64,000 bases of DNA from positions 162 to 64,161 of the forward strand of contig JAGVOW010000016.1 in NCBI GenBank assembly GCA_020052515.1, in the 5' to 3' direction. The DNA comes from Brevinematales bacterium (lineage in GTDB: Bacteria; Spirochaetota; Brevinematia; Brevinematales; JAOACQ01). Shown here piece after piece: positions 1 to 64,000 of this stretch (positions are counted from its first letter, which is position 1; each line of letters begins with the position of its first letter). The notes below the pieces were generated by a model. It did not search any database and was not told the DNA's origin. It saw only the letters and a list, made by a program, of their open reading frames with translations. A program made the position numbers and the translations under genes.

Positions 1-18
1 ATATTTTTTTAGTGTGTA

Positions 19-133
19 TTTGCGGATAAAAAACGGCTTTCGCTAAGTCACGTTAAGAATTGGAGTTAAATCCGTCGATTCTCCTTCTTCTCGCCTCTTC
101 GCGTGCTTTCGTGGATAAAAACGGTTTTCAAGG
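19..133. repeat. Dispersed intergenic repeat family A (two partial copies)
   Basis: tgcggataaaaaacggctttcgctaagtc (20-49) and cttcgcgtgctttcgtggataaaaacggttttc (97-129). Both align to the reverse complement of 62676-62748. Confidence 0.8.
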
Positions 134-178
134 AATTTGAGGAAAGGAAGGTTTTACAGCCATGAGTCAAATAAGTAA

Positions 179-203
179 CGCTAAGTACGCTAAGTACGCT
201 AAG
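179..203. repeat. Tandem 9-mer cgctaagta x ~3
   Basis: cgctaagta cgctaagta cgctaag. It overlaps the PIN gene stop codon (199-201) and shares the CGCTAAGT word of family A. Confidence 0.9.
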
Positions 204-684
204 ATTTTTCGTTTGAATCTATTAAAATCTGGTTGTAAAGGTCTTTGTGAATCCAGAAACCGGTTTTAGAGATCAGGTCGTCAAGGAGAGGTTTTACAGA
301 GGGGATTAGATTTTTTTTCTTGGCGATTTGCAGGATTCCAACAGTACCTGTTTTTTTTAAATCCAATTGGTCGGCAACGATCCTGCCGTTTTTCTCATCG
401 ATCAAAAGAAGGTCAGCGTTCATTTCAGACGCCAGAGTAATAGCAGCGGATTCGCCCGCGTCAAGTTCGGCAAGTATGAGATGATACATATCTGTATTTT
501 TTATATTGTTATGGATGATCCAGTCATAAGTTTTGACTTCCTGAGAGCCTGGCTGCTGGTAGTTGGTAATTTCAAAGAAAACGGCGGAAGGGATGTAAAT
601 ATTTCCGAAAAGGGATTTTAGAATATCGAGAGAGCCAATGCCAGCCAATTTAATAATAGGCGTAGTGTTGCTGACGACAATCAC
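199..684 (-). CDS. PIN-like (DUF3368-type) putative toxin of a type II TA pair
   Basis: 161-aa ORF with N-terminal 'MIVVSNTTPII' and 'LLLIDEKNGR' acidic PIN-like positions. It overlaps the upstream small ORF by 4 nt (681-684), the usual UPF0175/DUF3368 arrangement. Confidence 0.65.
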   Translation of the reverse strand: MIVVSNTTPIIKLAGIGSLDILKSLFGNIYIPSAVFFEITNYQQPGSQEVKTYDWIIHNNIKNTDMYHLILAELDAGESAAITLASEMNADLLLIDEKNGRIVADQLDLKKTGTVGILQIAKKKNLIPSVKPLLDDLISKTGFWIHKDLYNQILIDSNEKS

Positions 685-932
685 AGAAGCCCCATATCTT
701 TAAGAGTTTTCATGTCGTCTTTATAGTCCTGAAGGTCGTAATGAACCGGAATTTTACGGCTTGCCAGAAGGTGCTGGAATTCAAATTGCCCCATCTCAGC
801 GAGTTTGCTAGCCTGCCCAAGCGTCAGTTTATTTTTCTGGAAAAGAAAAACGGCAAGCTCTGTTTTAAATTCGGATTCGGAAAAATGAGTGGCTCTCACC
901 ACGTCATCGGCTATTACTAAAGGCATAATCAT
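681..932 (-). CDS. UPF0175-family antitoxin-like protein
   Basis: 83-aa ORF; 'ELAVFLFQKNKLTLGQASKLAEM' is an HTH-like segment typical of UPF0175. It is translationally coupled to the PIN ORF. Confidence 0.6.
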   Translation of the reverse strand: MIMPLVIADDVVRATHFSESEFKTELAVFLFQKNKLTLGQASKLAEMGQFEFQHLLASRKIPVHYDLQDYKDDMKTLKDMGLL

Positions 933-1074
933 TACCTCTTTTGATAAAGGATAAATATTTTTTGAGTAAAAATCAAGTTTTTTAGTAATCGGTCAGTTTA
1001 GGGAAAAGAAAATTTGAAATAAATAAGTTATCTCCTTATCATATTTCGGGTTATCCCACTCTGAAAGGGGCATT

Positions 1075-2439
1075 ATGAAAAAGATTGGGTTTTGTCTGTT
1101 TTTTCTATTGGCTTATTATTTGAGCTTTGCCGAAGACCTTACCGTGAAGCCCACCACGATTGTTGGGTTTCTCAATACCGGCAAAAACGCAGAAAACAAT
1201 TTTAACATTGTTATTATTAGGTCTTTGCTGACTTTCTTTTCCCAGCTTCCCGATACCAGAGTTACTCCCTATGAAGATCTGGCGAAGAGGGCGAGCGGTT
1301 TCTGGCGTAATACAAAGCTGAATCTGGACGAGGCGGTCCAGATTGCCCAATATTTTGAGTCGAAGCAGATGATCGCCGGGGATTATTCCGTTGATAAAAA
1401 AAGAAATAAAATAACCATCCATGTCATTGTTTACGATGTGGTGACGGGAGAGCTGAAGCTCGAGAGGACCTATCAAAGCACGGGTAAAATGGGGATATTT
1501 AATACGATTGACGATATGGCGCAGAATTTGAGCGGTTTGATGGCGGGAAGGGAGCTGAATGTAGGTGCGGTGCTGGTTAAATTTCAGAATATCAAAAGGC
1601 CTTATGACCTGTTTATCAACAGCAAGCTGGTGTCTAAAATCAGCAATCAGACTGTGTTTCAGGCGAGGCTTTTCGCGAGTGAGCCGATAGAATTGTCCAT
1701 CCGCTATTCTGACAGCGGCAAAGAGGCCCTCCGCAAGCGGTTTACTTTGAAAAAAGATGAGATCGCCAGCTTTGATTTTATGCCCAGCGGTAAAATGATT
1801 GTGAAAAATATGATCCGGACTGCCCAGGGGTATCTTGATGGGCAGGACATGGGGACTATAGAAAAAGATAGGGAATTTATAGGCTCTCTATCCGCTTCCA
1901 CGAATCATACCTTGACTTTGACATCATTTTTTAAGGATATCGTTGTTACCAATGTCAATGTGGAAGAAGGCGAGGAAAGGGTTTTAGTCCTGCTGACGGA
2001 ACAAAATCCGCCGCCTGTGACAAACCGGGGTGTGGATTATACCGGGAAAGAGCCATTGTGGGATTTGCTGGTTCCCGGCCTGGTGCAATTTCAGGCTAAT
2101 GACAACTGGATGGGAGGGCTTTTCCTGGCTGGCGGAGCTGCAGGTGTTGGCCTGACTGCCTTTTCTATTACCGGCCTTTCCATTGCTTCCTGCCGCTATA
2201 ATACCGCGCCGGACGCGGAGACAGCGGTTAGATATAAGAGTTATGTTGAAGATTGGACATTGTTGCTCTGCGGAAGCGCTGTTCTCTGGCTGGGCTCAGC
2301 GGGATTATCCGCTTTTCATGCCGCTACGCAGAAAAAATCGAAAGCTTTTCAAGCGGGGCTTCCTCATTTTTATTGTGGAAAAAGCCGTTTGTTTTGCCGG
2401 CTACGGAAAATAGCCCGGTTGTATTTGATTCATTTTTAG
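1075..2439 (+). CDS. Secreted/membrane-anchored protein of unknown function (signal peptide, two C-terminal TM helices)
   Basis: Signal peptide 'MKKIGFCLFFLLAYYLSFA'. Hydrophobic helices 'WMGGLFLAGGAAGVGLTAFSITGL' and 'WTLLLCGSAVLWLGSAGLSAF' lie near the C-terminus. The last ~35 codons look like out-of-frame read-through. Confidence 0.45.
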   Translation: MKKIGFCLFFLLAYYLSFAEDLTVKPTTIVGFLNTGKNAENNFNIVIIRSLLTFFSQLPDTRVTPYEDLAKRASGFWRNTKLNLDEAVQIAQYFESKQMIAGDYSVDKKRNKITIHVIVYDVVTGELKLERTYQSTGKMGIFNTIDDMAQNLSGLMAGRELNVGAVLVKFQNIKRPYDLFINSKLVSKISNQTVFQARLFASEPIELSIRYSDSGKEALRKRFTLKKDEIASFDFMPSGKMIVKNMIRTAQGYLDGQDMGTIEKDREFIGSLSASTNHTLTLTSFFKDIVVTNVNVEEGEERVLVLLTEQNPPPVTNRGVDYTGKEPLWDLLVPGLVQFQANDNWMGGLFLAGGAAGVGLTAFSITGLSIASCRYNTAPDAETAVRYKSYVEDWTLLLCGSAVLWLGSAGLSAFHAATQKKSKAFQAGLPHFYCGKSRLFCRLRKIARLYLIHF

Positions 2440-3371
2440 TTGCCTCAGCGGGAAACAGGCTTTATATATTCAATAAAGACGGTAATTTGATAAAGGTCAT
2501 TAAAGACGGTAATTTGATAAAGGTCATTGCTGTTCTGGCTGGCGGCGGCAATTTAACAAAGCCGGTGGTAAAGAATGGTCTCATTGTTCTGGGTTCTGAT
2601 ATGGGTGGCATCTTTGCTTATTCGCTCAAAGGCGAACTGCTCTGGAAAGATGTTTCAGCCGGCCAGATCCAGTTCGGCAATACGCCGGTTGTTTGCGGTT
2701 CGATGATCGCTTTGCCCACAGTGGATAAGGGGATACAGTTTTATCAAACAAACGGAGTTTATGCAGGGGATATCGCTGAAACAAGAGAAAAAGCGGTTTA
2801 TTCCACACCTCTCTTTGTAAACAATGGAAAATATCTCGTTTACGCGGCGGAAGACGGCATTGTTTCGGCATATAATTTAACCAATAAAGCTATTGTCTAT
2901 AGCAAAAAATTTGCGAGGGGCCGTGTGGTTGAGCCCGTAATCGGAAATGACAAAATCGCGATTCTATTTTATCACTCGGGGAATCTTTCTGCCTTTAATC
3001 CGCTCAATGGCGAATCACTCTGGGATTTTGAAGCGGATGTTTTAAAAAAAGCGGCGTGCGTACCCTTTTTATTGTCCAATCAATTGCTGACGCTTTCCAC
3101 TACTCAGTCCGATTCTGTTTTACTATCGGTTGACCTCGAAAAAGGCAAGCTGAATTACAGCCGGAAATTGAGCGCTCCTGTTCAATCGGCTTCGTTGATA
3201 GGCAATCACTTTTATCTCGCGCTCACAAACGGCGTTGTCGAAGTGTTAAACCTTGATAATCAAGAACTATTGAGGGATTATCCGCTTTCTGGAAGTATCA
3301 ATCAATTGGCCGTATCGGCGGAAGGCGTCTTTGTTTTTACTTCAGAAAATTTGATTCGGCTTAAACCATAG
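2253..3371 (+). CDS. PQQ-like/BamB-like beta-propeller repeat protein; 5' end uncertain, possibly fused to 1075..2439
   Basis: Repeated 'G.l.A.....G...W' beta-propeller-like segments (for example 'GIFAYSLKGELLWKD', 'GIVSAYNLTNKAIVYSK', 'GNLSAFNPLNGESLWDF'). There is no signal peptide at any in-frame start. Confidence 0.5.
   Translation: MDIVALRKRCSLAGLSGIIRFSCRYAEKIESFSSGASSFLLWKKPFVLPATENSPVVFDSFLVASAGNRLYIFNKDGNLIKVIKDGNLIKVIAVLAGGGNLTKPVVKNGLIVLGSDMGGIFAYSLKGELLWKDVSAGQIQFGNTPVVCGSMIALPTVDKGIQFYQTNGVYAGDIAETREKAVYSTPLFVNNGKYLVYAAEDGIVSAYNLTNKAIVYSKKFARGRVVEPVIGNDKIAILFYHSGNLSAFNPLNGESLWDFEADVLKKAACVPFLLSNQLLTLSTTQSDSVLLSVDLEKGKLNYSRKLSAPVQSASLIGNHFYLALTNGVVEVLNLDNQELLRDYPLSGSINQLAVSAEGVFVFTSENLIRLKP
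2475..2528 (+). repeat. Perfect 27-bp tandem duplication inside a CDS
   Basis: aaagacggtaatttgataaaggtcatt occurs twice back to back, giving KDGNLIKVI KDGNLIKVI in frame. Confidence 0.95.
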
Positions 3372-3440
3372 GTTACTTTCTTTTTTTTTTATCTTATGAT
3401 AGAATATACCAGATGGAAAGAAAACTACATGAGCGTGAAT

Positions 3441-3932
3441 ATGCAGAAAATAAAGAGAGCTGTTTATCCAGGCACTTTTGATCCGCCAACTAATGGACAT
3501 ATTGATATAGCTAGAAGGGCGGCTGCTATATTTGACGAAGTAATTATCGCTTTATTGGATAATCCCGCCAAAGCGCCTCTTTTTTCTAAAGGGGAAAGAA
3601 TTGAAATGCTGAAAAGCCTTTTTCAGCAGGAAAAAAAGATTATTGTGAAGTCGTTTTCCGGGCTTTTGGTCGATTTTGCTGAAAAAGAAGGAGCTGTGGC
3701 CATCGTAAGAGGCCTAAGGGCTGTGTCGGATTTTGAGTATGAGCTTCAGCTGGCCTCTTTAAATCTTCAGCTCAATGCCCATGCGGAAACCGTGTTTTTT
3801 ATGTCCAGTGATGAAAATCTGTTTGTCAGTTCCTCTATGATTAAGGAAATCGCGAGATTGGGCGGAGATATTTCTAAAAAAGTTCCCGCGGTTGTTTGGA
3901 AGGGGTTGAAGAGAAAGTTTTGTGAGGGCTAA
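3441..3932 (+). CDS. coaD: Phosphopantetheine adenylyltransferase
   Basis: 'AVYPGTFDPPTNGHIDI' nucleotidyltransferase motif, ~160 aa. The ORF is open from 3396, but the ATG at 3441 gives the canonical N-terminus. Confidence 0.9.
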   Translation: MQKIKRAVYPGTFDPPTNGHIDIARRAAAIFDEVIIALLDNPAKAPLFSKGERIEMLKSLFQQEKKIIVKSFSGLLVDFAEKEGAVAIVRGLRAVSDFEYELQLASLNLQLNAHAETVFFMSSDENLFVSSSMIKEIARLGGDISKKVPAVVWKGLKRKFCEG

Positions 3933-3946
3933 ATAGAGAAATGTCC

Positions 3947-3976
3947 AATAGGCGACAATAATTATTGTCGCCTATT
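3947..3976. repeat. 30-bp perfect palindrome (copy 1 of a 3-member family)
   Basis: aataGGCGACAATAATTATTGTCGCCtatt. It lies in the 64-nt coaD-pta spacer and ends 20 nt before the pta ATG. Confidence 0.95.
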
Positions 3977-3996
3977 AGAAAGTTACAGAGGTTTTT

Positions 3997-4995
3997 ATGG
4001 GAGATTTTAAGAAAGAAATGCTGGGGATTGTAAAGAATTCGCCGAAAAGACTGGTCCTTCCGGAAGGGGAAGATATCCGGGTATTAAAAGCGGCGGAAAT
4101 GATTATAAAAGAACGTTTTACCAGCGAATTGTTTGTATTGGGCGATCCTGATCAATTAAAGGCTAAAGCGGCTTCTGAGGGTGTTTCTTTGAAGGGAGTA
4201 GAGCTTTTGTCTCCTCTGCATTCCAAAATGTTGCCGGATTATACCTCAAAATTGTACGAATCGAGAAAAAATAAAGGACTGACTGAAGAAGAAGCGGAAA
4301 AAATGATGAAAGATACAGTTTATTTTGGCGCTATGATGCTTCATACCGCGGAAGTGGATTCTATGGTTTCCGGGAGTATGACTCCCACGGCAAAAACTGT
4401 CCGTGCTGCGCTGATTGTGGTAAAGCCCAGAGAAGGGATTAAGACGGTTTCCGGGAGTTTTGTGATGATTGTGCCGGATTGTTCTTATGGACGGAATGGG
4501 GGGTTTATTTACGCGGATAGCGGGGTTGTGCCGGAACCTGCTCCGGAGCAATTGGCGGATATCGCGATTTCTTCAGCCGAAACCTGCCGCAAGCTTCTTC
4601 GGACAAAACCGATAGTCGCTTTACTTTCTTTTTCTACATTGGGCAGCGCTGATTCTCCCTCGGTTTTGAAGGTTCGGGAAGCTGTTTCTATCCTGAAGCA
4701 GAGAAAAGTAGACTTTTTGTTTGATGGGGAAATGCAGTTTGACGCGGCAGTTGAGCCCAGTGTCGCTCTCGCTAAAGCCCCGAATTCTATTGTAGCGGGT
4801 AAAGCCAATGTCATGGTTTTTCCGGATCTGAATTGCGGCAACATTGGCTATAAAATCACTCAGCGGTTGGCAAAGGCGGAGGCCTATGGGCCTTTACTAC
4901 AGGGGCTTTCGAAGCCGGTCAATGATTTGTCGCGCGGAGCAACGCCTGAAGACATTATGATTGTGTCCGCTATTACGGTTGCTCAAGCCGGGTAA
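3997..4995 (+). CDS. pta: Phosphate acetyltransferase (short, PTA_PTB-only form)
   Basis: 332 aa; 'VFPDLNCGNIGYKITQRL' and 'SGSMTPTAKTVRAAL' are typical of Pta. Confidence 0.9.
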   Translation: MGDFKKEMLGIVKNSPKRLVLPEGEDIRVLKAAEMIIKERFTSELFVLGDPDQLKAKAASEGVSLKGVELLSPLHSKMLPDYTSKLYESRKNKGLTEEEAEKMMKDTVYFGAMMLHTAEVDSMVSGSMTPTAKTVRAALIVVKPREGIKTVSGSFVMIVPDCSYGRNGGFIYADSGVVPEPAPEQLADIAISSAETCRKLLRTKPIVALLSFSTLGSADSPSVLKVREAVSILKQRKVDFLFDGEMQFDAAVEPSVALAKAPNSIVAGKANVMVFPDLNCGNIGYKITQRLAKAEAYGPLLQGLSKPVNDLSRGATPEDIMIVSAITVAQAG

Positions 4996-5012
4996 TTGAT
5001 TTTGGATGATAA

Positions 5013-5040
5013 ATAGACGACAATAATTATTGTCGCCTAT
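5013..5040. repeat. 28-bp palindrome (copy 2; one mismatch)
   Basis: atagACGACAATAATTATTGTCGCCtat in the pta-TRAP SBP spacer, ending 22 nt before the ATG at 5063. It shares the downstream 'aagttacaRagg' with copy 1. Confidence 0.95.
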
Positions 5041-5062
5041 GAAGTTACAAAGGAGATAATTT

Positions 5063-6061
5063 ATGAATATTCTAAAAGTAGTTTCATTAATTGGTGTTTT
5101 ATCCGCGCTGCTCTTGAATTCTTCTTTCTCGCTGGTCATTAAATTGGGCAGCATTGCTCCTGAACAAACGCCGTGGGGCGAAGCCATCAATAGAATGGCT
5201 TCCGATTGGAGCAGGATTTCAGGCGGGACGATTGAACTAAAAGTTTATCATAATGGTATAGCGGGGTCAGAATCGGATATGCTGCGAAAGATGAGAATCG
5301 GCCAGCTTCAAGCAGGTGTTTTCACCAGCTTCGGCTTGAATGAGATTTCTCCGGATATTTTATCTTTGAGCATCCCTTTTCTGATTCGGACAGAGGGCGA
5401 ACTGGATTATGTGCTGAAGAAGCTGCAGCCGGTATTGGAAAAAAAGATTGAAGCCAAGAAATATAAAGTAATCGCATGGTCCAGAGTGGGATGGGTGAGG
5501 TTTTTTTCCAAGAAGCCGGTTGTTTACCCGAAAGATCTGAAGGCTCAAAAAATGGCTTCTAATCCCGATGACGAAGCCTTAATCCAGGCCTGGAAGGTTT
5601 TGGGTTATCCACAGGTGCCAGTGGCGGTTCCGGATATTTTATCCAGCCTCAATAGTGGAATGATTGAGGCGATTTATGCCAGCCCGATAGCGGTAGGCGG
5701 TTTTCAGTGGTTTGGATTGGCCAGGTACATGAGTGATTTCAAAATTTCTCCTTTTATGGGCGGTATTGTGATGTCGCAAAGCGTATGGGAAAAGATTCCG
5801 GAAAATTTAAGGCCTGAACTGATGAAATCAGTCCGAGCATTTGAGTCGGAACTGGTCAAAAATGTCCGGGATATGGAAGAAGAGGCTATCAAAACTATGC
5901 AGACTTATGGTTTGATAATAGCCCCCGCTCCGAAGGATGCCGAAGCGGAATGGAAAGGAGAGTTGAATAGGGGCATTAATAATATGCTGGGTAAAAGTTT
6001 TTCCAAAGAAATGTATCTTTTGATTAATAAATACCTGGAGGAATACAGAAGCAAAAAGTAA
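5063..6061 (+). CDS. TRAP-type transporter periplasmic solute-binding protein (DctP/TatP-like)
   Basis: Signal peptide followed by 'IKLGSIAPEQTPWGEA...ELKVYHNGIAGSESDMLRKMRIGQLQAG', the DctP-family pattern. Confidence 0.8.
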   Translation: MNILKVVSLIGVLSALLLNSSFSLVIKLGSIAPEQTPWGEAINRMASDWSRISGGTIELKVYHNGIAGSESDMLRKMRIGQLQAGVFTSFGLNEISPDILSLSIPFLIRTEGELDYVLKKLQPVLEKKIEAKKYKVIAWSRVGWVRFFSKKPVVYPKDLKAQKMASNPDDEALIQAWKVLGYPQVPVAVPDILSSLNSGMIEAIYASPIAVGGFQWFGLARYMSDFKISPFMGGIVMSQSVWEKIPENLRPELMKSVRAFESELVKNVRDMEEEAIKTMQTYGLIIAPAPKDAEAEWKGELNRGINNMLGKSFSKEMYLLINKYLEEYRSKK

Positions 6062-6091
6062 AAATGGGCAATTCTAAGTGGAGGCAGTAGA

Positions 6092-7006
6092 ATGAGTTTC
6101 AGAAAAACAGTGGTACTTTCTTTGATTGTTTTATTTCAGGTTTCCTGTTCTTTAAATAAAATGGTGGTGAATGGCGTGGCGGATGCTTTGTCTAAAGGCG
6201 GCGGAACTACATTTACAGGTGAAAATGACCCTGAGCTGGTGGGAGATGCCCTGCCTTTCGCGTTAAAATTTTATGATTCCATTCTGGAGCAGGCCCCTGA
6301 ACATGAAGCCCTCCTTCTTTCCACGGGTAGCGCTTATGTTATGTATGCCAATGCCTATCTGCATTCACAGGCTCAGATGCTTTCGTCAAAAGACTTTGAA
6401 AAAAAAGATTTCTTATTGAAGCGGGCTAGAAACCTCTATTTACGCGGAAGGGATATGGTGATAAAGGGTTTATCCATCAGGCATCCGCAATTGCGAATTT
6501 CAAACGAACAAAAGCAGTTTGAAGAATCTTTAAAAGATATGAACAGAGAAGATGTTTCCTATCTTTATTGGGCATCTGCGGGCTGGATGGCCGCTTATTC
6601 GCTGAATACGCTGGATATAAATGTTTCTATTGGCGTGCCTAAAGTGACTGCGATGATGAGGCGGGCACTGGAGTTGAATGACGAATTTGACGGAGGGGCG
6701 ATTCACGATTTCTTTATTTCTTTTTATGCATCGATGCCGGTATCAATGGGAGGAAGCCCTGAAAAAGCGCGGGAGCATTTCAAAAGGGCGGTGGAGATAT
6801 CAAAAGGCCGTTCCGCATCTCCTTATGTTTCATTAGCTACCTCTCTTTGCGTGAAAAATCAAAATGAGGAAGAGTTTCAAAATCTTCTAAATCAAGCATT
6901 GCAAATTGATCCCGAAGCTGATAAAAGCAAGCGTCTGGTGAATATTCTCTCGCAGAGGAAGGCAAAGTGGTACTTAGCGCATCAGGATGATTTCTTTATT
7001 CGTTAG
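6092..7006 (+). CDS. TatT-family TPR lipoprotein (TRAP-associated)
   Basis: Lipobox 'FQVSC'. 'GENDPELVGDALPFALKFYDSIL', 'YLYWASAGWMAA' and 'GAIHDFFISFYASMPVSMGGSPEKAREHFKRA' match my memory of the TatT component family. Confidence 0.7.
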   Translation: MSFRKTVVLSLIVLFQVSCSLNKMVVNGVADALSKGGGTTFTGENDPELVGDALPFALKFYDSILEQAPEHEALLLSTGSAYVMYANAYLHSQAQMLSSKDFEKKDFLLKRARNLYLRGRDMVIKGLSIRHPQLRISNEQKQFEESLKDMNREDVSYLYWASAGWMAAYSLNTLDINVSIGVPKVTAMMRRALELNDEFDGGAIHDFFISFYASMPVSMGGSPEKAREHFKRAVEISKGRSASPYVSLATSLCVKNQNEEEFQNLLNQALQIDPEADKSKRLVNILSQRKAKWYLAHQDDFFIR

Positions 7007-7023
7007 TTCTCACTTTTAGGGGG

Positions 7024-7800
7024 GTGGGTGTGTTGAAGGAAATTTTTTTGTTTTTAGCCTGCCTTTTTGTTTTTCAAGCCTTTATTTTTTCTATTACTAC
7101 TGATGAATTCTTAAGTAACGAGCTTGCGAGGCAAAGGTACACACAGGAAGGAAGTCTGAAGCTTTTAAGTATGATCAGTAATGAGCTTTCCGAAAACACA
7201 GAGTCAGCCGAATTGAATTGGCTTTATGCTGCGATGCTTTATTTTTATGGTGATTATTATGAAGAAGATACGGCAAAGAAAAAAGAATATTTTACACAAA
7301 CAAAAGACTTTGCTTTTAAAGCTGTTTTGATTGACCCAAATAGCGCGGATGCTCATTATTGGCTGGGGGTAGGGTATGCCAAATGGTCTGAGGCGAATGG
7401 AATTCTGGATAGTTTGTTTTATGCCGATGATGTGCGCGATGAAATGACAAAAGTCATTACTCTGCAGACAAATTTCTTCAAAGGGATTGCCTGGGCAATC
7501 AGGGCAAAGGTCTACAATGTGGCGCCCGGATGGCCAATGAGTGTGGGAGATAAGGAAGAATCTTACAGAAATATCAGCAAAGCCCTCCAGATAGGGTCCG
7601 ATTTTCGGTTTATTCATCAATTGTACGCAGAAATGCTTTTGAATGATGGGAATTACCGTGAAGCGAAGAAAGTAATAGAAAAAGCGCTGGCCTTGCCTTT
7701 AGATGAAAAATATTTAAAAGAGGAAGAAAAAGTAATAGGGATCCTTCAAAGATATCTCATCATGGCGAACAAAAAGTTGAATGTGCTGCCAACTCCTTAA
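7024..7800 (+). CDS. Secreted TPR-like protein (possible second TatT-like paralog)
   Basis: Signal-like N-terminus and helical-repeat composition ('ADAHYWLGVGYAKW', 'GNYREAKKVIEKALAL'). Confidence 0.4.
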   Translation: MGVLKEIFLFLACLFVFQAFIFSITTDEFLSNELARQRYTQEGSLKLLSMISNELSENTESAELNWLYAAMLYFYGDYYEEDTAKKKEYFTQTKDFAFKAVLIDPNSADAHYWLGVGYAKWSEANGILDSLFYADDVRDEMTKVITLQTNFFKGIAWAIRAKVYNVAPGWPMSVGDKEESYRNISKALQIGSDFRFIHQLYAEMLLNDGNYREAKKVIEKALALPLDEKYLKEEEKVIGILQRYLIMANKKLNVLPTP

Positions 7801-7837
7801 GCCGGAATTGAGTAATTTCCAGCGCCCAAAAAAAAGG

Positions 7838-7866
7838 TTGATTTTTTGAAAAAAATAAGTTATAAT
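7838..7866 (+). promoter_or_regulatory. sigma70-type promoter upstream of spoVG
   Basis: TTGATT-N17-TATAAT, about 113 nt upstream of the spoVG ATG. Confidence 0.5.
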
Positions 7867-7985
7867 GAAACTCGGGTTTTTTGTATGACAAAGAGTTGAG
7901 TTTTTCTGATAAGCCCTCAGTTGTATAAAGCCTTTATAGGATTATGAGATAAGTTTTTCAAATTTCTTCAGGAGGATATAACTGT

Positions 7986-8237
7986 ATGGAGATTACTGAC
8001 ATCAGAATTAAGAAGGTCGAGGGTGAAAACAAGTTAAAGGCTTATGCTTCCATTACCTTTGACGACAGTTTTGTGATCCACAATATTAAAGTGATTGAGG
8101 GCAATAATGGTTTGTTTATTGCTATGCCGTCCCGAAGAACCAGAAGCGGCGAAATGAAGGATGTCGCGCATCCTATTAATTCTCAGTTTAGGGAAAAAAT
8201 TCAAAGTGCTATTTTGGAAGCTTATCAAGCAGAATAA
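7986..8237 (+). CDS. spoVG: SpoVG family protein
   Basis: '[50 protein letters not shown]' is the SpoVG signature. Confidence 0.9.
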
Positions 8238-8293
8238 ATTTGAGTGTTCTTTGTTTCTAATTTGTATTGCGCAGATAATTTGAAAGAATTTTT

Positions 8294-8366
8294 TGGGGCG
8301 TAGCCAAGTTGGCAAGGCAGCGGGTTTTGGTTCCGCCATTCGAAGGTTCGAATCCTTCCGCCCCAG
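8294..8366 (+). tRNA. tRNA-Gln (anticodon UUG)
   Basis: The cloverleaf was read by hand. Acceptor TGGGGCG/CGCCCCA; anticodon stem GCGGG/TCCGC with loop TTTTGGT; T-arm GAAGG-TTCGAAT-CCTTC; discriminator G. The start resembles E. coli tRNA-Gln (UGGGG..GCCAAG). CCA is not encoded. Confidence 0.9.
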
Positions 8367-8399
8367 TGCTTTTTATTGTTTTTTATGTAGGGGTAGGTT

Positions 8400-9371
8400 G
8401 TGGCAGTTTCTAATATAAAATTAATATCCGGCAGGGCTAATCCAATACTGGCGGAGAAAATAGCTTCTTATATAGGCCTTCATTTAGTGAACGTTTTGAT
8501 CACTGAGTTTGCTGACAGTGAGATTTTTGTTAAGATCGACGAGGATATCAGGGGTAAAGACGTATTTGTGATTCAGCCGACCTGCAATCCGGGTTATAAA
8601 AATTTAATGGAATTGCTCATTATTGTGGATGCTTTGAGAAGGGCCTCCGCGGACCGGATTACCGCGGTAATTCCTTATTTTGGCTATGCCCGCCAGGACA
8701 GAAAGGCTGAGCCGAGAGTTCCCATAACATCGAAACTGGTGGCTAATTTGTTGACAGTAGCAGGAGTAGACAGGATTTTAAGCCTTGATTTGCATGCGGC
8801 TCAGATACAGGGATTTTTTGACATACCGGTGGATCATCTTTACGCGACGCCTATTTTTCTGGAAACGTTAAAAGATAAAAAGGATCTTTCTAATTATATT
8901 GTGGTATCGCCGGATACCGGCGGAGTGGAGAGGTCTCGTTTTTTTGCCCGTCAGATCAACGCGAATATCGCTATTCTGGATAAGCGGCGTGAAAAGAAAA
9001 ATGAAGCGGAAGTAGTAAATCTGGTAGGAAACGTTGACGGAAAGAACGTGATTATGATTGATGATATGATTGATACAGCCGGGACTATTACTCAAGCCGC
9101 GAAGATTTTAAAAGAAAATGGGGCTTTAACGGTAGATGTTTACTCTACCCATGGAGTTCTTTCAGGCCCCGCGGCCGAAAGAATCCAGGCTTCTGTTATT
9201 GACAATCTTTATGTAACGGACTCAGTCCCGATAGATGAGAAGAAGAAAGAGATAATGGGGAAGAAGTTTCATGTCCTTTCGGTATGTGATTTGTTTGGCC
9301 AGGCCATTGAAAGGATCCATTTGAATTTGTCGGTAAGTTCATTGTTTGTATCGGAAAGTAAAGTAAAATAA
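8400..9371 (+). CDS. prs: Ribose-phosphate pyrophosphokinase
   Basis: 'DLHAAQIQGFFDIPVDHL', 'VVSPDTGGVERSR' and 'MIDDMIDTAGT'; GTG start. Confidence 0.9.
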   Translation: MAVSNIKLISGRANPILAEKIASYIGLHLVNVLITEFADSEIFVKIDEDIRGKDVFVIQPTCNPGYKNLMELLIIVDALRRASADRITAVIPYFGYARQDRKAEPRVPITSKLVANLLTVAGVDRILSLDLHAAQIQGFFDIPVDHLYATPIFLETLKDKKDLSNYIVVSPDTGGVERSRFFARQINANIAILDKRREKKNEAEVVNLVGNVDGKNVIMIDDMIDTAGTITQAAKILKENGALTVDVYSTHGVLSGPAAERIQASVIDNLYVTDSVPIDEKKKEIMGKKFHVLSVCDLFGQAIERIHLNLSVSSLFVSESKVK

Positions 9372-9401
9372 TAATTTGATTGCGAGCAGGAGGATTGTTT
9401 T

Positions 9402-9950
9402 ATGTCGCAAAGCGATTTTGTATTAAACGCGGAAGCAAGGGAAAAGGTTGGTAAAGCCAGCGCGAGATCGGTGAGAAGTTTGAAAAAACTGCCGGCTGTT
9501 GTTTACGGTCCGGAAATAAAGGATAATATTTACATCCTTATCGATTACAAGGAATTTGAGAAGGCTTTTAAAGCCTTTGGAAGGCACCATCCCCTTACCA
9601 TTTCTGTGGGAAAGAAGAAGTTAAGCGTGATTGTTAAAGATTACCGGATTCATCCAATATCCCGGGATTTTCTTCATGTTGATTTTTACGCTTACGCGCC
9701 TAAGAAACCTTTTACGACGGAAGTGCCTTTAAATTATCTTGGTACGCCTGTGGGAGTAAAAGAGGGCGGCGGGTTGTATGTTTTTGCGCGGAAGTTGAAA
9801 ATTAATACCGATATTGAAAACTTGCCAGCGGCTGTCGATGTTGATATTTCTCAACTGAAGATCAATCAATACCTTATTGTCAGGGATATCCAGAAGGGAA
9901 ATTATAAAATTTTGACCCATGAAGGCACAGCGTTAGTGGAAATTAAGTAG
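9402..9950 (+). CDS. rplY: 50S ribosomal protein L25/general stress protein Ctc
   Basis: 'REKVGKASARSVRSLKKLPAVVYG' L25 N-terminal pattern; conserved prs-rplY-pth order. Confidence 0.85.
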   Translation: MSQSDFVLNAEAREKVGKASARSVRSLKKLPAVVYGPEIKDNIYILIDYKEFEKAFKAFGRHHPLTISVGKKKLSVIVKDYRIHPISRDFLHVDFYAYAPKKPFTTEVPLNYLGTPVGVKEGGGLYVFARKLKINTDIENLPAAVDVDISQLKINQYLIVRDIQKGNYKILTHEGTALVEIK

Positions 9951-9970
9951 TTTTCTTTTGGAGGTTTTGT

Positions 9971-10531
9971 TTGAAGCTGGTGGTAGGCCTTGGTAATCCA
10001 GGCGAAACCTATGAAGGAACGAGACACAATCTGGGATTTATGGTTCTTGACAGATTGGCTGCACGTTATGGTACCTTTGTAGATACAAAAAAAAAGAAGT
10101 CTATGATTGGCCGGTTTAGAATCGGGAAAGAAAGGGTGATGCTCTTGAAACCGCAAACCTTTGTGAATTTGAGCGGAGAAGCGGTTCTCTATATGGCCAG
10201 TTTTCTGCGGATTATGCCGGAAAATATAGTGGTTGTATGTGATGATGTAAATTTGCCGCTGGGAAAAATCCGTATTCGGAAATATGGCTCCAGCGGAGGG
10301 CATAATGGTGTGAAATCCCTGATTCAATTTTTGAGGTCCGATAATTTTCCACGAGTAAGGATTGGTGTGGGTGCTCCTCCCGAACATGAAAAGATGGAAG
10401 ATTTTGTGCTGGGGAAATTTTCGGGAGAGGAGTTAGGTATTTTAGAGCCTTCTTTGACAAAGGCGTGTGAAGCGATAGAAATGATCATTAATGGCGAAAT
10501 GGACAACGCGATGAATCTTTATAATACTTAG
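9971..10531 (+). CDS. pth: Peptidyl-tRNA hydrolase
   Basis: 'LVVGLGNPGETYEGTRHNLGF' and 'GGHNGVKS'; TTG start. Confidence 0.9.
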   Translation: MKLVVGLGNPGETYEGTRHNLGFMVLDRLAARYGTFVDTKKKKSMIGRFRIGKERVMLLKPQTFVNLSGEAVLYMASFLRIMPENIVVVCDDVNLPLGKIRIRKYGSSGGHNGVKSLIQFLRSDNFPRVRIGVGAPPEHEKMEDFVLGKFSGEELGILEPSLTKACEAIEMIINGEMDNAMNLYNT

Positions 10532-10558
10532 CTATTTAGCCTTACCCCCGGAGAGGGG

Positions 10559-12019
10559 GTGAAAGACAAAGATATGAAAGATAAAAATCGCCTTTCGGTG
10601 ATAGAAAAAAATGTTTTAGATACAATTCAGGATTTTTGCTTGATTCGAAAAGGGGAGAAAGTATTGATAGCCCTTTCCGGGGGTGCGGATTCTGTTTTTT
10701 TGGCCTATCTACTTTGTGCTTATTCAAAACAGCTCAACATCTCAATTGCGGTTTGCCATGTGAATCACCATCTCAGAGGAGAAGAGAGTAAAAGAGATCA
10801 GGAATTCTCAGAAGCTTATGCAAAGAAATTGGGATTATCTTTTTTTCTGAAAGATGTGGATGTAAATGCCTATTCTTGTGAAAGAAAATTATCTATAGAA
10901 ACCGCTGCCCGGGAAGTTCGTTATCGGGCTCTGGATGAGGTTTTTCAGGAGGGTGGTTTTGATAAAATAGCTACGGCACACCACCTGGATGATCTTTCCG
11001 AAACATTTTTTTTTAGAATTCTGAAAGGCGCGGGGATAACTTCCCTTGCCGCGATTCCTATTCAAAGAGGCCCCATTATTCGGCCGATTCTTTTTGTTTC
11101 CAGAAGCGAAATAGAATTTTACCTTTCCGAAAAATCGATTTCCTATGTCGAAGATTCTTCCAATCAGGATGAACGGCATGACAGAAATTATCTGAGGAAG
11201 AATATAATTCCTTTGTTGGCGAATAGATTTCCAGCGTTTCGGGAGAAGATTGCTGAACTTTACAAAACTATTTTTCTGGAAGAAGAAGTTTGGGATGGCC
11301 TCTTAGAGCCGCTCTGGTCAAAATGTGAAATAAGAGAAAATCAATTGATTGTAAATAAAGCTATTTTTTCTCAAGGAAAGCCTATTCATCAGGCTCTTAC
11401 CCGGAGGTTTTTCCGGCAGGTCATTCAGTCTTTTCTGGATAGATCTTTTTATCCCAATGGAAAAATGCTGGACAAAGTCATTTCTTTTACCAATCGCAGA
11501 AAGGGGAATAAAACGATCTTTAAAAATCCTTTTTTTCGTATTCTTTCTTCTTACGAATTGTTTATTTTTGAAAAAGACTATAAAAAATTTCCTAATCCTT
11601 CAAAATATGTTAAACTAAGAGATAGTTTAAAATTCTACGCTGGAAGAGAATTTGCCTTGTTTTCAGGGTTTTCCCCAGAAATATTTCCCGGCCCTGATTT
11701 TTGCGTTTTTAATGGAGAGGGACTGGAAGGAATATTTGCCAGAGGCAAGGAAGCAGGTGATAGAATCCAGATTAAGGATGGCCGAAGCAAAAAATTAAAG
11801 CATTTTTTCATTGATCGAAAGTTTAGTGTGATTCAGAGAGAAGAAGCTGTTGTTTTTGAAGCTGTTGGAACAGAAAAAACCGGGGAATCTGGCAAGATTA
11901 TAGCGGTTTTTGTGCCGGGCTTTGGTTTTAGGGTTTCGCGGGATTTTTATGTTTTAAAGAATCAAAAAGCGGATGTCTGGCGTTTAGAACCCACCCCTAA
12001 TCCCTCCACGGGAGGGTAG
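10559..12019 (+). CDS. tilS: tRNA(Ile)-lysidine synthetase
   Basis: PP-loop 'LSGGADSVFL' and 'ATAHHLDD'. The first and last codons run into GC-rich hairpin repeats, so the exact ends are uncertain (alternative ATG at 10574). Confidence 0.8.
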   Translation: MKDKDMKDKNRLSVIEKNVLDTIQDFCLIRKGEKVLIALSGGADSVFLAYLLCAYSKQLNISIAVCHVNHHLRGEESKRDQEFSEAYAKKLGLSFFLKDVDVNAYSCERKLSIETAAREVRYRALDEVFQEGGFDKIATAHHLDDLSETFFFRILKGAGITSLAAIPIQRGPIIRPILFVSRSEIEFYLSEKSISYVEDSSNQDERHDRNYLRKNIIPLLANRFPAFREKIAELYKTIFLEEEVWDGLLEPLWSKCEIRENQLIVNKAIFSQGKPIHQALTRRFFRQVIQSFLDRSFYPNGKMLDKVISFTNRRKGNKTIFKNPFFRILSSYELFIFEKDYKKFPNPSKYVKLRDSLKFYAGREFALFSGFSPEIFPGPDFCVFNGEGLEGIFARGKEAGDRIQIKDGRSKKLKHFFIDRKFSVIQREEAVVFEAVGTEKTGESGKIIAVFVPGFGFRVSRDFYVLKNQKADVWRLEPTPNPSTGG

Positions 12020-12034
12020 AAGTTAAGGTAGATT

Positions 12035-12568
12035 ATGTTTGAAATAAAAAAACTTTTTTCGGAAGAGCAAATCGCCAGGCGAGTAAAAGAGCTGGCAAAC
12101 CAGATTGAAAAGGACATGGACAATGAAGAGTTTGTACTGGTTGCCAATTTGAAGGGTTCTTTTATCTTTTTTTCCGACTTAATCAGAAGCATGGAACGTC
12201 AGGACATTGAGATTGACTTTGTTTCTACAGAAAGCTATGAAGGAGAATCTTCTTCCGGTGTCATTAAGATGACACGGGATTTAAGCCTGGACATCCGGGA
12301 TAAGAAAGTGATATTGGTAGAGGATATCGTTGATACGGGCTTGACTCTTTCTCATCTCATTCATTATATTAAAGAGGCGCATCAGCCCAAAGAGATGAGG
12401 TTTTGTGTTTTGCTGGATAAGCCTTCAAAAAGGAAAACAGATGTAAAAATGGACTATGTTGGTTTTACGGTAGAGGATTATTTTGTTATTGGGTATGGAC
12501 TGGATTATCAAGAGAAATTCAGAAACCTTCCCTATATTGGATTTTTAACGGGCGAATATAAAGAATAA
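12035..12568 (+). CDS. hpt: Hypoxanthine phosphoribosyltransferase
   Basis: 'VILVEDIVDTGLTLSHL' PRPP-binding motif; tilS-hpt-ftsH synteny. Confidence 0.85.
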   Translation: MFEIKKLFSEEQIARRVKELANQIEKDMDNEEFVLVANLKGSFIFFSDLIRSMERQDIEIDFVSTESYEGESSSGVIKMTRDLSLDIRDKKVILVEDIVDTGLTLSHLIHYIKEAHQPKEMRFCVLLDKPSKRKTDVKMDYVGFTVEDYFVIGYGLDYQEKFRNLPYIGFLTGEYKE

Positions 12569-12577
12569 GGGGTAATT

Positions 12578-14488
12578 ATGTCAAAAAATAAAGGCGGCAA
12601 GAATAAGAAAACGATCTTGCCGGTTGAAGAAGAGAAGCAGGGCAGGTATTTTGGGATCTTTTTGTTGATATTATTGGGAATATTTGTATTTTTGTTTCTC
12701 AATGGGGCTCCAAAGGAAACGGTGTTTTCTTATTCTTCTTTTCTTAATCACATTCAAAATGACAGTGTTTCCAGAGTGGTCATAGAAGGCCAGAATATTA
12801 AAGGTTTTTTTAAAGAACCGATCAACGGAGTGCGGGATTTTCGTACGATACTTCCGCTCGATGATATGACTCTCCTGCCGCTTCTAAAAGATCACCACAT
12901 AGATATAGTGGGAGAAAGGGTTAAGGATGCTTATGGCGGAGGGTATTTCTGGTGGATGATCATCATTTCTGCGGTCATGTTTATCTTCTGGATATTTATT
13001 ATCCGTGGAATGCAGGGCGGTGATCCGGGAAGGGCTTTTTCTTTCGGAAGAAGCAAAGCCAGAATGCATAAAGAAGTGAATAATAAAGTAGTTTTTAACG
13101 ATGTCGCGGGCTGCGAGGAAGCCAAGCAGGATCTGGCTGAAATTGTTGAATTCTTGAAGAATCCAAAAAAGTTTACCGCTCTGGGAGCGCGTATTCCTAA
13201 GGGAGTATTGCTGGTAGGCGCGCCTGGCACAGGAAAAACACTTCTGGCAAAGGCTGTAGCAGGAGAAGCGGATGTGCCTTTCTTCAGCGTGAGCGGTTCT
13301 GAGTTTGTGGAAATGTTTGTAGGCGTGGGAGCTGCCCGAGTAAGGGATTTGTTCGCTCAGGGTAGAAAAAGCGCGCCCTGTATTATATTCGTCGATGAGC
13401 TGGACGCAGTAGGGCGCTCGAGAGGCGCAGGCCTGGGTGGTTCGCATGACGAGAGGGAGCAGACTCTCAATCAGATATTGGTGGAAATGGATGGGTTTGA
13501 TTCTTCGGAGGGACTCATTATTCTCGCGGCTACCAACCGGCCGGATATATTGGATGTAGCTCTCACCAGGCCCGGAAGATTTGACAGGGATGTGGTGGTT
13601 GATAAGCCGGATGTGAAAGCACGGGAAGCAATCTTGAAAATTCATACCCGTAAAGTGCCTGTGGAAGAGGGAGTCGATTTTACTACTCTGGCAAAAGGGA
13701 CTCCTGGGATGACCGGGGCCGATCTGGAAAATATGGTAAATGAAGCGGCGCTCCGGGCAGCGAGAGAAAATAGAAAGAAAGTTATTATGGAAGACTTTGA
13801 GTTTGCGAAAGATAAGGTAAGAATGGGGCCCGAACGCAGAAGCCTGGTTCTTACAGAAGAAGATAAACTGACGACAGCTTACCATGAGGCGGGGCATGCT
13901 ATTTTAGGGCATATTCTTCCCTTAGTGGACCCTATTCATAAAATCACCATTATTCCAAGGGGCAGTGCCCTGGGAGTAACCTATTTCCTCCCGTTGGATG
14001 AAAAGAAAAGCCAGATAAAGGGAAAAGTTTTACAGGAAATTGTAGTCGCTTTAGGCGGTAGGGCCGCCGAAGAGCTGAAATTCGGCAAGGAATGGATTTC
14101 TTCCGGGGCTACAGGCGATATTGAGGTTGTAACGAAATACGCAAACGCTATGGTCTGCGAATGGGGCATGAGCGATGTTTTAGGCCCTGTGAAATATGGT
14201 GAAAAAGAAGGTCCTATATTTCTGGGCAAAGATTTAGTTACCCACAAGAATTTCAGCGAAAAAATCCATGAGATTATTGACGCGGAAGTGGGTAGGATTA
14301 TTGGAGAGGCGTACGTCAAGGCTGTAAAGCTCTTGAAAGAAAATTTGAAAAAATTAGATTTGTTAGCTGAAAAACTTCTCGAAAAGGAAGTGTTAAACAG
14401 CGATGAAATATCGGAATTGCTGGGGAAAATAGATAAGAGGCGGTTTCCCATCCTGGATAAAATAGGCAAAAAGCCGAAGGAGCAGTAA
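12578..14488 (+). CDS. ftsH: ATP-dependent zinc metalloprotease FtsH
   Basis: Two N-terminal TM segments, Walker A 'GAPGTGKT', SRH region and zinc site 'HEAGHA'. Confidence 0.95.
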
Positions 14489-14512
14489 TTATAGGAGAAA
14501 GGAGGAAGCAAT

Positions 14513-15475
14513 TTGAACGCCGTAAGCCAGAATGTAAAAAATATTAAAGCGGAAATGAGAAAAGCGGTGGTTGGGCAGGAAGGGATTATTGATTTCCTTT
14601 TGATTACATTGCTTGCTGAAAGCCATGCGATTATTGAGGGAGTACCGGGTCTGGCCAAAACGCTGATTATTAATAGCCTGGCTAAAACGCTAAATTTGTC
14701 TTTTAACCGAATTCAGTTTACTCCTGATTTGGTTCCTTCTGATATTACGGGGACGGAAATTATTCATATTTCCCGCGATGGGGAAAAGGATTTTCGTTTT
14801 GTCAAAGGGCCTATATTTTCACAGCTTGTTTTAGCTGATGAGATTAACCGGACTCCTCCGAAGACTCAGTCCGCTCTTCTTCAGGCGATGCAGGAAAAGA
14901 AGGTGACTATTCTGGGGAATACACGTACTTTACCGGAACCCTTCTGTGTTTTTGCTACTCAGAACCCTATCGAATACGAAGGTACCTACCCGCTTCCCGA
15001 AGCTCAGCTGGACCGTTTTCTCCTGCATATTGATATTGATTATCCCAGCAGGGATCAGGAGATGCAGATTGTTGATATGATTTCTCATAGCATTGAAGAT
15101 ATTAAGCCGGTAGTGGAAAAAGACGATTTAGTCGAAATGCTGAAAGCGCAGAGCTCTGTTTTAGTATCTGACAAGGTAAAAGATTACGTTGTTGACATTG
15201 TTAGAAATACAAGGCCGGATGGGACAGTACTGGATTTGGTAAAAAAGCATGTCAAATGGGGCGCTGGGCCGCGGGCCTCTCAATTGCTGGTAAAAGCGGC
15301 GATAGCCCATGCGTTTATCCGGGGAGCAAAAATGGTTGAGAAAGAAGATGTGGATCATCTTTTGGTTCCTGCCTTGAAGCACCGTCTCATTCTAAATTAC
15401 CAAACTCTTTCGGAGGGATTTAAGGTAGGAGATGTCATTGCGGCGGTCAAAAAAAGCAGTGAGGCAAAATTATGA
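14513..15475 (+). CDS. MoxR-family AAA+ ATPase
   Basis: 'GVPGLAKT', 'LADEINRTPPKTQSALLQAMQE' and 'FATQNPIEYEGTYPLPEAQLDRF'; TTG start. Confidence 0.85.
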   Translation: MNAVSQNVKNIKAEMRKAVVGQEGIIDFLLITLLAESHAIIEGVPGLAKTLIINSLAKTLNLSFNRIQFTPDLVPSDITGTEIIHISRDGEKDFRFVKGPIFSQLVLADEINRTPPKTQSALLQAMQEKKVTILGNTRTLPEPFCVFATQNPIEYEGTYPLPEAQLDRFLLHIDIDYPSRDQEMQIVDMISHSIEDIKPVVEKDDLVEMLKAQSSVLVSDKVKDYVVDIVRNTRPDGTVLDLVKKHVKWGAGPRASQLLVKAAIAHAFIRGAKMVEKEDVDHLLVPALKHRLILNYQTLSEGFKVGDVIAAVKKSSEAKL

Positions 15476-15492
15476 AAAGAATTTTTAAATTT

Positions 15493-15527
15493 GTCATTCT
15501 GAACCATTCGACTTCGCTCAGGATGAT
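15493..15527. repeat. Dispersed repeat family B copy
   Basis: gtcattctgaaccaTTCGACTTCGCTCAggatgat. It shares an exact 14-mer with 40848-40871 and the pattern ttcgaNNNNNNctcagga with 62796-62817. Confidence 0.8.
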
Positions 15528-16245
15528 AGCCGCGGTTTTCTTTTTGATCTATCTTTTTTTATTTTCGTCTGCTTTCTCGAAATCTCTCTGGGACAATGGT
15601 TTTAATGTATACAAGGTTTATATTAATCCGGGCGATATTGTTCAAATTAAGTTTTCGGAAAAGACGGTTTTAAAATACCGATTGGAGGAAAGACAGAACA
15701 ATTATCAGGCAAAAAAAGGCAGAAAGGGGGAAGGCGATTTATTCAATTTTTTTCCTAGCGCCGCTGTAAATGAAAATGATACGGTGAGAAATCAAAACAC
15801 CGTTTCAGTGAATAATGAAAACCAGTTTGTTATTCCAGCCAGGGTGAAGTCAGTAGAAAATAATACCGTTATGATAGAAGGTGTAAATAACAGTTTGATT
15901 AACGGCGAGTATTTTAAAATAGAAATAGGCGGTGAATGTAGTCTTTCCGCTATCAAGCCGGATGGATTTATTCATTCCACGGATATTTATAATCTGGATT
16001 TTAAAATCTATAGAGAATCTCCCACCAACACCGCTTTCTTTAACGAAAATGACCTTTCTTTCCAGTCTAATTATACCGAGATTTTGACTAATCAAGTGTA
16101 TGACACGAATAGCCGCTTGACCAATACGGTACTTACCACCAATTTTTCTTCTGTGAAAATGGAATTCAAGGGGCTTAAGGACAGTAAGAAAAAGGAAATC
16201 ATTCTCAATTATTTGAATTTTATTATTCATTCTCTTTTTAGATAG
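15523..16245 (+). CDS. Secreted protein, tentatively FlgH-like (flagellar L-ring family)
   Basis: Signal peptide 'MIAAVFFLIYLFLFSSAFS' followed by 'SLWDN...NPGDIVQIKFSE' and 'VIPARVKSVENNTVMIEGVNNSLINGEYFKIEIGG'. These echo the FlgH 'SLF..vGDi.tV.i.E' and 'NGnL.i.Gek...n.e...i.lsG' patterns. The similarity is weak. The ORF is open from 15472, but that stretch is a dispersed repeat. Confidence 0.3.
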   Translation: MIAAVFFLIYLFLFSSAFSKSLWDNGFNVYKVYINPGDIVQIKFSEKTVLKYRLEERQNNYQAKKGRKGEGDLFNFFPSAAVNENDTVRNQNTVSVNNENQFVIPARVKSVENNTVMIEGVNNSLINGEYFKIEIGGECSLSAIKPDGFIHSTDIYNLDFKIYRESPTNTAFFNENDLSFQSNYTEILTNQVYDTNSRLTNTVLTTNFSSVKMEFKGLKDSKKKEIILNYLNFIIHSLFR

Positions 16246-16277
16246 TGTGGGTTTACCTAGTGTTTACTGGAGGAATC

Positions 16278-18164
16278 ATGCTTGAGAAAGTCAATAGTCC
16301 ACAGGATATAAAAGAATTAAGCTTGTCTGAGCTTCAGCAATTGGCACAGGAAATCAGGGATTTCTTGATTGAAAATGTGACGCAAACAGGAGGCCACCTT
16401 TCTCCGAATCTGGGCGTAGTGGAACTCACCCTTGCGCTTCATTATATTTTTGACTACCCGAAGGACGAATTAATCTGGGATGTGGGCCATCAATCTTACG
16501 TGCACAAAATCCTGACGGGGAGGAAAGACCGCTTTCAGACGCTTCGGATGAAAGATGGCTTGAGCGGTTATCCTTCTCCCGCTGAAAGCAGTTACGACGT
16601 GATCCACGCTGGCCATAGCTCTACTTCGCTTTCCATTGCTGCCGGTATAGCTAAAGCCAGGCTTTTAAATAAAGAGGAAGGCAGTACGGTAGCGATTATC
16701 GGCGACGGCGCTTTTTCTGGAGGGCTTGTATATGAGGCATTGAACACGATTTCTCATGACCATCTGCCGGTTATTATTGTTTTAAATGATAATGGCATGT
16801 CTATTTCTCAAAATGTGGGTGGTATGTCCAGGTATTTGACAAAGCTCAAAACATCAAATTCTTACCTGCATTTTAAAAGAAGCTTAGAAAAATTGTTGAA
16901 TAAAAGAATTCCGATTGTCGGGCGGCGCCTCCTCTCCGCTTTTTACTTTTTTAAAGAGTTTTTTAAATCTATTTTGATGAAAAAAAATTTCTTTGAAGAC
17001 ATGGGGATCAGTTACTATGGGCCTATTGACGGGCATGACTTAAAGAAACTGATTTCGACTTTCCGGGAAGTGAAAGGAATAAACAAACCGATTATAATTC
17101 ACGCTATTACCACAAAAGGGAAAGGATATCAGCCTTCAGAGGATGATCCGGGCCATTACCATGGCATTTCAGGTATTTCGATCAATGGCGATAATACTAT
17201 TCCTCTGGAAAAAGAAAATCCCGGCTATTCGGCGATTTTTGGCGAGACATTGCTGGAAATCGCGGGGAAGGATGATAGAGTATTCGCGCTTACTGCTTCT
17301 ATGAAAACGGGAACAGGGCTTAAAGCTTTCGCGGAAAAATTTCCAGATCGTTTTTCTGATGTTGGGATCGCGGAAGAACATGCGGTCGATTACGCTTTAG
17401 GGCTTTCTCTTAAAGGCTACAAGCCTGTAGTGGCAATCTACTCTACTTTTTTACAGAGAAGTTTTGATCAGCTGATTCATGACGTTGGTATATCGAACGC
17501 GAAAATCCTTTTTTGCATAGATAGAGCTGGGCTAGTCCCCGGGGATGGAGAGACGCATCAGGGTGTTTTTGATATTTCTTATCTGCGAATGATTCCTCAT
17601 TTTACAGTTATGCTGCCTGCCTGCAAAACGGAATTCCAGATGATGCTTTCTTATTCACTGGAAAAATTAAACTCACCAATAGCCATCCGCTATCCGAAGG
17701 ATGAAGCATTTGATTTCCAGAAATACCCGGCCAGGAATTATCCTATCGTAATGGGTGAAGGTGTGTTGGTAAGCAAAGGAAAAGACTTGATACTTGTTTC
17801 TACGGGTAGTTTGCTCAAAGAAGCGCTGATGGTGAGGAAATTATTACAGAAAGAAAATATTGATGTGGAGTTGTTTAATTTACGATTCGCGAAGCCGATA
17901 AGTAATCATGGAATAAATTATTTTGCCGAAAATAGTAATAAGGCTGTATTAATAATAGAGGAAGGGGTTTTTAATGGGGGAATTTCTCAATATTTGTCTG
18001 TTGAAATTCAAAAAGTAAATCCTGCAAAAAGGGTTTACTCTATTGCTTTGCCGGATGAATTTCCCTCCATTGGTACCCGGGATGAATTGCTCAATGATTA
18101 TGGTTTGAGTGCTTTAAAGATAAAGAATGAGATTCTCTCTATTTTAAAAGAAGGCAATAGATAA
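16278..18164 (+). CDS. dxs: 1-deoxy-D-xylulose-5-phosphate synthase
   Basis: 'GHQSYVHKILTGR' and 'IGDGAFSGG'. GGAGGA lies 5 nt upstream of the ATG at 16278. Confidence 0.9.
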   Translation: MLEKVNSPQDIKELSLSELQQLAQEIRDFLIENVTQTGGHLSPNLGVVELTLALHYIFDYPKDELIWDVGHQSYVHKILTGRKDRFQTLRMKDGLSGYPSPAESSYDVIHAGHSSTSLSIAAGIAKARLLNKEEGSTVAIIGDGAFSGGLVYEALNTISHDHLPVIIVLNDNGMSISQNVGGMSRYLTKLKTSNSYLHFKRSLEKLLNKRIPIVGRRLLSAFYFFKEFFKSILMKKNFFEDMGISYYGPIDGHDLKKLISTFREVKGINKPIIIHAITTKGKGYQPSEDDPGHYHGISGISINGDNTIPLEKENPGYSAIFGETLLEIAGKDDRVFALTASMKTGTGLKAFAEKFPDRFSDVGIAEEHAVDYALGLSLKGYKPVVAIYSTFLQRSFDQLIHDVGISNAKILFCIDRAGLVPGDGETHQGVFDISYLRMIPHFTVMLPACKTEFQMMLSYSLEKLNSPIAIRYPKDEAFDFQKYPARNYPIVMGEGVLVSKGKDLILVSTGSLLKEALMVRKLLQKENIDVELFNLRFAKPISNHGINYFAENSNKAVLIIEEGVFNGGISQYLSVEIQKVNPAKRVYSIALPDEFPSIGTRDELLNDYGLSALKIKNEILSILKEGNR

Positions 18165-18178
18165 ATTTAGGATAAAAA

Positions 18179-19360
18179 ATGCAAAGAAAAGTTAAACCAA
18201 AACTTCTAGTGGTGGAAGAATCTTCTCAGAGAAGAACTTATACTTTAAAAGAGTTGTCAAATCTGTATACAAAAAAAGATAGAGCAGTTAAAATTATTAA
18301 AGAAATGAGCGAATTCTTGAGAGTTTTAGACTTACGGGAAAGCGACATACTGAAAACAATGATTGTCCGCTTCGCTATTGAGTCCGTAGAAGCATCGCAG
18401 GGTTCTTTGATTGTATACGATTCCGTTGAAAATGTCCTGAAGTATCAGGATACGTATGTTTACGATGTCAATAACAAGATTGTTCTGGACATCAGTGTAT
18501 TTGAAGGTTATAGTGAATTATTGGATATCCAGGTCAAAGCGGGTGAAGGCATTGTCGGCGAGGCTTATCTAAAGGGTGTTCCTATTATTGTGGAGTCTAT
18601 GGAAGGCAGCAAATATCCTAAGCCTCCGGTTGGGGATATTATGAAAATAGACATTGGTTCTGTCATTGCGATGCCTCTGAAGATTAATAATGAAGTCATA
18701 GCGGTTCTAGAGATCACGAAAGCTAGCTCAAAAACTTCCTTTACGAAAGATGACTTGGAAACCATTATGATTATTGCCAATTTTGCGTCAGCTATTCTGG
18801 AAAACGCGAAACTGTTTTTGTGGGCCATCCACGATAGCCAGACAGGGCTTTATAATAACCATTATCTTTACAAGGAACTTTTTGATGAAATTGAAAAAAG
18901 CAAGCGCTACGGCCGGATATTTTCTTTGGTGATGATCGATATTGATAATTTTAAGCTCATCAATGATAGTTACGGCCATATTTCAGGGGATAAAGCCCTG
19001 GTGCATCTTTCTGAATGCATTAAAAAAACTATTCGAAAAGATGTGGATATTGCTTCCCGGTATGGCGGCGATGAATTTGTGATTGTTTTCCCCAATACTT
19101 CCGCGGAAGTTGCTTATAAAATTTGTGATAGGCTCCTGACCCTGGCATCCGATCAGAAAATCAAAACCCTTGATGGGAGAGAGTTTTCTTTTACTTTGAG
19201 CATTGGAATTTCAGAGTTTCCCAAGGATGGGGAAGAATCCTATTTTCTTTTTAATCATATGGATGACGCTCTCTACGCGGCTAAGAAAAAAGGCAAAAAC
19301 ACCATCTGTATCTATAACAAAAAAATGAGTAAAAGGCAGCTTTGTGCCGATACCTTATGA
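18179..19360 (+). CDS. GAF-domain diguanylate cyclase (GGDEF)
   Basis: GAF-like 'GEGIVGEAYLKGVPII' in the middle and a C-terminal 'DIDNFKLINDSYGH...RYGGDEFVIVF'. Confidence 0.8.
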   Translation: MQRKVKPKLLVVEESSQRRTYTLKELSNLYTKKDRAVKIIKEMSEFLRVLDLRESDILKTMIVRFAIESVEASQGSLIVYDSVENVLKYQDTYVYDVNNKIVLDISVFEGYSELLDIQVKAGEGIVGEAYLKGVPIIVESMEGSKYPKPPVGDIMKIDIGSVIAMPLKINNEVIAVLEITKASSKTSFTKDDLETIMIIANFASAILENAKLFLWAIHDSQTGLYNNHYLYKELFDEIEKSKRYGRIFSLVMIDIDNFKLINDSYGHISGDKALVHLSECIKKTIRKDVDIASRYGGDEFVIVFPNTSAEVAYKICDRLLTLASDQKIKTLDGREFSFTLSIGISEFPKDGEESYFLFNHMDDALYAAKKKGKNTICIYNKKMSKRQLCADTL

Positions 19361-19838
19361 TAAATTTATTTTATCCTTTTTCGTCTGGCTTTTCACATTT
19401 CTGGGGATAGGAATCGTCATTGTTTCTTTGCTTTTCCTGAAAAACAGGGGAAAAAGCGAAAAAATGCTTTTTTCCGATAGCGGCCGTTCTTATAACCGGA
19501 AGAAAACTGTTTTACCTGCCTATCATGCAAAAGAAAAATCGGATATTTTCCGTGAAAAATTGGGCAAAAAAGTTGTGCAATATATGATTGAAGTAGCGAC
19601 CTCAAACAATTTAGCTCTGGTAAGAGACCGGGTTAAGAAAATTCGCGATGAGTGCGAGAGGTTAAACAGTATGGATTTACCCAGAGACAGCAAGCAAATT
19701 ATTTCGTCTGTTCTGTTCTGGTCAAGGAAAATCGATGTTTACCGTCATGTGAATGAAATCAGGATTTTTCGCAAATCTTCCCAGATCGTTTACGATCCAA
19801 GAAAGCATGATTTTAAACTCCGGATTCAGGGGGAGTGA
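19344..19838 (+). CDS. Membrane-anchored hypothetical protein
   Basis: One TM segment 'FILSFFVWLFTFLGIGIVIVSLLFL'. GTG start overlapping the GGDEF gene end. No recognisable domain. Confidence 0.3.
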   Translation: MPIPYDKFILSFFVWLFTFLGIGIVIVSLLFLKNRGKSEKMLFSDSGRSYNRKKTVLPAYHAKEKSDIFREKLGKKVVQYMIEVATSNNLALVRDRVKKIRDECERLNSMDLPRDSKQIISSVLFWSRKIDVYRHVNEIRIFRKSSQIVYDPRKHDFKLRIQGE

Positions 19839-19843
19839 GGCGC

Positions 19844-20887
19844 TTATTTTATCCGGAGCCTCTTCATTTTTTGAGTCAGTGTATTGCGGTGAATGCCCAT
19901 GATCCCTGCCGCTTCGGATATTTTCCAATGAGCCTGTTCCAGGGCGCTGATAATCTGGGCTCTTTCCATTTCGTTTAAGTCAATATCGGTGATGATTACA
20001 TTATCCTTTTTAATATAAGAGGGATTGGAATGGTTATCGTTTAAGGACCCAAGGGATGAAAAAATATTTTGCGGCATGTTTTCTATCGATATCTTTTTGT
20101 CTTCTGACATAATGATAGAATGATAAATCACATTCTTGAGCTGACGGACATTTCCGGGCCAGCTAAAAGAGATAAAAAGCTTGATGACATCTTCGTTAAT
20201 CGATTCAATTTCCACCTTCTCTTCTTTCATATATTTATTAATAAAATGATTAATCAAAATAGGTATGTCTTCTCTTCTTTCCCGAAGCGGAGGCAGATGC
20301 AGGTAAATGACATTAAGCCGGTAATAAAGGTCTTCACGAAAGAGATTTTTTATTGCCTGCTGCCAGAGGTTTCTGTTTGTCGCGGAAATAATCCTTACAT
20401 CAATAGAAATTGACTGAAGCCCGCCTACCCGGTTAATGGTATTGCCCTCTATGACCCGAAGCATTTTTGATTGAAGCGGTAGCGACATTTCGCTGATCTC
20501 GTCTAAAAAGATGCTTCCATGATTGGCATGCTCGAATTTCCCAATTTTTCTTTGTGTTGCTCCGGTAAAAGCGCCTTTTTCATAGCCAAAAAGCTCGCTC
20601 TCCATAAGATTTTCAGGTATTTCCGCGCAGTTTAATTTAACCAGCCGCTCGCTGCTTCTGGCGCCCAGGCTGTGAACAGACTGAGCGAATATTTCTTTCC
20701 CTGTACCACTTTCTCCCTCTATCAGGATATTCGCGTTGCTTTTTGCGGCTTTTACTACTCTCTGAAAAGCAGCAATAATAGAAGGAGACTGGCCAATGAT
20801 TCCAAAACGCTCCATTTGTTCTATAATGGCCGCCTGATCCTTATCAGGATTTTGAAGAAAATCCTGTAACCCCCTGATATCCCCCAT
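19844..20887 (-). CDS. sigma54-dependent transcriptional activator lacking an N-terminal sensor/receiver domain (PspF-like architecture)
   Basis: Walker A 'GESGTGKE', 'GAFTGA' loop, 'FLDEI', C-terminal HTH 'ISEAAGIMGIHRNTLTQKMKRL'. Only ~45 aa precede the AAA+ core. Confidence 0.85.
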   Translation of the reverse strand: MGDIRGLQDFLQNPDKDQAAIIEQMERFGIIGQSPSIIAAFQRVVKAAKSNANILIEGESGTGKEIFAQSVHSLGARSSERLVKLNCAEIPENLMESELFGYEKGAFTGATQRKIGKFEHANHGSIFLDEISEMSLPLQSKMLRVIEGNTINRVGGLQSISIDVRIISATNRNLWQQAIKNLFREDLYYRLNVIYLHLPPLRERREDIPILINHFINKYMKEEKVEIESINEDVIKLFISFSWPGNVRQLKNVIYHSIIMSEDKKISIENMPQNIFSSLGSLNDNHSNPSYIKKDNVIITDIDLNEMERAQIISALEQAHWKISEAAGIMGIHRNTLTQKMKRLRIK

Positions 20888-20900
20888 AAACCCACCTACT

Positions 20901-22076
20901 TTATCTGTATTCTAGAAAATCTTTTTTTAGTTCTTGATAATATTCTAAAGCCCGTTGTTCTATATCGGCATCGTAGTTCCCATTAATAATAGACTCGAAG
21001 ATTTCTTTTGCGGTGTAAATATCGGGAACAATTTCATAAATGCGCGCGATATTAATCTGCGATAAGGCGTAAAACCGTTTGTCATTCTTCATTTTTTGGG
21101 TTTCACCCTTGATAGTGTCCAGATTGTTTTTATCTATGGTTCCCATATGAATGATAAGGTCTTCCAGTTGCAGCAAGGAAGCTTTCCTGGTTTCATCATT
21201 TCCACCCAGGGCGCTCAAATAATTTTTCACGGCCTCTTTTTCTATTTTCTTTGCCTGGTAGAGATTGCCTAGATAATAGTATTTTTTTGACGCGTCATTC
21301 AATCGATTAATTTGAACTAAAGCCGAATCAAAACTTCTCTGAGAAATCAAAAGTTCTATCAATCGGTAACGGATTTTCTCTTTGTCGGAGTCTTTTATTT
21401 CTTCGGAGCTTAAAGATTTTTCCAGTTCCCGGATAGACTCAGTAGGAGATTCTCCCTCTACGGCGGAGATCATCAAACCGGAAATGTCTAAAGAAGAAGG
21501 CGCGTTTTGTTTTTCTTCTTGCGGAGGTGCTTGCTGAACAATATTGGTTTTCTGCTCAGTCGAAGTAGCAGAAATAGCGATAGGTGCTTTCACTTTAATG
21601 TAATAAAAGACATTCTTCTTCAAATCACCGCTGAGGTCATAGAATTGAAAATGAATTTTACTGTCCAGCTTACCGCTATGGAAAAGAAAAATTCCCTTAT
21701 CCTGTTTAGATTTCTCGCGGATGTTTTTTAAATCTCCCTGGATTGATTTTAATACAACGAAAGCTCCTTCCAGATTTAGATTAAGCGAAAAATCCTCATT
21801 TTGAGGAACCGCGAGCTGTTTATTTACTTCTGGTGTCTTTTGAACAGGGTTTTCTTCGTAAGCTGAGGGATCTTTTATGCTCACTGGAAAAGAAGGGGTT
21901 TTTTGAGAATGACGAACAGGCCTTTTTTTTAAGCCGCTTTCTTGAAGAATCTGGTCAAAATTAATGAGGTTGGCCCGGTTCATGTTTTTCAGAAAAATGA
22001 GATGTTCCTGAGTACATGAGAAAAACAAAAGAAAGTAAAAAGCCAGCAGAAAAAAAAGAAAACATCTATTTTTCAT
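20901..22076 (-). CDS. Lipoprotein with helical-repeat C-terminal half, function unknown
   Basis: Lipobox 'LLFFSC'. It overlaps the upstream TPR gene by 4 nt (22073-22076). Confidence 0.4.
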   Translation of the reverse strand: MKNRCFLFFLLAFYFLLFFSCTQEHLIFLKNMNRANLINFDQILQESGLKKRPVRHSQKTPSFPVSIKDPSAYEENPVQKTPEVNKQLAVPQNEDFSLNLNLEGAFVVLKSIQGDLKNIREKSKQDKGIFLFHSGKLDSKIHFQFYDLSGDLKKNVFYYIKVKAPIAISATSTEQKTNIVQQAPPQEEKQNAPSSLDISGLMISAVEGESPTESIRELEKSLSSEEIKDSDKEKIRYRLIELLISQRSFDSALVQINRLNDASKKYYYLGNLYQAKKIEKEAVKNYLSALGGNDETRKASLLQLEDLIIHMGTIDKNNLDTIKGETQKMKNDKRFYALSQINIARIYEIVPDIYTAKEIFESIINGNYDADIEQRALEYYQELKKDFLEYR

Positions 22077-23710
22077 AAAACATTTCCTAATGATTTTAAA
22101 TATTCCTGGGCTTTTTTATTTCCAGGTTCAAGGGAAATCACCTTTTTAAAAGCGGCTTTCGCGCGGATACGGTCCTTCAAATGCAAGTAAAATAACCCAA
22201 GTTTATAGAGTACTTTAGGGTTTATTTGCTGGAATTTCTGGTATTCTTCTAAAAGTTTTATAGAAGCCTCGTTTTTCTTGAGTTTCATTTTAGTGAGCGC
22301 TAGCGCGTAAAGAATATCAGGATTTCTTTGAAAAGAAAGCGCGTTTTCCAGGTAATCTTCCGCTTTTTCAAAGTTTCCCAGCCTGCCTTCTAATGTTCCA
22401 AGGCTGTAAAGAAGATTCAGGTCTTTAGGTTTTATTTTCAGGCCTCTGGATAAATAATCTCTGGCTTTCTCAAATTGTCCCAATTTCATCAGGGAGTTTC
22501 CTGCCACAAAATAGACCATACTATCAGGCATAGGCGCTCCGGGGAGTTCGGAATTTTTTAAAAATTTCACTCCAAATTGAACGCTTTCTTGATATTGATG
22601 GGTATAGTAATAACAGAGGGCCAAATTTTTCCACAACTCTTCCCGGGAGAAATCTTTAACTCTAAAACTGCCGCAGGACTCTATTTCTGAGAGGCATAAA
22701 AGCAGCTCAGGAATGGCTTTCTGATATTCTTTTTGAAGAAAAAAGATGAGAGCTGTTTTGTAGGCGTACTTTGTGTCCTGGGATAATTGAAAGGCTTTTT
22801 TAAAGCAAGTAGAGGCTTCATAGTAATGGCCTGTTTTCAAATACAGCCCCCCCAGGCCTTCCCAAATTTCCAGGTTGTTTGGAGAAAGCTGCCGGGCTTT
22901 ATTCAAAGACTCTACGGCTTTATCAATCTGGCCGCAGGACTCATAAATCCAGCCTAAGTAATACCAGGCTTCCGGTATGTCCGACTGAATAGAGATAACA
23001 GTATTCAACTTTTCGATGCTCTTTTCCAGAAAGCCAATCTGGAAATAGGCTACCGCCAGGCTGATATAAGCGCCTGGATAATGAGATGGATCGCGGCTAA
23101 TGACGCGTTCGAGGCATTCAATTGCCTTTCGGAAATCCAATAACCGGCTGTAAGCGATTCCTAAGCCAAACAAACAGTGATTATCCTGGTTATCTTTAGC
23201 AAGCCGCTTTACGAATAAATCCCTTGCTTTCTCAGGATAGTTCATCTGCATAAGAGTAAGGCCGATGTTGTATATCAATTGCTGGCCGTCTGTTTTTTCA
23301 GTCAGAAAATAAAAACTTTCCATGGCCTTATCCACAAATCTGGTTTTTAGATAAGCCATGCCGAGATTGTAAGCGATGTCTTCATTTATAGCTTCTTTTT
23401 TCTTGAGCTCCTCAAAAAAATGGATCGCTTCTTCGTATTTACCCAGTGAAACGTAGCTGTAAGCCAGATTGTAAAGGGCGGTACAATTTTCCGGATTGAT
23501 CATGACCAATTTCTCTAAATAGTTTTTCGCTTGATCATATTCCTGGAAATAGAGGTGGCAGATGGAAATATTAGAAAGCACGTTTTCTTTCATAGAGGCA
23601 TTGTTTTCCTTTAAAGCGCAACTTAAAAGCTCAAGAGCTTCGCGATAATTGCCCTTCTGCATCAATTTTTCGGCTTCCAGGGAAGAAATGAGAGAGTGAA
23701 TCTTATTCAT
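22073..23710 (-). CDS. Multi-TPR repeat protein (no signal peptide)
   Basis: About 14 successive 34-aa TPR-like units ('A.YNLG.AY...G.YEEAI..FE.AL'). Confidence 0.6.
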   Translation of the reverse strand: MNKIHSLISSLEAEKLMQKGNYREALELLSCALKENNASMKENVLSNISICHLYFQEYDQAKNYLEKLVMINPENCTALYNLAYSYVSLGKYEEAIHFFEELKKKEAINEDIAYNLGMAYLKTRFVDKAMESFYFLTEKTDGQQLIYNIGLTLMQMNYPEKARDLFVKRLAKDNQDNHCLFGLGIAYSRLLDFRKAIECLERVISRDPSHYPGAYISLAVAYFQIGFLEKSIEKLNTVISIQSDIPEAWYYLGWIYESCGQIDKAVESLNKARQLSPNNLEIWEGLGGLYLKTGHYYEASTCFKKAFQLSQDTKYAYKTALIFFLQKEYQKAIPELLLCLSEIESCGSFRVKDFSREELWKNLALCYYYTHQYQESVQFGVKFLKNSELPGAPMPDSMVYFVAGNSLMKLGQFEKARDYLSRGLKIKPKDLNLLYSLGTLEGRLGNFEKAEDYLENALSFQRNPDILYALALTKMKLKKNEASIKLLEEYQKFQQINPKVLYKLGLFYLHLKDRIRAKAAFKKVISLEPGNKKAQEYLKSLGNVL

Positions 23711-23720
23711 ATATCAACCG

Positions 23721-24545
23721 TTAATTAATATTAAGCGAGAACCAGGCGTTCGCGTAATCTTTTTGTATTCGCAGAGAAATTTTGTTAAATTTTGTACTCA
23801 AGCGGTTGTAGCGGAGCTTTTGCAAAGATTTGGCTATCTTATACGAATAACTGGCCGCTTGCGAATAACTATTGATACTTTGAAGATAAAAATCCAGGGA
23901 TAATGAGTACTTCTTCTGGTAATAGCTCATTTCGCCCAACTGGAAATAAGCCAAACTTCGAACCAGGCCGTTCTGAGTGGTGGAAATAGTTTTGTTGAAA
24001 TAATTTTCCGCCGATTTCTGATCTTCCAACCCGTAATAACACATCCCGATAAAATAGAGATTGTCAGCGTAAGGCGCGATTTTAAAGCTTGCGTTCAGGT
24101 CCTCGATAGCCTGCTGGTAATGTCCGACTTTGTAATAAGAAACGCCGCGCAGCTTGTAGGCATAAGATAAAAATTCGTCGGGAACAGAATGAATGTTAGT
24201 AAGATTGCTGAGTATCAAAGAATAGGCTTGAGGATTTTTTGCTTCAAGGAAAAGATTGTATGTCGCGGCAAAACGGGCATAATTTTCTATTTCTTTTAAG
24301 GCTTCATTGGTAACAATAGACTTCAGTTTGTTGATAAAATCGCTATCCCCATCTAAAGCCAGCTTTGTGACAACCCGATAAAGCCTTTTCTGATAATGTC
24401 CGTTTTTTGTGTTTTTTATATTGTTTAAAATAGTATAGGCCTGGATAAAATCACCCTTATCGTAAAGTTCATCAAATTTGTAATATTGAGAACAACCGTT
24501 AAAGAGTAACACTAATAAGATAAAAAGAGCCAGCTTTATTTTCAT
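23721..24545 (-). CDS. TPR-repeat lipoprotein
   Basis: The probable start is 'MKIKLALFILLVLLFNGC' (lipobox) with a GGGGGAGAA RBS. The longer ORF to 24638 has a non-signal N-terminus. Confidence 0.55.
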   Translation of the reverse strand: MKIKLALFILLVLLFNGCSQYYKFDELYDKGDFIQAYTILNNIKNTKNGHYQKRLYRVVTKLALDGDSDFINKLKSIVTNEALKEIENYARFAATYNLFLEAKNPQAYSLILSNLTNIHSVPDEFLSYAYKLRGVSYYKVGHYQQAIEDLNASFKIAPYADNLYFIGMCYYGLEDQKSAENYFNKTISTTQNGLVRSLAYFQLGEMSYYQKKYSLSLDFYLQSINSYSQAASYSYKIAKSLQKLRYNRLSTKFNKISLRIQKDYANAWFSLNIN

Positions 24546-24693
24546 CGTTTTTTTCTCCCCCAGGAAACTTACCGAAAGGCAGGGCGAGTTTCCAATTTGG
24601 CAACAGTAAATCTTAAATAAAACCCACTTGAAAGTCAAGGAAAAAGCTTGTGTGTTATTCCGGTCCTTCCGATATTTATTCTGAGGAGATAGT

Positions 24694-25656
24694 ATGCAGC
24701 TGCCTGTTTATACGGAATTGTCTAATTTTGATACAAGAGCCGGCGGAAAAAGAATTTCCCGGGATATTTCTATTGTCTTGATTCTCGATAGCCTTTCTGA
24801 TCCAGTAAATACGATCAATTCTATTTATCAATTTGTTTCCAAAAAAAACTGCCGAAGCGAATTTATTCTTTTGAATCTGAACAAAGAAGGGTATCAATAC
24901 GATAAGCTGCTGTCTACTTTCCCGGTTATGCGCGTTATTCTGCCGCAGGAAGGGATTAAGCTTCAGGACGCTATTGCTATCGCTGCTAAAGAAAGCCTTT
25001 CAAGGAATATTTTTTTTCTGGATGAAAACTGCCGGATAGAGTCTATTCAATTCAAAGTGCTGCAAATGGTATTCTCAGAATCCAATTTCGGTGTTCTTTT
25101 ACCCTTACTGGTGAGCGAAAAGACAGAGGTTATTCCCAATATTGTAAAAGGTAAGTTGAAAAAAGGCTTTATTGACACCATTTCTATGGATATCGTTGGG
25201 ACAGCCATAGTGTCTCTTTATCCTAAATACTTTTGTTTTGTGATGAACCGGGATGCTTTTTTATCCAGGAATATTGAGCTTCATAACTATGAAGACAGCC
25301 GCTACACCTTGCTGGAATTGGGTTACCAATTCTGGAAAGAGGGTTTTATTATTACACAGGCCAGAAATCTTAAAGTGCTGTATTCCGGTGAAACGAAAGA
25401 AGACATTCGGGAAGATTTTTCCAATAAAGATTACCTATTTTTTCATTTTGCCAATATTACAAGCGTGGAAGCGAGAAAAGAAAGGTGGAAAAGGAATGTT
25501 TTTGCGCTTTTGAAGTCTTTTTTTGGATTGAACTGGAAGAATATAAGTCTTTTGTGGGATATTTTCAAAAATTTTAAAAAAATGAGAGAAAATAATCTGT
25601 CAAAACCTATTGAGGATTTGGCTATTTTTTCGATAATTAATAAGGATATTCTATAA
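24694..25656 (+). CDS. Possible GT-A (family 2-like) glycosyltransferase
   Basis: 'ISIVLILDSLSDPVNTINSI' is a Rossmann-like start. The gene is adjacent to a cytidylyltransferase-family gene. The call is weak. Confidence 0.3.
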   Translation: MQLPVYTELSNFDTRAGGKRISRDISIVLILDSLSDPVNTINSIYQFVSKKNCRSEFILLNLNKEGYQYDKLLSTFPVMRVILPQEGIKLQDAIAIAAKESLSRNIFFLDENCRIESIQFKVLQMVFSESNFGVLLPLLVSEKTEVIPNIVKGKLKKGFIDTISMDIVGTAIVSLYPKYFCFVMNRDAFLSRNIELHNYEDSRYTLLELGYQFWKEGFIITQARNLKVLYSGETKEDIREDFSNKDYLFFHFANITSVEARKERWKRNVFALLKSFFGLNWKNISLLWDIFKNFKKMRENNLSKPIEDLAIFSIINKDIL

Positions 25657-25671
25657 AAGGAGGGCATTTTT

Positions 25672-26406
25672 ATGACGAAAGAAGTAGATGTTATTGTTCA
25701 GGCCAGGTTAGATTCAGAAAGGCTTCCGCAGAAAGTGGTTCTTTCGATAGGCAATAAGCCTTTACTGGCGCATATTGTGGAACGTTTGGCTCTCTCCAAG
25801 TATATCCGCAATATTATTATTGCCACTACGGAAGATTCTATTGAAGCAATAAAAAATTCCCTCTCGCGCTACGATTTCCTCCATTATTTTGTGGGCAATA
25901 AGAAAAATGTTTTAGAAAGATACTTTATGGCGGCGAAAAATTTCGGCAGTAAAATTGTGATCCGCGCGACGGGCGATAATCCGCTGGTTTGCCCGAAATT
26001 CCTGGATAAAGCCCTGGAGCTTCATGTGGAAGAGCAGGCGGACTTAACCCATTTTCTGGGCATACCTCTGGGAACCGGAGTTGAAATTATAGGAAAAGAA
26101 GCGCTTTCCTTATGCTACAAATACGCTAAATCCCCTTATGATCAGGAGCATGTCACTCAATTTATCTATAAAAACAGGGATTCCTTCAAGGTTTTAGAGC
26201 CTCTTTCCAGCGGGTTATTCTACGCTCCGGAAATCCGGGTGACTGTAGATACGCCCGACGATATGGCCAGAGTGCGCGGGATATTCGCTCATTATCACAA
26301 AAAAAGCTTTATCTCTATGGAAGACATTGTTCGCTTTTATCAATGTGAAGAAGAGGAAGAAATTATTACTTCCTACCATTGCTCAGCCGTGCCGGCGTTA
26401 GCATAG
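25672..26406 (+). CDS. Cytidylyltransferase-family protein (SpsF/acylneuraminate cytidylyltransferase-like)
   Basis: 'VIVQARLDSERLPQKV...IGNKPLLAHIVERL' and 'IRATGDNPLV'. Confidence 0.6.
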   Translation: MTKEVDVIVQARLDSERLPQKVVLSIGNKPLLAHIVERLALSKYIRNIIIATTEDSIEAIKNSLSRYDFLHYFVGNKKNVLERYFMAAKNFGSKIVIRATGDNPLVCPKFLDKALELHVEEQADLTHFLGIPLGTGVEIIGKEALSLCYKYAKSPYDQEHVTQFIYKNRDSFKVLEPLSSGLFYAPEIRVTVDTPDDMARVRGIFAHYHKKSFISMEDIVRFYQCEEEEEIITSYHCSAVPALA

Positions 26407-26421
26407 ATTTTGAAAAAAGCT

Positions 26422-26670
26422 TTATCTTCTTGATTTATTGACTGAGCTTAAAAGAAGCCCGATCGCGCCGCCTATGCCGCCGGAAATAAAAATATTCCGC
26501 CGGATTTTTTCTCCTCCAGCAATGGCATCGCCCAATTGGCCGGCTATGCCTTTGTCATTGAAAAATAAATCCATCACAGAAAGATAATGCCCGGCAAACC
26601 TTGCAAATAAAAAATATCCTACCACCAGGCCGATAACTCCAAAAATCACCGCATAAGACAAGAGCTTCAT
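26422..26670 (-). CDS. Small Gly-rich membrane protein
   Basis: The start 'MKLLSYAVIFGVIGLVVGYFLF' is preceded by an AAGGGGG RBS. There are two TM segments. Confidence 0.4.
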   Translation of the reverse strand: MKLLSYAVIFGVIGLVVGYFLFARFAGHYLSVMDLFFNDKGIAGQLGDAIAGGEKIRRNIFISGGIGGAIGLLLSSVNKSRR

Positions 26671-26762
26671 GATTGCCCCCTTGTTGTCGTAAAATAACGG
26701 TTTAATTATAGTTACTTTCTTCAAAAAAATCAACACCGGAGCGGGATTTTAGCGCTAAAAGT

Positions 26763-26791
26763 TTGACACTCCTTGGTTTATTATTTAATAT
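26763..26791 (+). promoter_or_regulatory. sigma70-type promoter of the ilvBN(C) cluster
   Basis: TTGACA-N17-TAATAT, 48 nt upstream of the ilvB GTG. Confidence 0.55.
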
Positions 26792-26838
26792 ATATTCAGA
26801 GTTTTTTTATGGAGACTTCGAAAGGGGAGGAATAGACA

Positions 26839-28551
26839 GTGATATTGAATGGTTCCAGGATTTTAATAGAAAGCCTCAAAAAAGAAGGGGTAGACACGAT
26901 TTTTGGCTATCCCGGCGGTGTTGTTATTCCTTTATTTGATGAATTATACGACGAAAAAGAAATAAATTTAATCCATGTGCGCCATGAGCAGGGAGCGGCT
27001 CACGCGGCGGATGGCTATGCCCGGGCTTCGGGAAAAGTGGGAGTGTGCCTGGCTACCAGCGGTCCCGGCGCGACCAATCTGGTGACAGGAATCGCTACCG
27101 CCTATATGGATTCTATTCCTATGGTTGCCCTGACCGGACAGGTTGTCAGCTCTATGATCGGCAGTGACGCTTTTCAGGAAGCGGATATTACAGGCATTAC
27201 CCGGCCGATTACCAAGCACAATTATTTAGTGAAAGACACAAAGGATTTAGCGAGAATTGTTAAAGAGGCTTTTTATGTCGCCAGTACCGGCAGGCCCGGC
27301 CCGGTTTTGATTGACCTTCCAAAGGATGTGCTGACCGGAAAAGCGGAGTTTCTCTATCCGGAAAAGGTAGAAATGCGGAGTTACAATCCGAAAGTCAAGC
27401 CCCATCAAGGGCAAATTAAAAAGGCTTTAGGGCTGATAGCGGAAGCAAAAAAGCCTATTATTTATTTCGGGGGCGGGGTTATTTTGAGCGGCGCTGCTAA
27501 AGAATTAATTGAATTGGTTCGTAAAACCGGCATTCCCTGCACCAGCACAATGATGGGATTGGGCGGCTATCCAGCGGATTTAGCCGATCCGCTTTATCTC
27601 GGAATGCTGGGCATGCATGGAACTGTATTTGCCAATTACGCTGTCCACCATGCCGATTTGATTATCGCCATCGGGGCCAGGTTTGACGACCGGGTTACCG
27701 GCAGGATTGATGAGTTTGCCCATAACGCGCGCATTATTCACATAGATATTGACCCTACTTCGATCAGTAAGAATGTGGTGGTGGATGTTCCGATTGTAGG
27801 TGATGTAAAAGAAGTTTTGAAAGAAATGTTGAAAGATATTAAGCTCGTCAGCATCAAGCCTTGGCTGGATCAGGTACAGGAATGGAAAAAGGCCAATGCT
27901 ATGGCCTATCAGAAAAGTGAAACGGAAATTAAACCGCAGTATGTGATTGAAAAGCTTTCTGAAATTACAAAGGGTGACGCGATCATCGCGACGGAAGTCG
28001 GCCAGCATCAGATGTGGACGGCGCAGTATTATCAGTTTAAAAACCCCCGGAAATGGCTTTCTTCAGGAGGCCTGGGCACCATGGGATTTGGGTTGCCCGC
28101 TTCGATTGGGGCAAAGGTCGCGATGAAGGACGAGCTGGTTATAACTGTCGCGGGAGATGGGTCTATTCAGATGAATATTCAGGAATTAGCTACCGCGATC
28201 AGCCATGATATTAATATCAAGGTGATTATTCTGGACAATGCTTATCTTGGAATGGTGCGGCAATGGCAGGAGCTCTTTTTTAAGAAGAGATATTCAGCGG
28301 TGCTTCTGGAAAAGCATGTAAACAATAAGTCAACCGGGAAATATTATCCCGATTTTGTCAAGATCGCGGAGGCTTATGGCTTTTGGGGCAAAAGGATTTC
28401 AAAGCCTGAGGAAGTCGAGAAAGCGATTCGGGAAATGATCGCTTATCCAGGCCCCGCGCTTCTGGATGTATTAATCTGTAAAGAAGAGAACGTTTTTCCG
28501 ATGGTGCCGGCCGGAGCAAATTTGACCCAGATGATCGGGGGTTTAGCATGA
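26839..28551 (+). CDS. ilvB: Acetolactate synthase (AHAS) large subunit
   Basis: 'FGYPGG', 'RHEQGAAHAADGYARASGK' and ThDP motif 'GDGSIQMNIQEL'. It overlaps the small subunit gene by 4 nt. Confidence 0.9.
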   Translation: MILNGSRILIESLKKEGVDTIFGYPGGVVIPLFDELYDEKEINLIHVRHEQGAAHAADGYARASGKVGVCLATSGPGATNLVTGIATAYMDSIPMVALTGQVVSSMIGSDAFQEADITGITRPITKHNYLVKDTKDLARIVKEAFYVASTGRPGPVLIDLPKDVLTGKAEFLYPEKVEMRSYNPKVKPHQGQIKKALGLIAEAKKPIIYFGGGVILSGAAKELIELVRKTGIPCTSTMMGLGGYPADLADPLYLGMLGMHGTVFANYAVHHADLIIAIGARFDDRVTGRIDEFAHNARIIHIDIDPTSISKNVVVDVPIVGDVKEVLKEMLKDIKLVSIKPWLDQVQEWKKANAMAYQKSETEIKPQYVIEKLSEITKGDAIIATEVGQHQMWTAQYYQFKNPRKWLSSGGLGTMGFGLPASIGAKVAMKDELVITVAGDGSIQMNIQELATAISHDINIKVIILDNAYLGMVRQWQELFFKKRYSAVLLEKHVNNKSTGKYYPDFVKIAEAYGFWGKRISKPEEVEKAIREMIAYPGPALLDVLICKEENVFPMVPAGANLTQMIGGLA

Positions 28552-29021
28552 ATTATACTTTATCAGTGTTGGTAGAAAACCACTTTGGTGTTTTGGCCAG
28601 AGTTTCCGGCCTTTTTTCCGCGCGGGGGTTTAACATTTCGAGTCTGGCTGTGGCTGAAACGGAGGACCCAACTGTTTCGGTTATGACCATAGTTGTGGAT
28701 GGGGATGAGAGAATATTGGATCAGGTCAAGAAGCAGTTGAATAAACTCATTGATGTGATTAAGGTAAAGGATTTGTCGGAACAGGACCATCTTTCTAGAG
28801 AGCTAGCGCTTGTGAAAGTCGGTGTGGACAGTCAAAAACGCCGCGAAATCATAGAAATCGCGGATGTCTTTAAAGGCAGGGTGGTTGACATTTCTCATGA
28901 GACGATTACGCTGGAATTGACAGGAGATACCAAGAAGATTGACGCTGTTGTTGATCTGCTCAAAGCTTATGGGATCAAAGAGATGGCGAGAACCGGAAAA
29001 GTAGCCCTGGTTCGGGGATAA
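28548..29021 (+). CDS. ilvN: Acetolactate synthase small (regulatory) subunit
   Basis: ACT domain 'LSVLVENHFGVLARVSGLFSARGFNISSLAV'. Confidence 0.9.
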   Translation: MNYTLSVLVENHFGVLARVSGLFSARGFNISSLAVAETEDPTVSVMTIVVDGDERILDQVKKQLNKLIDVIKVKDLSEQDHLSRELALVKVGVDSQKRREIIEIADVFKGRVVDISHETITLELTGDTKKIDAVVDLLKAYGIKEMARTGKVALVRG

Positions 29022-29347
29022 TGATGGCGAGCCTGGCTTATAAATTGGAGGAGCGTTTTACTTATTCGGATTATGTCTTAATTGTATCCCCTATTGATGT
29101 TGTTTTTTCAGAAGAAGACGTGGTTCAGCCGGATATTGTGGTGGTCTGCGATTCGAAAATTGTAAAAGAAAGAGGGGTTTTTGGCGCTCCGACGGTTGTG
29201 ATCGAGGTGCTTTCTTCTTCGACAGCAGAAAAGGATAAGCAGGGGAAGTATTCCGAAGCGGATATTTTCTCGGAAAAGCAGAGAATGGATTTAAAATCGC
29301 TGGAAATTGCCCTGAATTTAAAGCAGGTTTTTGAAATTGAGATGTAA
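29021..29347 (+). pseudogene. Miniaturised Uma2 (DUF820) family endonuclease remnant
   Basis: The core 'VVQPDIVVVCDSKIV...GAPTVVIEVLSSSTAEKDKQGKY' is the Uma2 signature. At 108 aa the ORF is well short of my recollection of the family's full length, and flanking segments appear to be missing. Confidence 0.5.
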
Positions 29348-29367
29348 AATATAAACAGGAGGAGTTT

Positions 29368-30384
29368 GTGAAGGTTTACCATGAGGCAGAAGCGAAAATA
29401 GACGCTTTAAAAAACAAGAAGGTGGCTATCATTGGCTATGGAAGCCAGGGATACGCGCATTCGAATAATCTACATGATTCAGGCATTCAAGTAGTAGTAG
29501 GCCTGCGGAAGGGAAGCCCTTCCTGGAAGAAAGTGGAAGCGGCAGGTTTAAAAGCAATGGAAGTGGAAGAAGCGGCAAAATGGGCGGACATTGTGATGAT
29601 GCTTCTGCCGGATGAAATGCAGGGTGAAGTTTATGCCAATTCAATCAAGGACAATCTAAGCGCGGGGAAGATGCTGATGTTTGCCCATGGCTTTAACATT
29701 CATTTTGGCCAGATTGTTCCAGGGGCTGATATTGATGTGGCTATGGTCGCGCCGAAAGGGCCGGGCCATATGGTACGCGCGGAGTATCAAAAGGGCGCTG
29801 GGGTTCCATGTCTGGTAGCGATTCATCAGAATGCTTCCGGAAAAGCCCTGGAGGTCGCGCTCTCTTATGCGAATGGTATCGGCGGAGCGCGGGCGGGAGT
29901 GATCGAGACAACGTTTAAGGTTGAAACAGAAACTGACCTCTTCGGCGAACAGGCCGTTCTTTGCGGCGGCGTGACTCACTTGATGGCTGCTGGTTTTGAG
30001 ACACTCGTAGAGGCTGGATATCCCCCGGAAATGGCTTATTTTGAATGTATTCACGAGATGAAGCTGATTGTTGACTTGATTTATCAGGGCGGATTTTCCG
30101 ATATGCGCTATTCTATTTCCAATACGGCGGAATACGGCGATTATGTCTCCGGGCCTTATGTCATAGACGCCGGTGTCAAGATCCGTATGAAAGAAGTTCT
30201 CCGCCGCATCCAGCAGGGTGAATTTGCCCGTGATTGGATGTTGGAAAACAAGGTGAACAAGCCTTCCTTTATGGCAAAACGCAATGGTTGGGCGGAACAT
30301 CAGCTCGAAAAAATTGGAGCGAGCCTTCGCGCGTTGATGCCCTGGATACAGAAAAGCAAAATTGTGGATAAAACAAAGAATTAG
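29368..30384 (+). CDS. ilvC: Ketol-acid reductoisomerase
   Basis: '[17 protein letters not shown]' and '[10 protein letters not shown]'; GTG start. Confidence 0.95.
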
Positions 30385-31003
30385 TTTGAAACAGATTATT
30401 ATTTTTCTTTCCGTCTTTCTCCTTTTGTCCTGTACCACAAGCGCGGTGAAAGAAAGTAGTGAGAAAGCGTTTTTTACTAATGATACAATTAATGTCCGGG
30501 CAAAGAAGTCCGGACTTCCTGAGGGTGTTTCCCGCGCTTATCTTTTGTTGTTTACAGACTATGTCGGCAATTTTGATCTACAGAAAGAGTTTGATAAAAA
30601 CTTAAGGTTTTCTCTTGCCAGTCTGGGCATTTCTACAGAGACAAAAATGCGCGGCGCGGAAGTCTTTATCAGCGGTGAATTAAAGTTCTTTGCGATTTTT
30701 CCGGCCCAAAGGATAACCAATACCGCGGCAGGCTTGTTTTACGCTTTAAGGCTCAATTACTCGGTGTTTAACCCGGAAAACCAGGTAATTCAAAAAGATA
30801 AGATGGAAGAAAATATCTTAGTCGCCGATACAAATACTTATCCTTATGAAAAAGTTTTTCCTATTCTGGTGCAGAGCGCCGCGCGTCATACCGCCGAAGC
30901 GATATGCTACGGCTGGCAGTTGTCTTATTCCAGGACCACAAACCAGGTTACAACTTTAGGGGAGTTTCGTGAAACCAATTATTATACTAACCGGTCCAAA
31001 TGA
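30362..31003 (+). CDS. Lipoprotein, possibly LptE-like
   Basis: Lipobox 'FLLLSC' (alternative TTG start at 30386). About 200 aa, directly upstream of and overlapping holA, which mirrors the proteobacterial lptE-holA synteny. There is no clear sequence motif. Confidence 0.3.
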
Positions 31004-31889
31004 AGTCTACAAGCGGGAGAACCTGCAAAAAATCCTCAGCGGTATTCCGCGGGAAGAGATTGCTGTTTATTACGCCGATGAAACAGAACCTTCTGTGATA
31101 TTCGCTCAATGCTATCAGAATTCACTTTTTGGCAGTCATAATGTGGTAGTGGTTAAAAACCCCGATGCATCGAAAATAAAAAAGGTTTTTCAGGAAGCAA
31201 TGGAAAAATATTTAGAATCCATAAATCTGGAAACTAATCTGATTGTCCTGGCCGAATCTCTGGATTCTTCACTTCTGGAAAAAGCGGAAGAAAAGGGCGG
31301 CGAGGTGATTCTATTTAAAAAACCCTATCAGAAGGAACTTTTGAATTATACCAGAGAAAGATTGGAAAAAAACTTTATTCAATTTGAACCGGATTTGCCT
31401 CATTTTCTGGTTTCTCTGGCCAATGAGGAACTGGAAGATCTGGACAGGATGATGAGCGTCCTCCTTTCTTTCGCGCAAAGTACAAAGGCCATTTCAGTCC
31501 AGGAAGCGGAAAATATTCTGGAACGTTCTCATAACAGCAATGTTTTTGACCTGATTGGGAGTATTTTTAACAAACAAGTGGAGAAAGCCCTGCAGGTTTT
31601 AGAAGATTTGAAATTGCTGGGAGAACCTCTGACGCGCGTCAATTATATGCTGCTTCGGAGCGCGAAGCTTCTCTGGGGATATTTGTCCTTGAAAAGCAAG
31701 GCAGAGGCGGCGCGGCTTTTAAGCATAAAGCCTTATGAAGTAAAAAAGCTTTCCGAGTACGCGAGAGTATCTGACCTGCGCTTCACAAGCCGGGTTCTGG
31801 AACTGGCCGCGAAAATCGAGCTGAAAGTCAAGTCGATGCCGGAAGAATTCGCTTATCTCGAGCTGGAAACTTTTATCTGCTCGATGTGA
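30969..31889 (+). CDS. holA: DNA polymerase III subunit delta
   Basis: 306 aa; an N-terminal '[14 protein letters not shown]' and 'NVFDLIGSIFNKQVEKALQVLEDL' match the HolA pattern. Confidence 0.7.
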   Translation: MKPIIILTGPNEVYKRENLQKILSGIPREEIAVYYADETEPSVIFAQCYQNSLFGSHNVVVVKNPDASKIKKVFQEAMEKYLESINLETNLIVLAESLDSSLLEKAEEKGGEVILFKKPYQKELLNYTRERLEKNFIQFEPDLPHFLVSLANEELEDLDRMMSVLLSFAQSTKAISVQEAENILERSHNSNVFDLIGSIFNKQVEKALQVLEDLKLLGEPLTRVNYMLLRSAKLLWGYLSLKSKAEAARLLSIKPYEVKKLSEYARVSDLRFTSRVLELAAKIELKVKSMPEEFAYLELETFICSM

Positions 31890-31987
31890 ACGGTTCTATC
31901 TCTCGAGATTTTAATTATTCCTTCCACTAATCCAACGGCTATTTAGGCTATACTACCTGACTGGGTGTACAAAAATAGGAAATTCTG

Positions 31988-32243
31988 TTATGGAAATACT
32001 TTGTAAATGTCTTTTCGATGTCTAAAACGAATAAAAAATACAAATTCTCAAACCCATACGGTAATCTCGAATCCGGATACGATAAAAGGACTTGTAACCT
32101 TCCATTTTCTTCATGTTCTTGATTTCGCGAATGCCGCCCGATTTTTTTATTTCAATAATGGTATCTTGAACCTTTTGGAGAAGGAGTTAGTCATTGATTT
32201 TATCAACATCTTTATCAAAAGCGCGATCAAGTTTAATATTCAT
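31988..32243 (-). pseudogene. RelE/ParE-family toxin pseudogene (in-frame TAA at codon 19 plus a frameshifting deletion)
   Basis: Hand translation gives MNIKLDRAFDKDVDKIND*LLLQKVQDTIIEIKKSGGIREIKNMKKMEGYKSFYRIRIRDYRMGL. A shift to +1 then gives EFVFFIRFRHRKDIYKVFP*. 'YRIRI.DYR' and 'HRKDIYK.FP' are RelE/ParE hallmarks. Confidence 0.65.
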
Positions 32244-32473
32244 GCAAGACCTGCGATCTTTCTGTTTAGTTTCTTCATAAATTTAGCTTCATCAACATAT
32301 TCGCCAGTTTCACCCTCCTCCATAAGCCTGCCGAGAGCTTTGTCTTCAATGGCTTCAAGAAACATGGTAAGAACATGCTCGTCGACAAAGATATGGGCGA
32401 CAGTCTCTTCTACAGCTTTATGAACAGCGTTTTCAACTAAATCTTCAAGTTCTTGCCGCTTTTTTGTTTGCCT
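32240..32473 (-). pseudogene. 5'-truncated antitoxin remnant coupled (ATGA overlap) to the RelE/ParE pseudogene
   Basis: Open frame ...QELEDLVENAVHKAVEETVAHIFVDEHVLTMFLEAIEDKALGRLMEEGETGEYVDEAKFMKKLNRKIAGLA*. There is no ATG/GTG/TTG between the upstream TAA and the internal Met. Confidence 0.4.
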
Positions 32474-32614
32474 TTATTTATTCTGGCTTGTAAAATATTG
32501 GAATTTGGCGGTTAACCTAAAGCACATATTTAAGATAGAACCTCTTAAGTAGGAGAGAATGTTATGTTTTTTAATGTTGTTAAAGCAAAATACATCAGGG
32601 ATTATCTGGTTGAA

Positions 32615-33172
32615 TTAGGCTTCAGCTTGCTCTTTACCCTTCTTCTCTTTTTCTTCAACCTGAGGCAGTTCTACCACGACAGAATTGGACAAAATGTCAT
32701 GAATTTTTTGGTGATAAGCCGGCTGCATCGTGAAGATCAAGGGAAGGTAGAAAAGGGGAGAAAAGATAAAAATAACCGTGTATTTCCAGATTCCCTGCAG
32801 GATAGAAAGCCTTTTCTTATCAAGCGTAATCACCGCTATTTTCAAGATCTTCGCGCCCAGAGTTTGGCCGTTTGATTTCCAGAAAAGGCTAAAATAGGAA
32901 GCCTGCGCGATAAAAGTCGCGACAATCATTTGAAAACGATGGCGTTCAGAAAAATCAAAGATCATTTTAAAATAAAGTGTCTGGTCTTTTTGTTCCGCGA
33001 TCGGTAAGAGTTCTTTATAAAACGCCGCGATAAATAAGACATCAATGATAATGGTCAGAAGGGTTAAATCCAGAAGAAAAGCTAGAAATCTTTTCCAGCC
33101 TGGCGCGAATTTTAGAGTAATGGGTGTTTCAGCTTTAACCGTTTCTCGAATGACATTCTCTTCTGTATCCAT
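32615..33172 (-). CDS. RDD-family membrane protein
   Basis: 'GWKRFLAFLLDLTLLTIIIDVLF' RDD-type start with three TM segments. Confidence 0.65.
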   Translation of the reverse strand: MDTEENVIRETVKAETPITLKFAPGWKRFLAFLLDLTLLTIIIDVLFIAAFYKELLPIAEQKDQTLYFKMIFDFSERHRFQMIVATFIAQASYFSLFWKSNGQTLGAKILKIAVITLDKKRLSILQGIWKYTVIFIFSPLFYLPLIFTMQPAYHQKIHDILSNSVVVELPQVEEKEKKGKEQAEA

Positions 33173-34059
33173 TAAATTCCCTCAATAATATTCTGTATCT
33201 GCAGGTATTTTTCCCGCGTCTTTTGAATAATGTCCGAGGGCAAAGGAGGAGCAGGCGGTTTTTTATCCCATTTTATCTGAATTAAATAATCCCGGACAAA
33301 CTGTTTATCAAAGCTTTTTGGGCTTTCTCCAATTCGGTAGGATTCCCCTTCCCAGTAGCGGGAAGAATCCGGTGTTAAAACTTCGTCCACGAGGATCAAC
33401 TCACCCTTTTCATCCAGGCCGAACTCAAATTTTGTATCCGCGAGGATTATTCCCTTCTTTTTCATTATTTCTTTTGCTTTCCGGTACAATTCAATAGAAG
33501 CGTCTCTGATTTGATGGCCTACTTCTTTTCCTACTATATTTAAAAATTCGGAATAATTAATATTCTCATCATGGCCTACCTCCGCTTTTGTGGAAGGTGT
33601 AAAAATTGGTTCAGGCAGATCCTGGGCCAGTTTTAAACCTTTCGGCAATGGATTTCCGCCGGCAGTTCCATTCTTTTCATATTCCTCATATACGCTTCCG
33701 AACAAATATCCCCGGACAACGCATTCTATGGGCAATCGGTTTAACTTCCGAATCAAGACTGAGCGTTCCGGAATACCTTCGTAATTCTTGAGAAAGGGAA
33801 GTTTTTCTTCCGGTTTCTCAGAAACGAGGTGATTTTTTATCTGCTTCATCTTAGAAAACCAGATATTCGAAATCCGGTTCAGTATTTTTCCCTTTTCCAG
33901 AATGCCTTCCTGAAATACCACATCAAAAGCGGAAATTCTATCCGTAGTGACAATCAGCCATTCTTTCTCAGAAATCTCATAAATATCCCGGACCTTACCG
34001 CTGAATAACTTTTTGAGCTCATGGATATCGGTTTTTACGATCGCTTTTTGTGTTTCCAT
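33172..34059 (-). CDS. purC: Phosphoribosylaminoimidazole-succinocarboxamide (SAICAR) synthase
   Basis: 'LFSGKVRDIYEI' and 'VTTDRISAFDVV'; long-form PurC. Confidence 0.9.
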   Translation of the reverse strand: METQKAIVKTDIHELKKLFSGKVRDIYEISEKEWLIVTTDRISAFDVVFQEGILEKGKILNRISNIWFSKMKQIKNHLVSEKPEEKLPFLKNYEGIPERSVLIRKLNRLPIECVVRGYLFGSVYEEYEKNGTAGGNPLPKGLKLAQDLPEPIFTPSTKAEVGHDENINYSEFLNIVGKEVGHQIRDASIELYRKAKEIMKKKGIILADTKFEFGLDEKGELILVDEVLTPDSSRYWEGESYRIGESPKSFDKQFVRDYLIQIKWDKKPPAPPLPSDIIQKTREKYLQIQNIIEGI

Positions 34060-34063
34060 TTTC

Positions 34064-36415
34064 TCAACCCCTTAAATAGGCCTTGTATTGGCTGGATAAT
34101 TTTTCTATTAATTTCTCCATTACGTCATTGACCTCTTTATCGTTCAAGGTTTTTTCCAGATTCTGAAAAGTAATCGAGAAAGTCAGGCTCTTTTTATTAA
34201 CGCCTAGTTGTAAATTTTGAAACAAGTCGACAAAACGCGCATTTACGATCCAGGGATGGAAAGTTTCTATAGTCTGCATCAAATCCCTTCCCATAACCGG
34301 ATCATCCACTACCAGCGAAATATCGCGGGAAACGGGCGGGAATTTGCTGAATGGCTTGATTTCCTGACTCTGGTTTATAGCTTGATCTAAGGGCAAAAGC
34401 TCTAACTCAGCTATATAAACAGGATAGCGTAAATCCAACTTCTGAGATATATCAGGGTGTAATTCGCCGACAAATCCTAATGGCGTATTGTCCAGAAAAA
34501 CAAGAGCTGAATTCGCCGGGTGCAAGAACGGAAGCGCCGCATTTTTATAGCTCAAATTTTTGCCGCCGGCCATTTTTGTTATCCATTCTACTATCCCGGA
34601 TGCTTTATAATAATTCTCGTCTTTACCGTATAAAATCAACCCGATCTTTTGGGCCTCGCTGTCCCCATCCTTTTTCTTCGTAAATGTCCTTCCTATTTCG
34701 AATAAGCGGATATTGTCACGGTAAGCGGTTTTTACATTATAGTCACATGTTTTTAAAAGGCCGCAAAAGAGATAGTTTCTTAAAAGAGAAGCGTCATTGG
34801 ACAAAGGGTTTTGTAACTTTAAAACATCCTGGCCGTAAGATAAGAATTTTTTCAATTCCTCTTCATTTGTAAAGGTAGTTTGATAAATTTCGGTAAAACC
34901 TTGCGCTGGTAGAATCTCTCTTAGTTTTTCTTGAATGTCTTTCCTGGGGGAAAGGCTCGTAATATCGATAGCGGGTTTAAAGCTGTTTTGCGGAATATTA
35001 TTATATCCGTAGATTCTTGCGACTTCTTCCACTATATCAATAGATTTGCTGATATCAGAACGGTAAGTGGGCACTTTCACTTCCAATGAATCTTCTCTTT
35101 TCGCTAATATGGAAAACAGAAGGCGTTTTAAAATCGATTCGATTTCTTTCAGGGATAAATCAACACCAATCTTTGATGAAATAAAATCGGCTTTTACATT
35201 AATAATGGTATCTTTAAAAATGTTTACATACTCATCATGAATCTTTGAAATTTGAGGACTACAGGTGGCCTGGAGCAGTTCTGTCGCACGTTCAAGAGCG
35301 CTGACAGTTACGCCCCAATCAGCCGTACGTTCAAAGCGGTAGGAAGATTCGGTTTTGATCCCGGTTTTCCTGGATGTCTTGCGAATGGAAAGGGGGTCAA
35401 AGTAGGCGCTTTCTAAGAGGATGTCTTTTGTCGAATCCAGAATTTCACTGTTTTCTCCTCCCATAACACCGGCTAAAGCAACGGTTTTTTTGCCGTCAGC
35501 TATCACCAGCATTTCCTTACTCAGGGTATGATCCTGGCCATCCAGTGTCTTGAAATGTTCACCGGCAGAAGCGGAGCGGACAATAATTTTTTTACCTTCC
35601 AATTTATCTAAATCAAACGCATGCATAGGATGGCCATACTCCAGAAGGACATAGTTGGTAACGTCTACCACATTATTAATGGGGCGGATTCCGCAAAGTT
35701 CCAATCGCTTTTTCATCCAGTCGGGGGAATCTTTTATTTCGATTTTTTTTAATATTCTAGCCGAATACCGCGGACAGCTATTTCTTTCCCGGATCTCAAT
35801 ATTGGGGATATCCTCAATAGTTGCAGGAATTTCTGTCTTCGGCAAATGGAGCTCTTTTCCCGTTATAGCGGATATTTCCCGGGCAATACCGATGACAGAT
35901 AGGCAATCTGAACGGTTTGCCGTTAGTTCAATTTCCAAAATAAAGTCTTCTTCGGAATAAGCAGCAAAAAGCGACAGCGCGTTCTTTTCTTCTTTGCCCA
36001 AAATCCAGATATCAGCACTTTTTTCTTCCAGATTCAGATGTTCTTTTGCCAGAAGCATTCCCTCGGATTTTTCATCTTTAATCACAGCCTCTTTTATTTC
36101 CTGGCCATTTGGGAGGACTGTCCCGGGAAGGCCCAGGACAACGAAGTGCCCTTTTTCCAGATTTTTACTGTTGGAAACAATGGAATAATTGTTTTTCTGA
36201 GCGCTGACGGATACTAATTTGAGAAGCTCGGACTGAGGATGATTCTTGACTTCAATGACCTTCGTGAGCAGTATTTGAGAGGAATTTTCCTTATCTACTC
36301 CCACTTTCTTTATGCCGGCTACTTCCGGGCCTGCTAATGTCAATTTATTTGCCAATTCCCTGGGACTTAAATCAAAATGCACAAACTCTTTGAGCCAGTT
36401 GTAAGTTACCTTCAT
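34064..36415 (-). CDS. pheT: Phenylalanine--tRNA ligase beta subunit
   Basis: 783 aa; 'MKVTYNWLKEFV' start and B3/4, B5 and FDX-ACB order; adjacent to pheS. Confidence 0.95.
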   Translation of the reverse strand: MKVTYNWLKEFVHFDLSPRELANKLTLAGPEVAGIKKVGVDKENSSQILLTKVIEVKNHPQSELLKLVSVSAQKNNYSIVSNSKNLEKGHFVVLGLPGTVLPNGQEIKEAVIKDEKSEGMLLAKEHLNLEEKSADIWILGKEEKNALSLFAAYSEEDFILEIELTANRSDCLSVIGIAREISAITGKELHLPKTEIPATIEDIPNIEIRERNSCPRYSARILKKIEIKDSPDWMKKRLELCGIRPINNVVDVTNYVLLEYGHPMHAFDLDKLEGKKIIVRSASAGEHFKTLDGQDHTLSKEMLVIADGKKTVALAGVMGGENSEILDSTKDILLESAYFDPLSIRKTSRKTGIKTESSYRFERTADWGVTVSALERATELLQATCSPQISKIHDEYVNIFKDTIINVKADFISSKIGVDLSLKEIESILKRLLFSILAKREDSLEVKVPTYRSDISKSIDIVEEVARIYGYNNIPQNSFKPAIDITSLSPRKDIQEKLREILPAQGFTEIYQTTFTNEEELKKFLSYGQDVLKLQNPLSNDASLLRNYLFCGLLKTCDYNVKTAYRDNIRLFEIGRTFTKKKDGDSEAQKIGLILYGKDENYYKASGIVEWITKMAGGKNLSYKNAALPFLHPANSALVFLDNTPLGFVGELHPDISQKLDLRYPVYIAELELLPLDQAINQSQEIKPFSKFPPVSRDISLVVDDPVMGRDLMQTIETFHPWIVNARFVDLFQNLQLGVNKKSLTFSITFQNLEKTLNDKEVNDVMEKLIEKLSSQYKAYLRG

Positions 36416-36425
36416 CCGTTTCCTC

Positions 36426-37451
36426 CTACTTCACAAATTGTTCTAAAAGGCGCAGGTCATTTTCATAGAAGAAGCGAATGTCTTTGATGCCGTAAACCAC
36501 CATGGCCACTCTTTCAATGCCCATTCCAAAAGCAAATCCGGAATAAACTTCTGAATCAATCCCACAGTTTTCTAAAACCACAGGATTGACCATACCGCAG
36601 CCCATTAATTCAACCCAGCCTGTGTGCTTGCAGACTCCACAGCCAGGCCCATGACAAACCGGGCAGGTAACTGCCAATTCCGCGGAAGGCTCTGTAAAAG
36701 GGAAAAAATCAGGCCGCAGCCGGATGTTTGTTTTTTCCCCGAACATCATCTTTGCCCAGAGAAGTAAAGTGCCTTTCAAATCAGCAAATGAAAGGCCTTT
36801 GTCCACAACTAAGCCTTCCATCTGATAAAAAGTAGGGGAATGGGTCGCGTCACTGGCGTCCCTTCTATAACATCTGCCCGGCACAATGATAGCCAGAGGC
36901 GGCTTTTTATTCTTCATAGTGCGGATCTGAACAGGAGAAGTGTGCGTTCGGAGAAGCTTGCCTTTTCCCATATAGAAAGAATCATGGTCATCTCTAGCCG
37001 GATGATAAGGGGGGATATTCAGCGCGTCAAAGTTGTAGTATTCTTCTTCCAGTTCCGGGCCATCTTCTACCGCGTAACCCATACTCTTGAAAATATTTAC
37101 CATTTTTTCTGTGACTAATGTCAGCGGGTGCGAAAATCCCATAGGAGGAACGGACTGCGGAATGGAAATATCAGCAACGCCGCTTCTGAGTTTAGCTTCT
37201 TTAAGAGACTTTTCAATGGATAAGGACGCCTCCTCAAAGAGCTTTCCGATCTCATCTTTAATTTCATTAGCGAATCTACCGATTTCTTTGCGGGTATCTT
37301 CGCTCATTTCACCCAATTTACCCAGAACTTCTTTTACAACGCCTTTTTTACCAAGGTATTTTACCCGAAGTTCTTCGAGGATCCTGGAATCCAGAGCCTT
37401 TTTCAGCTCATTTTTTGCTTCATCCCGGATTTTTGAGAGCTGTTCTTTCAT
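36426..37451 (-). CDS. pheS: Phenylalanine--tRNA ligase alpha subunit
   Basis: 'HPARDDHDSFY', 'LLRTHTSPVQIR' and 'FFPFTEPSAEL'. Confidence 0.95.
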   Translation of the reverse strand: MKEQLSKIRDEAKNELKKALDSRILEELRVKYLGKKGVVKEVLGKLGEMSEDTRKEIGRFANEIKDEIGKLFEEASLSIEKSLKEAKLRSGVADISIPQSVPPMGFSHPLTLVTEKMVNIFKSMGYAVEDGPELEEEYYNFDALNIPPYHPARDDHDSFYMGKGKLLRTHTSPVQIRTMKNKKPPLAIIVPGRCYRRDASDATHSPTFYQMEGLVVDKGLSFADLKGTLLLWAKMMFGEKTNIRLRPDFFPFTEPSAELAVTCPVCHGPGCGVCKHTGWVELMGCGMVNPVVLENCGIDSEVYSGFAFGMGIERVAMVVYGIKDIRFFYENDLRLLEQFVK

Positions 37452-37465
37452 GATAAAACCCCTTT

Positions 37466-38176
37466 CTATTCCGTATAGCCGCCGCTGTAACTTGCGGCAA
37501 GCTCATAGAGATTTTCTTCTTCTTTTTTAAAGAGATGGACCGAAATGCCAGAGTTTCTCGCCCCTATAGAATCGGCGGCTTTTGCATCGCCGATAAAAAT
37601 GGTTTCGGGTTTATCCGCGCCTAATTTCTGGATCGCGGTTTCAAAAATGATCGGAGATGGTTTTGAAAATCCTACCTCGTCGGAGAAAGTAATGTCGTCA
37701 AAATAATGGTAAATAGCCAATTCTTTGAGCAAAATTCTGTGAGTATTTCCAGGTGTTCTATCCGCATTGGAAATGAGGCCGATTTTTTTACTTCGTTCTT
37801 TCAAAAGCTCCAAAGTATTCTCGCTGCCCTTGATTAATTTGGGAGAAATCTGAAGAATAGAATCGCTATAGCAATCATAAACCCTTTTAAAAACAATCAC
37901 ATCATGGATATTCAAAAGAGATAATAAATAATCTACCTGCTGAAATGGAGTAAAAGTGATAGCGCTTTTTTCTCTTAACTCTGACATATAACTTATCATT
38001 TCCGCGTACTTTTTCTGAAGTACGGCAAATTTAATCGGAAAGAGCGATTTTTCTAGAATGGTATAAATATTATCCAGCCGGTATCTTTCTCTTTCTACCA
38101 TTCCCTCTGAATCATCCAGAATAATATTGTATAAATCAAATAGGAAACATGAATAATTATGCATCAGCATCTCCAT
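37466..38176 (-). CDS. HAD-superfamily hydrolase
   Basis: 'FLFDLYNIIL' (motif I-like), 'GLISNADRT' and 'IFIGDAKAADSIGARNSG'. Confidence 0.6.
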   Translation of the reverse strand: MEMLMHNYSCFLFDLYNIILDDSEGMVERERYRLDNIYTILEKSLFPIKFAVLQKKYAEMISYMSELREKSAITFTPFQQVDYLLSLLNIHDVIVFKRVYDCYSDSILQISPKLIKGSENTLELLKERSKKIGLISNADRTPGNTHRILLKELAIYHYFDDITFSDEVGFSKPSPIIFETAIQKLGADKPETIFIGDAKAADSIGARNSGISVHLFKKEEENLYELAASYSGGYTE

Positions 38177-38179
38177 TCC

Positions 38180-40654
38180 TTATTCCGAAACTTTGACGCT
38201 GGATATAGAGGAGACCTCGTCATCGCCTACAATATCGATCAGTTTCAAGAGATTTGACTCAATTTTATCTACCTTAAAAGAAATCCTGCGCCCATTTTTG
38301 GTTGTAATGATTACCGCGTCATCCGGATCACAGATAGTAAAACTTGCTACCAGGCGGTCTTTACCCAGTCCAACCAATTTGTGGCCTTTTGCCCCACGGT
38401 GGATCAGTTCGCTGAAGTCGGAAGGCTTTACCTTTTTGCCCCTGCCGTCTTTAGTGACAAATATGACAAATCTATCCTCCTCAGCAACCGCCATTCCCAG
38501 GACTTCTTCCGTCACATTGGTTACAGCAGTGGCTTTTTCGCCGGAAACGCCCCGGTTGTGAATCGGGAAAAGCTTTTCGTCAAAGCGGAAGCCTTTGGAG
38601 TTCTTTTTGACCAAAAATAACTTTTTTGTTCCATCTGTAATAATCGCGCTTACCACAGCATCGCCTTCTTTAAGCTTCACACTATTGACTCCTGTGCGGT
38701 GGATATTCTCGAAACTCGAGAGCGAGATCTTCGCGCATTTGCCTTTTTTAGTAATAAATAAAATATTGTGCTGATCGGTAAATTCGCTTACTTTCAATAC
38801 GGCGGTGATCAATTCGCCCCTTCCCTCTATTTCCCGCAAACGGTCAATGTTGCGGATGTGGGAACGCGTGATTTTCCCATCAATATCGCCCTTTATCTCG
38901 TAAGCTTTGAGCGAATAAGTCCTGCCGTTGTCGGTTACAAAAAGGATAGTGTCTTTCAAGTAACCGGAAATGGTCGCAAAAATAAAGTCATCAGATTCGA
39001 GCCGGTCAATGTCAGTTACATCGCCCTTTCTTCCTCTTCCTCCCCGAAGGCCTGTTTTCAGCGAATTGTCTATTTCGCGAATCAGAAAACCTTTCTTTGA
39101 AACAGTGAGGAGGATCGGATCGTTGCTGATAAGCTCTTCCGCCTCAATTTTCTCGGTAACGATTTGTCCAAACGTAGTTTTTCTATCATCGCCGATTTCC
39201 TCAGCCATTTCAGCCAGCTCTTTCTTGATGATCTCATCTCTCCTTTTGGCATCAGCTAGAATTCCTCTGAGATCCTGAATGATTTTCTCTAAAGATAATT
39301 TTTCTTCTTTTAATTTATTCGTTTCAAGCCCGGTCAGCTTCTGGAGTTTCATGTCCAGAATAGCATCAGACTGAATCTCGGTCAATTTAAAGCGGCTCAT
39401 CAAATTGGCTCTCGCTGTAGGTGTATCCTTCGATGTCTTAATGACTTTGATCACTTCATCAATATTGTCTAAAGCGATGAGCAGTCCTTCCACGATATGA
39501 ATACGCGCCAATGCCTTGTCCAGGTCAAATTGAGTCCGGCGGATAATGATTTCCCTTCTGTGGTCGACATAGTGCCCGATCAGATCTTTCAGGGTCATTA
39601 AGCGGGGATGATTCTTGATAAGCGCGGTCATATTGACCTTCAGCCTCACCCTGAGGGCGGTTTGATTGTAAAGGGCGGTTTTAATAGCTTCTACATTGGC
39701 GTCTTTAAAAAGTTCCACAACAACGCGGATGCCTTCTTTATTCGATTCATCCCTTACTTCTTTTATTCCGCGCAGGATTAAGCTGTATTTGCTCTGGGTG
39801 TCTAAATAAAGAGTCGTGATTTCCTCGACTAATTTGGATTTAATGACGCGGTAAGGAATTTGAGTAATAATCAAATCTTTGTGCCCGCCTTTTTCTTCAA
39901 TAATAACTTTTCCAGCCAGCTCGATGGAACCATAGCCTTTCTCATAGGTTTCCAGTAAAGAGCCTGGGTCAGTCAAAATGCCGGAAGTAGGAAAATCAGG
40001 CCCTTTTATGTATTGCATAAGCTCACTTATGGTAATTGCCGGGTTTTCAATATAAGCGGAGATAGCTTCCGCCACTTCTCTGAAATTATGAGGCGGAATA
40101 TCTGTAGCAAGCCCTACGGCAATTCCCGAAGTGCCATTGCACAGGAGGTTGGGAAACTTGCCGGGAAGTACAGACGGTTCTTTTAAGGAGTCATCATAAT
40201 TCGGTTTAAAATCCACAGTATTTTTTTCCAGATCGGCAAGCACATACTCCGCGACTTTAGATAGTTTTGCCTCAGTGTATCTCATTGCCGCAGCCGGGTC
40301 GTCATCAATGGAGCCAAAGTTACCCTGGCCGATTACCAGCGGGTAGCGTAAATGGAAGTCCTGTGCCATTTTTACCATAGCCATGTAAATCGAAGAGTCG
40401 CCGTGGGGATGGTACTTACCCATAACGTCTCCAATGATGCGCGCGCTTTTTTTGGTCGGCTTGTCATGCCAGATAGCGGTTTCCGCCATGCTATAGAGAA
40501 TTCTTCTCTGGACGGGTTTAATGCCGTCGCGCGCTTCTGGAATAGCCCTGCCGGTAATTACGCTGTAAGCGTAATTCAAATAGGATGTTTTCATTTCATC
40601 TTCAAAGTAAGAGTCAATCAACTGCGAGGAATCAAAAATATCTTTCGCTGGCAT
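38180..40654 (-). CDS. gyrA: DNA gyrase subunit A
   Basis: '[19 protein letters not shown]', catalytic-Tyr region '[11 protein letters not shown]', GyrA-box-like 'LRGGRGRKG'. gyrB is not in the window. Confidence 0.8.
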
Positions 40655-40729
40655 GGTCAGTTTACTCCTTCAGGCATGATTATAAAGGAAGGATTTAGGT
40701 CTGTAAAGTAAAAGAGGCGAGACTTAATT

Positions 40730-40770
40730 CTCCCTTTTGAAAGGGGCAAATCCCCCTTTCAAAAGGGAGG
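40730..40770. repeat. Long GC-clamped hairpin (17-bp perfect stem)
   Basis: ctcccttttgaaagggg-caaatc-cccctttcaaaagggag. It is part of a repeat mosaic in the gerM-like/gyrA spacer. Confidence 0.9.
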
Positions 40771-40847
40771 ATGTCGCTAAATTGAAAAACGGGCAGTTTA
40801 TCGGGCGCTGAGCGGAGCCGAAGTGCTTATAGGAAAATGAAATAAAT

Positions 40848-40871
40848 GTCATTTCGACTTCGCTCAATGAC
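40848..40871. repeat. Dispersed repeat family B copy
   Basis: gtcatTTCGACTTCGCTCAatgac, with terminal inverted repeat gtcatt/aatgac. Confidence 0.8.
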
Positions 40872-40916
40872 CGGAAAATCAATTTATCGACAACCTCAAG
40901 GGGGAAGGGGGGATTT

Positions 40917-41606
40917 TCAGCGCAATGGGAAACTGGGCAGGGAAGAAAAGGGGTAAATGGGATTGTGGATCATGAAACCGTCTCCACCCAGATATTCAGC
41001 CGGCTTTCCTTCCAGATAAAAATAGACCGCTTTTATCTGGGAAAACTGAGCGGCAGTATAAACAATTTGATAGATCTGCACTTTGTAGCCCGTGATACCG
41101 TAAGAATTATAAGAAAAATTGTCGCTGAAATCGATAAAAGCGATGTTGTTTTTGATCCAAACCTTTCGAACCTTTGTGTTTAGGGGAACTAAATTCAGAA
41201 AATCATTCTCCCTGTATTGAATCAAGGCCTCTAAAACGTCTTTTAAAGGAGAGGATGACTTCGGCAGCATCACTTTTTTTTCTACCAGTTGTATTTCCCT
41301 GGCTTTCTGCACAGCGAGAAATATTTTTACCGAAATTCCATTTCCCTCTATTCCCGCGGAAGAAAGAGGAATAGTCACAGAATTATTAGTTTTTGGTGTT
41401 TCTTTGATTTGAGGAATAGGAACAAAGTTAGTTAAGGAAAAATAATTGGTATTGCCTTTCGGGGGCTGCCAGAAACTTAAATTCTTGAAGCTGTTGGAGG
41501 AATAGGCAATAAAAAAAGCAATCACAGCGCCTGTCAAAATCCAGACAAGAGGGGTATATTTGCCAGCTTTTCTTCTTCTTTTACTTTTACTTTTTACAGG
41601 AGCCAT
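40917..41606 (-). CDS. GerMN-domain protein with N-terminal membrane anchor
   Basis: 'PLKDVLEALIQ', 'IAFIDFSDNF' and 'QIYQIVYTAAQFSQIKAVYFYLEGKP' match the GerMN pattern. Confidence 0.6.
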   Translation of the reverse strand: MAPVKSKSKRRRKAGKYTPLVWILTGAVIAFFIAYSSNSFKNLSFWQPPKGNTNYFSLTNFVPIPQIKETPKTNNSVTIPLSSAGIEGNGISVKIFLAVQKAREIQLVEKKVMLPKSSSPLKDVLEALIQYRENDFLNLVPLNTKVRKVWIKNNIAFIDFSDNFSYNSYGITGYKVQIYQIVYTAAQFSQIKAVYFYLEGKPAEYLGGDGFMIHNPIYPFSSLPSFPLR

Positions 41607-41626
41607 CTCTTACCTTTCTTTATCTA

Positions 41627-42094
41627 TCAGGAAATTTCTTCTTCTTTCTCCAACAAAAGATCATAAAGGTCTTTGGAGCTTTTCACTCCGGAGACAGAGG
41701 AACTAATGTCCGTTTTTTCAAAGATCTCAGCAATTACCCGCAACACTTCTAATTGCTCATGAGGGCTATAATCTTCTGAGGTAATAGCGGCAAAAAACAA
41801 CTGAGAAGATTTTTTATCATAAGATTCAAAATCTTTTCCTTGAGAATCATAAATAACCACCAGGTGCATTCCGCTCACCTTCGAGCTTCTGCCATGGGGT
41901 ATAGCAAGGCCGTTGCCAAGGCCTGTTGAACCTTTCTTTTCTCTTTCAGAGAGAGCTTTATAAACATCTTTTTTGTCGATAGAAGGATGTGACAATGCCA
42001 TAAAATCTGAAATGTTATGCATAATATCGTCTTTTGTTTTTCCATTTAAGCCAATCTTCACATATTCCGGCTTTAACAGCTCCTTCAACCTCAT
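41627..42094 (-). CDS. ptsN: PTS EIIA(Ntr)-type nitrogen regulatory protein
   Basis: 'EREKKGSTGLGNGLAIPHGR' with the phosphorylatable His. Confidence 0.75.
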   Translation of the reverse strand: MRLKELLKPEYVKIGLNGKTKDDIMHNISDFMALSHPSIDKKDVYKALSEREKKGSTGLGNGLAIPHGRSSKVSGMHLVVIYDSQGKDFESYDKKSSQLFFAAITSEDYSPHEQLEVLRVIAEIFEKTDISSSVSGVKSSKDLYDLLLEKEEEIS

Positions 42095-42313
42095 AAGACC
42101 GCCTCCTTAGATTCAGAAAACCGATTTTGTTCTCAACTAACAAACCCTACAGAAACTAAGTTTAACAAGGAATAAAAATAAAATCAAGAGAAATAAGGTA
42201 TTCGATTTTCGCGGCTAATTAACCGCGAGTATGATTCACATTATCTCAATAATAAAAATGTTTTTAGAGGAATAAAAAACAAATTTTTCTCTTCAACAAC
42301 TAAATGGTCCTGT

Positions 42314-43718
42314 TTAGTGATTATGATGCCGAAGGGGGGCATTGTTTAATTGATTTTTCATAAAAGACTTTATTCCATTCTTATCCTCATTACGAATATT
42401 ATTCCTGAATTTTACTTCGATTGGTATTCTATGTTGTCCCGTGGTCAATACAAAATCTACTTCTGGTTCATTATTTCTTTCAGGGAAATAAGATATATCT
42501 AATCCATGGATGGATGATAGCATAGACCCCACAATGCTTTCAGCTAAGTGACCGGCAATGGCATCTTCCGCCTCATTGCTATTGTTGCCGGTTAAAGAAA
42601 TATTTTCCTGCAGCCAGATGGCCCTCAAGCTATGATCGGCAAGGCATATTTTTGAATTACTTTTTTTCTTTTTCAGCCGGATTTCCAGCGGTTTGATTAA
42701 AATTATTAAAAGAGTATCATTTAGAAATTTTGGATAGCTGGTAATCCTTTGGGGCCCAATATTAGCGTGCAGGGTGCCTCGAAGTTCTTCCAGCAATGTT
42801 CTGATTCCGGGAGCCTGTCCCGCATATCTGCATCCAAGCCTGAATAAATTCTTCCAGTAAAGCAGAATCTCGCTTCCGGCCTTTTTCACCCAACCGTAGA
42901 TCATGCAGAATTACCCGGTGGATAATATTTTCATTTAACTGATCGGCTATCTGGGGCCATTGGGCGGTTTTGATATGAGCTATTGGATAGGCCCCTAGAT
43001 CGGAGAAGAGTTGAAAAACAGTATCCCGATATTCACGATTAGCTATCCCGTATTCCGCTAAACCTCTCCAGAATTCCTTTTTAAACAAGATAGTTAAACC
43101 ATTGTCCGGCAAATAAGGATCGGGGGATTTCATGCCTCTGATAGCGCCTATTTCAGTCAGTGAAAGAGGCGCGGCATTGATAGTCGAAATCCTTCCCGCC
43201 AGGCTGTCTCGCCCTTTCTCAATTCGAAGGGCGGAACTTCCGGTTACTACCGCTTTGACGCCCGTTGTGTCCAGCATTAGTTTCAACTGCGGTGCCCAGT
43301 TTTCTATATTTTGAATCTCATCCAGAAAAAAATAAACCTTTTCTCCTTTCCGTATTATGGCATTAACCCGTTTTTTGATAACTTCCTTTTCATACCATGT
43401 CAATAAACCCAAAATTGGGTTTTCCATTTTGAGTATTTCGTTGATTTCATCAAACTGAACCCAGAAAATATTAAGCGGCGGAATCCCGGAGTCTAAAAGA
43501 TCGATGATGAGTTGTTTAAGGCTGGTCGTTTTTCCGATCTGGCGACTTCCACGTACAACCACAGCGGGCGCCAATCCGGAATCCAGCCTTTTTTTAATTT
43601 GAGTTACCAGATGTCTTCTGAATGGAGGCGCCAGAGGCCTGGCAGAAGAATCCTCCCACCATTCATTCATACGCCGAAGCTGTTCTTTTAATATTTCGTC
43701 AATCATATTACCCTTCAC
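42314..43718 (-). pseudogene. AAA+ ATPase with DUF4143 C-terminal domain, split by a +1 frameshift
   Basis: ORF 42762..43718 carries Walker A 'GSRQIGKTT'. ORF 42314..42904 carries 'EPEVDFVLTTGQHRIPIEVKF'. The frames join at ...DSALLEE|LFRLGCRYAGQ across a 3-nt T run (plus-strand aaa, 42846-42848). Confidence 0.7.
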
Positions 43719-43790
43719 AATCCTCGATTTCTTCTTATTTCTAATAGATATTGTACTCTTAGGACGAAAAAAACATAAAAAATTCGATTT

Positions 43791-45539
43791 TTACTCCACT
43801 CCATTATCAATTTTTAAATTCCCTTTCGAAGGCTCATTACCGTAAAAATCAAAAAAATCTTTCATGGTGTGAAGGTGTTTGATGTTGTGATTTAAGTAAT
43901 CAGGCAAAGAAAATAGCTGGCCTTTGTCGTTTAAAAAATCGTGTATGTGCCGGATAGTTATTTTTTCTTTCTTGCAGAAACCCTCAATGGATTTCATTAA
44001 TTGGGGGTCAAAAACCAGAAAAGTGTGCGGTTCTATTTCGATAATGTGATTCTTAAAATGGTCTTTAATTTGAAAGGAATAATGAGCGTTAACCTGAATA
44101 ATCTGGTAAGAATCCATCTTATCCAGAGAAAGGCTGTTAATAAGGCTTTCTATCCCTTCAGCCACGTTTTGCGGCAAGGCATGCTTTGAGTGAGCTTTCA
44201 AAAACTCCAGTACTTCTTCTTTTTTTATCCCATAAGCAAAAGAGCGGTAAATAGATTCTTTTGTAATCTTGAATAAAGAGACAGTTTGTATAGTCAGAGG
44301 TTCGGCAATAATGGCCAGCTTGAACAATATTTCCGGTTTCAAATAGGGCTCTACTATTACTTCATAATTTGCTTCCACAATGAAATTATCCTCAGAAAAG
44401 TGTCCGCCAAAATCCACGTGGTTTAAAAGGGAAGCATGCGGTTCATTCATAATAATAGCGTCTTTTGCTATGGAAATTGTGCCCGGGCTGCCTCTCTGCA
44501 GAGTAGCGATATTTTCTACCTCCAGGCTTTTGACAAAAAGGACAAAACGAAGTTCTTCCTGTTGAAGCAGCAGTTTCAGGCTTTTTGCTTCATTTTTTAG
44601 GGCAATATAAATTTCATTATTCAGATAATAGAAAAAGAGTTCCCGCAAAGGGATGCATTTTTTGTCGACATAGGAGCGGAGGCCCAGAATTTTTAAAGTC
44701 ATAAAAGCGCTTTTGCGGAAATCAAACTTGTCCATAAAATCATATAGGAAAATAATGAAGAGCTGTTCGTTAATAGATAGTTTTAAAATAGAATCTAAGA
44801 GAGATTTATTTAAAATGATCCGGTTGTTAAACTTCTGAAAAAAGCCAAAACGGCAGAGTTTTTTGATAAGTGTTTCCAGCTCATTCTTTTCTCCAAAATC
44901 GGCAAAAAATTCCAGCATCTTTGCGAGGTCAATTTTATGAATTTCGTTGGTCTCAGAGCTTCGCGGAGCGAAATTGATCACATAAGAAATAAATCCGGCA
45001 ATCAAAGGGATATAATGGGCCGTGAGCAGGTCTTTCCCGGAGATTCCGCAATAGGTCGCAGGATGATTGTTCAGTATGCGTTCGGCTTCTGCTGACGGGT
45101 TAATATTTCTTAGAAATATAGGAGGCGAGAAGAAAAAATTATACCGCTTGAGCCGTTCGTATTTAAAAAGAAGAAATTTTTTAAATAGTGAATTCAGAGA
45201 AGCCGACAATTCATCAGGATGAAAATGAAAAATAGTGGCGATGATTTTTAAAGTGGATTCAATATTATCATAAACAATCCAGCCAAACCCGTTTTTCATA
45301 ATATAAAGGAGCAATTTTTCTGCGTTCGAAAGAGACCCATAAAGTTCGAGGGCATTCTTTGAAATAAAGTCCGAAACCTGGTTCAATCTTTTGCGGTTTT
45401 CCTCGCCGTCATAAGACATTTCCATGTCTGAATGGAAGAAATAGTCATAAATTTTTTTTACCAATTGCGGCTCTTCCTGTATCATCCAGTCCGTTACGGT
45501 AACATTGCTCAATTGGCTGGTATCTTTTCCTTCTAACAT
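43791..45539 (-). CDS. XPB-associated protein with p52/Tfb2-like regions
   Basis: 582 aa, 11 nt downstream of the XPB gene. 'FIVEANYEVIVEPYLKPEILFKLAIIAEPLTIQTVSLFKITKESIYRSFAYGIKKEEVLEFLKAHSKHALPQNV' parallels human p52 '[69 protein letters not shown]..LPPTI' (recalled from memory). 'LIKKLCRFGFFQKFNNRIILNKSL' parallels p52 'LQHLREFGLVFQRK..YYPTRLA'. Confidence 0.45.
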   Translation of the reverse strand: MLEGKDTSQLSNVTVTDWMIQEEPQLVKKIYDYFFHSDMEMSYDGEENRKRLNQVSDFISKNALELYGSLSNAEKLLLYIMKNGFGWIVYDNIESTLKIIATIFHFHPDELSASLNSLFKKFLLFKYERLKRYNFFFSPPIFLRNINPSAEAERILNNHPATYCGISGKDLLTAHYIPLIAGFISYVINFAPRSSETNEIHKIDLAKMLEFFADFGEKNELETLIKKLCRFGFFQKFNNRIILNKSLLDSILKLSINEQLFIIFLYDFMDKFDFRKSAFMTLKILGLRSYVDKKCIPLRELFFYYLNNEIYIALKNEAKSLKLLLQQEELRFVLFVKSLEVENIATLQRGSPGTISIAKDAIIMNEPHASLLNHVDFGGHFSEDNFIVEANYEVIVEPYLKPEILFKLAIIAEPLTIQTVSLFKITKESIYRSFAYGIKKEEVLEFLKAHSKHALPQNVAEGIESLINSLSLDKMDSYQIIQVNAHYSFQIKDHFKNHIIEIEPHTFLVFDPQLMKSIEGFCKKEKITIRHIHDFLNDKGQLFSLPDYLNHNIKHLHTMKDFFDFYGNEPSKGNLKIDNGVE

Positions 45540-45550
45540 AAAAGCCGCCT

Positions 45551-47248
45551 TTAATCCGAAGATTTTAGTTCTAGATCCGGTATGGACAGAGCCTCTTCCT
45601 TTTCCGGGTAATGAATAATTGAATAGTGGTAACCCTGCTCTAACAGGAACATCTGTCTTCTTCTGGCAAATTCTTCTTCCAGGGTATCTCTGGATACCAG
45701 TGAATAGAAATAAGCCTTGCAGGACTCCGGCCTTAATATTCTTCCAAGCCTCTGGGCTTCTTCCTGTCGGGACCCAAATATGCCGGAGACCTGTATTGCC
45801 ACATCCGCGATCGGCAGGTCAATAGAGAAATTTCCCACTCTGGAAACAATCAATGCTGGTATTTTATTATTCCGAAAATCGCGGTACATTATTTCTCTTT
45901 CATGGTTCGGCGTTTCCCCTGTAATCAATGGAATACCGAAAATCCGGGAAATTTCCTGAAGCTGGAAGATGTAATGGCCAATAATCAGAATGTGATTTTC
46001 TTTGTGGAAATGGAGCAATTTTTCCAGAATTTTCAGTTTATTAGGATTTTCTGAGGCGATCCGGAATTTCTGTCTCTGGGAGGAACGCAGGTATTCAAAA
46101 GAATTGCCTTCATTGAGGGGTATTTTTATTTCATAACAATAGGCTGTCGCTATCCAGCCTTCTTTTTCGAGGGCCTTCCAGGAATATTCGTAAATTTTCG
46201 GGCCGATCAGCGTAAAAACTTCTGTTTCCAGATTGTCTTCCCTGACCAGTGTGGCTGTTAAACCAAGTCTTCGCTTGCCTTGAATGAAAGTGGTCATGCG
46301 GAAAATAGGCGCCGGTAAAATATGCACTTCATCATAAATAATAAGGCCCCAGTTTTTCTCAGTAAATATGCCGATGTTGCGCATTTCCTCGCTTCCGGCA
46401 TTTTTATGAATCAACATATTATAAGTTGTGATGGTTACCGGCTTGATGATTTTCTTCTGCGCGGTGTATTCGCCTACATCATCCGGGTTTAAGGAAGTTT
46501 TGTCTAAGATTTCTCTTGTCCATTGACGGATCGCTTCGACGCTGGTAGTAATAATGAGGGTATATTCTTTTATCTCATTCATAATACCGATGCCTACGAT
46601 GGTTTTGCCCGCGCCGCAAGGAAGTACTACAACACCGCTTCCCTCTTTCCATCTCATGAAGTTTTCAATGGCTTCTTTCTGATAATACCTGAGAGAAAAC
46701 CCTTTCTCTTCTAAAGAGTTTTCTCTCAAGTGTAGTTCCAGTCTATTTCCGCTGTCAAAACCAGCTATGTCCTTGACGGGTATCAGGTGCTTGATTAGCT
46801 CGTTCTTGATACTGCCGCGATTTTGTTTATCGATGATCAGAGTGTTTTCCGGGCCTTTCTTTACTATATACTGCTGAATCAGGCCTTCCACTTTTTCGAA
46901 AAGTTTTTCATCTTTTATTTCAATTAGAATATTTTGAGGGTCTTTGCTTTTTAATACCACTTTTCCATAGATAGAATAATGCCGTTCAATGTATTCAAGA
47001 ACATTCTTTGGTATATCAAACTTTTTATAATTTTCCAGACAGGAAATAATGCCATCCAATGGAATGCCGTTCGCGGCTGAATTCCAGAGAGAAATGGGAG
47101 TAATACGGTAAAAATGGATGTGCTCCGGTGTTTTAGAAAGCTCAGAAAATCCTATCAGCCTTTTTCTCACTTCTTCAAATTGAGGATGATGAGTGTCCAA
47201 AAGGATTGTTTTGTCAGATTGCACAGCAATAACTTTGTTTTCTTCCAT
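45551..47248 (-). CDS. XPB/Ssl2/Rad25-type SF2 DNA helicase-translocase
   Basis: N-terminal XPB-type domain ('PEHIHFYRITPISLWNSAANGIPLDGIISCLENY...SIYGKVVL'), Walker A 'LPCGAGKT', 'IYDEVHILPA' and RED motif 'TATLVREDN'. Confidence 0.85.
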   Translation of the reverse strand: MEENKVIAVQSDKTILLDTHHPQFEEVRKRLIGFSELSKTPEHIHFYRITPISLWNSAANGIPLDGIISCLENYKKFDIPKNVLEYIERHYSIYGKVVLKSKDPQNILIEIKDEKLFEKVEGLIQQYIVKKGPENTLIIDKQNRGSIKNELIKHLIPVKDIAGFDSGNRLELHLRENSLEEKGFSLRYYQKEAIENFMRWKEGSGVVVLPCGAGKTIVGIGIMNEIKEYTLIITTSVEAIRQWTREILDKTSLNPDDVGEYTAQKKIIKPVTITTYNMLIHKNAGSEEMRNIGIFTEKNWGLIIYDEVHILPAPIFRMTTFIQGKRRLGLTATLVREDNLETEVFTLIGPKIYEYSWKALEKEGWIATAYCYEIKIPLNEGNSFEYLRSSQRQKFRIASENPNKLKILEKLLHFHKENHILIIGHYIFQLQEISRIFGIPLITGETPNHEREIMYRDFRNNKIPALIVSRVGNFSIDLPIADVAIQVSGIFGSRQEEAQRLGRILRPESCKAYFYSLVSRDTLEEEFARRRQMFLLEQGYHYSIIHYPEKEEALSIPDLELKSSD

Positions 47249-47285
47249 GAACCCTCTTCTATAGCCGAATAAAAAAAGATGTTTA

Positions 47286-47314
47286 TTTTAATAAAACCTT
47301 TTTATTTAGTCAAA
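47286..47314 (-). promoter_or_regulatory. sigma70-type promoter of the XPB operon
   Basis: The minus strand reads TTGACT-N17-TAAAAT. The -10 element ends ~38 nt upstream of the XPB ATG. Confidence 0.5.
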
Positions 47315-47354
47315 TTAATGAGGGCTTTGTGTGGGCTTTGGAGAGTGACTCGTT

Positions 47355-48200
47355 TTATGCCAATCCTCTACCGACTTGATTTACAGCGCGGGAAAGGGTT
47401 TCATCCCCTGCCTGTATCACACGCTGGTTGGCTTCGTAAAGGCGGTTTATTTCAATCATTCGTGTCATTTCTATGACGGGGTCTACATTGGACTTTTCGA
47501 GAAAACCCTGATGAATTTTTGCCCGGTTCTCTTCCATAACGAAAGCCTTGCCGGAAAAATCGCTTTCCTTGTAGAGAGTATGCCCGTCTTTTTGCAGATA
47601 GCGTTTCTCCGGAAAGTCTACGATTTTCAAGCGGTCAAGCTTGATCATATTCTTCCATTCATTTCCTGCTTTGTCCACAAAATCTTCAGGTTTATAATCC
47701 GAGTTAATATAGACATTTCCTTCTTTATCAATCTGGAAATTGTTCTGGGCAATTCGAATAGCGCCGTTTTCGCCCATCACTTTATTGCCATGCATATCGA
47801 CCAGATAACCGTCAGAGCTGATTTTAAAATTGCCGTTGCGGGTGTATTTTTCGCCTTCTTCGCTCATCACTGTCAAAAAGCCTTCCCCTTCCAGGGCGAT
47901 GTCAAACTCATTGCTTGTTTCCAGAAGACTTCCCTGTTCATATCGGATGAAGGATTCATTAAACTCAACCCCGGTGCCGAGTTTTCCGACAACCGGCGCG
48001 AGGTCGTAGCTTCCCAGCGGGAATTTGACCACGCCGTCATCATTGATCCGGCGCATGAGAAGTTCCGGGAAGGCCTTTGTTACACTGGTTTCCCTTTTAT
48101 AGCCGTCTGTATTCACATTAGCTAGATTGTTTGCCACGACGTTCATTTCTTCCATCGTTGCCATCATTCCGCTCGCGCCTGTATAAATTCCCCTGACCAT
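47355..48200 (-). CDS. flgG: Flagellar basal-body rod protein, FlgF/FlgG family
   Basis: 'GIYTGASGMMATMEEMNVVANNLANVNTDGYKRE' at the N-terminus and 'RMIEINRLYEANQRVIQAGDE' at the C-terminus. Confidence 0.8.
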   Translation of the reverse strand: MVRGIYTGASGMMATMEEMNVVANNLANVNTDGYKRETSVTKAFPELLMRRINDDGVVKFPLGSYDLAPVVGKLGTGVEFNESFIRYEQGSLLETSNEFDIALEGEGFLTVMSEEGEKYTRNGNFKISSDGYLVDMHGNKVMGENGAIRIAQNNFQIDKEGNVYINSDYKPEDFVDKAGNEWKNMIKLDRLKIVDFPEKRYLQKDGHTLYKESDFSGKAFVMEENRAKIHQGFLEKSNVDPVIEMTRMIEINRLYEANQRVIQAGDETLSRAVNQVGRGLA

Positions 48201-48292
48201 ATTTGCCTCCTATGAAAAATCGCACCGCGATTTATTCAGCTCTCTTAGTTTATCGGAAAAACGATTTTTTCCTAAAATTTAATCCACGGGAT

Positions 48293-49954
48293 TTAATCCC
48301 CTATCATTTCTGTGATGCTTCCTCCCGGCGGGATCATCGGCAAAACATTGTGCCTTGAGTCAATGGGGACATTGATTAAAGCGGGGCCTTTAAAGTCGAG
48401 CGCTTTTTTAAAGCGGCGTTTAAAATGGCTGTTTTGCTTGACATCAAAACTTTTTATACCGAAACCCTCCCCGATTTTCGTGAAGTCTGGTTGAGAAATA
48501 AATTCAGAGGCAATATACTTCTTTTCGTAAAACAATTCCTGCTGCTGGCGGACCAGGCCTAAATGGCCGTTATTCAGGATAATGATTTTGACATTCAGCT
48601 GGTGGTCTGCCAGAGTCGCCAATTCTTGAATATTCATCAAGATAGAACCATCTCCGCTGATGCAGATAATTTGCCTGTCAGGCCAGGCCAGCGCGGCCCC
48701 AATTGCCGCGGGAAGGCCAAACCCCATGGTTCCCAATCCCCCAGAAGTCAAAAATTGACGGGGCCTTTTAAAGGGAAAGGCCTGGGCTGTCCACATCTGG
48801 TGCTGTCCGACATCGGTCGTAATGATCGCATCCGGCTGGATCAGCTGGCTGATTAATTGAATCATATTTAATGGATGGAAGACCTCATTCTGCTTTGGTG
48901 CCCATGGTGGAAATTGTTTTTTCAGGCAGGCAATCTCCGAGAGCCATTTCTCCCTTTTATTTTCTTCTATTAGAGGAAAAATCCCGTTTAAAGCCAGATT
49001 CAGATCTGCCGCTATGAAGCTGTTTGTTCTCTTGATTTTATCAATCTCTGAATGATCAATATCAATGTGTAAAATATCGGCATGCCGGCAGAATTTCTCG
49101 GCATTTCCAGTCGCCCGGTCGTCAAAACGAACTCCCAGGGCAATCAATAAATCCGCTTTGTCCAGTAAGTAGTTGGTATAGCGGGCACCGTGCATTCCCA
49201 GCATTCCGATGTACAAAGGGTCATCCATCGGTACGCACCCAATGCCCATCAATGTTGAAGCGATCGGCAAGGAGTTTTTTTTGGCCAATTCCAGTATTTT
49301 TTTATGAGTTTTGGAATGGACAGCTCCTCCGCCAATCAGTATCAAAGGCTTTTGCGCCTTATTGATGAGCAACGCGGCTTTCTCCTTATCTTTCTGGTTT
49401 ATTTCTTTTTCCATGGCTTCTATAGGAGGTTTTGGCCATTCTTTAAATTCAATCATTTCGGCCTGGACGCTCTTTGGAATATCTATCAGAATTGGCCCTG
49501 GCCTTCCCTCCATTGCAATCCGGAATGCCGCCGGGATTATATCAAACAATTTTTTTGCGCTCTGGACGAAAAAATTATGCTTGGTAATAGGCAAAGATAT
49601 CCCATAAGTGTCTACTTCCTGAAACGCGTCAGTGCCAATGAGTGCTGTAGAAACCTGTCCTGTGATGGCTATAATGGGAATCGAATCCAATTTCGCGTCC
49701 GCTATGGCAGTCAGTAAATTTGTAACGCCTGGGCCGGATGTGGCAAAGCAGACTGCCGGTTTTCCAGTTGACCTTGCTATCCCTTGTGCGATAAAGCCTG
49801 CGCCCTGTTCATGCCGGGTAAGAATGTGCCTGATCTTGCTATGAAACAGGGCATCGTAAAGCGGCAGATTTTGTCCGCCGGGAATTCCGGCAATCAGTTG
49901 AATCCCCTGTCTTTCCAGAAGGCGGATAGTGATTTCCGCGCCTGTCATTTTCAT
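48293..49954 (-). CDS. Second AHAS large-subunit paralog (IlvG-like), no adjacent small subunit
   Basis: 'RHEQGAGFIAQGIARSTGKPAVCFATSGPGVTNL', 'ITGQVSTALIGTDAFQEVDTYGISLPITKHNFFVQS' (close to my memory of E. coli IlvG) and 'GDGSILMNIQEL'. AGGAGG RBS. Confidence 0.85.
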   Translation of the reverse strand: MKMTGAEITIRLLERQGIQLIAGIPGGQNLPLYDALFHSKIRHILTRHEQGAGFIAQGIARSTGKPAVCFATSGPGVTNLLTAIADAKLDSIPIIAITGQVSTALIGTDAFQEVDTYGISLPITKHNFFVQSAKKLFDIIPAAFRIAMEGRPGPILIDIPKSVQAEMIEFKEWPKPPIEAMEKEINQKDKEKAALLINKAQKPLILIGGGAVHSKTHKKILELAKKNSLPIASTLMGIGCVPMDDPLYIGMLGMHGARYTNYLLDKADLLIALGVRFDDRATGNAEKFCRHADILHIDIDHSEIDKIKRTNSFIAADLNLALNGIFPLIEENKREKWLSEIACLKKQFPPWAPKQNEVFHPLNMIQLISQLIQPDAIITTDVGQHQMWTAQAFPFKRPRQFLTSGGLGTMGFGLPAAIGAALAWPDRQIICISGDGSILMNIQELATLADHQLNVKIIILNNGHLGLVRQQQELFYEKKYIASEFISQPDFTKIGEGFGIKSFDVKQNSHFKRRFKKALDFKGPALINVPIDSRHNVLPMIPPGGSITEMIGD

Positions 49955-49970
49955 AAATTTCCTCCTATGA

Positions 49971-50008
49971 GAAATAAAAAACCCCTGCCGGTTAAAACCG
50001 GCAGGGGT
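49971..50008 (-). terminator. Intrinsic terminator between leader ORF and ilvG-like gene (candidate attenuator)
   Basis: The minus strand reads CCCCTGCCGG-ttttaa-CCGGCAGGGG followed by TTTTTTATTT. The stem ends ~27 nt before the ilvG-like ATG. Confidence 0.7.
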
Positions 50009-50032
50009 AGATTTATTCCATTATAATATGGA

Positions 50033-50116
50033 TCATCCCAGCGGTAAAAACCGATAGACAAAAGAAAGTGTCACCACGACAAGTACGAGTACGATGATAG
50101 TTGAAAAAGGACCCAT
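50033..50116 (-). CDS. 27-aa Ile/Val/Leu-rich leader peptide candidate
   Basis: GAGGAA RBS 7 nt upstream of the ATG. The peptide is MGPFSTIIVLVLVVVTLSFVYRFLPLG: 13 of 27 residues are I/V/L, nine of them consecutive. Confidence 0.45.
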   Translation of the reverse strand: MGPFSTIIVLVLVVVTLSFVYRFLPLG

Positions 50117-50132
50117 ATAAAGTTTCCTCACA

Positions 50133-50160
50133 AAGGCGACAATAATTATTGTCGCCTTTT
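50133..50160. repeat. 28-bp perfect palindrome (copy 3)
   Basis: aaaGGCGACAATAATTATTGTCGCCttt. It ends 16 nt upstream of the leader-ORF ATG on the minus strand. Confidence 0.95.
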
Positions 50161-50183
50161 TTACTTATTCATAAAACGAAAAA

Positions 50184-50217
50184 AGCCCCCGCTGGTTTTA
50201 CCAGCGGGGGCTTTTTA
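50184..50217. terminator. Strong bidirectional-looking intrinsic terminator
   Basis: AGCCCCCGCTGG-tttta-CCAGCGGGGGCT flanked by an A-run and a T-run. Confidence 0.7.
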
Positions 50218-50326
50218 ATAAAAACAACCCATCCCTACGGCATAAACCTTTTGACAAATTCAAGCTTCACCACTAGCGCCACATTTAAAGGGATGGAGAA
50301 TTTAATCATAAAAATTCCTTTTTATT
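50184..50326 (-). ncRNA. Candidate ~110-140 nt structured transcript (sRNA or upstream leader), unassigned family
   Basis: It is bounded by a consensus promoter and the 50184-50217 terminator. An internal 8-bp helix CCATCCCT (50229-50236)/AGGGATGG (50289-50296) can be extended by GUGGC:GCCGU. It also contains a 24-codon ORF (50235..50309, MIKFSIPLNVALVVKLEFVKRFMP). Confidence 0.35.
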
Positions 50327-50332
50327 CACATT

Positions 50333-50361
50333 ATTATAGAATAGTTGTGGATTGATGTCAA
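50333..50361 (-). promoter_or_regulatory. Perfect consensus sigma70 promoter
   Basis: The minus strand reads TTGACA-N17-TATAAT, preceded by a T-tract. Confidence 0.6.
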
Positions 50362-50534
50362 AAAAAAACTTGTCTTAGGCGCGGTTAATAAAACGCGCCT
50401 ATACTCCAATCTCAGTGTACCCCGGCAGCAAAGGAATTTTAAGTTTTTAATAGTGGGGGCAGCTCCCTGCCCGACTATTTTTCATTGAAATGCGCAAAAG
50501 TCATGACTATTCGGCATTAGACTGCAAATAAGTC

Positions 50535-50780
50535 TTGACTTCTTTTTTAACTCCTTATTCTTCGAATATCGGCAGGGCCATCCTGAAAGAACCCAAGCTT
50601 TATTTTTTTGACAATGCTCTTGTTCAGGGTGATGAGGGCGTACGTTTTGAAAACCTGGTTGCTTTATGTCTCTATAAGTCTGTTTTATACCGAAGAGACC
50701 AGCTGGCAGAAGAAATAGAATTGAAATATATCCGGACTAAGGATAAAAAAGAGATTGATTTTACTCTTGTAAAACAAGGA
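50535..50780 (+). pseudogene. C-terminal fragment of a second DUF4143 ATPase gene
   Basis: 'KEPKLYFFDNALV...GVRFENLVA...KYIRTKDKKEIDFTLV' is the DUF4143 tail only. There is no ATPase domain upstream, and the frame runs into the rsmA 3' end. Confidence 0.5.
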
Positions 50781-50787
50781 ACTACGG

Positions 50788-51591
50788 CTATAAATCCCAA
50801 AACAACCGCTCCCACTTTTCTACTTCCACTTCCTCCGGCCGGATAGAAAGCGGAATGCCTGATTTTGCCAATATTTCCGGCGAAATTCCAGCCTGCTTTA
50901 AGTTATTGGACAGCGTTTTTCGTCTCGATTGAAAAGCTTTCCTTAAAAAGGAATTGAATTCCTCCTGAGGAAGATCGCAGAGCTTCTTTTTTAACTTCAC
51001 AACCATAGAATCAATAGAAGGCGCCGGGAAAAAGCATTTTCTTCCCACAGAGAAAAGAGGCGTTATTTCCAGATAATAATGAGACAAAATGCTCATGACT
51101 CCAAAATTTTCTTCTCCCGGCATAGCCTTCATTCTTTGTACAAAATCGCTCTGGAGCATTACAATTCCTTCATCAAAAATTTTTTCTTCAATAAATCTTT
51201 TGACCGCCTCGCCGGAAATGGAATAGGGAAGATTGGAAACAAAAAACAAATTTTCTTCTTTCAGTTGAGAAAAGTCATAAGAAAGAAAGTCGCCATGGAT
51301 CATGGTGAGATGGGGATGGGAAAGAAAATCTTTCAGAACGACATAAATGCCCCTGTCAATCTCAATGGAATAGGTCTTATGATTTTCTATTAAAAGCATG
51401 GTCAAAGCGCCCAAACCACTGCCGACCTCAAAAAGGGCTGCGTCCTTTGAAATGTTAGCAATGATTTTTTCAGCGGTATTTCTGTCAATCAAGTAATTCT
51501 GGCCCCTTTTTTTCGAGAGATGCAGATGGTTTTGCTCCAATACCTTCGACACAAAATGGAGAGAGAAGGGATTGTATTCCAGATTTTTCAT
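50788..51591 (-). CDS. rsmA: 16S rRNA (adenine1518/1519-N6)-dimethyltransferase
   Basis: 'KKRGQNYLID' and 'EVGSGLGALT'. Confidence 0.9.
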   Translation of the reverse strand: MKNLEYNPFSLHFVSKVLEQNHLHLSKKRGQNYLIDRNTAEKIIANISKDAALFEVGSGLGALTMLLIENHKTYSIEIDRGIYVVLKDFLSHPHLTMIHGDFLSYDFSQLKEENLFFVSNLPYSISGEAVKRFIEEKIFDEGIVMLQSDFVQRMKAMPGEENFGVMSILSHYYLEITPLFSVGRKCFFPAPSIDSMVVKLKKKLCDLPQEEFNSFLRKAFQSRRKTLSNNLKQAGISPEILAKSGIPLSIRPEEVEVEKWERLFWDL

Positions 51592-51592
51592 A

Positions 51593-52597
51593 TTACTTCA
51601 AGTTTTTTTTCAATTCATTGACTGTTTTTATCAACTCGGAAAGTCTTGTTAATCCGGCGTAAATACGCTTCTGCTCCATCATATCCCTGGCGGGTGTGCC
51701 GAGGACTATTTTCCCGGATTCAATATTCGCCTTGCTTTCTATGCCGGATTGAGCAAGCACCACAACGCGGTCACCCAGGGTCACATGGTCAGACACGCCG
51801 GCCTGTCCGGTGATAATACAATTCTTGCCGATAGTCGAGCTTCCCGCAATGCCAACCTGTGATATAATAATGGAATTTTCGCCGATTTTGACATTGTGGG
51901 CGATCTGTACCAGATTGTCAATCTTGGTGCCTTTACCGATGCGGGTTTCTCCAATCGTGGCACGGTCAATGGCGACACATACGCCGATCTCGACATCATC
52001 CTCGATGACAATTCGGCCGATTTGTGGAATTTTGATGTTTTTTTCGTCCTTCTGAATGTATCCATATCCATCTCCGCCGATGACAGAATTGTGATGAATA
52101 ATGACATTGTCTCCGATTGTTGTTTCATCATCAATCTTTACACCGGCTTTAATGATGCAGTTTTTGCCGATTTTTACATTTTTCCCGATAAAAACCTGCG
52201 GATAAATTACTGTTTTATCTCCGATCTGCGCATTGTCCATAATGCAGGCAAAAGGCATAATCGTGACATTTTTGCCGATAGAGGCGCTTTTTTCAATATA
52301 AGTATTTGGGTAGATTTGCTGAGGATAGGACTTATAAGGGCTGAACAAAGCCAGAACTTTAGAGAAAGCAAGCTTTGGGTTTTCTGATAAAAGCACTGGT
52401 TTGCCGGAAAACGCCATTCCCTTTGGAATAATCAGAGCGGCGACGCTACTTACTGCGAGAAGCTCCAGATTTCTTTTATTTTCCGCGTAAGCGATCGTAT
52501 GGGGCTCCTGATGCTCCAGGTCGGAAACGCCGTTTATCTCGACATCGTTTCCAGTCACTTCTTCGCCAATCAGGCGGGCAATCTCTGAAAGTTTCAT
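51593..52597 (-). CDS. lpxD: UDP-3-O-acylglucosamine N-acyltransferase
   Basis: N-terminal LpxD domain followed by a long left-handed beta-helix of hexapeptide repeats ('IGDNVIIHHNSVIGGDGYGY'). Confidence 0.9.
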   Translation of the reverse strand: MKLSEIARLIGEEVTGNDVEINGVSDLEHQEPHTIAYAENKRNLELLAVSSVAALIIPKGMAFSGKPVLLSENPKLAFSKVLALFSPYKSYPQQIYPNTYIEKSASIGKNVTIMPFACIMDNAQIGDKTVIYPQVFIGKNVKIGKNCIIKAGVKIDDETTIGDNVIIHHNSVIGGDGYGYIQKDEKNIKIPQIGRIVIEDDVEIGVCVAIDRATIGETRIGKGTKIDNLVQIAHNVKIGENSIIISQVGIAGSSTIGKNCIITGQAGVSDHVTLGDRVVVLAQSGIESKANIESGKIVLGTPARDMMEQKRIYAGLTRLSELIKTVNELKKNLK

Positions 52598-52644
52598 AAA
52601 AATTCCTTGTCTTTGATTGCTTTATGATAAAGAAACACAAGAGA

Positions 52645-54003
52645 TTAGTCAAATGAGGGTAGCTGAAAAAAACTTTTTAAATTTGGAGAGGGGTAATAAT
52701 ATTTATTTCTGCCCACTTTTTTAACAAGTAAAAAACCCTTTTCTCCCAAAATTTTGAGGTCTTTGATCGCCGTTAATTTTGATGTCCTGTAAATATTTTT
52801 GTGGATGGTCGGTGTTGTTTTATCCTCAGGATGTTCGATGAAATGTTCCAATAATTCTATCTGCCTCTGGTTTAGCCCAAAACGGACCGCTAAATCTTCT
52901 TTTTTCGCGCGTTTTTCCTCATTCTTTTGCAAATAATTTAAAAAATGCTCAATAGAAGCCTGAATTTTCAGCACATTATAATTGATAAAATAGGTCAGGT
53001 CATGATCATCCTGTTCGCTATAGAGATAAGCCTTTTCATATTGCGCTCTGGATTTTAATAATAGCGACGAAAATGACAAATAAAAAAATACCCAATAGCC
53101 CTTTTTTATTAAATACCAATAGAATAAAATCCGGGCCAGCCTTCCGTTTCCGTCACAGAAGGGATGAAGATACCCAATCCAGAAATGAATCATAATTGCT
53201 TTTATTAAAGGATGAATAAATGGCTCATTATCCTCATCGTTGGCGAAACGAATGAGGCGGTCCATCTCTTTTTCAACAAACTCAGCCTTCGGAGGGATAA
53301 AATAGATTATTTCGCTATCTTTGCTCACAACAATGTCATCATGATCGTTTCGGAATCTGCCGATATCTTTTTGGTCCAATGTGTTTTTGGTTAAAATTTC
53401 ATGGATTTCGAAAAGAAGACTTTTTGACAGTTTTTTTTCTTTGTATTCTTCATCAATTAATTTCATCGCCTGATAATTGTTTAATATCATTTGCTCTGAT
53501 TTATCTCGGGGTTTTCTGCCGGTTCGGATCATTTCTTTTGCCATTTTTCTCGTGGTGTTTGCGCCTTCCAGCTGTGATGACGCTATAGATTCTTCCAGGA
53601 GGCCTTTAGCTCTGAATTTGTTTTTTATTTTTTCATTCGGCTTTTCAAAGCCCAGTTCTAACAAATCTTTAAATTTTCCGGCGAAATTTAAGTCGATAAA
53701 ATGGAGAAATTTTTCCATAGAGGGAAGTTTTATCCAGGTAAAAAACTCTTGATTTTCATTTTTAATGGGGGTTTTTATAGATACCGCTTTCCGGTATTCT
53801 TTGACAGCAATCCAGAATTCTTCTTTATGCTTTATCTCATCCGGCATTTTATATTTGAGTTTGTCCCAATAGAGGTATTCCGGTTCAAAAGCTAAAATTT
53901 GGTAATTTTTATATGTCTGAGCAATTCTCAACTGAATATAAGTTTCGAGTTTAGATTCACGGTATTTTTTAAGATTTGGTTTTTCAATTTGAACTATTTT
54001 CAT
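52645..54003 (-). CDS. Fic-family protein with intramolecular inhibitory motif (class II-like) and C-terminal wHTH
   Basis: Active site 'HPFCDGNGRLAR' (HxFx[DE]GNGRxxR). There is an upstream 'SSQLEG' [ST]xxxE[GN] motif. The C-terminus reads 'LKILGEKGFLLVKKVGRNKYY'. Confidence 0.85.
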   Translation of the reverse strand: MKIVQIEKPNLKKYRESKLETYIQLRIAQTYKNYQILAFEPEYLYWDKLKYKMPDEIKHKEEFWIAVKEYRKAVSIKTPIKNENQEFFTWIKLPSMEKFLHFIDLNFAGKFKDLLELGFEKPNEKIKNKFRAKGLLEESIASSQLEGANTTRKMAKEMIRTGRKPRDKSEQMILNNYQAMKLIDEEYKEKKLSKSLLFEIHEILTKNTLDQKDIGRFRNDHDDIVVSKDSEIIYFIPPKAEFVEKEMDRLIRFANDEDNEPFIHPLIKAIMIHFWIGYLHPFCDGNGRLARILFYWYLIKKGYWVFFYLSFSSLLLKSRAQYEKAYLYSEQDDHDLTYFINYNVLKIQASIEHFLNYLQKNEEKRAKKEDLAVRFGLNQRQIELLEHFIEHPEDKTTPTIHKNIYRTSKLTAIKDLKILGEKGFLLVKKVGRNKYYYPSPNLKSFFQLPSFD

Positions 54004-54032
54004 GAACGCCTCATAGGTATAATTTATTTATT

Positions 54033-54061
54033 ATTATACCTATACTTTACCTATTTGTCAA
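54033..54061 (-). promoter_or_regulatory. Perfect consensus sigma70 promoter of the fic gene, -10 embedded in a 9-bp inverted repeat
   Basis: The minus strand reads TTGACA-N17-TATAAT. The inverted repeat is aggtataat/attatacct (54015-54041). Confidence 0.55.
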
Positions 54062-54083
54062 TGGACATGGGGAAAATAAAAAA

Positions 54084-54104
54084 GGCGGGTCATCATGACC
54101 CGCC
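54084..54104 (-). terminator. ppdK intrinsic terminator
   Basis: GGCGGGTCAT-c-ATGACCCGCC, followed on the minus strand by TTTTTTATTTT. It lies 20 nt after the ppdK stop. Confidence 0.7.
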
Positions 54105-54124
54105 TTTGGTTTTTAATATAGATT

Positions 54125-56818
54125 TTACTTCTTGTTCTTGTCTTCAATCACAGCCTGGGCCGCGGCAAGACGCGCTATCGGCACACGAAAGGGCGAGCAG
54201 GAAACATAGTTCATTCCCGCTCTATGGCAGAATTTCACGGATTTTGCTTCACCGCCGTGTTCGCCGCAGATACCGATTTTCAAATTCGGCCGGGTGCTTC
54301 TTCCTTTCTCAATAGCCAATTTTACTAAAAGTCCTACACCGTTCTGATCCAGCGACTGGAAGGGGTCATCTTTGAATATGCCGGCTTTCTTTTCGTCTAC
54401 ATAATCCGGCAGGAAACGCCCGGCGTCATCGCGGGACATACCGAGTGTCATCTGTGTCAGGTCATTGGTACCGAAGGAGAAGAATTCCGCCACTTCGGCA
54501 ATCTCATTAGCCAGAAGCGCCGCTCTGGGAACTTCAATCATAGTACCAACCATATATTTTACATTCTGGCCGCTCTTTTTAATAATAGCGTCCGCGATTT
54601 GCCTTGTTTGCACTTCCAGAATCTTCAGTTCTTTTTTATCGATGACAAGCGGGTGCATAATTTCCGGTTCTACTTTTATGCCCGCTTTGGCGCATTCGCA
54701 TGCCGCTTCGATAATTGCCGTTACCTGCATCTCCAGAATTTCAGGGTAGGTAATGCAGAGACGGCATCCTCTATGGCCGAGCATCGGGTTTGCTTCATGA
54801 AGTTGCTCCACTCTGTGGTGTACTTTCTCGTAAGGAACGCCGATTTTATTTGCGAGCTCTCTCTGCTTGGGCTCATCATGCGGGACAAACTCGTGTAAAG
54901 GCGGGTCAATCAAACGGATAGTCACCGGCAGGCCGTCCATAGCTTCAAAAATTCCCTTGAAATCCGCTCTCTGGAAGGGTAAAAGTTTCGCGAGCGCTTT
55001 TTTTCTGTCTTCGACGGTATCCGCGACAATCATTTCCTGAATGGCTTCGCGTCTTTCTTCCGTGTCAAAGAACATGTGCTCCGTTCTGCAGAGGCCGATA
55101 CCTTCAGCGCCTAGCTCTACCGCGTGTTTCGCGTCGTAAGGGGTATCCGCGTTTGTTCTGACTTTGATTTTTCTAACTTCATCCGCCCACTTCATAATGG
55201 TGTTATAAGCTTCAGGTAATGTGGGCTTTATCAGCTTCAAAGAAGTGAGATAAACTTCGCCAGTCGATCCGTTCAAGGTGATTTCATCGCCTTCTTTTAC
55301 AGTTTTGTCGCCGACGGAGAAAGATTTTTTGTTATAATCAATATTGAGCTTTTCACAGCCAACAATACAGCATTTACCCCATCCTCTTGCCACAACTGCG
55401 GCGTGTGAGGTCTTTCCGCCGGTAGCGGTGAGAATGCCTACCGCGGCGTGCATTCCGCCAACATCTTCAGGAGAGGTTTCTTTTCTGACCAATATGACTT
55501 TTTCTCCCTTCTCCGCCCATTCCTCAGCTTCGTGCGCTGAAAATACTACTTTACCAGCCGCCGCGCCGGGAACCGCGTCAATTCCCTGTACCAAAAAATT
55601 CTTTTTCAATGTGTCTTTCTGGGAAGGGTCAATCACAGGGTAGAAAATACCTTCGATGTCTTTATCTTTCAATCTGGACAAGGCATTTTCTTTCGTGATG
55701 AGCTTTTCATTCACCATATCCACCGCAATCTTGAAAGCGGCGCCAGGCGAACGCTTACCTGTCCGGCATTGTAGCATATAAAGCTTTCCTTCTTCCACCG
55801 TAAATTCCAGGTCCTGCATTTCTTTGTAGTGATTTTCCAGGGTTTTTCTGACTTCTACGAGCTGTTTGTAAGCTTTTGGGTCAGCACTTTCGAAGTCGGA
55901 TAATTTAATAGGTGTTCGAATTCCAGCCACTACGTCTTCGCCCTGAGCATTGATCAAATAATCGCCATAGAATACATTTTCGCCCGTATTCGGGTCTCTG
56001 GTAAAACAAACGCCTGTGCCGGATGTGTCGCCCATGTTGCCGAACACCATCTGCACTATATTTACAGCGGTACCAACCACGCCCTGGATTTTTTCCACTT
56101 TTCTATAGGTAACAGCCTTTTCCGCCATCCAGCTGCCGAATACGGCACTGGTAGCTCCCCAGAGCTGTTCTTTCGGGTCTTGCGGGAAATCTTTTCCAAT
56201 GTGCTTTTTATAGAGTTCTTTGAAATTTTTAATCAGTTCTTCCAGTTCTTCCGCGTTGACGTCGGTGTCATTAATCTTTGTTCCTGTGGAAACAGAAAGA
56301 CGCTTCCTGGTTTTTTCTTCTTTAACTTTATCAAAAGCATGGTCAAATTCCGCTCTTTCAATTCCCATTGCTGTTGAGCCGTACATCATAATAAACCGGC
56401 GGTAACCGTCTAAAGCAAACCTTTTGTTGCCGGTCTTTTTTGCCAGACCTTCTACGGATTTATCATTCAAGCCTAAATTGAGAATGGTTTCCATCATTCC
56501 AGGCATCGAAATAGGAGCGCCGGAACGCACAGAAACGAGAAGAGGATCATTCGCGTCGCCTAATTTTTTTCCCACGAGTTTTTCCAGATGGGCCAGGTTC
56601 TCATCTACCTCTTTTTCCAATCCTTCCGGATACTTTTTCCCATTCTTGTAGAAAAGATCGCAAACCTCTGTGGTAATGGTGAATCCGCCAGGTACCGGCA
56701 GACCAATCACGGTCATCTCAGCCAGGCCCGCGCCTTTACCGCCAAGAAGTTCTTTCATTGTTCCATCACCGTCGGCCTTTCCGCCTCCGAAGAAATACAC
56801 GTACTTATTCTTTGACAT
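54125..56818 (-). CDS. ppdK: Pyruvate, phosphate dikinase
   Basis: 'MSKNKYVYFFGGGKADG' start with a GGAGG RBS, phospho-His 'GGKTSHAAVVARG' and 'GICGEHGG'. The supplied ORF extends to 57031, but that extension is spurious. Confidence 0.95.
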   Translation of the reverse strand: MSKNKYVYFFGGGKADGDGTMKELLGGKGAGLAEMTVIGLPVPGGFTITTEVCDLFYKNGKKYPEGLEKEVDENLAHLEKLVGKKLGDANDPLLVSVRSGAPISMPGMMETILNLGLNDKSVEGLAKKTGNKRFALDGYRRFIMMYGSTAMGIERAEFDHAFDKVKEEKTRKRLSVSTGTKINDTDVNAEELEELIKNFKELYKKHIGKDFPQDPKEQLWGATSAVFGSWMAEKAVTYRKVEKIQGVVGTAVNIVQMVFGNMGDTSGTGVCFTRDPNTGENVFYGDYLINAQGEDVVAGIRTPIKLSDFESADPKAYKQLVEVRKTLENHYKEMQDLEFTVEEGKLYMLQCRTGKRSPGAAFKIAVDMVNEKLITKENALSRLKDKDIEGIFYPVIDPSQKDTLKKNFLVQGIDAVPGAAAGKVVFSAHEAEEWAEKGEKVILVRKETSPEDVGGMHAAVGILTATGGKTSHAAVVARGWGKCCIVGCEKLNIDYNKKSFSVGDKTVKEGDEITLNGSTGEVYLTSLKLIKPTLPEAYNTIMKWADEVRKIKVRTNADTPYDAKHAVELGAEGIGLCRTEHMFFDTEERREAIQEMIVADTVEDRKKALAKLLPFQRADFKGIFEAMDGLPVTIRLIDPPLHEFVPHDEPKQRELANKIGVPYEKVHHRVEQLHEANPMLGHRGCRLCITYPEILEMQVTAIIEAACECAKAGIKVEPEIMHPLVIDKKELKILEVQTRQIADAIIKKSGQNVKYMVGTMIEVPRAALLANEIAEVAEFFSFGTNDLTQMTLGMSRDDAGRFLPDYVDEKKAGIFKDDPFQSLDQNGVGLLVKLAIEKGRSTRPNLKIGICGEHGGEAKSVKFCHRAGMNYVSCSPFRVPIARLAAAQAVIEDKNKK

Positions 56819-57112
56819 TTTATGTGACCTCCAATAAAAATAATTATCATTTTGTAGGCATAGGCTGGTTGCTAAGATTATAAACAATGAATTATATTTT
56901 AATACTAAACCGCGATTTTTGCAAAAAACGGAATGAAGCGGTTTTTTCTTTGCAAAATCTCGTATGGTGAGATAAAATATTGTCAGTAGCGGACAAAACG
57001 CTTCCTTACTTTCTTTTGGCAACAGCACCAAAAGAAAGTAAGCAAAGAAAAGTGCCGCCGTCTACGCTGCTGAGACTTGCGTCGTTTCCACTCAGAAACG
57101 GGCGCGCTTATA

Positions 57113-57145
57113 CCGTTTCTTCGCGGACTCCGCTAAGTCTCCTCC
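57113..57145. repeat. Family A repeat, short copy
   Basis: ccgtttcttcgcggactccgctaagtctcc, followed by the hairpin tctccgc-tatg-gcggaga. Confidence 0.7.
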
Positions 57146-57228
57146 GCTATGGCGGAGACAAAAAACAATCATTGAATGAACTACAACGCTATTCATCCAT
57201 CAATTAGTCATTAAAAAGGAGGTGCATT

Positions 57229-58617
57229 TTGAAATCGATCATTATGGCCGGCGGTGCTGGCACAAGGCTCTGGCCGCTTTCCAGGAAGAATTTTCCGAAA
57301 CAGTTTTTGTCCTTGATCAATGGGGAGAGCTTTATTCAAATTACCGCCAGGCGGCTTTCTCATTTTACAAAGCCCGGCGATATTTATGTAGTAGCGGGTG
57401 AAGAATATCAATTTACCATAAAAGACCAGCTTTCCGGTGTTTGCGGACAAAGTTTTGATAATTTGATACTGGAGCCGATGGGGAAAAATACCGCGCCGGC
57501 GATCGCGCTGACCATAAAGTACTTATTGGAAAAGAAACAGGCAAAACCGGATGAAATCCTGTTTTTCTCGCCTTCCGACCACATTATCAAGCCCGAAAAT
57601 GATTTTTCTCAAGCGGTCCTGGATTGCCTGGAAGCGGCAAAGGACAATATTGTTACCTTCGGCATTGTACCCGCTAAACCGGAAACAGGCTACGGCTACA
57701 TTGAGCTGGGAAATGAAAAAGGAAACAAAATTTATCCGGTCAGCCGCTTTGTGGAGAAGCCGGATCTGGAGAAAGCAAAGTCTTATCTGCAGGCAGGCAA
57801 TTATGTCTGGAACGCGGGAATGTTTTTGTTTTCCATTCAGGTGATGCTGAAAGCCTTTCAGGAATTTGCTCCTGAGCTTTATGAAATGATCACGAAGGGC
57901 ACTTATGAAGAAGCGGTGCAAAATTATCAAAAACTTTCGGGCATTTCTATTGACTATGCCGTTATGGAAAAAACGAAGAATATTGTCTGCAAAAAGACAG
58001 GAGTGGAATGGAATGATGTGGGCTCGTGGGACTCTATTTATGAGATTTTGCCCAAGGACGCCAATCAGAATGTAGTGATGGGGGATGTGGAGACTTATCA
58101 AGTGAAAAACAGTTTGATCATCAGCAATGAAAAACTGACCGCGCTCATTGGCCTATCGGACATTGCCGTGATTGAGACAGAGGACGCGATTTTAATCAGC
58201 GACCGAAAGAAAGCGCAGGACGTAAAGGAAATTGTTACTGTTTTGAAGAATAAAAATAGAAAAGAAGTGAATGAGCACACGACCACTTATAGACCCTGGG
58301 GACATTACACAGTATTGGAAGAATCCGACCGCTATAAGATCAAAAAAATAGTGGTAAATCAAGGGGCAAAGCTTTCCCTTCAAAGGCATGCCCACCGGAG
58401 CGAACACTGGGTCGTGGTCAAGGGTACAGCGCTGGTCCGATTGGAAGACAAAGAATTCCCTATTCATGAAAATGAAAGCGCCTATATTCCAAAGTCGGCG
58501 GTGCATCGGCTTTCCAATCCCGGCAGGATGCCGCTGGAAATCATCGAAGTGCAGAATGGCGAATACGTCGGCGAGGATGATATCGAGAGGCTGGAAGATA
58601 ATTACGGACGGGCTTAA
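57229..58617 (+). CDS. manC: Mannose-1-phosphate guanylyltransferase/mannose-6-phosphate isomerase
   Basis: 'IIMAGGAGTRLWPLSR' and C-terminal cupin 'LQRHAHRSEHWVVVKGTA'. TTG start after AGGAGG. Confidence 0.9.
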   Translation: MKSIIMAGGAGTRLWPLSRKNFPKQFLSLINGESFIQITARRLSHFTKPGDIYVVAGEEYQFTIKDQLSGVCGQSFDNLILEPMGKNTAPAIALTIKYLLEKKQAKPDEILFFSPSDHIIKPENDFSQAVLDCLEAAKDNIVTFGIVPAKPETGYGYIELGNEKGNKIYPVSRFVEKPDLEKAKSYLQAGNYVWNAGMFLFSIQVMLKAFQEFAPELYEMITKGTYEEAVQNYQKLSGISIDYAVMEKTKNIVCKKTGVEWNDVGSWDSIYEILPKDANQNVVMGDVETYQVKNSLIISNEKLTALIGLSDIAVIETEDAILISDRKKAQDVKEIVTVLKNKNRKEVNEHTTTYRPWGHYTVLEESDRYKIKKIVVNQGAKLSLQRHAHRSEHWVVVKGTALVRLEDKEFPIHENESAYIPKSAVHRLSNPGRMPLEIIEVQNGEYVGEDDIERLEDNYGRA

Positions 58618-58628
58618 GTCAGAAAAAA

Positions 58629-58652
58629 AGAGGGGGGTATTCCCCCCCTCTC
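58629..58652. terminator. Poly-G/poly-C hairpin between convergent manC and LipL32-like genes
   Basis: aGAGGGGGG-tatt-CCCCCCCTCt. Confidence 0.5.
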
Positions 58653-58671
58653 AAGAAAATGAGAAATCAGA

Positions 58672-59379
58672 TTATTTTGCCAATTTAGCTATGCCTTCTA
58701 AAGAAGAAGCGATGGCGACTCCAGGAAGTTTAATAGGAGCGCCGATCTGGGCAACGAAGGAACCCTGCACTTCGCCGGTTTTGTAGGTGGTAAAGCCGAT
58801 TCTGTATAAGCCCCTTACAAGTGTTTTCAAGGGATCATTATGGTCGGCGGCTACTCTTAAAACAGAGTTATACTTGCTGCCGGAAGGCTGAGCGGGCAGT
58901 TCAGAAGAGTCATCATTATTATCATATTTAATCCATAAACTGGATTTTCCTTTAACAGCTATATCAGCCGGATTGATAACTTCAACAGCTCTTTCCAGAT
59001 CAATCCAGGTATCGAAATAATTTGTTGCATCACTTTTTCCTTCATTCCACAATGAACTGACAAAATCATTAGAGGATGGGGCCATACTATTGGGCACAGG
59101 AGAAACCATTCTGAGGCCCAATTCAGGAGCGGCAACGGGAATCCACACGTAAACATAATACATTTTTTTCCCGTCGACTACCGCATCCGGCGTGGAACCC
59201 TGTTTAATATACCCGTAGTAGCTGACCATGTCCTGATAAGGAAGACGGATAGGGTCGGCGAAGGGAATAGGATTGTCCAGTTTACCGAGTTCAGCGCCAA
59301 AAATAGGAAGCCCGCCAGCGTAACTAATCGCTAACGATCCTATAACTAATAAGGCACTTAACAACAAAATCTTTTGCAT
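58672..59379 (-). CDS. LipL32-family secreted protein (no lipobox)
   Basis: Blocks '[36 protein letters not shown]', 'GLRMVSP', '[10 protein letters not shown]', 'KYNSVLRV' and '[27 protein letters not shown]' align to my memory of Leptospira LipL32 ('[37 protein letters not shown]', 'GVRMISP', 'FDTWIRVERM', 'KYNSLTRI', '[27 protein letters not shown]'). Confidence 0.75.
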   Translation of the reverse strand: [235 protein letters not shown]

Positions 59380-59525
59380 AGTTTTTCCTCCTTCAATTAC
59401 TTTTAAGGTTAATTATATACTATTTTTGTTTTTAAACCAATTTATTGGAAATCTTATAAAATATATCACAATAACCATGGATTATCAATTAGAATTGGTG
59501 AAAAAGTAAATCGGCAAAGAATTTG

Positions 59526-59554
59526 TTGACATTACTCATTTAATTCTTTATATT
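59526..59554 (+). promoter_or_regulatory. sigma70-type promoter of the PD40 lipoprotein gene
   Basis: TTGACA-N17-TATATT, overlapped by the near-perfect inverted repeat tactcattta/ttaatgagta. Confidence 0.5.
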
Positions 59555-59573
59555 TAATGAGTAGGAGGTATGT

Positions 59574-60518
59574 ATGGGAAAGATTTTTCTCCTTTTGGTG
59601 CCGATAGTTGTTGCCTTTTTATCCGCCTGCAGCGGGTATTTTGCGGGCGAGGATTCCAAAAATTCTAAGGATGGCGTGAATAAGCTCGCGCTTTCCGGCG
59701 GCGGCTACTTAAGCACCGATGATTATAATGAGATCACGCCCTTTTTGTATAGGGATGGCGGTAAAGCCTGGCTCTTCTTCGCGAGCGATAGAGGCGGGAA
59801 TTATGATATTTATTATGCGGAGATGGATAGCGAAGGGAAATTCAATGCGCCAGTCAAGTTAGATACAAATTTGAATACTACCAATCATGAGTATTCACCC
59901 GTAGTATTCCAGTCATATAGAAATGGGGACGCGCCTACAGGCACGAACTGTTTTATTTCTTTTATTCGTATTGAGTTCGGAGGCGCTTCGACAAATATTC
60001 GCACTTTTCTTGTCTCAAACACGTTTAATGTTTATTCGATGGGAATGGGCGCTGATCCTACTATGGCTAATGCAAAAAGTATTGCCTTGCTTTCAAAAAC
60101 AAATCATATGCCAGGTTTATTGATTTCTATTGATTCGACGAATTTACTGCAATCAACCTGGAATACCAACGCATTTTCGACATCCCCCTGTTGGAATTCT
60201 CCCTCCTCAATGCTGATCGGTTCAACCACTTCGGTTCTTGGAATAGATGGCTATCATATCGGCACAACTTCCTGGACCAATATATACATTTATGATGTTT
60301 TGTTTGAAGGAAAACGAACGCTATTCAAAGGGTTTGTTGCCTCTGCCCCGGCAACAAATTTTCAACAAATTTTAGAGTATGCATCAGATTTTAATGATGC
60401 ACAGCCTTGCCTTGACCTTATAACCATGAAAGTCTATTTCTCCTCCGACCGTTACGGCAAGGGCAATTATGACCTTTACCGGTACAACACACTGACTTTT
60501 GACAAAGCGATGCATTAG
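59574..60518 (+). CDS. Lipoprotein with TolB-like PD40 beta-propeller repeats
   Basis: Lipobox 'FLSAC'; 'FFASDRGGNYDIYYAEMD' and 'YFSSDRYGKGNYDLYRY'. Confidence 0.6.
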   Translation: MGKIFLLLVPIVVAFLSACSGYFAGEDSKNSKDGVNKLALSGGGYLSTDDYNEITPFLYRDGGKAWLFFASDRGGNYDIYYAEMDSEGKFNAPVKLDTNLNTTNHEYSPVVFQSYRNGDAPTGTNCFISFIRIEFGGASTNIRTFLVSNTFNVYSMGMGADPTMANAKSIALLSKTNHMPGLLISIDSTNLLQSTWNTNAFSTSPCWNSPSSMLIGSTTSVLGIDGYHIGTTSWTNIYIYDVLFEGKRTLFKGFVASAPATNFQQILEYASDFNDAQPCLDLITMKVYFSSDRYGKGNYDLYRYNTLTFDKAMH

Positions 60519-60520
60519 GA

Positions 60521-60560
60521 ACGATCCGCGAAGGCACGCAAAGAAACGCGAATGAAGAAT
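60521..60560. repeat. Family A repeat copy (upstream of Kelch-like gene)
   Basis: gatccgcgaaggCACGCAAAGAAACGCGAATGAAg. Confidence 0.85.
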
Positions 60561-60647
60561 TGGTGTAGATTAGTGTTATTCGTGGGTTAACCACGAAACA
60601 CACGAAATGGCACGAAATTTTGAGTGTTTGGTAGGAGGAAATCCTTC

Positions 60648-61613
60648 ATGAAAAAACGTTATTTTGTTTTTCTGGCCTTTATCGTTGCCTTCGGACAATT
60701 ACTCCCCTCTTGCTCTTCCCTCGCCGTATTGAACAACATGCTTACAGTGAGTCATAGTTCCTCGTCTTCTTCCACACCCCTCATCCTGCCCGATGGGAAA
60801 AACTGGGAATGCGCAAATATTGCAGCTAATTTTTTGCCAAGATTCGGTTTAAGAAGTTTGATTTTTAATAATAAGATATGGATTATAGGTGGCTTTACAA
60901 TAGCGGGGCACACTACTAACGATGTCTGGTATTCCAGCGACGGCACCAATTGGTATTGTGCTACCCTCGCGGCTAGTTTTGCTTCAAGATATGTACATGC
61001 AGCGGTTACATACAATGGAAAAATGTGGGTTATTGGAGGTAGCCCTCTTTCTGCCGATGTCTGGTCATCCTTGGATGGCATTAATTGGACCAATGTCACT
61101 ACCTCAGCCGGTTTCAGTACGAGGGCGCACTTTCCATGTCTGGTCTATAATAATAAATTATGGGTTATAGGTGGTGGTGGACCTTTTAACGACGTCTGGT
61201 CTTCAACGGATGGAACAAATTGGGTTTGTGTTACCAATTCCGCGGCTTTCAGCCCGAGATACGCTCATACCGGCTGTGTCTTTAATAATAAGATGTGGAT
61301 TATAGGCGGTGTTACAGTAGCAGGACTTACTAAAGATGTTTGGTATTCTGGTGACGGTACCAACTGGTACTGTGCAACGAATTCCGCGGCGTTCGGCCTT
61401 AGAGCCACTCACACTACTGTTGTTTTTGACAATAAAATCTGGGTTATTGGAGGAAATGGTCCTGCTAATGACGTATGGAATTCCACAGACGGAATCAACT
61501 GGGTCTGTGTGACAAACGCGGCGGCTTTTGCGCCTAGACAAGATCACACAAGCGTTGTTTTTAATAATAAAATCTGGGGTGATGGCGGGATACACAACCA
61601 CCTTCACCAATGA
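60648..61613 (+). CDS. Kelch-like six-blade beta-propeller lipoprotein (C-terminus frameshifted)
   Basis: Lipobox 'LLPSC' with AGGAGG 10 nt upstream of the ATG at 60648. There are six ~46-48-aa repeats of 'DVW.S.DG.NW.c.t..AaF..R..H..vvfnNKmWvIGG'. Confidence 0.7.
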   Translation: MKKRYFVFLAFIVAFGQLLPSCSSLAVLNNMLTVSHSSSSSSTPLILPDGKNWECANIAANFLPRFGLRSLIFNNKIWIIGGFTIAGHTTNDVWYSSDGTNWYCATLAASFASRYVHAAVTYNGKMWVIGGSPLSADVWSSLDGINWTNVTTSAGFSTRAHFPCLVYNNKLWVIGGGGPFNDVWSSTDGTNWVCVTNSAAFSPRYAHTGCVFNNKMWIIGGVTVAGLTKDVWYSGDGTNWYCATNSAAFGLRATHTTVVFDNKIWVIGGNGPANDVWNSTDGINWVCVTNAAAFAPRQDHTSVVFNNKIWGDGGIHNHLHQ

Positions 61614-61672
61614 CCTCTGGTACTCAAAGTAAAGCCGGTCTAAAATGAAAATCCGCATTAGGCAGGAGTGAA

Positions 61673-62668
61673 ATGCAGCGTTTATTCTGTTTCTTTTTAA
61701 TTACAGCGTCTTTTTTTTGTTCGAGTGTTTTGTTTAGCGACACGCGCGTCCTGCTCAAGCCGGGCGTCGGTTTTTATTATGATGGAATGAATTACAGCGC
61801 TGGTATCGACTTAGAAACGGGCTTCAATAGCTTTTCCCCTTCTTTTCCTGAGGGCTTTTTTACCGGGATTGGCGCGGCCTATTCCGCCGTTCTTTCCACC
61901 CCTTGGGTTTATTTCAATAGTATCAGCGGAGGCATAGAAATCGGATACCGCTTTTCCATAGGGAACAAATTCCTTGAAATATCGCCCGCGCTTCTGGCGG
62001 GGGGCGCTTATTCTCAATTTGGGAATACTTCAACCAATGTCAATGGACTGAATTTTTTATTGAACCCCTCATTGACCGTTGGATTTTGGCTCGGCGATTT
62101 TATCGTATTGGGCCTGACGCTGGACTACCGCTATATGCCTATTGACCTTCCGGCCGGCCCATACTTTTCATCTGATTTGAACGCGCTTGTCAGCCTTTCT
62201 TTTGTCATAGGCCAAAAGGCGGAAAATCGGCGGAAGTCAAAAACCGAAGGGCTTTCCAGAGACCTGAACCAGGCGCTCTCGAGCAATAAAATTCAGGCCA
62301 GTTTTACCAAGGAAGGCGGCAATGAAATCAAACTAAATATCTCAGATGTCCTTTTTGAAGTCAATAGCGACGCCATTCACCCGGAATACATGGACACTTT
62401 AAAAACCATAGCGGCGATGGCGAAGAACTACCCTGAATTCCTTATTTTAATAGAAGGGCATTCGGATGATACAGGCGACGCCGGATATAACCGTGAGCTT
62501 TCAGAAAAACGCGCGAGGAATATAGCTTATGTTTTTATGGGTGCGGACATTCCCCCTGAAAAAATAACTTATAAGGGTCGGGGAAAGGACAAGCCCCTTG
62601 TCCCGAATACATCGGCAGAGAACCGCGCGAAAAACCGCCGGGTAGAAGTGAGGTTCATCTGGAAATAA
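61673..62668 (+). CDS. OmpA-family outer membrane protein
   Basis: Signal peptide, Gly/aromatic-rich beta-barrel-like N-terminal half, then a C-terminal 'GHSDDTGDAGYNRELSEKRA...NRRVEV'. Confidence 0.8.
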   Translation: MQRLFCFFLITASFFCSSVLFSDTRVLLKPGVGFYYDGMNYSAGIDLETGFNSFSPSFPEGFFTGIGAAYSAVLSTPWVYFNSISGGIEIGYRFSIGNKFLEISPALLAGGAYSQFGNTSTNVNGLNFLLNPSLTVGFWLGDFIVLGLTLDYRYMPIDLPAGPYFSSDLNALVSLSFVIGQKAENRRKSKTEGLSRDLNQALSSNKIQASFTKEGGNEIKLNISDVLFEVNSDAIHPEYMDTLKTIAAMAKNYPEFLILIEGHSDDTGDAGYNRELSEKRARNIAYVFMGADIPPEKITYKGRGKDKPLVPNTSAENRAKNRRVEVRFIWK

Positions 62669-62675
62669 ATTGGCG

Positions 62676-62748
62676 TATCTTAGCGCGACTTAGCGGAAGA
62701 CCGTTATCCGCTAATGCACGCGAAGAAACGCGAATGAAACGGCCGCGG
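62676..62748. repeat. Family A repeat, most complete copy (downstream of OmpA gene)
   Basis: cttagcgcgacttagcggaagaccgttatccgctaatgCACGCGAAGAAACGCGAATGAAacgg. The 23-nt core matches 60535-60557 at 22/23 positions in the same orientation. Confidence 0.85.
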
Positions 62749-62822
62749 AGGAACAACCCCCTGCCCCCCTTTGATAAGGGGGATTTTTGAACGCCCTTCG
62801 AGCAGTCCTCAGGACATTGCCC

Positions 62823-63986
62823 TTATCCCATCAGCCCCAATCCCTTATGCTTTTGAGCAATATCCTCCGCGAGTTTATCCAGCGCGGCGAATTCCGCTTC
62901 TTTTGGATAGCCTTTTGAAATGACCGGGCTCAAAATTTCTCCTTTGAAATTGGTCAAAATCGATTTTATCACGTCGGCGCTTTTTTCCGCCCAGCTATAG
63001 GAAGAGATCCAGGAAGCGAATTTTGTTTTTGGCCTGAGGGCATTCGCAATATACGCGGCGTTCACCACTACAGGGTGCAGGCCGACTAAAACCGTTGGGC
63101 CTCCCAGTATCACTGTAGCGGCATCCATAAGGGCCATAGCGATTTCTCCCAGGTCTGAAAGTGGAAGATTAAAATAATGGACAACAATCCCTTTCTCTTC
63201 CAGGGCATCCTTTAAATGCTCAGCCATTTTTCGCGTGCTGTCATGCATGGAGACATAGGCTAAAAGGACTTCGTTTTTTAGTTCTTCCGAAGACCATTCT
63301 TTATAAGCGTTTAAAATCTTTTCCGGCTTTGAGTGAATATATCCATGAGAAGGGCAGATCATATTGATTTTAAATTTGTCTAATTTTTGAATGTTATTGC
63401 GCACATTATTGCGGAATGGTGACATAATTTCCGCGAAATATCTTTTGGCCGGTTTATAAAAATGCTCTGAGTCCAGAAGATTCGAAGCCGCTACGTGCGA
63501 TCCGAAAAAGTCACAGGAAAAAAGCACCCCGTCTTCTTTCAGATAGGTGCACATTGTTTCCGGCCAGTGAACCCAGGGCGTGAGCATAAACTCCAGTGTT
63601 TTGTCCCCCAGCGGCAATGTTTCTCCTTCTTTGATAATCAAGAGTCTTTCGTCCGTCACAAGGGCGAAATCTTTAAGCATTCCGGCGCATTTTTCATTGG
63701 TGACGAGTTTTGCTCCTGGATAGGCTTCCAGTACGAAAGGTATAGAGCCGGAGTGGTCCTGTTCCGCATGGTTCGCGATAATGTAATCAATCTTTTTAAT
63801 CCCCAGCCTTTTTAGATTGCCGAAAAGCTGATCTCTCAAAGCGGGATCAACCGTGTCTATCAAAACGGTTTTCTCGCTTCCCTCTACAATATAGGAATTG
63901 TAGCTGGTTCCTTCCGGCAACGGAATCAGCTCGTCAAAAAGCCTTCTATCCGGGTGTTTTGCCCCTACTAAATATACTTTTTCCAA
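62823..63986 (-). CDS. Flavodiiron protein (FprA-type: metallo-beta-lactamase-like plus flavodoxin-like domains)
   Basis: 'GTSYNSYIV', di-iron motif 'HAEQDHSG' and a flavodoxin-like C-terminal half. TTG start; the frame remains open to the window edge. Confidence 0.8.
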   Translation of the reverse strand: MEKVYLVGAKHPDRRLFDELIPLPEGTSYNSYIVEGSEKTVLIDTVDPALRDQLFGNLKRLGIKKIDYIIANHAEQDHSGSIPFVLEAYPGAKLVTNEKCAGMLKDFALVTDERLLIIKEGETLPLGDKTLEFMLTPWVHWPETMCTYLKEDGVLFSCDFFGSHVAASNLLDSEHFYKPAKRYFAEIMSPFRNNVRNNIQKLDKFKINMICPSHGYIHSKPEKILNAYKEWSSEELKNEVLLAYVSMHDSTRKMAEHLKDALEEKGIVVHYFNLPLSDLGEIAMALMDAATVILGGPTVLVGLHPVVVNAAYIANALRPKTKFASWISSYSWAEKSADVIKSILTNFKGEILSPVISKGYPKEAEFAALDKLAEDIAQKHKGLGLMG

Positions 63987-64000
63987 CAGTTTTTTAACAG

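Follow-up and report, generated by a model that had tools for sequence, protein, structure and literature searches.

A probable two-subunit XPB motor with a p52/Tfb2-like partner in Brevinematales

Two adjacent genes on the reverse strand of a 64,000-nucleotide stretch of a Brevinematales contig (the window) probably encode a two-subunit XPB motor, in which an XPB translocase/3'-5' helicase works together with a co-transcribed homolog of the TFIIH subunit p52/Tfb2. To our knowledge, the TFIIH partners of XPB have so far been considered exclusive to eukaryotes, and what XPB does in bacteria is still called elusive. Our search of the accessible literature found no description of a bacterial XPB paired with a p52-like protein.

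The XPB gene and its operon

The first gene (45551..47248, (-)) encodes a 565 aa SF2 DNA translocase/helicase of the XPB/ERCC3/Ssl2 type and, judged by its sequence, the product is a bona fide bacterial XPB without the eukaryotic C-terminal extension. It scores 744.4 bits against the NCBIfam equivalog profile NF045503 (cut-off 610), with residues 7-544 covering profile positions 2-547 of 548, and contains the Pfam domains Helicase_C_3 (residues 8-120), ResIII (184-335), and ERCC3_RAD25_C (360-551). Among PDB chains it matches yeast Ssl2 (E 1e-88), human XPB (E 3e-82), and archaeal XPB (E 4e-43). The N-terminal domain (NTD; residues 8-120, 46889..47227, (-)) is recognized by Pfam PF13625 with E 1.2e-21, and this fold is the part of XPB that docks on the p52 clutch within TFIIH. 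SF2 motifs I and II and the XPB-specific RED motif were all found in the helicase core (46235..46624, (-)), with Walker A LPCGAGKT at residue 209, DEVH at 306, and RED within TATLVRED at 331-338, positions that were confirmed by script and that agree with the full XPB signature set described in the initial annotation. DNA-dependent ATPase and 3'-5' helicase activity is known only for the Mycobacterium tuberculosis (Mtb) ortholog (PMC3353954).

Both ORFs are exactly as first described, with the 582-aa partner ORF starting 11 nt after XPB. The spacer between them (aggcggctttt, 45540..45550, (-)) has a Shine-Dalgarno-like AGG/GG start and contains no terminator, and the spacing is of the translationally coupled type. 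Upstream of the pair, in the 106-nt gap between a flgG-like gene and XPB, lies a sigma-70-like promoter candidate, TTGACT-N17-TAAAAT (47285..47313, (-)), which is the best promoter match in the region (10/12). A scan turned up 12 such sites, where shuffled sequence would give 9.3, so the candidate is plausible only because it occupies the sole intergenic gap upstream. The promoter-like site originally assigned to the pair is present, one base away from its first coordinates, and it is position that speaks for it.

Homology of the partner to p52/Tfb2

The second gene (43791..45539, (-)) encodes the 582 aa p52/Tfb2-like partner, identified through Foldseek, profile matches, and synteny. Databases name it “hypothetical” or “helicase-associated domain-containing protein”. 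In the AlphaFold2 model (pLDDT 80.3, pTM 0.75), the secondary structure of residues 1-330 (44550..45539, (-)) points to a helical N-terminal region followed by winged-helix repeats. Residues 333-478 (44106..44543, (-)) contain the last winged-helix wing, the clutch, and a linker helix, as placed by hhalign, PF13625, and the Tfb2 profile, while the modeled secondary structure of residues 479-565 (43845..44105, (-)) indicates a C-terminal beta-alpha-beta-beta-alpha domain that is extended by one more strand and a long helix. Helix-plus-hairpin units are seen in the model at 218-244 and 321-364; an example of a winged-helix repeat is H218-231 with E235-237 and E240-244, which contains the LIKKLCRFGFFQKF block at 224. 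Other strings singled out earlier were located at 240 (RIILNKSL), 386 (FIVEANYEVIV), and 425 (ITKESIYRSF...). The clutch domain itself spans residues 386-468, and the linker helix carries invariant P456, V459, and I463. The profile search recovered the anticipated XPB-NTD fold here, with a PF13625 match of E 5.9e-14 and 52.6 bits (GA 34.2).

Comparison of sequences, profiles, and predicted structure shows the partner to be homologous to p52 in its winged helix, clutch, and linker, and probably in its C-terminal domain as well. When the full-length model was searched against the PDB with Foldseek, the best 19 matches, with ~540 aligned columns and E-values from 2e-9 to 1e-4, were p52/Tfb2 chains without exception. 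An hhalign comparison of the window family with p52/Tfb2 gave 91.8% and E 7.3e-7 over p52 261-406, aligning the partner wing at 335-365 to p52 261-290 and ending at partner residue 478. The wider bacterial family reached 98% and E 2.8e-13 over p52 174-450, colinear over ~260 columns that take in two winged helices (174-290) and then the clutch, linker, and p8-binding C-terminal domain; at this family level the partner from ~220 onward is aligned to p52 174-260. The partner-family profile also retrieved yeast Tfb2 from the PDB (E 2e-4, Tfb2 333-418). The p52/Tfb2 match that the initial annotation had proposed to look for was obtained with family profiles, but the partner itself scored 16.6 bits against Pfam Tfb2 (PF03849), below the GA of 34.5 and over residues 418-452 only. 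Among its distant relatives, 34 of 74 match Pfam Tfb2 at E<=0.01, and three bacterial ones exceed the gathering score (43.7, 38.9, and 34.7 bits, profile positions ~240-357).

The ~75-aa clutch block that had been aligned to human p52 by eye was reproduced by single-sequence HMMER with E 0.4-0.7, which is not significant alone, its significance coming from PF13625, the Tfb2 profile, and hhalign. The winged-helix pairing proposed alongside it was one repeat off: hhalign places partner 223-250 on p52 ~174-205, and the p52 wing at 262-287 falls on partner ~335-365. Residues 479-565 would correspond to the C-terminal domain through which p52 binds p8, an assignment that for the window protein draws only on the family alignment and on topology, which agrees in the model at 479-524. 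Pairwise, the clutch and C-terminal domain of the partner resemble its own XPB at least as closely as they resemble p52, and the partner-p52 signal therefore in part reflects the shared XPB-NTD fold; the paralogy covers XPB 40-172 and partner 416-545 (27% identity, E 5e-7).

The N-terminal ~200 residues of the partner are not demonstrably p52-like, with no profile match to the p34-binding part of p52 (1-173) in either the window- or the wider-family hhalign. Residues 1-330 modeled alone gave no PDB match at E<=1e-3, and p52 chains appeared at ranks 8, 10, and 12 (E 0.05-0.09), interspersed with winged-helix proteins of the PaaX/MarR type, with further p52 chains at weak E-values of up to 0.2.

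Some lineages have an extra free-standing ORF of 66-99 aa that is a paralog of the partner C-terminal domain, and this small protein stands to the partner as p8/Tfb5 stands to p52. No p8-like ORF was found in the window, and the small-ORF HMM did not match the window partner. Genes for XPD, p62, p44, p34, p8, and CAK were likewise not found flanking the pair in the window, nor were core subunits in 38 related loci. The label “TFIIH-core-like” was too broad for a locus with the XPB-p52 arm alone.

Gene linkage and alternative readings

Linkage between XPB and the partner gene is tight and widespread. The synteny survey that had been proposed found XPB adjoining the partner in 19/19 Brevinematales loci, with the partner always after XPB, in 7 of 9 loci of distant partner relatives, where three gene orders occur, and in 5 of 6 XPB loci from other phyla. 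The pairing recurs in many bacterial phyla and is present in most sampled loci of Clostridia, Paenibacillus, Deinococcus, Actinomyces, cyanobacteria, and metagenomic lineages. The non-adjacent cases are two long partner relatives (842 and 864 aa) and a Tsukamurella XPB. One haloarchaeal XPB without the N-terminal domain lacks the partner as well. The surroundings are of a housekeeping kind, with gyrA, PTS-EIIA, and a Germane-domain gene conserved downstream of the pair and flgG and an ilvB-like gene as further neighbors.

The partner might instead be a DNA-binding winged-helix protein that acts independently as a transcriptional regulator, perhaps of the operon or of a damage regulon, and that shares the XPB-NTD fold but forms no complex with XPB. 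Such a role would suit an N-terminal region that alone is as close to PaaX/MarR as to p52, the C-terminal WYL domain, typical of ligand-sensing regulators, in 9/74 partner relatives, and the two long relatives that have no neighboring XPB. We consider it unlikely, however, given p52 homology that is colinear through the clutch and C-terminal domain, the strict adjacency in Brevinematales with translationally coupled spacing, the persistence of the pairing through three different gene orders, and the absence of the partner for an XPB that has no NTD. A Bax1-like nuclease, making the pair a helicase-nuclease machine as in archaea, has a precedent in archaeal XPB genes with an adjacent Bax1 (PMC7293015, PMC13024598) and is nonetheless hardly credible here. 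Neither Pfam nor NCBIfam gives the partner a match to a nuclease or Bax1 family at E<=1, its top structural matches are all p52 with no Bax1 chain even though XPB-Bax1 structures are in the PDB, and the part of XPB that Bax1 contacts is the ThM/HD2 region rather than an NTD (PMC13024598). Bax1, raised as a candidate identity from the outset, was accordingly rejected.

An anti-phage or mobile-element defense module had been hinted at by a neighboring AAA_14/DUF4143 ATPase gene. That gene is indeed decayed, as two overlapping frames (42762-43718 and 42314-42904) match, between them, the N-terminal and C-terminal halves of a single model, and the broken gene matches the PADLOC candidate PDC-S01. 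The XPB helicase core is weakly like PbeA (91 bits), and some XPB-partner pairs sit on large secondary replicons, one of them (Acaryochloris) near transposases and an integrase. The hint itself fails because the broken ATPase is a lineage-specific insertion: the gene is missing at the same position in all relatives, where PTS-EIIA directly follows the partner. PADLOC also has no match for the partner and matches XPB only through the generic helicase core of PbeA, the pair lies in a core housekeeping context (gyrA, flgG, ilvB-like), and a tblastn search of 72,556 plasmids and 50,697 phage records found no homolog of the partner. Among the 45 “plasmids” that carry XPB, 43 are large replicons that are non-mobilizable. 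Taken together, a defense function is very improbable.

Proposed mechanism, origin, and relation to known systems

For the two-subunit XPB motor that we favor, we infer by analogy with TFIIH that the partner binds XPB and stimulates its ATPase, to which the conserved adjacency lends only indirect support. In TFIIH, XPB recruitment hinges on just such an NTD-clutch dimer (PMC6422496) and the XPB ATPase is stimulated by p52 (as cited in PMC3353954), although the Mtb enzyme needs no partner for its activity in vitro (PMC3353954). The partner clutch would pair beta-sheet to beta-sheet with the homologous XPB NTD to form a pseudo-symmetric heterodimer, which would tether XPB and tune its DNA-dependent ATPase, while the winged-helix array could guide the motor through contacts with DNA or protein. 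The cellular pathway would most likely be chromosomal DNA repair or the rescue of stalled transcription or replication, rather than phage defense.

We tentatively raise the possibility that bacteria own a true homolog of the entire XPB arm of TFIIH, made up of XPB and a p52-like scaffold, which a small p8/Tfb5-like subunit joins in some lineages, with Brevinematales having the two-protein form, and that it assembles through the same pseudo-symmetric domain pairings as in eukaryotes. Measured against eukaryotic XPB, the bacterial protein is about twice as similar as the archaeal one (301 vs 151 bits), and it has the NTD that archaeal XPB lacks. On this reading the TFIIH translocase arm would either have come from bacteria, with this module as its source at eukaryogenesis, or the module would record a very ancient transfer. 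If the proposed pairing is correct, it would bear on the origin of that arm, account for the NTD docking domain kept in bacterial XPB, unlike the A. fulgidus-type archaeal enzyme, and offer a minimal, genetically tractable system for dissecting clutch control of XPB. It also suggests that biochemistry on lone mycobacterial XPB may have missed a natural cofactor.

Several known systems share features with the pair. Multi-winged-helix scaffolds such as RPC62/RPC82 of RNA polymerase III and PaaX have tandem winged-helix repeats like those of the partner, but they are weak structural matches to the full-length model, with E-values 6-7 orders of magnitude worse than p52, and lack a clutch or C-terminal domain. 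Archaeal XPB-Bax1 is similar in that XPB is encoded beside a dedicated protein partner that modulates it; unlike the Bax1 nuclease, which binds the ThM/HD2 region, the Brevinematales partner shows no nuclease signature, and its architecture centers on an NTD-like clutch. XPBs of the A. fulgidus type (PMC3353954) and the sampled haloarchaeal ones have no NTD, unlike bacterial XPB. The characterized bacterial enzymes, Mtb Rv0861c/Ercc3 and Kineococcus radiotolerans XPB, belong to the same equivalog family and have the NTD and helicase core with no C-terminal extension (PMC3353954), but were studied alone.

The comparison with eukaryotic TFIIH has two sides. No p62, p44, p34, XPD, or CAK is evident at the locus, nor a p8-like gene in the window, and the window partner differs from p52 in being 120 aa longer, in scoring below the Pfam Tfb2 cut-off, in its extra C-terminal strand and helix, in N-terminal ~200 residues unmatched to the p34-binding region, and, in long relatives, in WYL domains that p52 does not have. 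As in the eukaryotic XPB-p52(-p8) assembly (human GTF2H4/p52, yeast Tfb2; PF03849), however, an NTD-bearing XPB stands beside a helicase-less partner, to which some bacterial lineages add a small C-terminal-domain paralog like p8/Tfb5, and the partner follows the p52 order of winged helices, a clutch of the XPB-NTD fold, a linker helix, and, by its modeled topology, a small beta-alpha-beta-beta-alpha C-terminal domain.

XPB and its linked partner gene

On sequence grounds, the 565-aa ORF on the minus strand of the window (45551-47248) is unambiguously a bacterial XPB. It scores 744 bits against the NCBIfam equivalog NF045503, whose cut-off is 610, and Pfam resolves it into the N-terminal domain PF13625 (residues 8-120), ResIII, and ERCC3_RAD25_C. 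Every motif of the XPB signature set reported in the initial annotation was located, with LPCGAGKT starting at residue 209, DEVH at 306, and TATLVRED at 331. The top PDB matches are yeast Ssl2 (E = 1e-88) and human XPB (E = 3e-82), while archaeal XPB reaches about half their score (E = 4e-43). The 582-aa partner ORF (43791-45539, minus strand) follows after an 11-nt spacer, aggcggctttt, as originally described. The promoter-like TTGACT-N17-TAAAAT proposed to serve the pair does exist (47313-47285, minus strand), but it is statistically ordinary, with 12 such sites against 9.3 expected. Judged by its homologs, the source organism belongs to Brevinematales (Spirochaetota).

The homology of the partner to p52 and its linkage to XPB are observations made here, and the synteny recurs in other genomes. 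In every one of the 19 Brevinematales genome loci where the partner was recovered, XPB lies immediately upstream of it. Nine distant relatives have little in common with the window protein beyond the clutch, the p52 domain of XPB-NTD fold that docks onto XPB in TFIIH; 7 of these 9 adjoin XPB, in three arrangements (XPB followed by partner, divergent, and partner followed by XPB). Starting from XPB in annotated replicons, an adjacent partner was found in 5 of 6 bacterial loci, from Paenibacillus, Deinococcus, Actinomyces, and two cyanobacteria, the cyanobacterial partners being labelled "hypothetical" because they score just under the Pfam cut-off. The Tsukamurella XPB (L035 3480-6369) is abutted by a DUF222-HNH element and has no adjacent partner. 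In the haloarchaeon Haladaptatus (L036 3282-5129), an XPB-like helicase is missing the N-terminal domain PF13625, and no partner gene lies near it. No XPB-partner fusion proteins were found among the long relatives.

One XPB-adjacent relative (P0162, L026 4001-6088) matches the Pfam family PF27388, "TP_0021_N", named from a Treponema pallidum protein, and spirochaetal pathogens may also possess the partner. Pairwise BLAST of P0162 against the window partner aligned the clutch alone.

Likeness of the partner to p52

Searched alone, the partner has a single significant Pfam domain, PF13625 at residues 386-468 (E = 5.9e-14), and its Tfb2 match is sub-threshold (16.6 bits versus 34.5). The alignment of the clutch to human p52 made by eye in the initial annotation is reproduced by HMMER, but as a single match it falls short of significance (E = 0.4-0.7). 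A profile built from 26 orthologs reaches yeast Tfb2 333-418 at E = 2e-4, with XPB N-terminal domains behind (E = 0.008). The expectation that profile searches would recover the XPB-NTD fold or p52 held in hhalign as well: with the window family, partner 333-478 aligns with p52 261-406 (probability 91.8%, E = 7e-7), and with 74 diverse bacterial relatives the alignment covers p52 174-450 over 262 columns (98.0%, E = 2.8e-13), a span comprising two winged helices, the clutch, the linker, and the p8-binding C-terminal domain. Pfam Tfb2 is matched at E<=0.01 by 34 of the 74 relatives, 3 of them above the gathering score. The human p52 sequence used here is 100% identical to PDB 28jm_D, as are the human p8 and yeast Tfb5 sequences to their PDB chains; the yeast Tfb2 sequence for profile-profile tests was taken from printed alignments, and a protein-database search baited with an 86-aa fragment of it returned fragments only.

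Structure prediction points the same way. When the AlphaFold2 model of the partner (pLDDT 80.3, pTM 0.75) was searched against the PDB with Foldseek, the best 19 matches were all p52/Tfb2 chains (E = 2e-9 to 1e-4, ~540 aligned columns), followed by XPB chains (E ~2e-3), with multi-winged-helix proteins far behind. TM-scores are low, at 0.20-0.28, which is what flexible chains of several domains would be expected to give.

Partner residues 416-545 align with residues 40-172 of the window's own XPB (27% identity, E = 5e-7). The clutch, linker, and next subdomain are thus common to XPB and cannot alone separate p52 from an XPB-NTD paralog. Three features are p52-specific: winged helices preceding the clutch, absence of a helicase core, and an architecture that is colinear overall. 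The linker motif LPxNVxxxI was withdrawn as a p52-specific trait because the window XPB carries it too. A p52-like assignment is also bounded at the N-terminus. No profile match to p52 was found in the first ~200 residues, and residues 1-330 modelled alone (pLDDT 74.6) matched nothing in the PDB at E<=1e-3, p52 chains appearing at E = 0.05-0.2 amid PaaX/MarR-type winged-helix proteins; full-length p52 homology is therefore not claimed. The winged-helix pairing first proposed, partner 224-247 with p52 262-287, proved to be one repeat off and was dropped: hhalign places partner 223-250 opposite p52 ~174-205, and the p52 262-287 wing opposite partner ~335-365.

A separate conserved element, PRSSExNExHKID (partner residues 192-204; window 44928-44966, minus strand), is invariant in 26 Brevinematales orthologs. 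It sits in a loop with AlphaFold pLDDT <50 at residues 192-200, has no alignable p52 counterpart, and may mark a site of function or interaction.

A small ORF beside long partner relatives

The long partner relatives measure ~810-916 aa, and a WYL domain is present at the C-terminus in most of the sampled ones. In every locus where it was found, an unannotated ORF of 66-99 aa lies directly upstream of the long partner: L021 4655-4855, L022 272-472, L029 1441-1656, and L032 (Deinococcus) 5732-6031, as well as L028 3781-3984, L037 5001-5204, and L038 5001-5204, where the order is small ORF, partner, XPB. The family forms 29 clusters, none annotated; neither the window nor any of the Brevinematales loci contains such an ORF. 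Over its full length the small ORF aligns with the partner-family C-terminal domain (hhalign 97.2%, E = 3.8e-11), the region that itself aligns with the p8-binding domain of p52, and by sequence it is a paralog of that domain. Its relation to the partner mirrors that of p8/Tfb5 to p52 in TFIIH. Compared directly with p8/Tfb5, the small ORF shows a resemblance that is suggestive at most: Pfam Tfb5 was the top match for one member (E = 0.009, below cut-off), four other members had no Pfam match, and hhalign gave a colinear but non-significant alignment (E = 0.014, probability 3%). With similarity this marginal, direct homology to p8/Tfb5 is not claimed; PDB matches of the small ORF, to pentatricopeptide-repeat proteins, were spurious.

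WYL is a ligand- or nucleic-acid-sensing module of bacterial regulators. It occurs C-terminally in 9 of 74 sampled partner relatives (including P0056, P0100, P0138, and P0143, and those of L028, L037, and L038), and its fusion to a p52-like scaffold hints at damage or signal sensing. Adjoining the small-ORF/partner/XPB operon on two unrelated metagenomic contigs is a gene for a DnaB helicase that carries two inteins, matching Intein_splicing and LAGLIDADG (L028 1-3417, L037 400-4479).

Genomic setting, possible role, and relation to known systems

A defence role had been hinted at from the decayed DUF4143 ATPase next to the partner. The decay is real: overlapping ORFs at 42762-43718 and 42314-42904 make up one frameshifted AAA_14 + DUF4143 gene (42314-43718, minus strand), and both halves map to a single PADLOC candidate defence model, PDC-S01. 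In all 19 of 19 related genomes, however, the gene is missing from this position, and in relatives PTS-EIIA and a Germane-domain gene come straight after the partner, making the ATPase a decayed lineage-specific insertion between the partner and PTS-EIIA, outside the XPB-partner module. The partner itself has no PADLOC match and no tblastn match in plasmid or phage collections, and a defence module was rejected on these grounds. The surroundings are housekeeping genes (gyrA, flgG-like, and acetolactate-synthase-like). A second DUF4143 remnant, a 103-aa ORF at 50535-50846 (plus strand; profile positions 61-150 of 160, E = 2e-8), indicates another degraded copy of such an ATPase ~7 kb away, and near these remnants lies a 452-aa Fic/DOC-family protein (52645-54003, minus strand; Pfam Fic E = 4e-19) with an HPFxDGNGR motif.

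Within TFIIH, the XPB N-terminal domain and its homolog, the clutch of p52, form the pseudo-symmetric dimer by which XPB is recruited (PMC6422496); p52 also stimulates the XPB ATPase (as cited in PMC3353954). Because these two domains are encoded 11 nt apart here and co-inherited across phyla, we infer an XPB-partner heterodimer, and with it the binding, regulation, and cellular role of the pair. By analogy, the partner clutch would dock on the XPB N-terminal domain and tune the motor, with the winged-helix array supplying DNA or protein contacts. Mycobacterium tuberculosis XPB is a DNA-dependent ATPase with 3'-5' helicase and strand-annealing activities (PMC3353954), and transposon mutants of ercc3 show hypersusceptibility to rifampin (PMC10534295). 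These data fit a function in repair or where transcription and repair meet, the pathway being a guess.

Bacterial XPB is already known; the only label under which the partner family is catalogued is "helicase-associated domain-containing protein". A 2026 review still describes the function of bacterial XPB as elusive, and the one prokaryotic partner it names is Bax1 (PMC13024598). The openly accessible full-text literature searched contained no description of a bacterial XPB partner or of this pairing. The locus, initially termed TFIIH-core-like, is not a TFIIH core; compared with that core, what it holds is the XPB-p52 arm, and this arm only.

Follow-up and report, generated by a model that had tools for sequence, protein, structure and literature searches.

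On the minus strand of a Brevinematales genome, positions 50361 to 49955 of the 64-kb stretch analysed here (64,000 nucleotides, hereafter the window) probably form the leader of an IlvB-type acetolactate synthase (AHAS) gene, in which a strong promoter is followed by two ivbL-type attenuators placed in series. Leader-peptide attenuation is textbook biology; the predicted function follows this known mechanism, and what is new is the tandem arrangement. The proposed attenuator reading draws its support from relatives of the leader rather than from thermodynamics. The first-pass annotation had described a single leader unit immediately upstream of the gene. Every element listed for that unit was found in place on the minus strand; not noticed at that stage were the promoter and, further upstream, another unit of leader and terminator that is better formed.

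Anatomy of the leader

All features of the leader lie on the minus strand. The only perfect match to a sigma-70 promoter between 47000 and 51500 is found at 50333-50361 (TTGACA-17-TATAAT, 12/12) and, judging from its position, the whole leader transcript probably starts at about 50326. It is followed by a Shine-Dalgarno-like sequence (AAAAGGAA, 50315-50322) and by leader ORF1 (50235-50309; 24 codons, MIKFSIPLNVALVVKLEFVKRFMP), which is similar to the leaders of L187 and ivbL and is moderately rich in Ile, Leu, and Val (9 of 24 codons, LVV among them). The 3' end of ORF1, AGG UUU AUG CCG UAG GGA U, has its counterpart in L187 as CGG UUU ACG CCG UAG GGA U and also matches GCG CCG UAG GGA C of ivbL. 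Within codons 5-7 of ORF1 lies the protector strand, or region 1 (CCAUCCCU, 50289-50296), which forms an 8-bp pairing with 50236-50229 in minimum free energy (MFE) folds. Region 2 (GCCGUAGGGAUGGGUUGUU, 50223-50241) overlaps the ORF1 stop and pairs with either region 1 or the 5' arm of terminator T1, and the local antiterminator fold of the unit has an energy of -17.1 kcal/mol. T1 itself (AAAAAGCCCCCGCUGG-UAAA-CCAGCGGGGGCUUUUU, 50174-50216, -26.4 kcal/mol) comprises 17 pairs and a subsequent U-run; the hairpin proper, at 50216-50179, differs from the family by a compensatory change of C-G to U-A. When stalling was simulated, the 1:2 helix CCAUCCCU:AGGGAUGG (8 bp) formed in the ribosome-free leader, and a ribosome at codons 6-12 released this helix and left the T1 5' arm paired with 50223-50240 (2:3). 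In these simulations, unit 1 behaves as a textbook 1:2 / 2:3 / 3:4 switch.

T1 and the second leader ORF are 64 nt apart, with a hairpin (H2, AAAGGCGACAAUAAUUAUUGUCGCCUUU, 50132-50159) between them, just before the Shine-Dalgarno sequence of ORF2. A model with two attenuators does not account for H2, which is absent from L084 and scores as a terminator on the plus strand alone. No promoter with at least 9/12 matches was found between T1 and ORF2, and transcription of ORF2 would therefore depend on read-through of T1.

Unit 2, the unit first noted, begins with the Shine-Dalgarno sequence GAGGAA (50124-50129) and leader ORF2 (50033-50116; 27 codons, MGPFSTIIVLVLVVVTLSFVYRFLPLG), which is homologous to the leaders of L084. 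ORF2 contains nine consecutive Ile/Val/Leu codons (AUC AUC GUA CUC GUA CUU GUC GUG GUG, 50072-50098) that are putatively regulatory. No longer run occurs in any of the six reading frames of the window, where just four runs of seven or more such codons exist. Its probability by chance is about 2e-6 per codon position, and with about 0.003 such runs expected in the 830-nt intergenic region it exceeds what chance would produce. Region 2 of this unit (UAUCGGUUUUUACCGCUGGGA, 50036-50056), placed by pairing energies and by a position that is conserved across the family, pairs with the T2 5' arm through CGGUU (50053-50049):AACCG (49993-49989), ACCG:CGGU, and GGG:CCC, yielding an antiterminator of -11.1 kcal/mol for the core, -19.2 kcal/mol when extended, and -20.9 kcal/mol for the local fold. 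The sequence ACCGCUGGG, which had been put forward as a weak antiterminator candidate, corresponds to the segment that pairs best with the terminator 5' arm throughout the family, and it is the CGGUU:AACCG helix that extends it to -19.2 kcal/mol. Between region 2 and T2, in a spacer of 24-25 nt separating ORF2 from the terminator, lies an AU-rich hairpin (UCCAU-AUUAUA-AUGGA, 50017-50032) with equivalents in L084b and ivbL. Terminator T2 (ACCCCUGCCGGU-UUUA-ACCGGCAGGGGU followed by U6, 49976-50008, -25.0 kcal/mol) has a 12-bp hairpin (ACCCCUGCCGGU/ACCGGCAGGGGU, 50008-49981; 9 of 12 pairs G-C) and a U6 run at 49981-49976. The Shine-Dalgarno sequence AGGAGG of the AHAS gene is at 49961-49966, and the ATG (49954) is 21 nt past the U-run.

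The antiterminator core of unit 2 is the weakest in the family (-11.1 versus -13.8 to -25.1 kcal/mol for the others), and shuffled leaders pair as well in 52% (core) or 5.8% (extended) of cases, such that, taken alone, it is not better than shuffles. Stall simulation of unit 2 gave an ambiguous switch, and its 1:2 pairings are weak or alternative, namely AUCAUC:GAUGAU (seen by eye, not computed) and a pairing of the start-codon region with the post-stop region. Additionally, the spacer hairpin at 50017-50032 includes a -10-like TATAAT, and a promoter-like site at 50048-50020 is not accounted for by a model with two attenuators.

Relatives of the two units

AHAS relatives with 46-64% identity, spread over at least six phyla, are preceded by homologous leader-terminator units. 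The diverse set of leaders came from a genome scan with the AHAS protein, whose listed matches did not include the relatives at 63-64% identity. These units (L084, L187, L085, L082, L001, L006-L009, L012, L017, L035, and enterobacterial ivbL) are distributed among the enterobacterial ivbL-ilvB loci, Spirochaetota, Verrucomicrobiota, Fibrobacteres, Binatia, and delta- and beta-proteobacteria, and they comprise a Val/Ile/Leu-rich leader ORF, a GCCG-UAG-GGG block at its stop, a spacer hairpin, and a CCCC(U)GCCGG terminator. Conservation resides in the nucleotides (GCCG-UAG-GGG, UAYCGGUUY) while the leader peptides differ. Whether the small ORF is conserved, or is conserved as a membrane peptide apart from ilv genes, had been named at the outset as decisive for the attenuator proposal; it is conserved in linkage to AHAS genes and not as a free membrane peptide.

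Twelve foreign leaders, ivbL sequences included, and no sequence from the window went into a covariance model (R1). Its full-length matches in the 64-kb window (128 kb searched) number exactly two, unit 1 (53.4 bits, E 6e-11) and unit 2 (48.9 bits, E 7e-10). Negative controls for R1 were taken from metagenome loci that match the terminator arms CCCCTGCCGG...CCGGCAGGGG. The scan for these arms returned more than 120 matches, of which L187 alone adjoined an AHAS gene, indicating that the terminator sequence, a generic palindrome, is not diagnostic by itself. The 100 control loci, with identical terminator arms, reached a maximum of 43.4 bits on R1, and the top-scoring controls were ordinary gene-end terminators. 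With terminators excluded, similarity was retained between ORF1 and L187 (z 8.7), ORF1 and ivbL (z 4.7), ORF2 and L084b (z 4.2), and ORF2 and ivbL (z 4.6), as well as between ORF1 and ORF2 over 44 nt (z 5.5). The two units in the window are paralogous copies that are 60-64% identical and are each other's nearest relatives. A profile of the leader part only (R2), which contains too little information, gave scores short of significance, 8.8 bits (E 0.24) and 5.7 bits (E 2.7), although they placed the two units first and third in the window.

The terminator helix of the family covaries: 7 of 12 pairs are changed on both sides among 14 members, and none of 500 shuffles reaches the observed value. 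Further, in each of the 13 leaders compared, the best partner of the terminator 5' arm is found at the leader stop or within about 40 nt on its upstream side, and in most of them it overlaps the stop. A candidate structure competing with the terminator, which the first-pass annotation had regarded as essential, was found where the family has it in 13 of 13 leaders, with the version in unit 2 being the weakest and within the range of shuffles. Antiterminator pairs across the family are 88.8% formed in register, as compared to 20-66% with slid partners. Covariation lends the antiterminator no support (170 of 500 shuffles equal the observed value) because its columns are almost invariant. It should be noted that a whole-leader shuffle test was negative for the window and was not counted as evidence against attenuation, since the established ivbL attenuator fails it too (44% of shuffles pair as well) and the test was therefore judged insensitive. 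A test for a gain in MFE was likewise discarded; neither ivbL nor ilvL passed it, since region 1 keeps region 2 paired in the MFE state.

Among leader relatives the closest is L084, which shares the tandem arrangement and the lack of a small subunit. Its order is promoter, leader, terminator, leader, terminator, and AHAS gene, with 28 nt between the units. Since the two copies in the window are nearest to each other, the tandems of the window and L084 may have arisen independently.

Among characterized systems, both units most resemble the leader of ivbL-ilvBN (AHAS I) from E. coli and other enterobacteria. The shared elements are a Shine-Dalgarno sequence, a short ORF with a run of Val/Leu(/Ile) codons, (G)CCG-UAG-GGA at the stop, a spacer hairpin, a CCCC(N)GCCGG...CCGG(N)GGGG terminator, a U-run, and an IlvB-type AHAS gene at the end; each of the two window units can be aligned with ivbL, at terminator-free z values of 4.6-4.7. 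The enterobacterial attenuator responds to Val and Leu (PMC11187965). The window differs in its two serial units as opposed to one, its Ile codons, the absence of ilvN after the gene, its Brevinematales host, and its antiterminator energy (-20 kcal/mol in ivbL versus -11 kcal/mol in unit 2). In E. coli, ilvB is additionally under cAMP-CRP control. The leader of ilvL-ilvGMEDA (AHAS II) shares an Ile/Val/Leu-rich leader peptide and the same mechanism, an example being that of L056 (MKALLRVISLVVISVVVIIIPPCGAALGERKA). The ilvL antiterminator, in contrast, lies 22-40 nt upstream of the stop and has another sequence, and the AHAS it precedes is of a different type: the enzyme in the window is 44% identical to ilvL-linked IlvG among the matches listed, and it scores 664 bits on the IlvG model versus 841 bits on the IlvB-type model. 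The likeness to both enterobacterial attenuators that was initially proposed is therefore retained for ivbL-ilvB, from the R1 scores and terminator-free similarity, and withdrawn for ilvL-ilvG, given that the AHAS is not of the IlvG type.

Leader peptides of ilv genes have been documented outside Proteobacteria, in Actinobacteria (PMC1262725) and in Staphylococcus aureus (PMC5794164). By layout, the ilvB leaders of Actinobacteria (Corynebacterium ilvBNC, Mycobacterium, and Streptomyces) and the Leu-rich ilv-leu attenuator of S. aureus are alike, with a short Ile/Leu/Val-rich upstream ORF and a terminator ahead of ilvB (PMC1262725; PMC10272879; PMC11857589; PMC5794164). These leaders differ in being single units before complete ilvBNC or ilv-leu operons. 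The mgtCBR leader of Salmonella combines two modules for sensing and termination, both of which must be passed for read-through (PMC3641672), as is proposed for the window, and was the only case of tandem attenuators in the literature searched. Its two ORFs sense Pro-tRNA and ATP and are not duplicates, whereas the window units are paralogous and both rich in Ile, Leu, and Val. Tandem T-boxes and tandem riboswitches are also known.

The AHAS gene and its genomic setting

The gene downstream of the leader (48293-49954, minus strand) encodes a 553-aa acetolactate synthase large subunit of the IlvB type (AHAS I-like). The ORF is of full length, and its match to TIGR00118 extends from one end to the other (684 bits against a cut-off of 538). 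It had previously been called IlvG-like. Its score of 841 bits on the IlvB-type model PRK08155, as compared to 664 bits on the IlvG model (NCBIfam), and its identity of 52-54% to the enterobacterial ivbL-linked enzymes, as compared to 44% to ilvL-linked IlvG among the matches listed, place it with IlvB (AHAS I) instead. The nearest AHAS relatives share just 63-64% identity. As first noted, the gene is an orphan: an ACT-domain small subunit is absent beside it, and the next gene downstream is flgF/G-like (48200-47355). A 108-aa ORF between ilvN and ilvC was considered as the missing small subunit and was ruled out as a Uma2 fragment that is not an ACT-domain protein. In relatives, an ACT subunit of 90-107 aa is encoded at L081, L082, and L085, and none at L084.

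The AHAS locus has no close orthologue and lies within a variable region of about 10 kb, the rsmA-gyrA interval, of the Brevinematales genome. Gene fragments adjoin the locus within this region. That AHAS relatives do not exceed 64% identity while IlvC relatives are found at 86-88%, together with the variability of the interval, suggests, and does not prove, that the AHAS gene was acquired horizontally. Against this, relatives of RsmA also reach just 52-58% identity, and in GC content (46%) the locus is similar to the canonical ilv genes.

The canonical ilvB gene of the window (26839) is preceded by a promoter alone, and searches of its upstream region yielded no T-box, no match to the leader model, and no leader ORF, in agreement with the initial observation that the canonical ilvBN-ilvC cluster has no such leader. 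Across the whole window, Rfam returned one tRNA at the gathering threshold and nothing else, and no T-box was detected by Rfam in 49800-50900 even at E values up to 10. Sub-threshold Rfam matches to His, Thr, Leu, and Phe leaders and to assorted sRNAs were dismissed as they occurred on both strands and were driven by the terminator hairpins. T-boxes do precede other AHAS relatives (L018, L021, L054, L055, L066, and L081). The earlier generalization that branched-chain operons outside Proteobacteria are more usually controlled by T-boxes or protein regulators is limited by the ilv leader peptides already on record from Actinobacteria and S. aureus.

Predicted regulation and alternative readings

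By homology with ivbL-ilvBN of E. coli, each unit would operate through its Shine-Dalgarno sequence, its short Ile/Val/Leu-rich ORF, a G-rich block at the 3' end of the ORF (region 2), and an intrinsic terminator (3:4). When Ile-, Val-, and Leu-tRNAs are charged, a ribosome would reach the stop and cover region 2, allowing the terminator to form and transcription to end. When charged tRNAs are scarce, a ribosome would stall on the Ile/Val/Leu codons, region 2 would pair with the terminator 5' arm, and the polymerase would read through. Transcription of the AHAS gene would require passage of both terminators, and it is proposed that the effects of the two units would consequently be multiplied, making repression tight and the response steep. 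Sequence comparison establishes the anatomy, the family membership, the covariation of the terminator, and the fixed place of region 2; the transcription start, translation of both ORFs, the response to amino acids, and this multiplicative behaviour are what we infer. Family resemblance is no guarantee of classical attenuation, as mutation of the leader codons of ilvB in Streptomyces coelicolor left regulation unchanged, according to the account of that work cited in PMC1262725.

The uneven quality of the two units bears on the possibility that unit 2 is a non-switching relic, with T2 a near-constitutive terminator that silences a recently acquired, partnerless AHAS gene and with unit 1 alone in charge of regulation. 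Such a reading would fit the antiterminator of unit 2, the weakest of 13 and within shuffle range, and a stall simulation in which unit 1 switches cleanly and unit 2 ambiguously. It would also fit a stop in unit 2 that is shifted by two codons relative to L187 and ORF1 (UAG to CUG), a T2 loop that is no longer complementary to GGUUU, unlike that of L187, and an AHAS gene without a small subunit in a variable region near gene fragments. It is nevertheless considered unlikely, given that ORF2 is intact, with a good Shine-Dalgarno sequence and the longest Ile/Val/Leu run of the window, that the extended antiterminator, with three helices, attains about -20 kcal/mol and the YRF codons (UAYCGGUUY) forming it are kept in L084b and L187, that the AHAS ORF is not truncated and corresponds to TIGR00118 throughout, and that the shuffle test also rejects established attenuators, for example ivbL.

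Quite improbable is an arrangement in which only one unit regulates the AHAS gene, the promoter, ORF1, and T1 forming an independent sRNA or small-protein transcript and ORF2 being served by a weak promoter of its own. The full 1:2 / 2:3 / 3:4 architecture of unit 1 and its switching in simulation, the lack of any promoter of at least 9/12 between T1 and ORF2, and the same tandem order in L084, where 28 nt separate the units, argue against it, despite the very strong T1 (17 pairs, -26 kcal/mol) with A- and U-runs on both sides, the 64 nt and extra hairpin H2 between T1 and ORF2, and the moderate Ile/Leu/Val content of ORF1. Terminated riboswitch and leader transcripts that act in trans as sRNAs are known elsewhere, which also counts in favour of an independent unit 1. 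It is barely credible that ORF2 stands on its own, encoding a small hydrophobic peptide of the membrane or a type I toxin and served by a dedicated terminator, and that its proximity to the AHAS gene is incidental. The ORF2 peptide is essentially one hydrophobic helix, hairpins are present on either side of ORF2, and H2 has a T-run on the plus strand, as would an antisense RNA terminator. All homologues found are nonetheless directly upstream of an AHAS gene, their conservation is at the nucleotide level while the peptides differ, no plus-strand promoter of at least 9/12 is present opposite ORF2, and the peptide has no Pfam match; the toxin reading was rejected on the grounds of this AHAS linkage, the missing opposing promoter, and the negative Pfam search. 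Neither the ORF1 nor the ORF2 peptide is on record as a protein among 15 billion sequences.

If the leader is a pair of attenuators in series, as favoured here, two paralogous units before one gene would constitute a natural case of multiplicative, steeper ribosome-mediated sensing of amino acids. The orphan large subunit in its variable region may make use of the canonical 157-aa IlvN encoded at 28548-29021; alternatively, it may be free of valine feedback and depend on transcriptional control alone. The ivbL design is kept almost nucleotide for nucleotide before IlvB-type AHAS genes in at least six phyla, which points to a broad family that was recognised here by no Rfam model. A more tentative proposal, which is possible and on balance doubtful, is that the two-stage attenuator travels with the AHAS gene as a portable, self-regulating cassette and that the ivbL-type leader is an ancient RNA/peptide family. 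The cassette would consist of promoter, leader, terminator, leader, terminator, and an ilvB-like gene without a small subunit, as seen here and in L084. The antiquity of the family would be reflected in its presence in Proteobacteria, Spirochaetota, Verrucomicrobiota, Fibrobacteres, and Binatia with an almost invariant core (GCCG-UAG-GGG...CCCC(U)GCCGG). The locus of L084 adjoins a transposase. With a length of about 130-150 nt, the compact units could also serve as parts for amino-acid-responsive circuits, in which ivbL has already been used (PMC11187965).

Tandem leader units before the AHAS gene

The best description of the region, judged from its sequence, is a promoter and two ivbL-type leader-peptide attenuators before an IlvB-like gene for an acetolactate synthase (AHAS) large subunit without an adjoining small-subunit gene. 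Every element listed in the first-pass annotation was found in its place when the minus strand of 49700-50500 was read and the coordinates were checked. These make up unit 2, which comprises, all on the minus strand, the ribosome-binding sequence GAGGAA (50129-50124), the 27-codon leader ORF2 (MGPFSTIIVLVLVVVTLSFVYRFLPLG; 50116-50033) with nine consecutive Ile/Val/Leu codons (50098-50072), a spacer of 24-25 nt, the terminator hairpin T2 (ACCCCUGCCGGU-UUUA-ACCGGCAGGGGU; 50008-49981; 12 pairs, 9 of them G-C, -25.0 kcal/mol), a U6 run (49981-49976), and AGGAGG (49966-49961) before the AHAS ATG. No longer Ile/Val/Leu run occurs in any of the six reading frames of the window (64 kb), and by chance the intergenic region of ORF2 should contain about 0.003 runs of this kind. 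A promoter-like TTTACC-17-TATAAT (10/12 match; 50020-50048, minus strand) lies within the ORF2 3' end and spacer, and a transcript from it would start about 5 nt before T2. Its TATTATA core is also present in the spacers of two related leaders (L084b and L187), and the site could act as a pause signal or an internal promoter, or be mere hairpin sequence.

Unit 1, which the annotation had missed, lies upstream of ORF2 on the same strand and consists of a perfect TTGACA-17-TATAAT promoter (50361-50333), the 24-codon leader ORF1 (MIKFSIPLNVALVVKLEFVKRFMP; 50309-50235), and the 17-pair terminator T1 (50216-50179). The 3' end of ORF1 (AGG UUU AUG CCG UAG GGA U) is almost the same as that of the L187 leader (CGG UUU ACG CCG UAG GGA U) and close to its ivbL counterpart (GCG CCG UAG GGA C). 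The two units are paralogous, being 60-64% identical to each other, and since no promoter scoring at least 9/12 was found between T1 and ORF2, the simplest reading is a single transcript carrying two attenuators in series. A perfect 12-bp hairpin (GGCGACAAUAAUUAUUGUCGCC; 50132-50159) between T1 and the ORF2 ribosome-binding site has its T-run on the plus-strand side and thus scores as a terminator on that strand only; it has no counterpart in the tandem leader of the related locus L084.

The closest known system is ivbL-ilvBN, from which the window differs in its two paralogous units in series, in the Ile codons of its leaders, in an AHAS gene without a small subunit, and in its spirochaete host. 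The ivbL leader of E. coli responds to Val and Leu (PMC11187965), and an amino-acid response of the window leaders may be supposed by analogy. Leader peptides of ilv genes outside Proteobacteria have been described from Actinobacteria (PMC1262725, PMC10272879, PMC11857589) and S. aureus (PMC5794164), so the novelty first attributed to a leader outside Proteobacteria was in part overstated: the attenuator type is already known, and what is new here is the tandem arrangement. Tandem attenuators are known from Salmonella mgtCBR (PMC3641672), the sole case in the literature searched. In S. coelicolor, according to PMC1262725, the leader codons are dispensable, which cautions against inferring function from form.

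Leaders of related genes and family membership

The 450 nt upstream of at least 80 AHAS relatives were scanned for I/L/V-rich small ORFs and terminators. Among the relatives listed, a leader with terminator was present in a delta-proteobacterial MAG (L001), Enterobacteria (L002-5, L013, L014), Spirochaetia (L006), Leptospira (L009), Treponema (L010), a Spirochaetes MAG (L017), Verrucomicrobiota (L007), Zoogloea (L008), Binatia (L012), Fibrobacteres (L035), and Rheinheimera-type gammaproteobacteria (L061, L079); T-boxes take the place of leader peptides in L018, L021, L054, L055, L066, and L081. Units like those of the window precede four of the closest AHAS relatives (58-64% identical). In L084, where the AHAS (64% identical, 553 aa) lacks a small subunit and a transposase adjoins, tandem leaders (MNPGISSLGLLLVVVVLSFVFTLMPRRK and (MRAIKNKI)MNSFLTLNVNVVVVVVVVLLAGYRFKLTD) are each followed by a CCCC(U)GCCGG terminator. 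The leaders of the others are MKSFGIQRAAGFISVTALSVVVVVVCICSYRFTP (L187, AHAS 58.5% identical), MTSIKARKNLVSLPQAVKSLVTVVVVLYACRLSPHG (L085, 64%), and MRTLSTRLDLISILVAVVVVVLLTVKFAP (L082, a Spirochaetes MAG, 63%). L084 also carries, between its second terminator and AHAS (2420-2504), a 21-codon ORF (MIKYRDYFQERFNKKEVGDNL) with its own GAGGAG that is absent from the window; the overlap of its stop codon with the ATG of AHAS hints at possible translational coupling of the two.

Leader units thus recur before AHAS relatives. When 14 units were aligned, the (G)CCG-NN-GGG block fell into line, as did the terminator arms and a spacing of about 35 nt. The terminator helix covaries, with both sides changed in 7 of 12 pairs (a value reached by 0 of 500 shuffles). 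The antiterminator pairs (GCCG:CGGY, GGG:CCC) form only in register, in 88.8% of cells versus 20-66% for slid partners, and show no covariation because their columns are too conserved. A covariance model (R1) of 12 leaders, none from the window, had only two full-length matches in the window: unit 1 scored 53.4 bits (E 6e-11), and unit 2 scored 48.9 bits (E 7e-10). Its maximum among 100 metagenomic control loci with identical terminator arms was 43.4 bits, and the best-scoring controls were ordinary gene-end terminators. With terminators removed, local alignments were still significant when scored against shuffles, at z values of 8.7 (ORF1 with L187), 4.7 (ORF1 with ivbL), 4.2 (ORF2 with L084b), 4.6 (ORF2 with ivbL), and 5.5 (ORF1 with ORF2). 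With a leader-only profile of 42 positions, the two units took the first and third ranks in 128 kb, below significance. The relatives' leaders, both R1 matches, and the terminator-free similarities support the candidate ribosome-mediated attenuator originally proposed, and it is probable that the attenuator system works or did so until recently.

Antiterminator pairing and predicted switching

The antiterminator initially suggested for unit 2 (ACCGCUGGG:CCCUGCCGGU) forms a duplex of -11.1 kcal/mol versus -25 for the terminator, and 52% of dinucleotide shuffles of this leader pair as well as the core antiterminator. This result is not counted against the attenuator model, since ivbL, an attenuator established by experiment, also fails (44%), as do several other family members; thermodynamics alone is uninformative on this question. 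In 13 of 13 leaders, the best 18-nt partner of the terminator 5' arm and loop lies at the stop codon or at most about 40 nt upstream, and in most it overlaps the stop. A ribosome terminating there would cover the antiterminator segment, and one stalled upstream would leave it uncovered.

When unit 1 was folded with a masked ribosome footprint, region 1 (CCAUCCCU; 50296-50289) paired with region 2 (AGGGAUGG; 50236-50229) in the absence of a ribosome or with one past codon 14, leaving the terminator arm free. Once a ribosome occupied codons 6-12 (Ile6, Leu8, Val10, Leu12), region 2 (50223-50240) paired with the T1 5' arm. The simulated behavior of unit 1 thus reproduces the textbook attenuator switch.

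Core pairing in unit 2 is weak, and its switch was ambiguous in simulation, as would suit the main rival explanation, that this unit is a decayed copy working as a plain terminator. Folding nevertheless gave a candidate competing structure. The YRF codons (UAYCGGUUY), conserved between the window unit and the leaders L084b and L187, contribute a helix (CGGUU, 50053-50049, with AACCG, 49993-49989), and the extended antiterminator has three helices that enclose a small spacer hairpin (-19.2 kcal/mol as duplex, -20.9 as local fold), matched by 5.8% of shuffles. This structure and the conserved codons argue against decay, which appears unlikely.

The AHAS enzyme and its genomic setting

The AHAS ORF (553 aa; 49954-48293, minus strand) encodes a full-length biosynthetic-type large subunit (684 bits on TIGR00118, cut-off 538) with all three ThDP domains. 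The enzyme is IlvB-like rather than, as first annotated, IlvG-like: among NCBIfam models PRK08155 scores best (841 bits, versus 664 for IlvG), and the enterobacterial genes 52-54% identical to it (GTDB, among the matches listed) all lie behind an ivbL leader (MTTSMMTSTLLKTAQPAAVVVVRVVVVVGNAP) and are therefore ilvB, whereas identity to the Buttiauxella ilvG, which is linked to ilvL, is only 44%. Among 5.8 billion proteins, no relative of the window AHAS exceeded 64% identity. In the related locus L086 (1725-4165), a leaderless AHAS gene (64% identical) directly follows one for alpha-acetolactate decarboxylase, and some members of the clade may thus function in making acetoin rather than amino acids.

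As originally reported, no small subunit adjoins AHAS: the next gene, 92 nt beyond its stop codon, encodes a flgF/flgG-like rod protein (47355-48200, minus strand). No other flagellar genes are nearby and no clear terminator separates the two genes, which may be co-transcribed.

The window IlvC has counterparts with 86-88% identity in MAGs and genomes of Brevinematales (Spirochaetota). On related contigs lpxD-rsmA is conserved, followed by cvfB-gyrA-HAD-pheS-pheT, and in the window rsmA and gyrA are separated by about 10 kb of additional DNA. The AHAS locus therefore lies in a region that varies, and it may plausibly have been acquired horizontally. The additional DNA contains the leaders, AHAS, the lone flgF-like gene, a helicase pair, a DUF4143 ATPase fragment, and a split AAA_14/DUF4143 gene. 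The helicase pair (43791-47248, minus strand) comprises a bacterial XPB/Rad25-type DNA repair helicase (565 aa; NF045503, 744 bits) and, after it, a 582-aa protein with Helicase_C_3 as its only domain. AAA_14 and DUF4143 domains usually form one protein, so the AAA_14 (318 aa) and DUF4143 (196 aa) ORFs at 42314-43718 (minus strand), overlapping by about 140 nt, look frameshifted or split. A 103-codon ORF (50535-50846, plus strand) that overlaps the rsmA 3' end resembles the C-terminal region of an AAA_14/DUF4143 ATPase, with the motif KLYFFDNAL. Probably a fragmentary gene, it would mark a rearrangement beside the AHAS cassette. Immediately upstream of lpxD-rsmA is a gene for a 452-aa Fic-domain protein (52645-54003, minus strand); on L207, a related contig, the gene before lpxD is one for a DUF4384 protein. 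In the canonical ilvBN-ilvC cluster, a 108-aa fragment of the Uma2 family (putative restriction endonuclease; 29021-29347, plus strand) lies between ilvN and ilvC.
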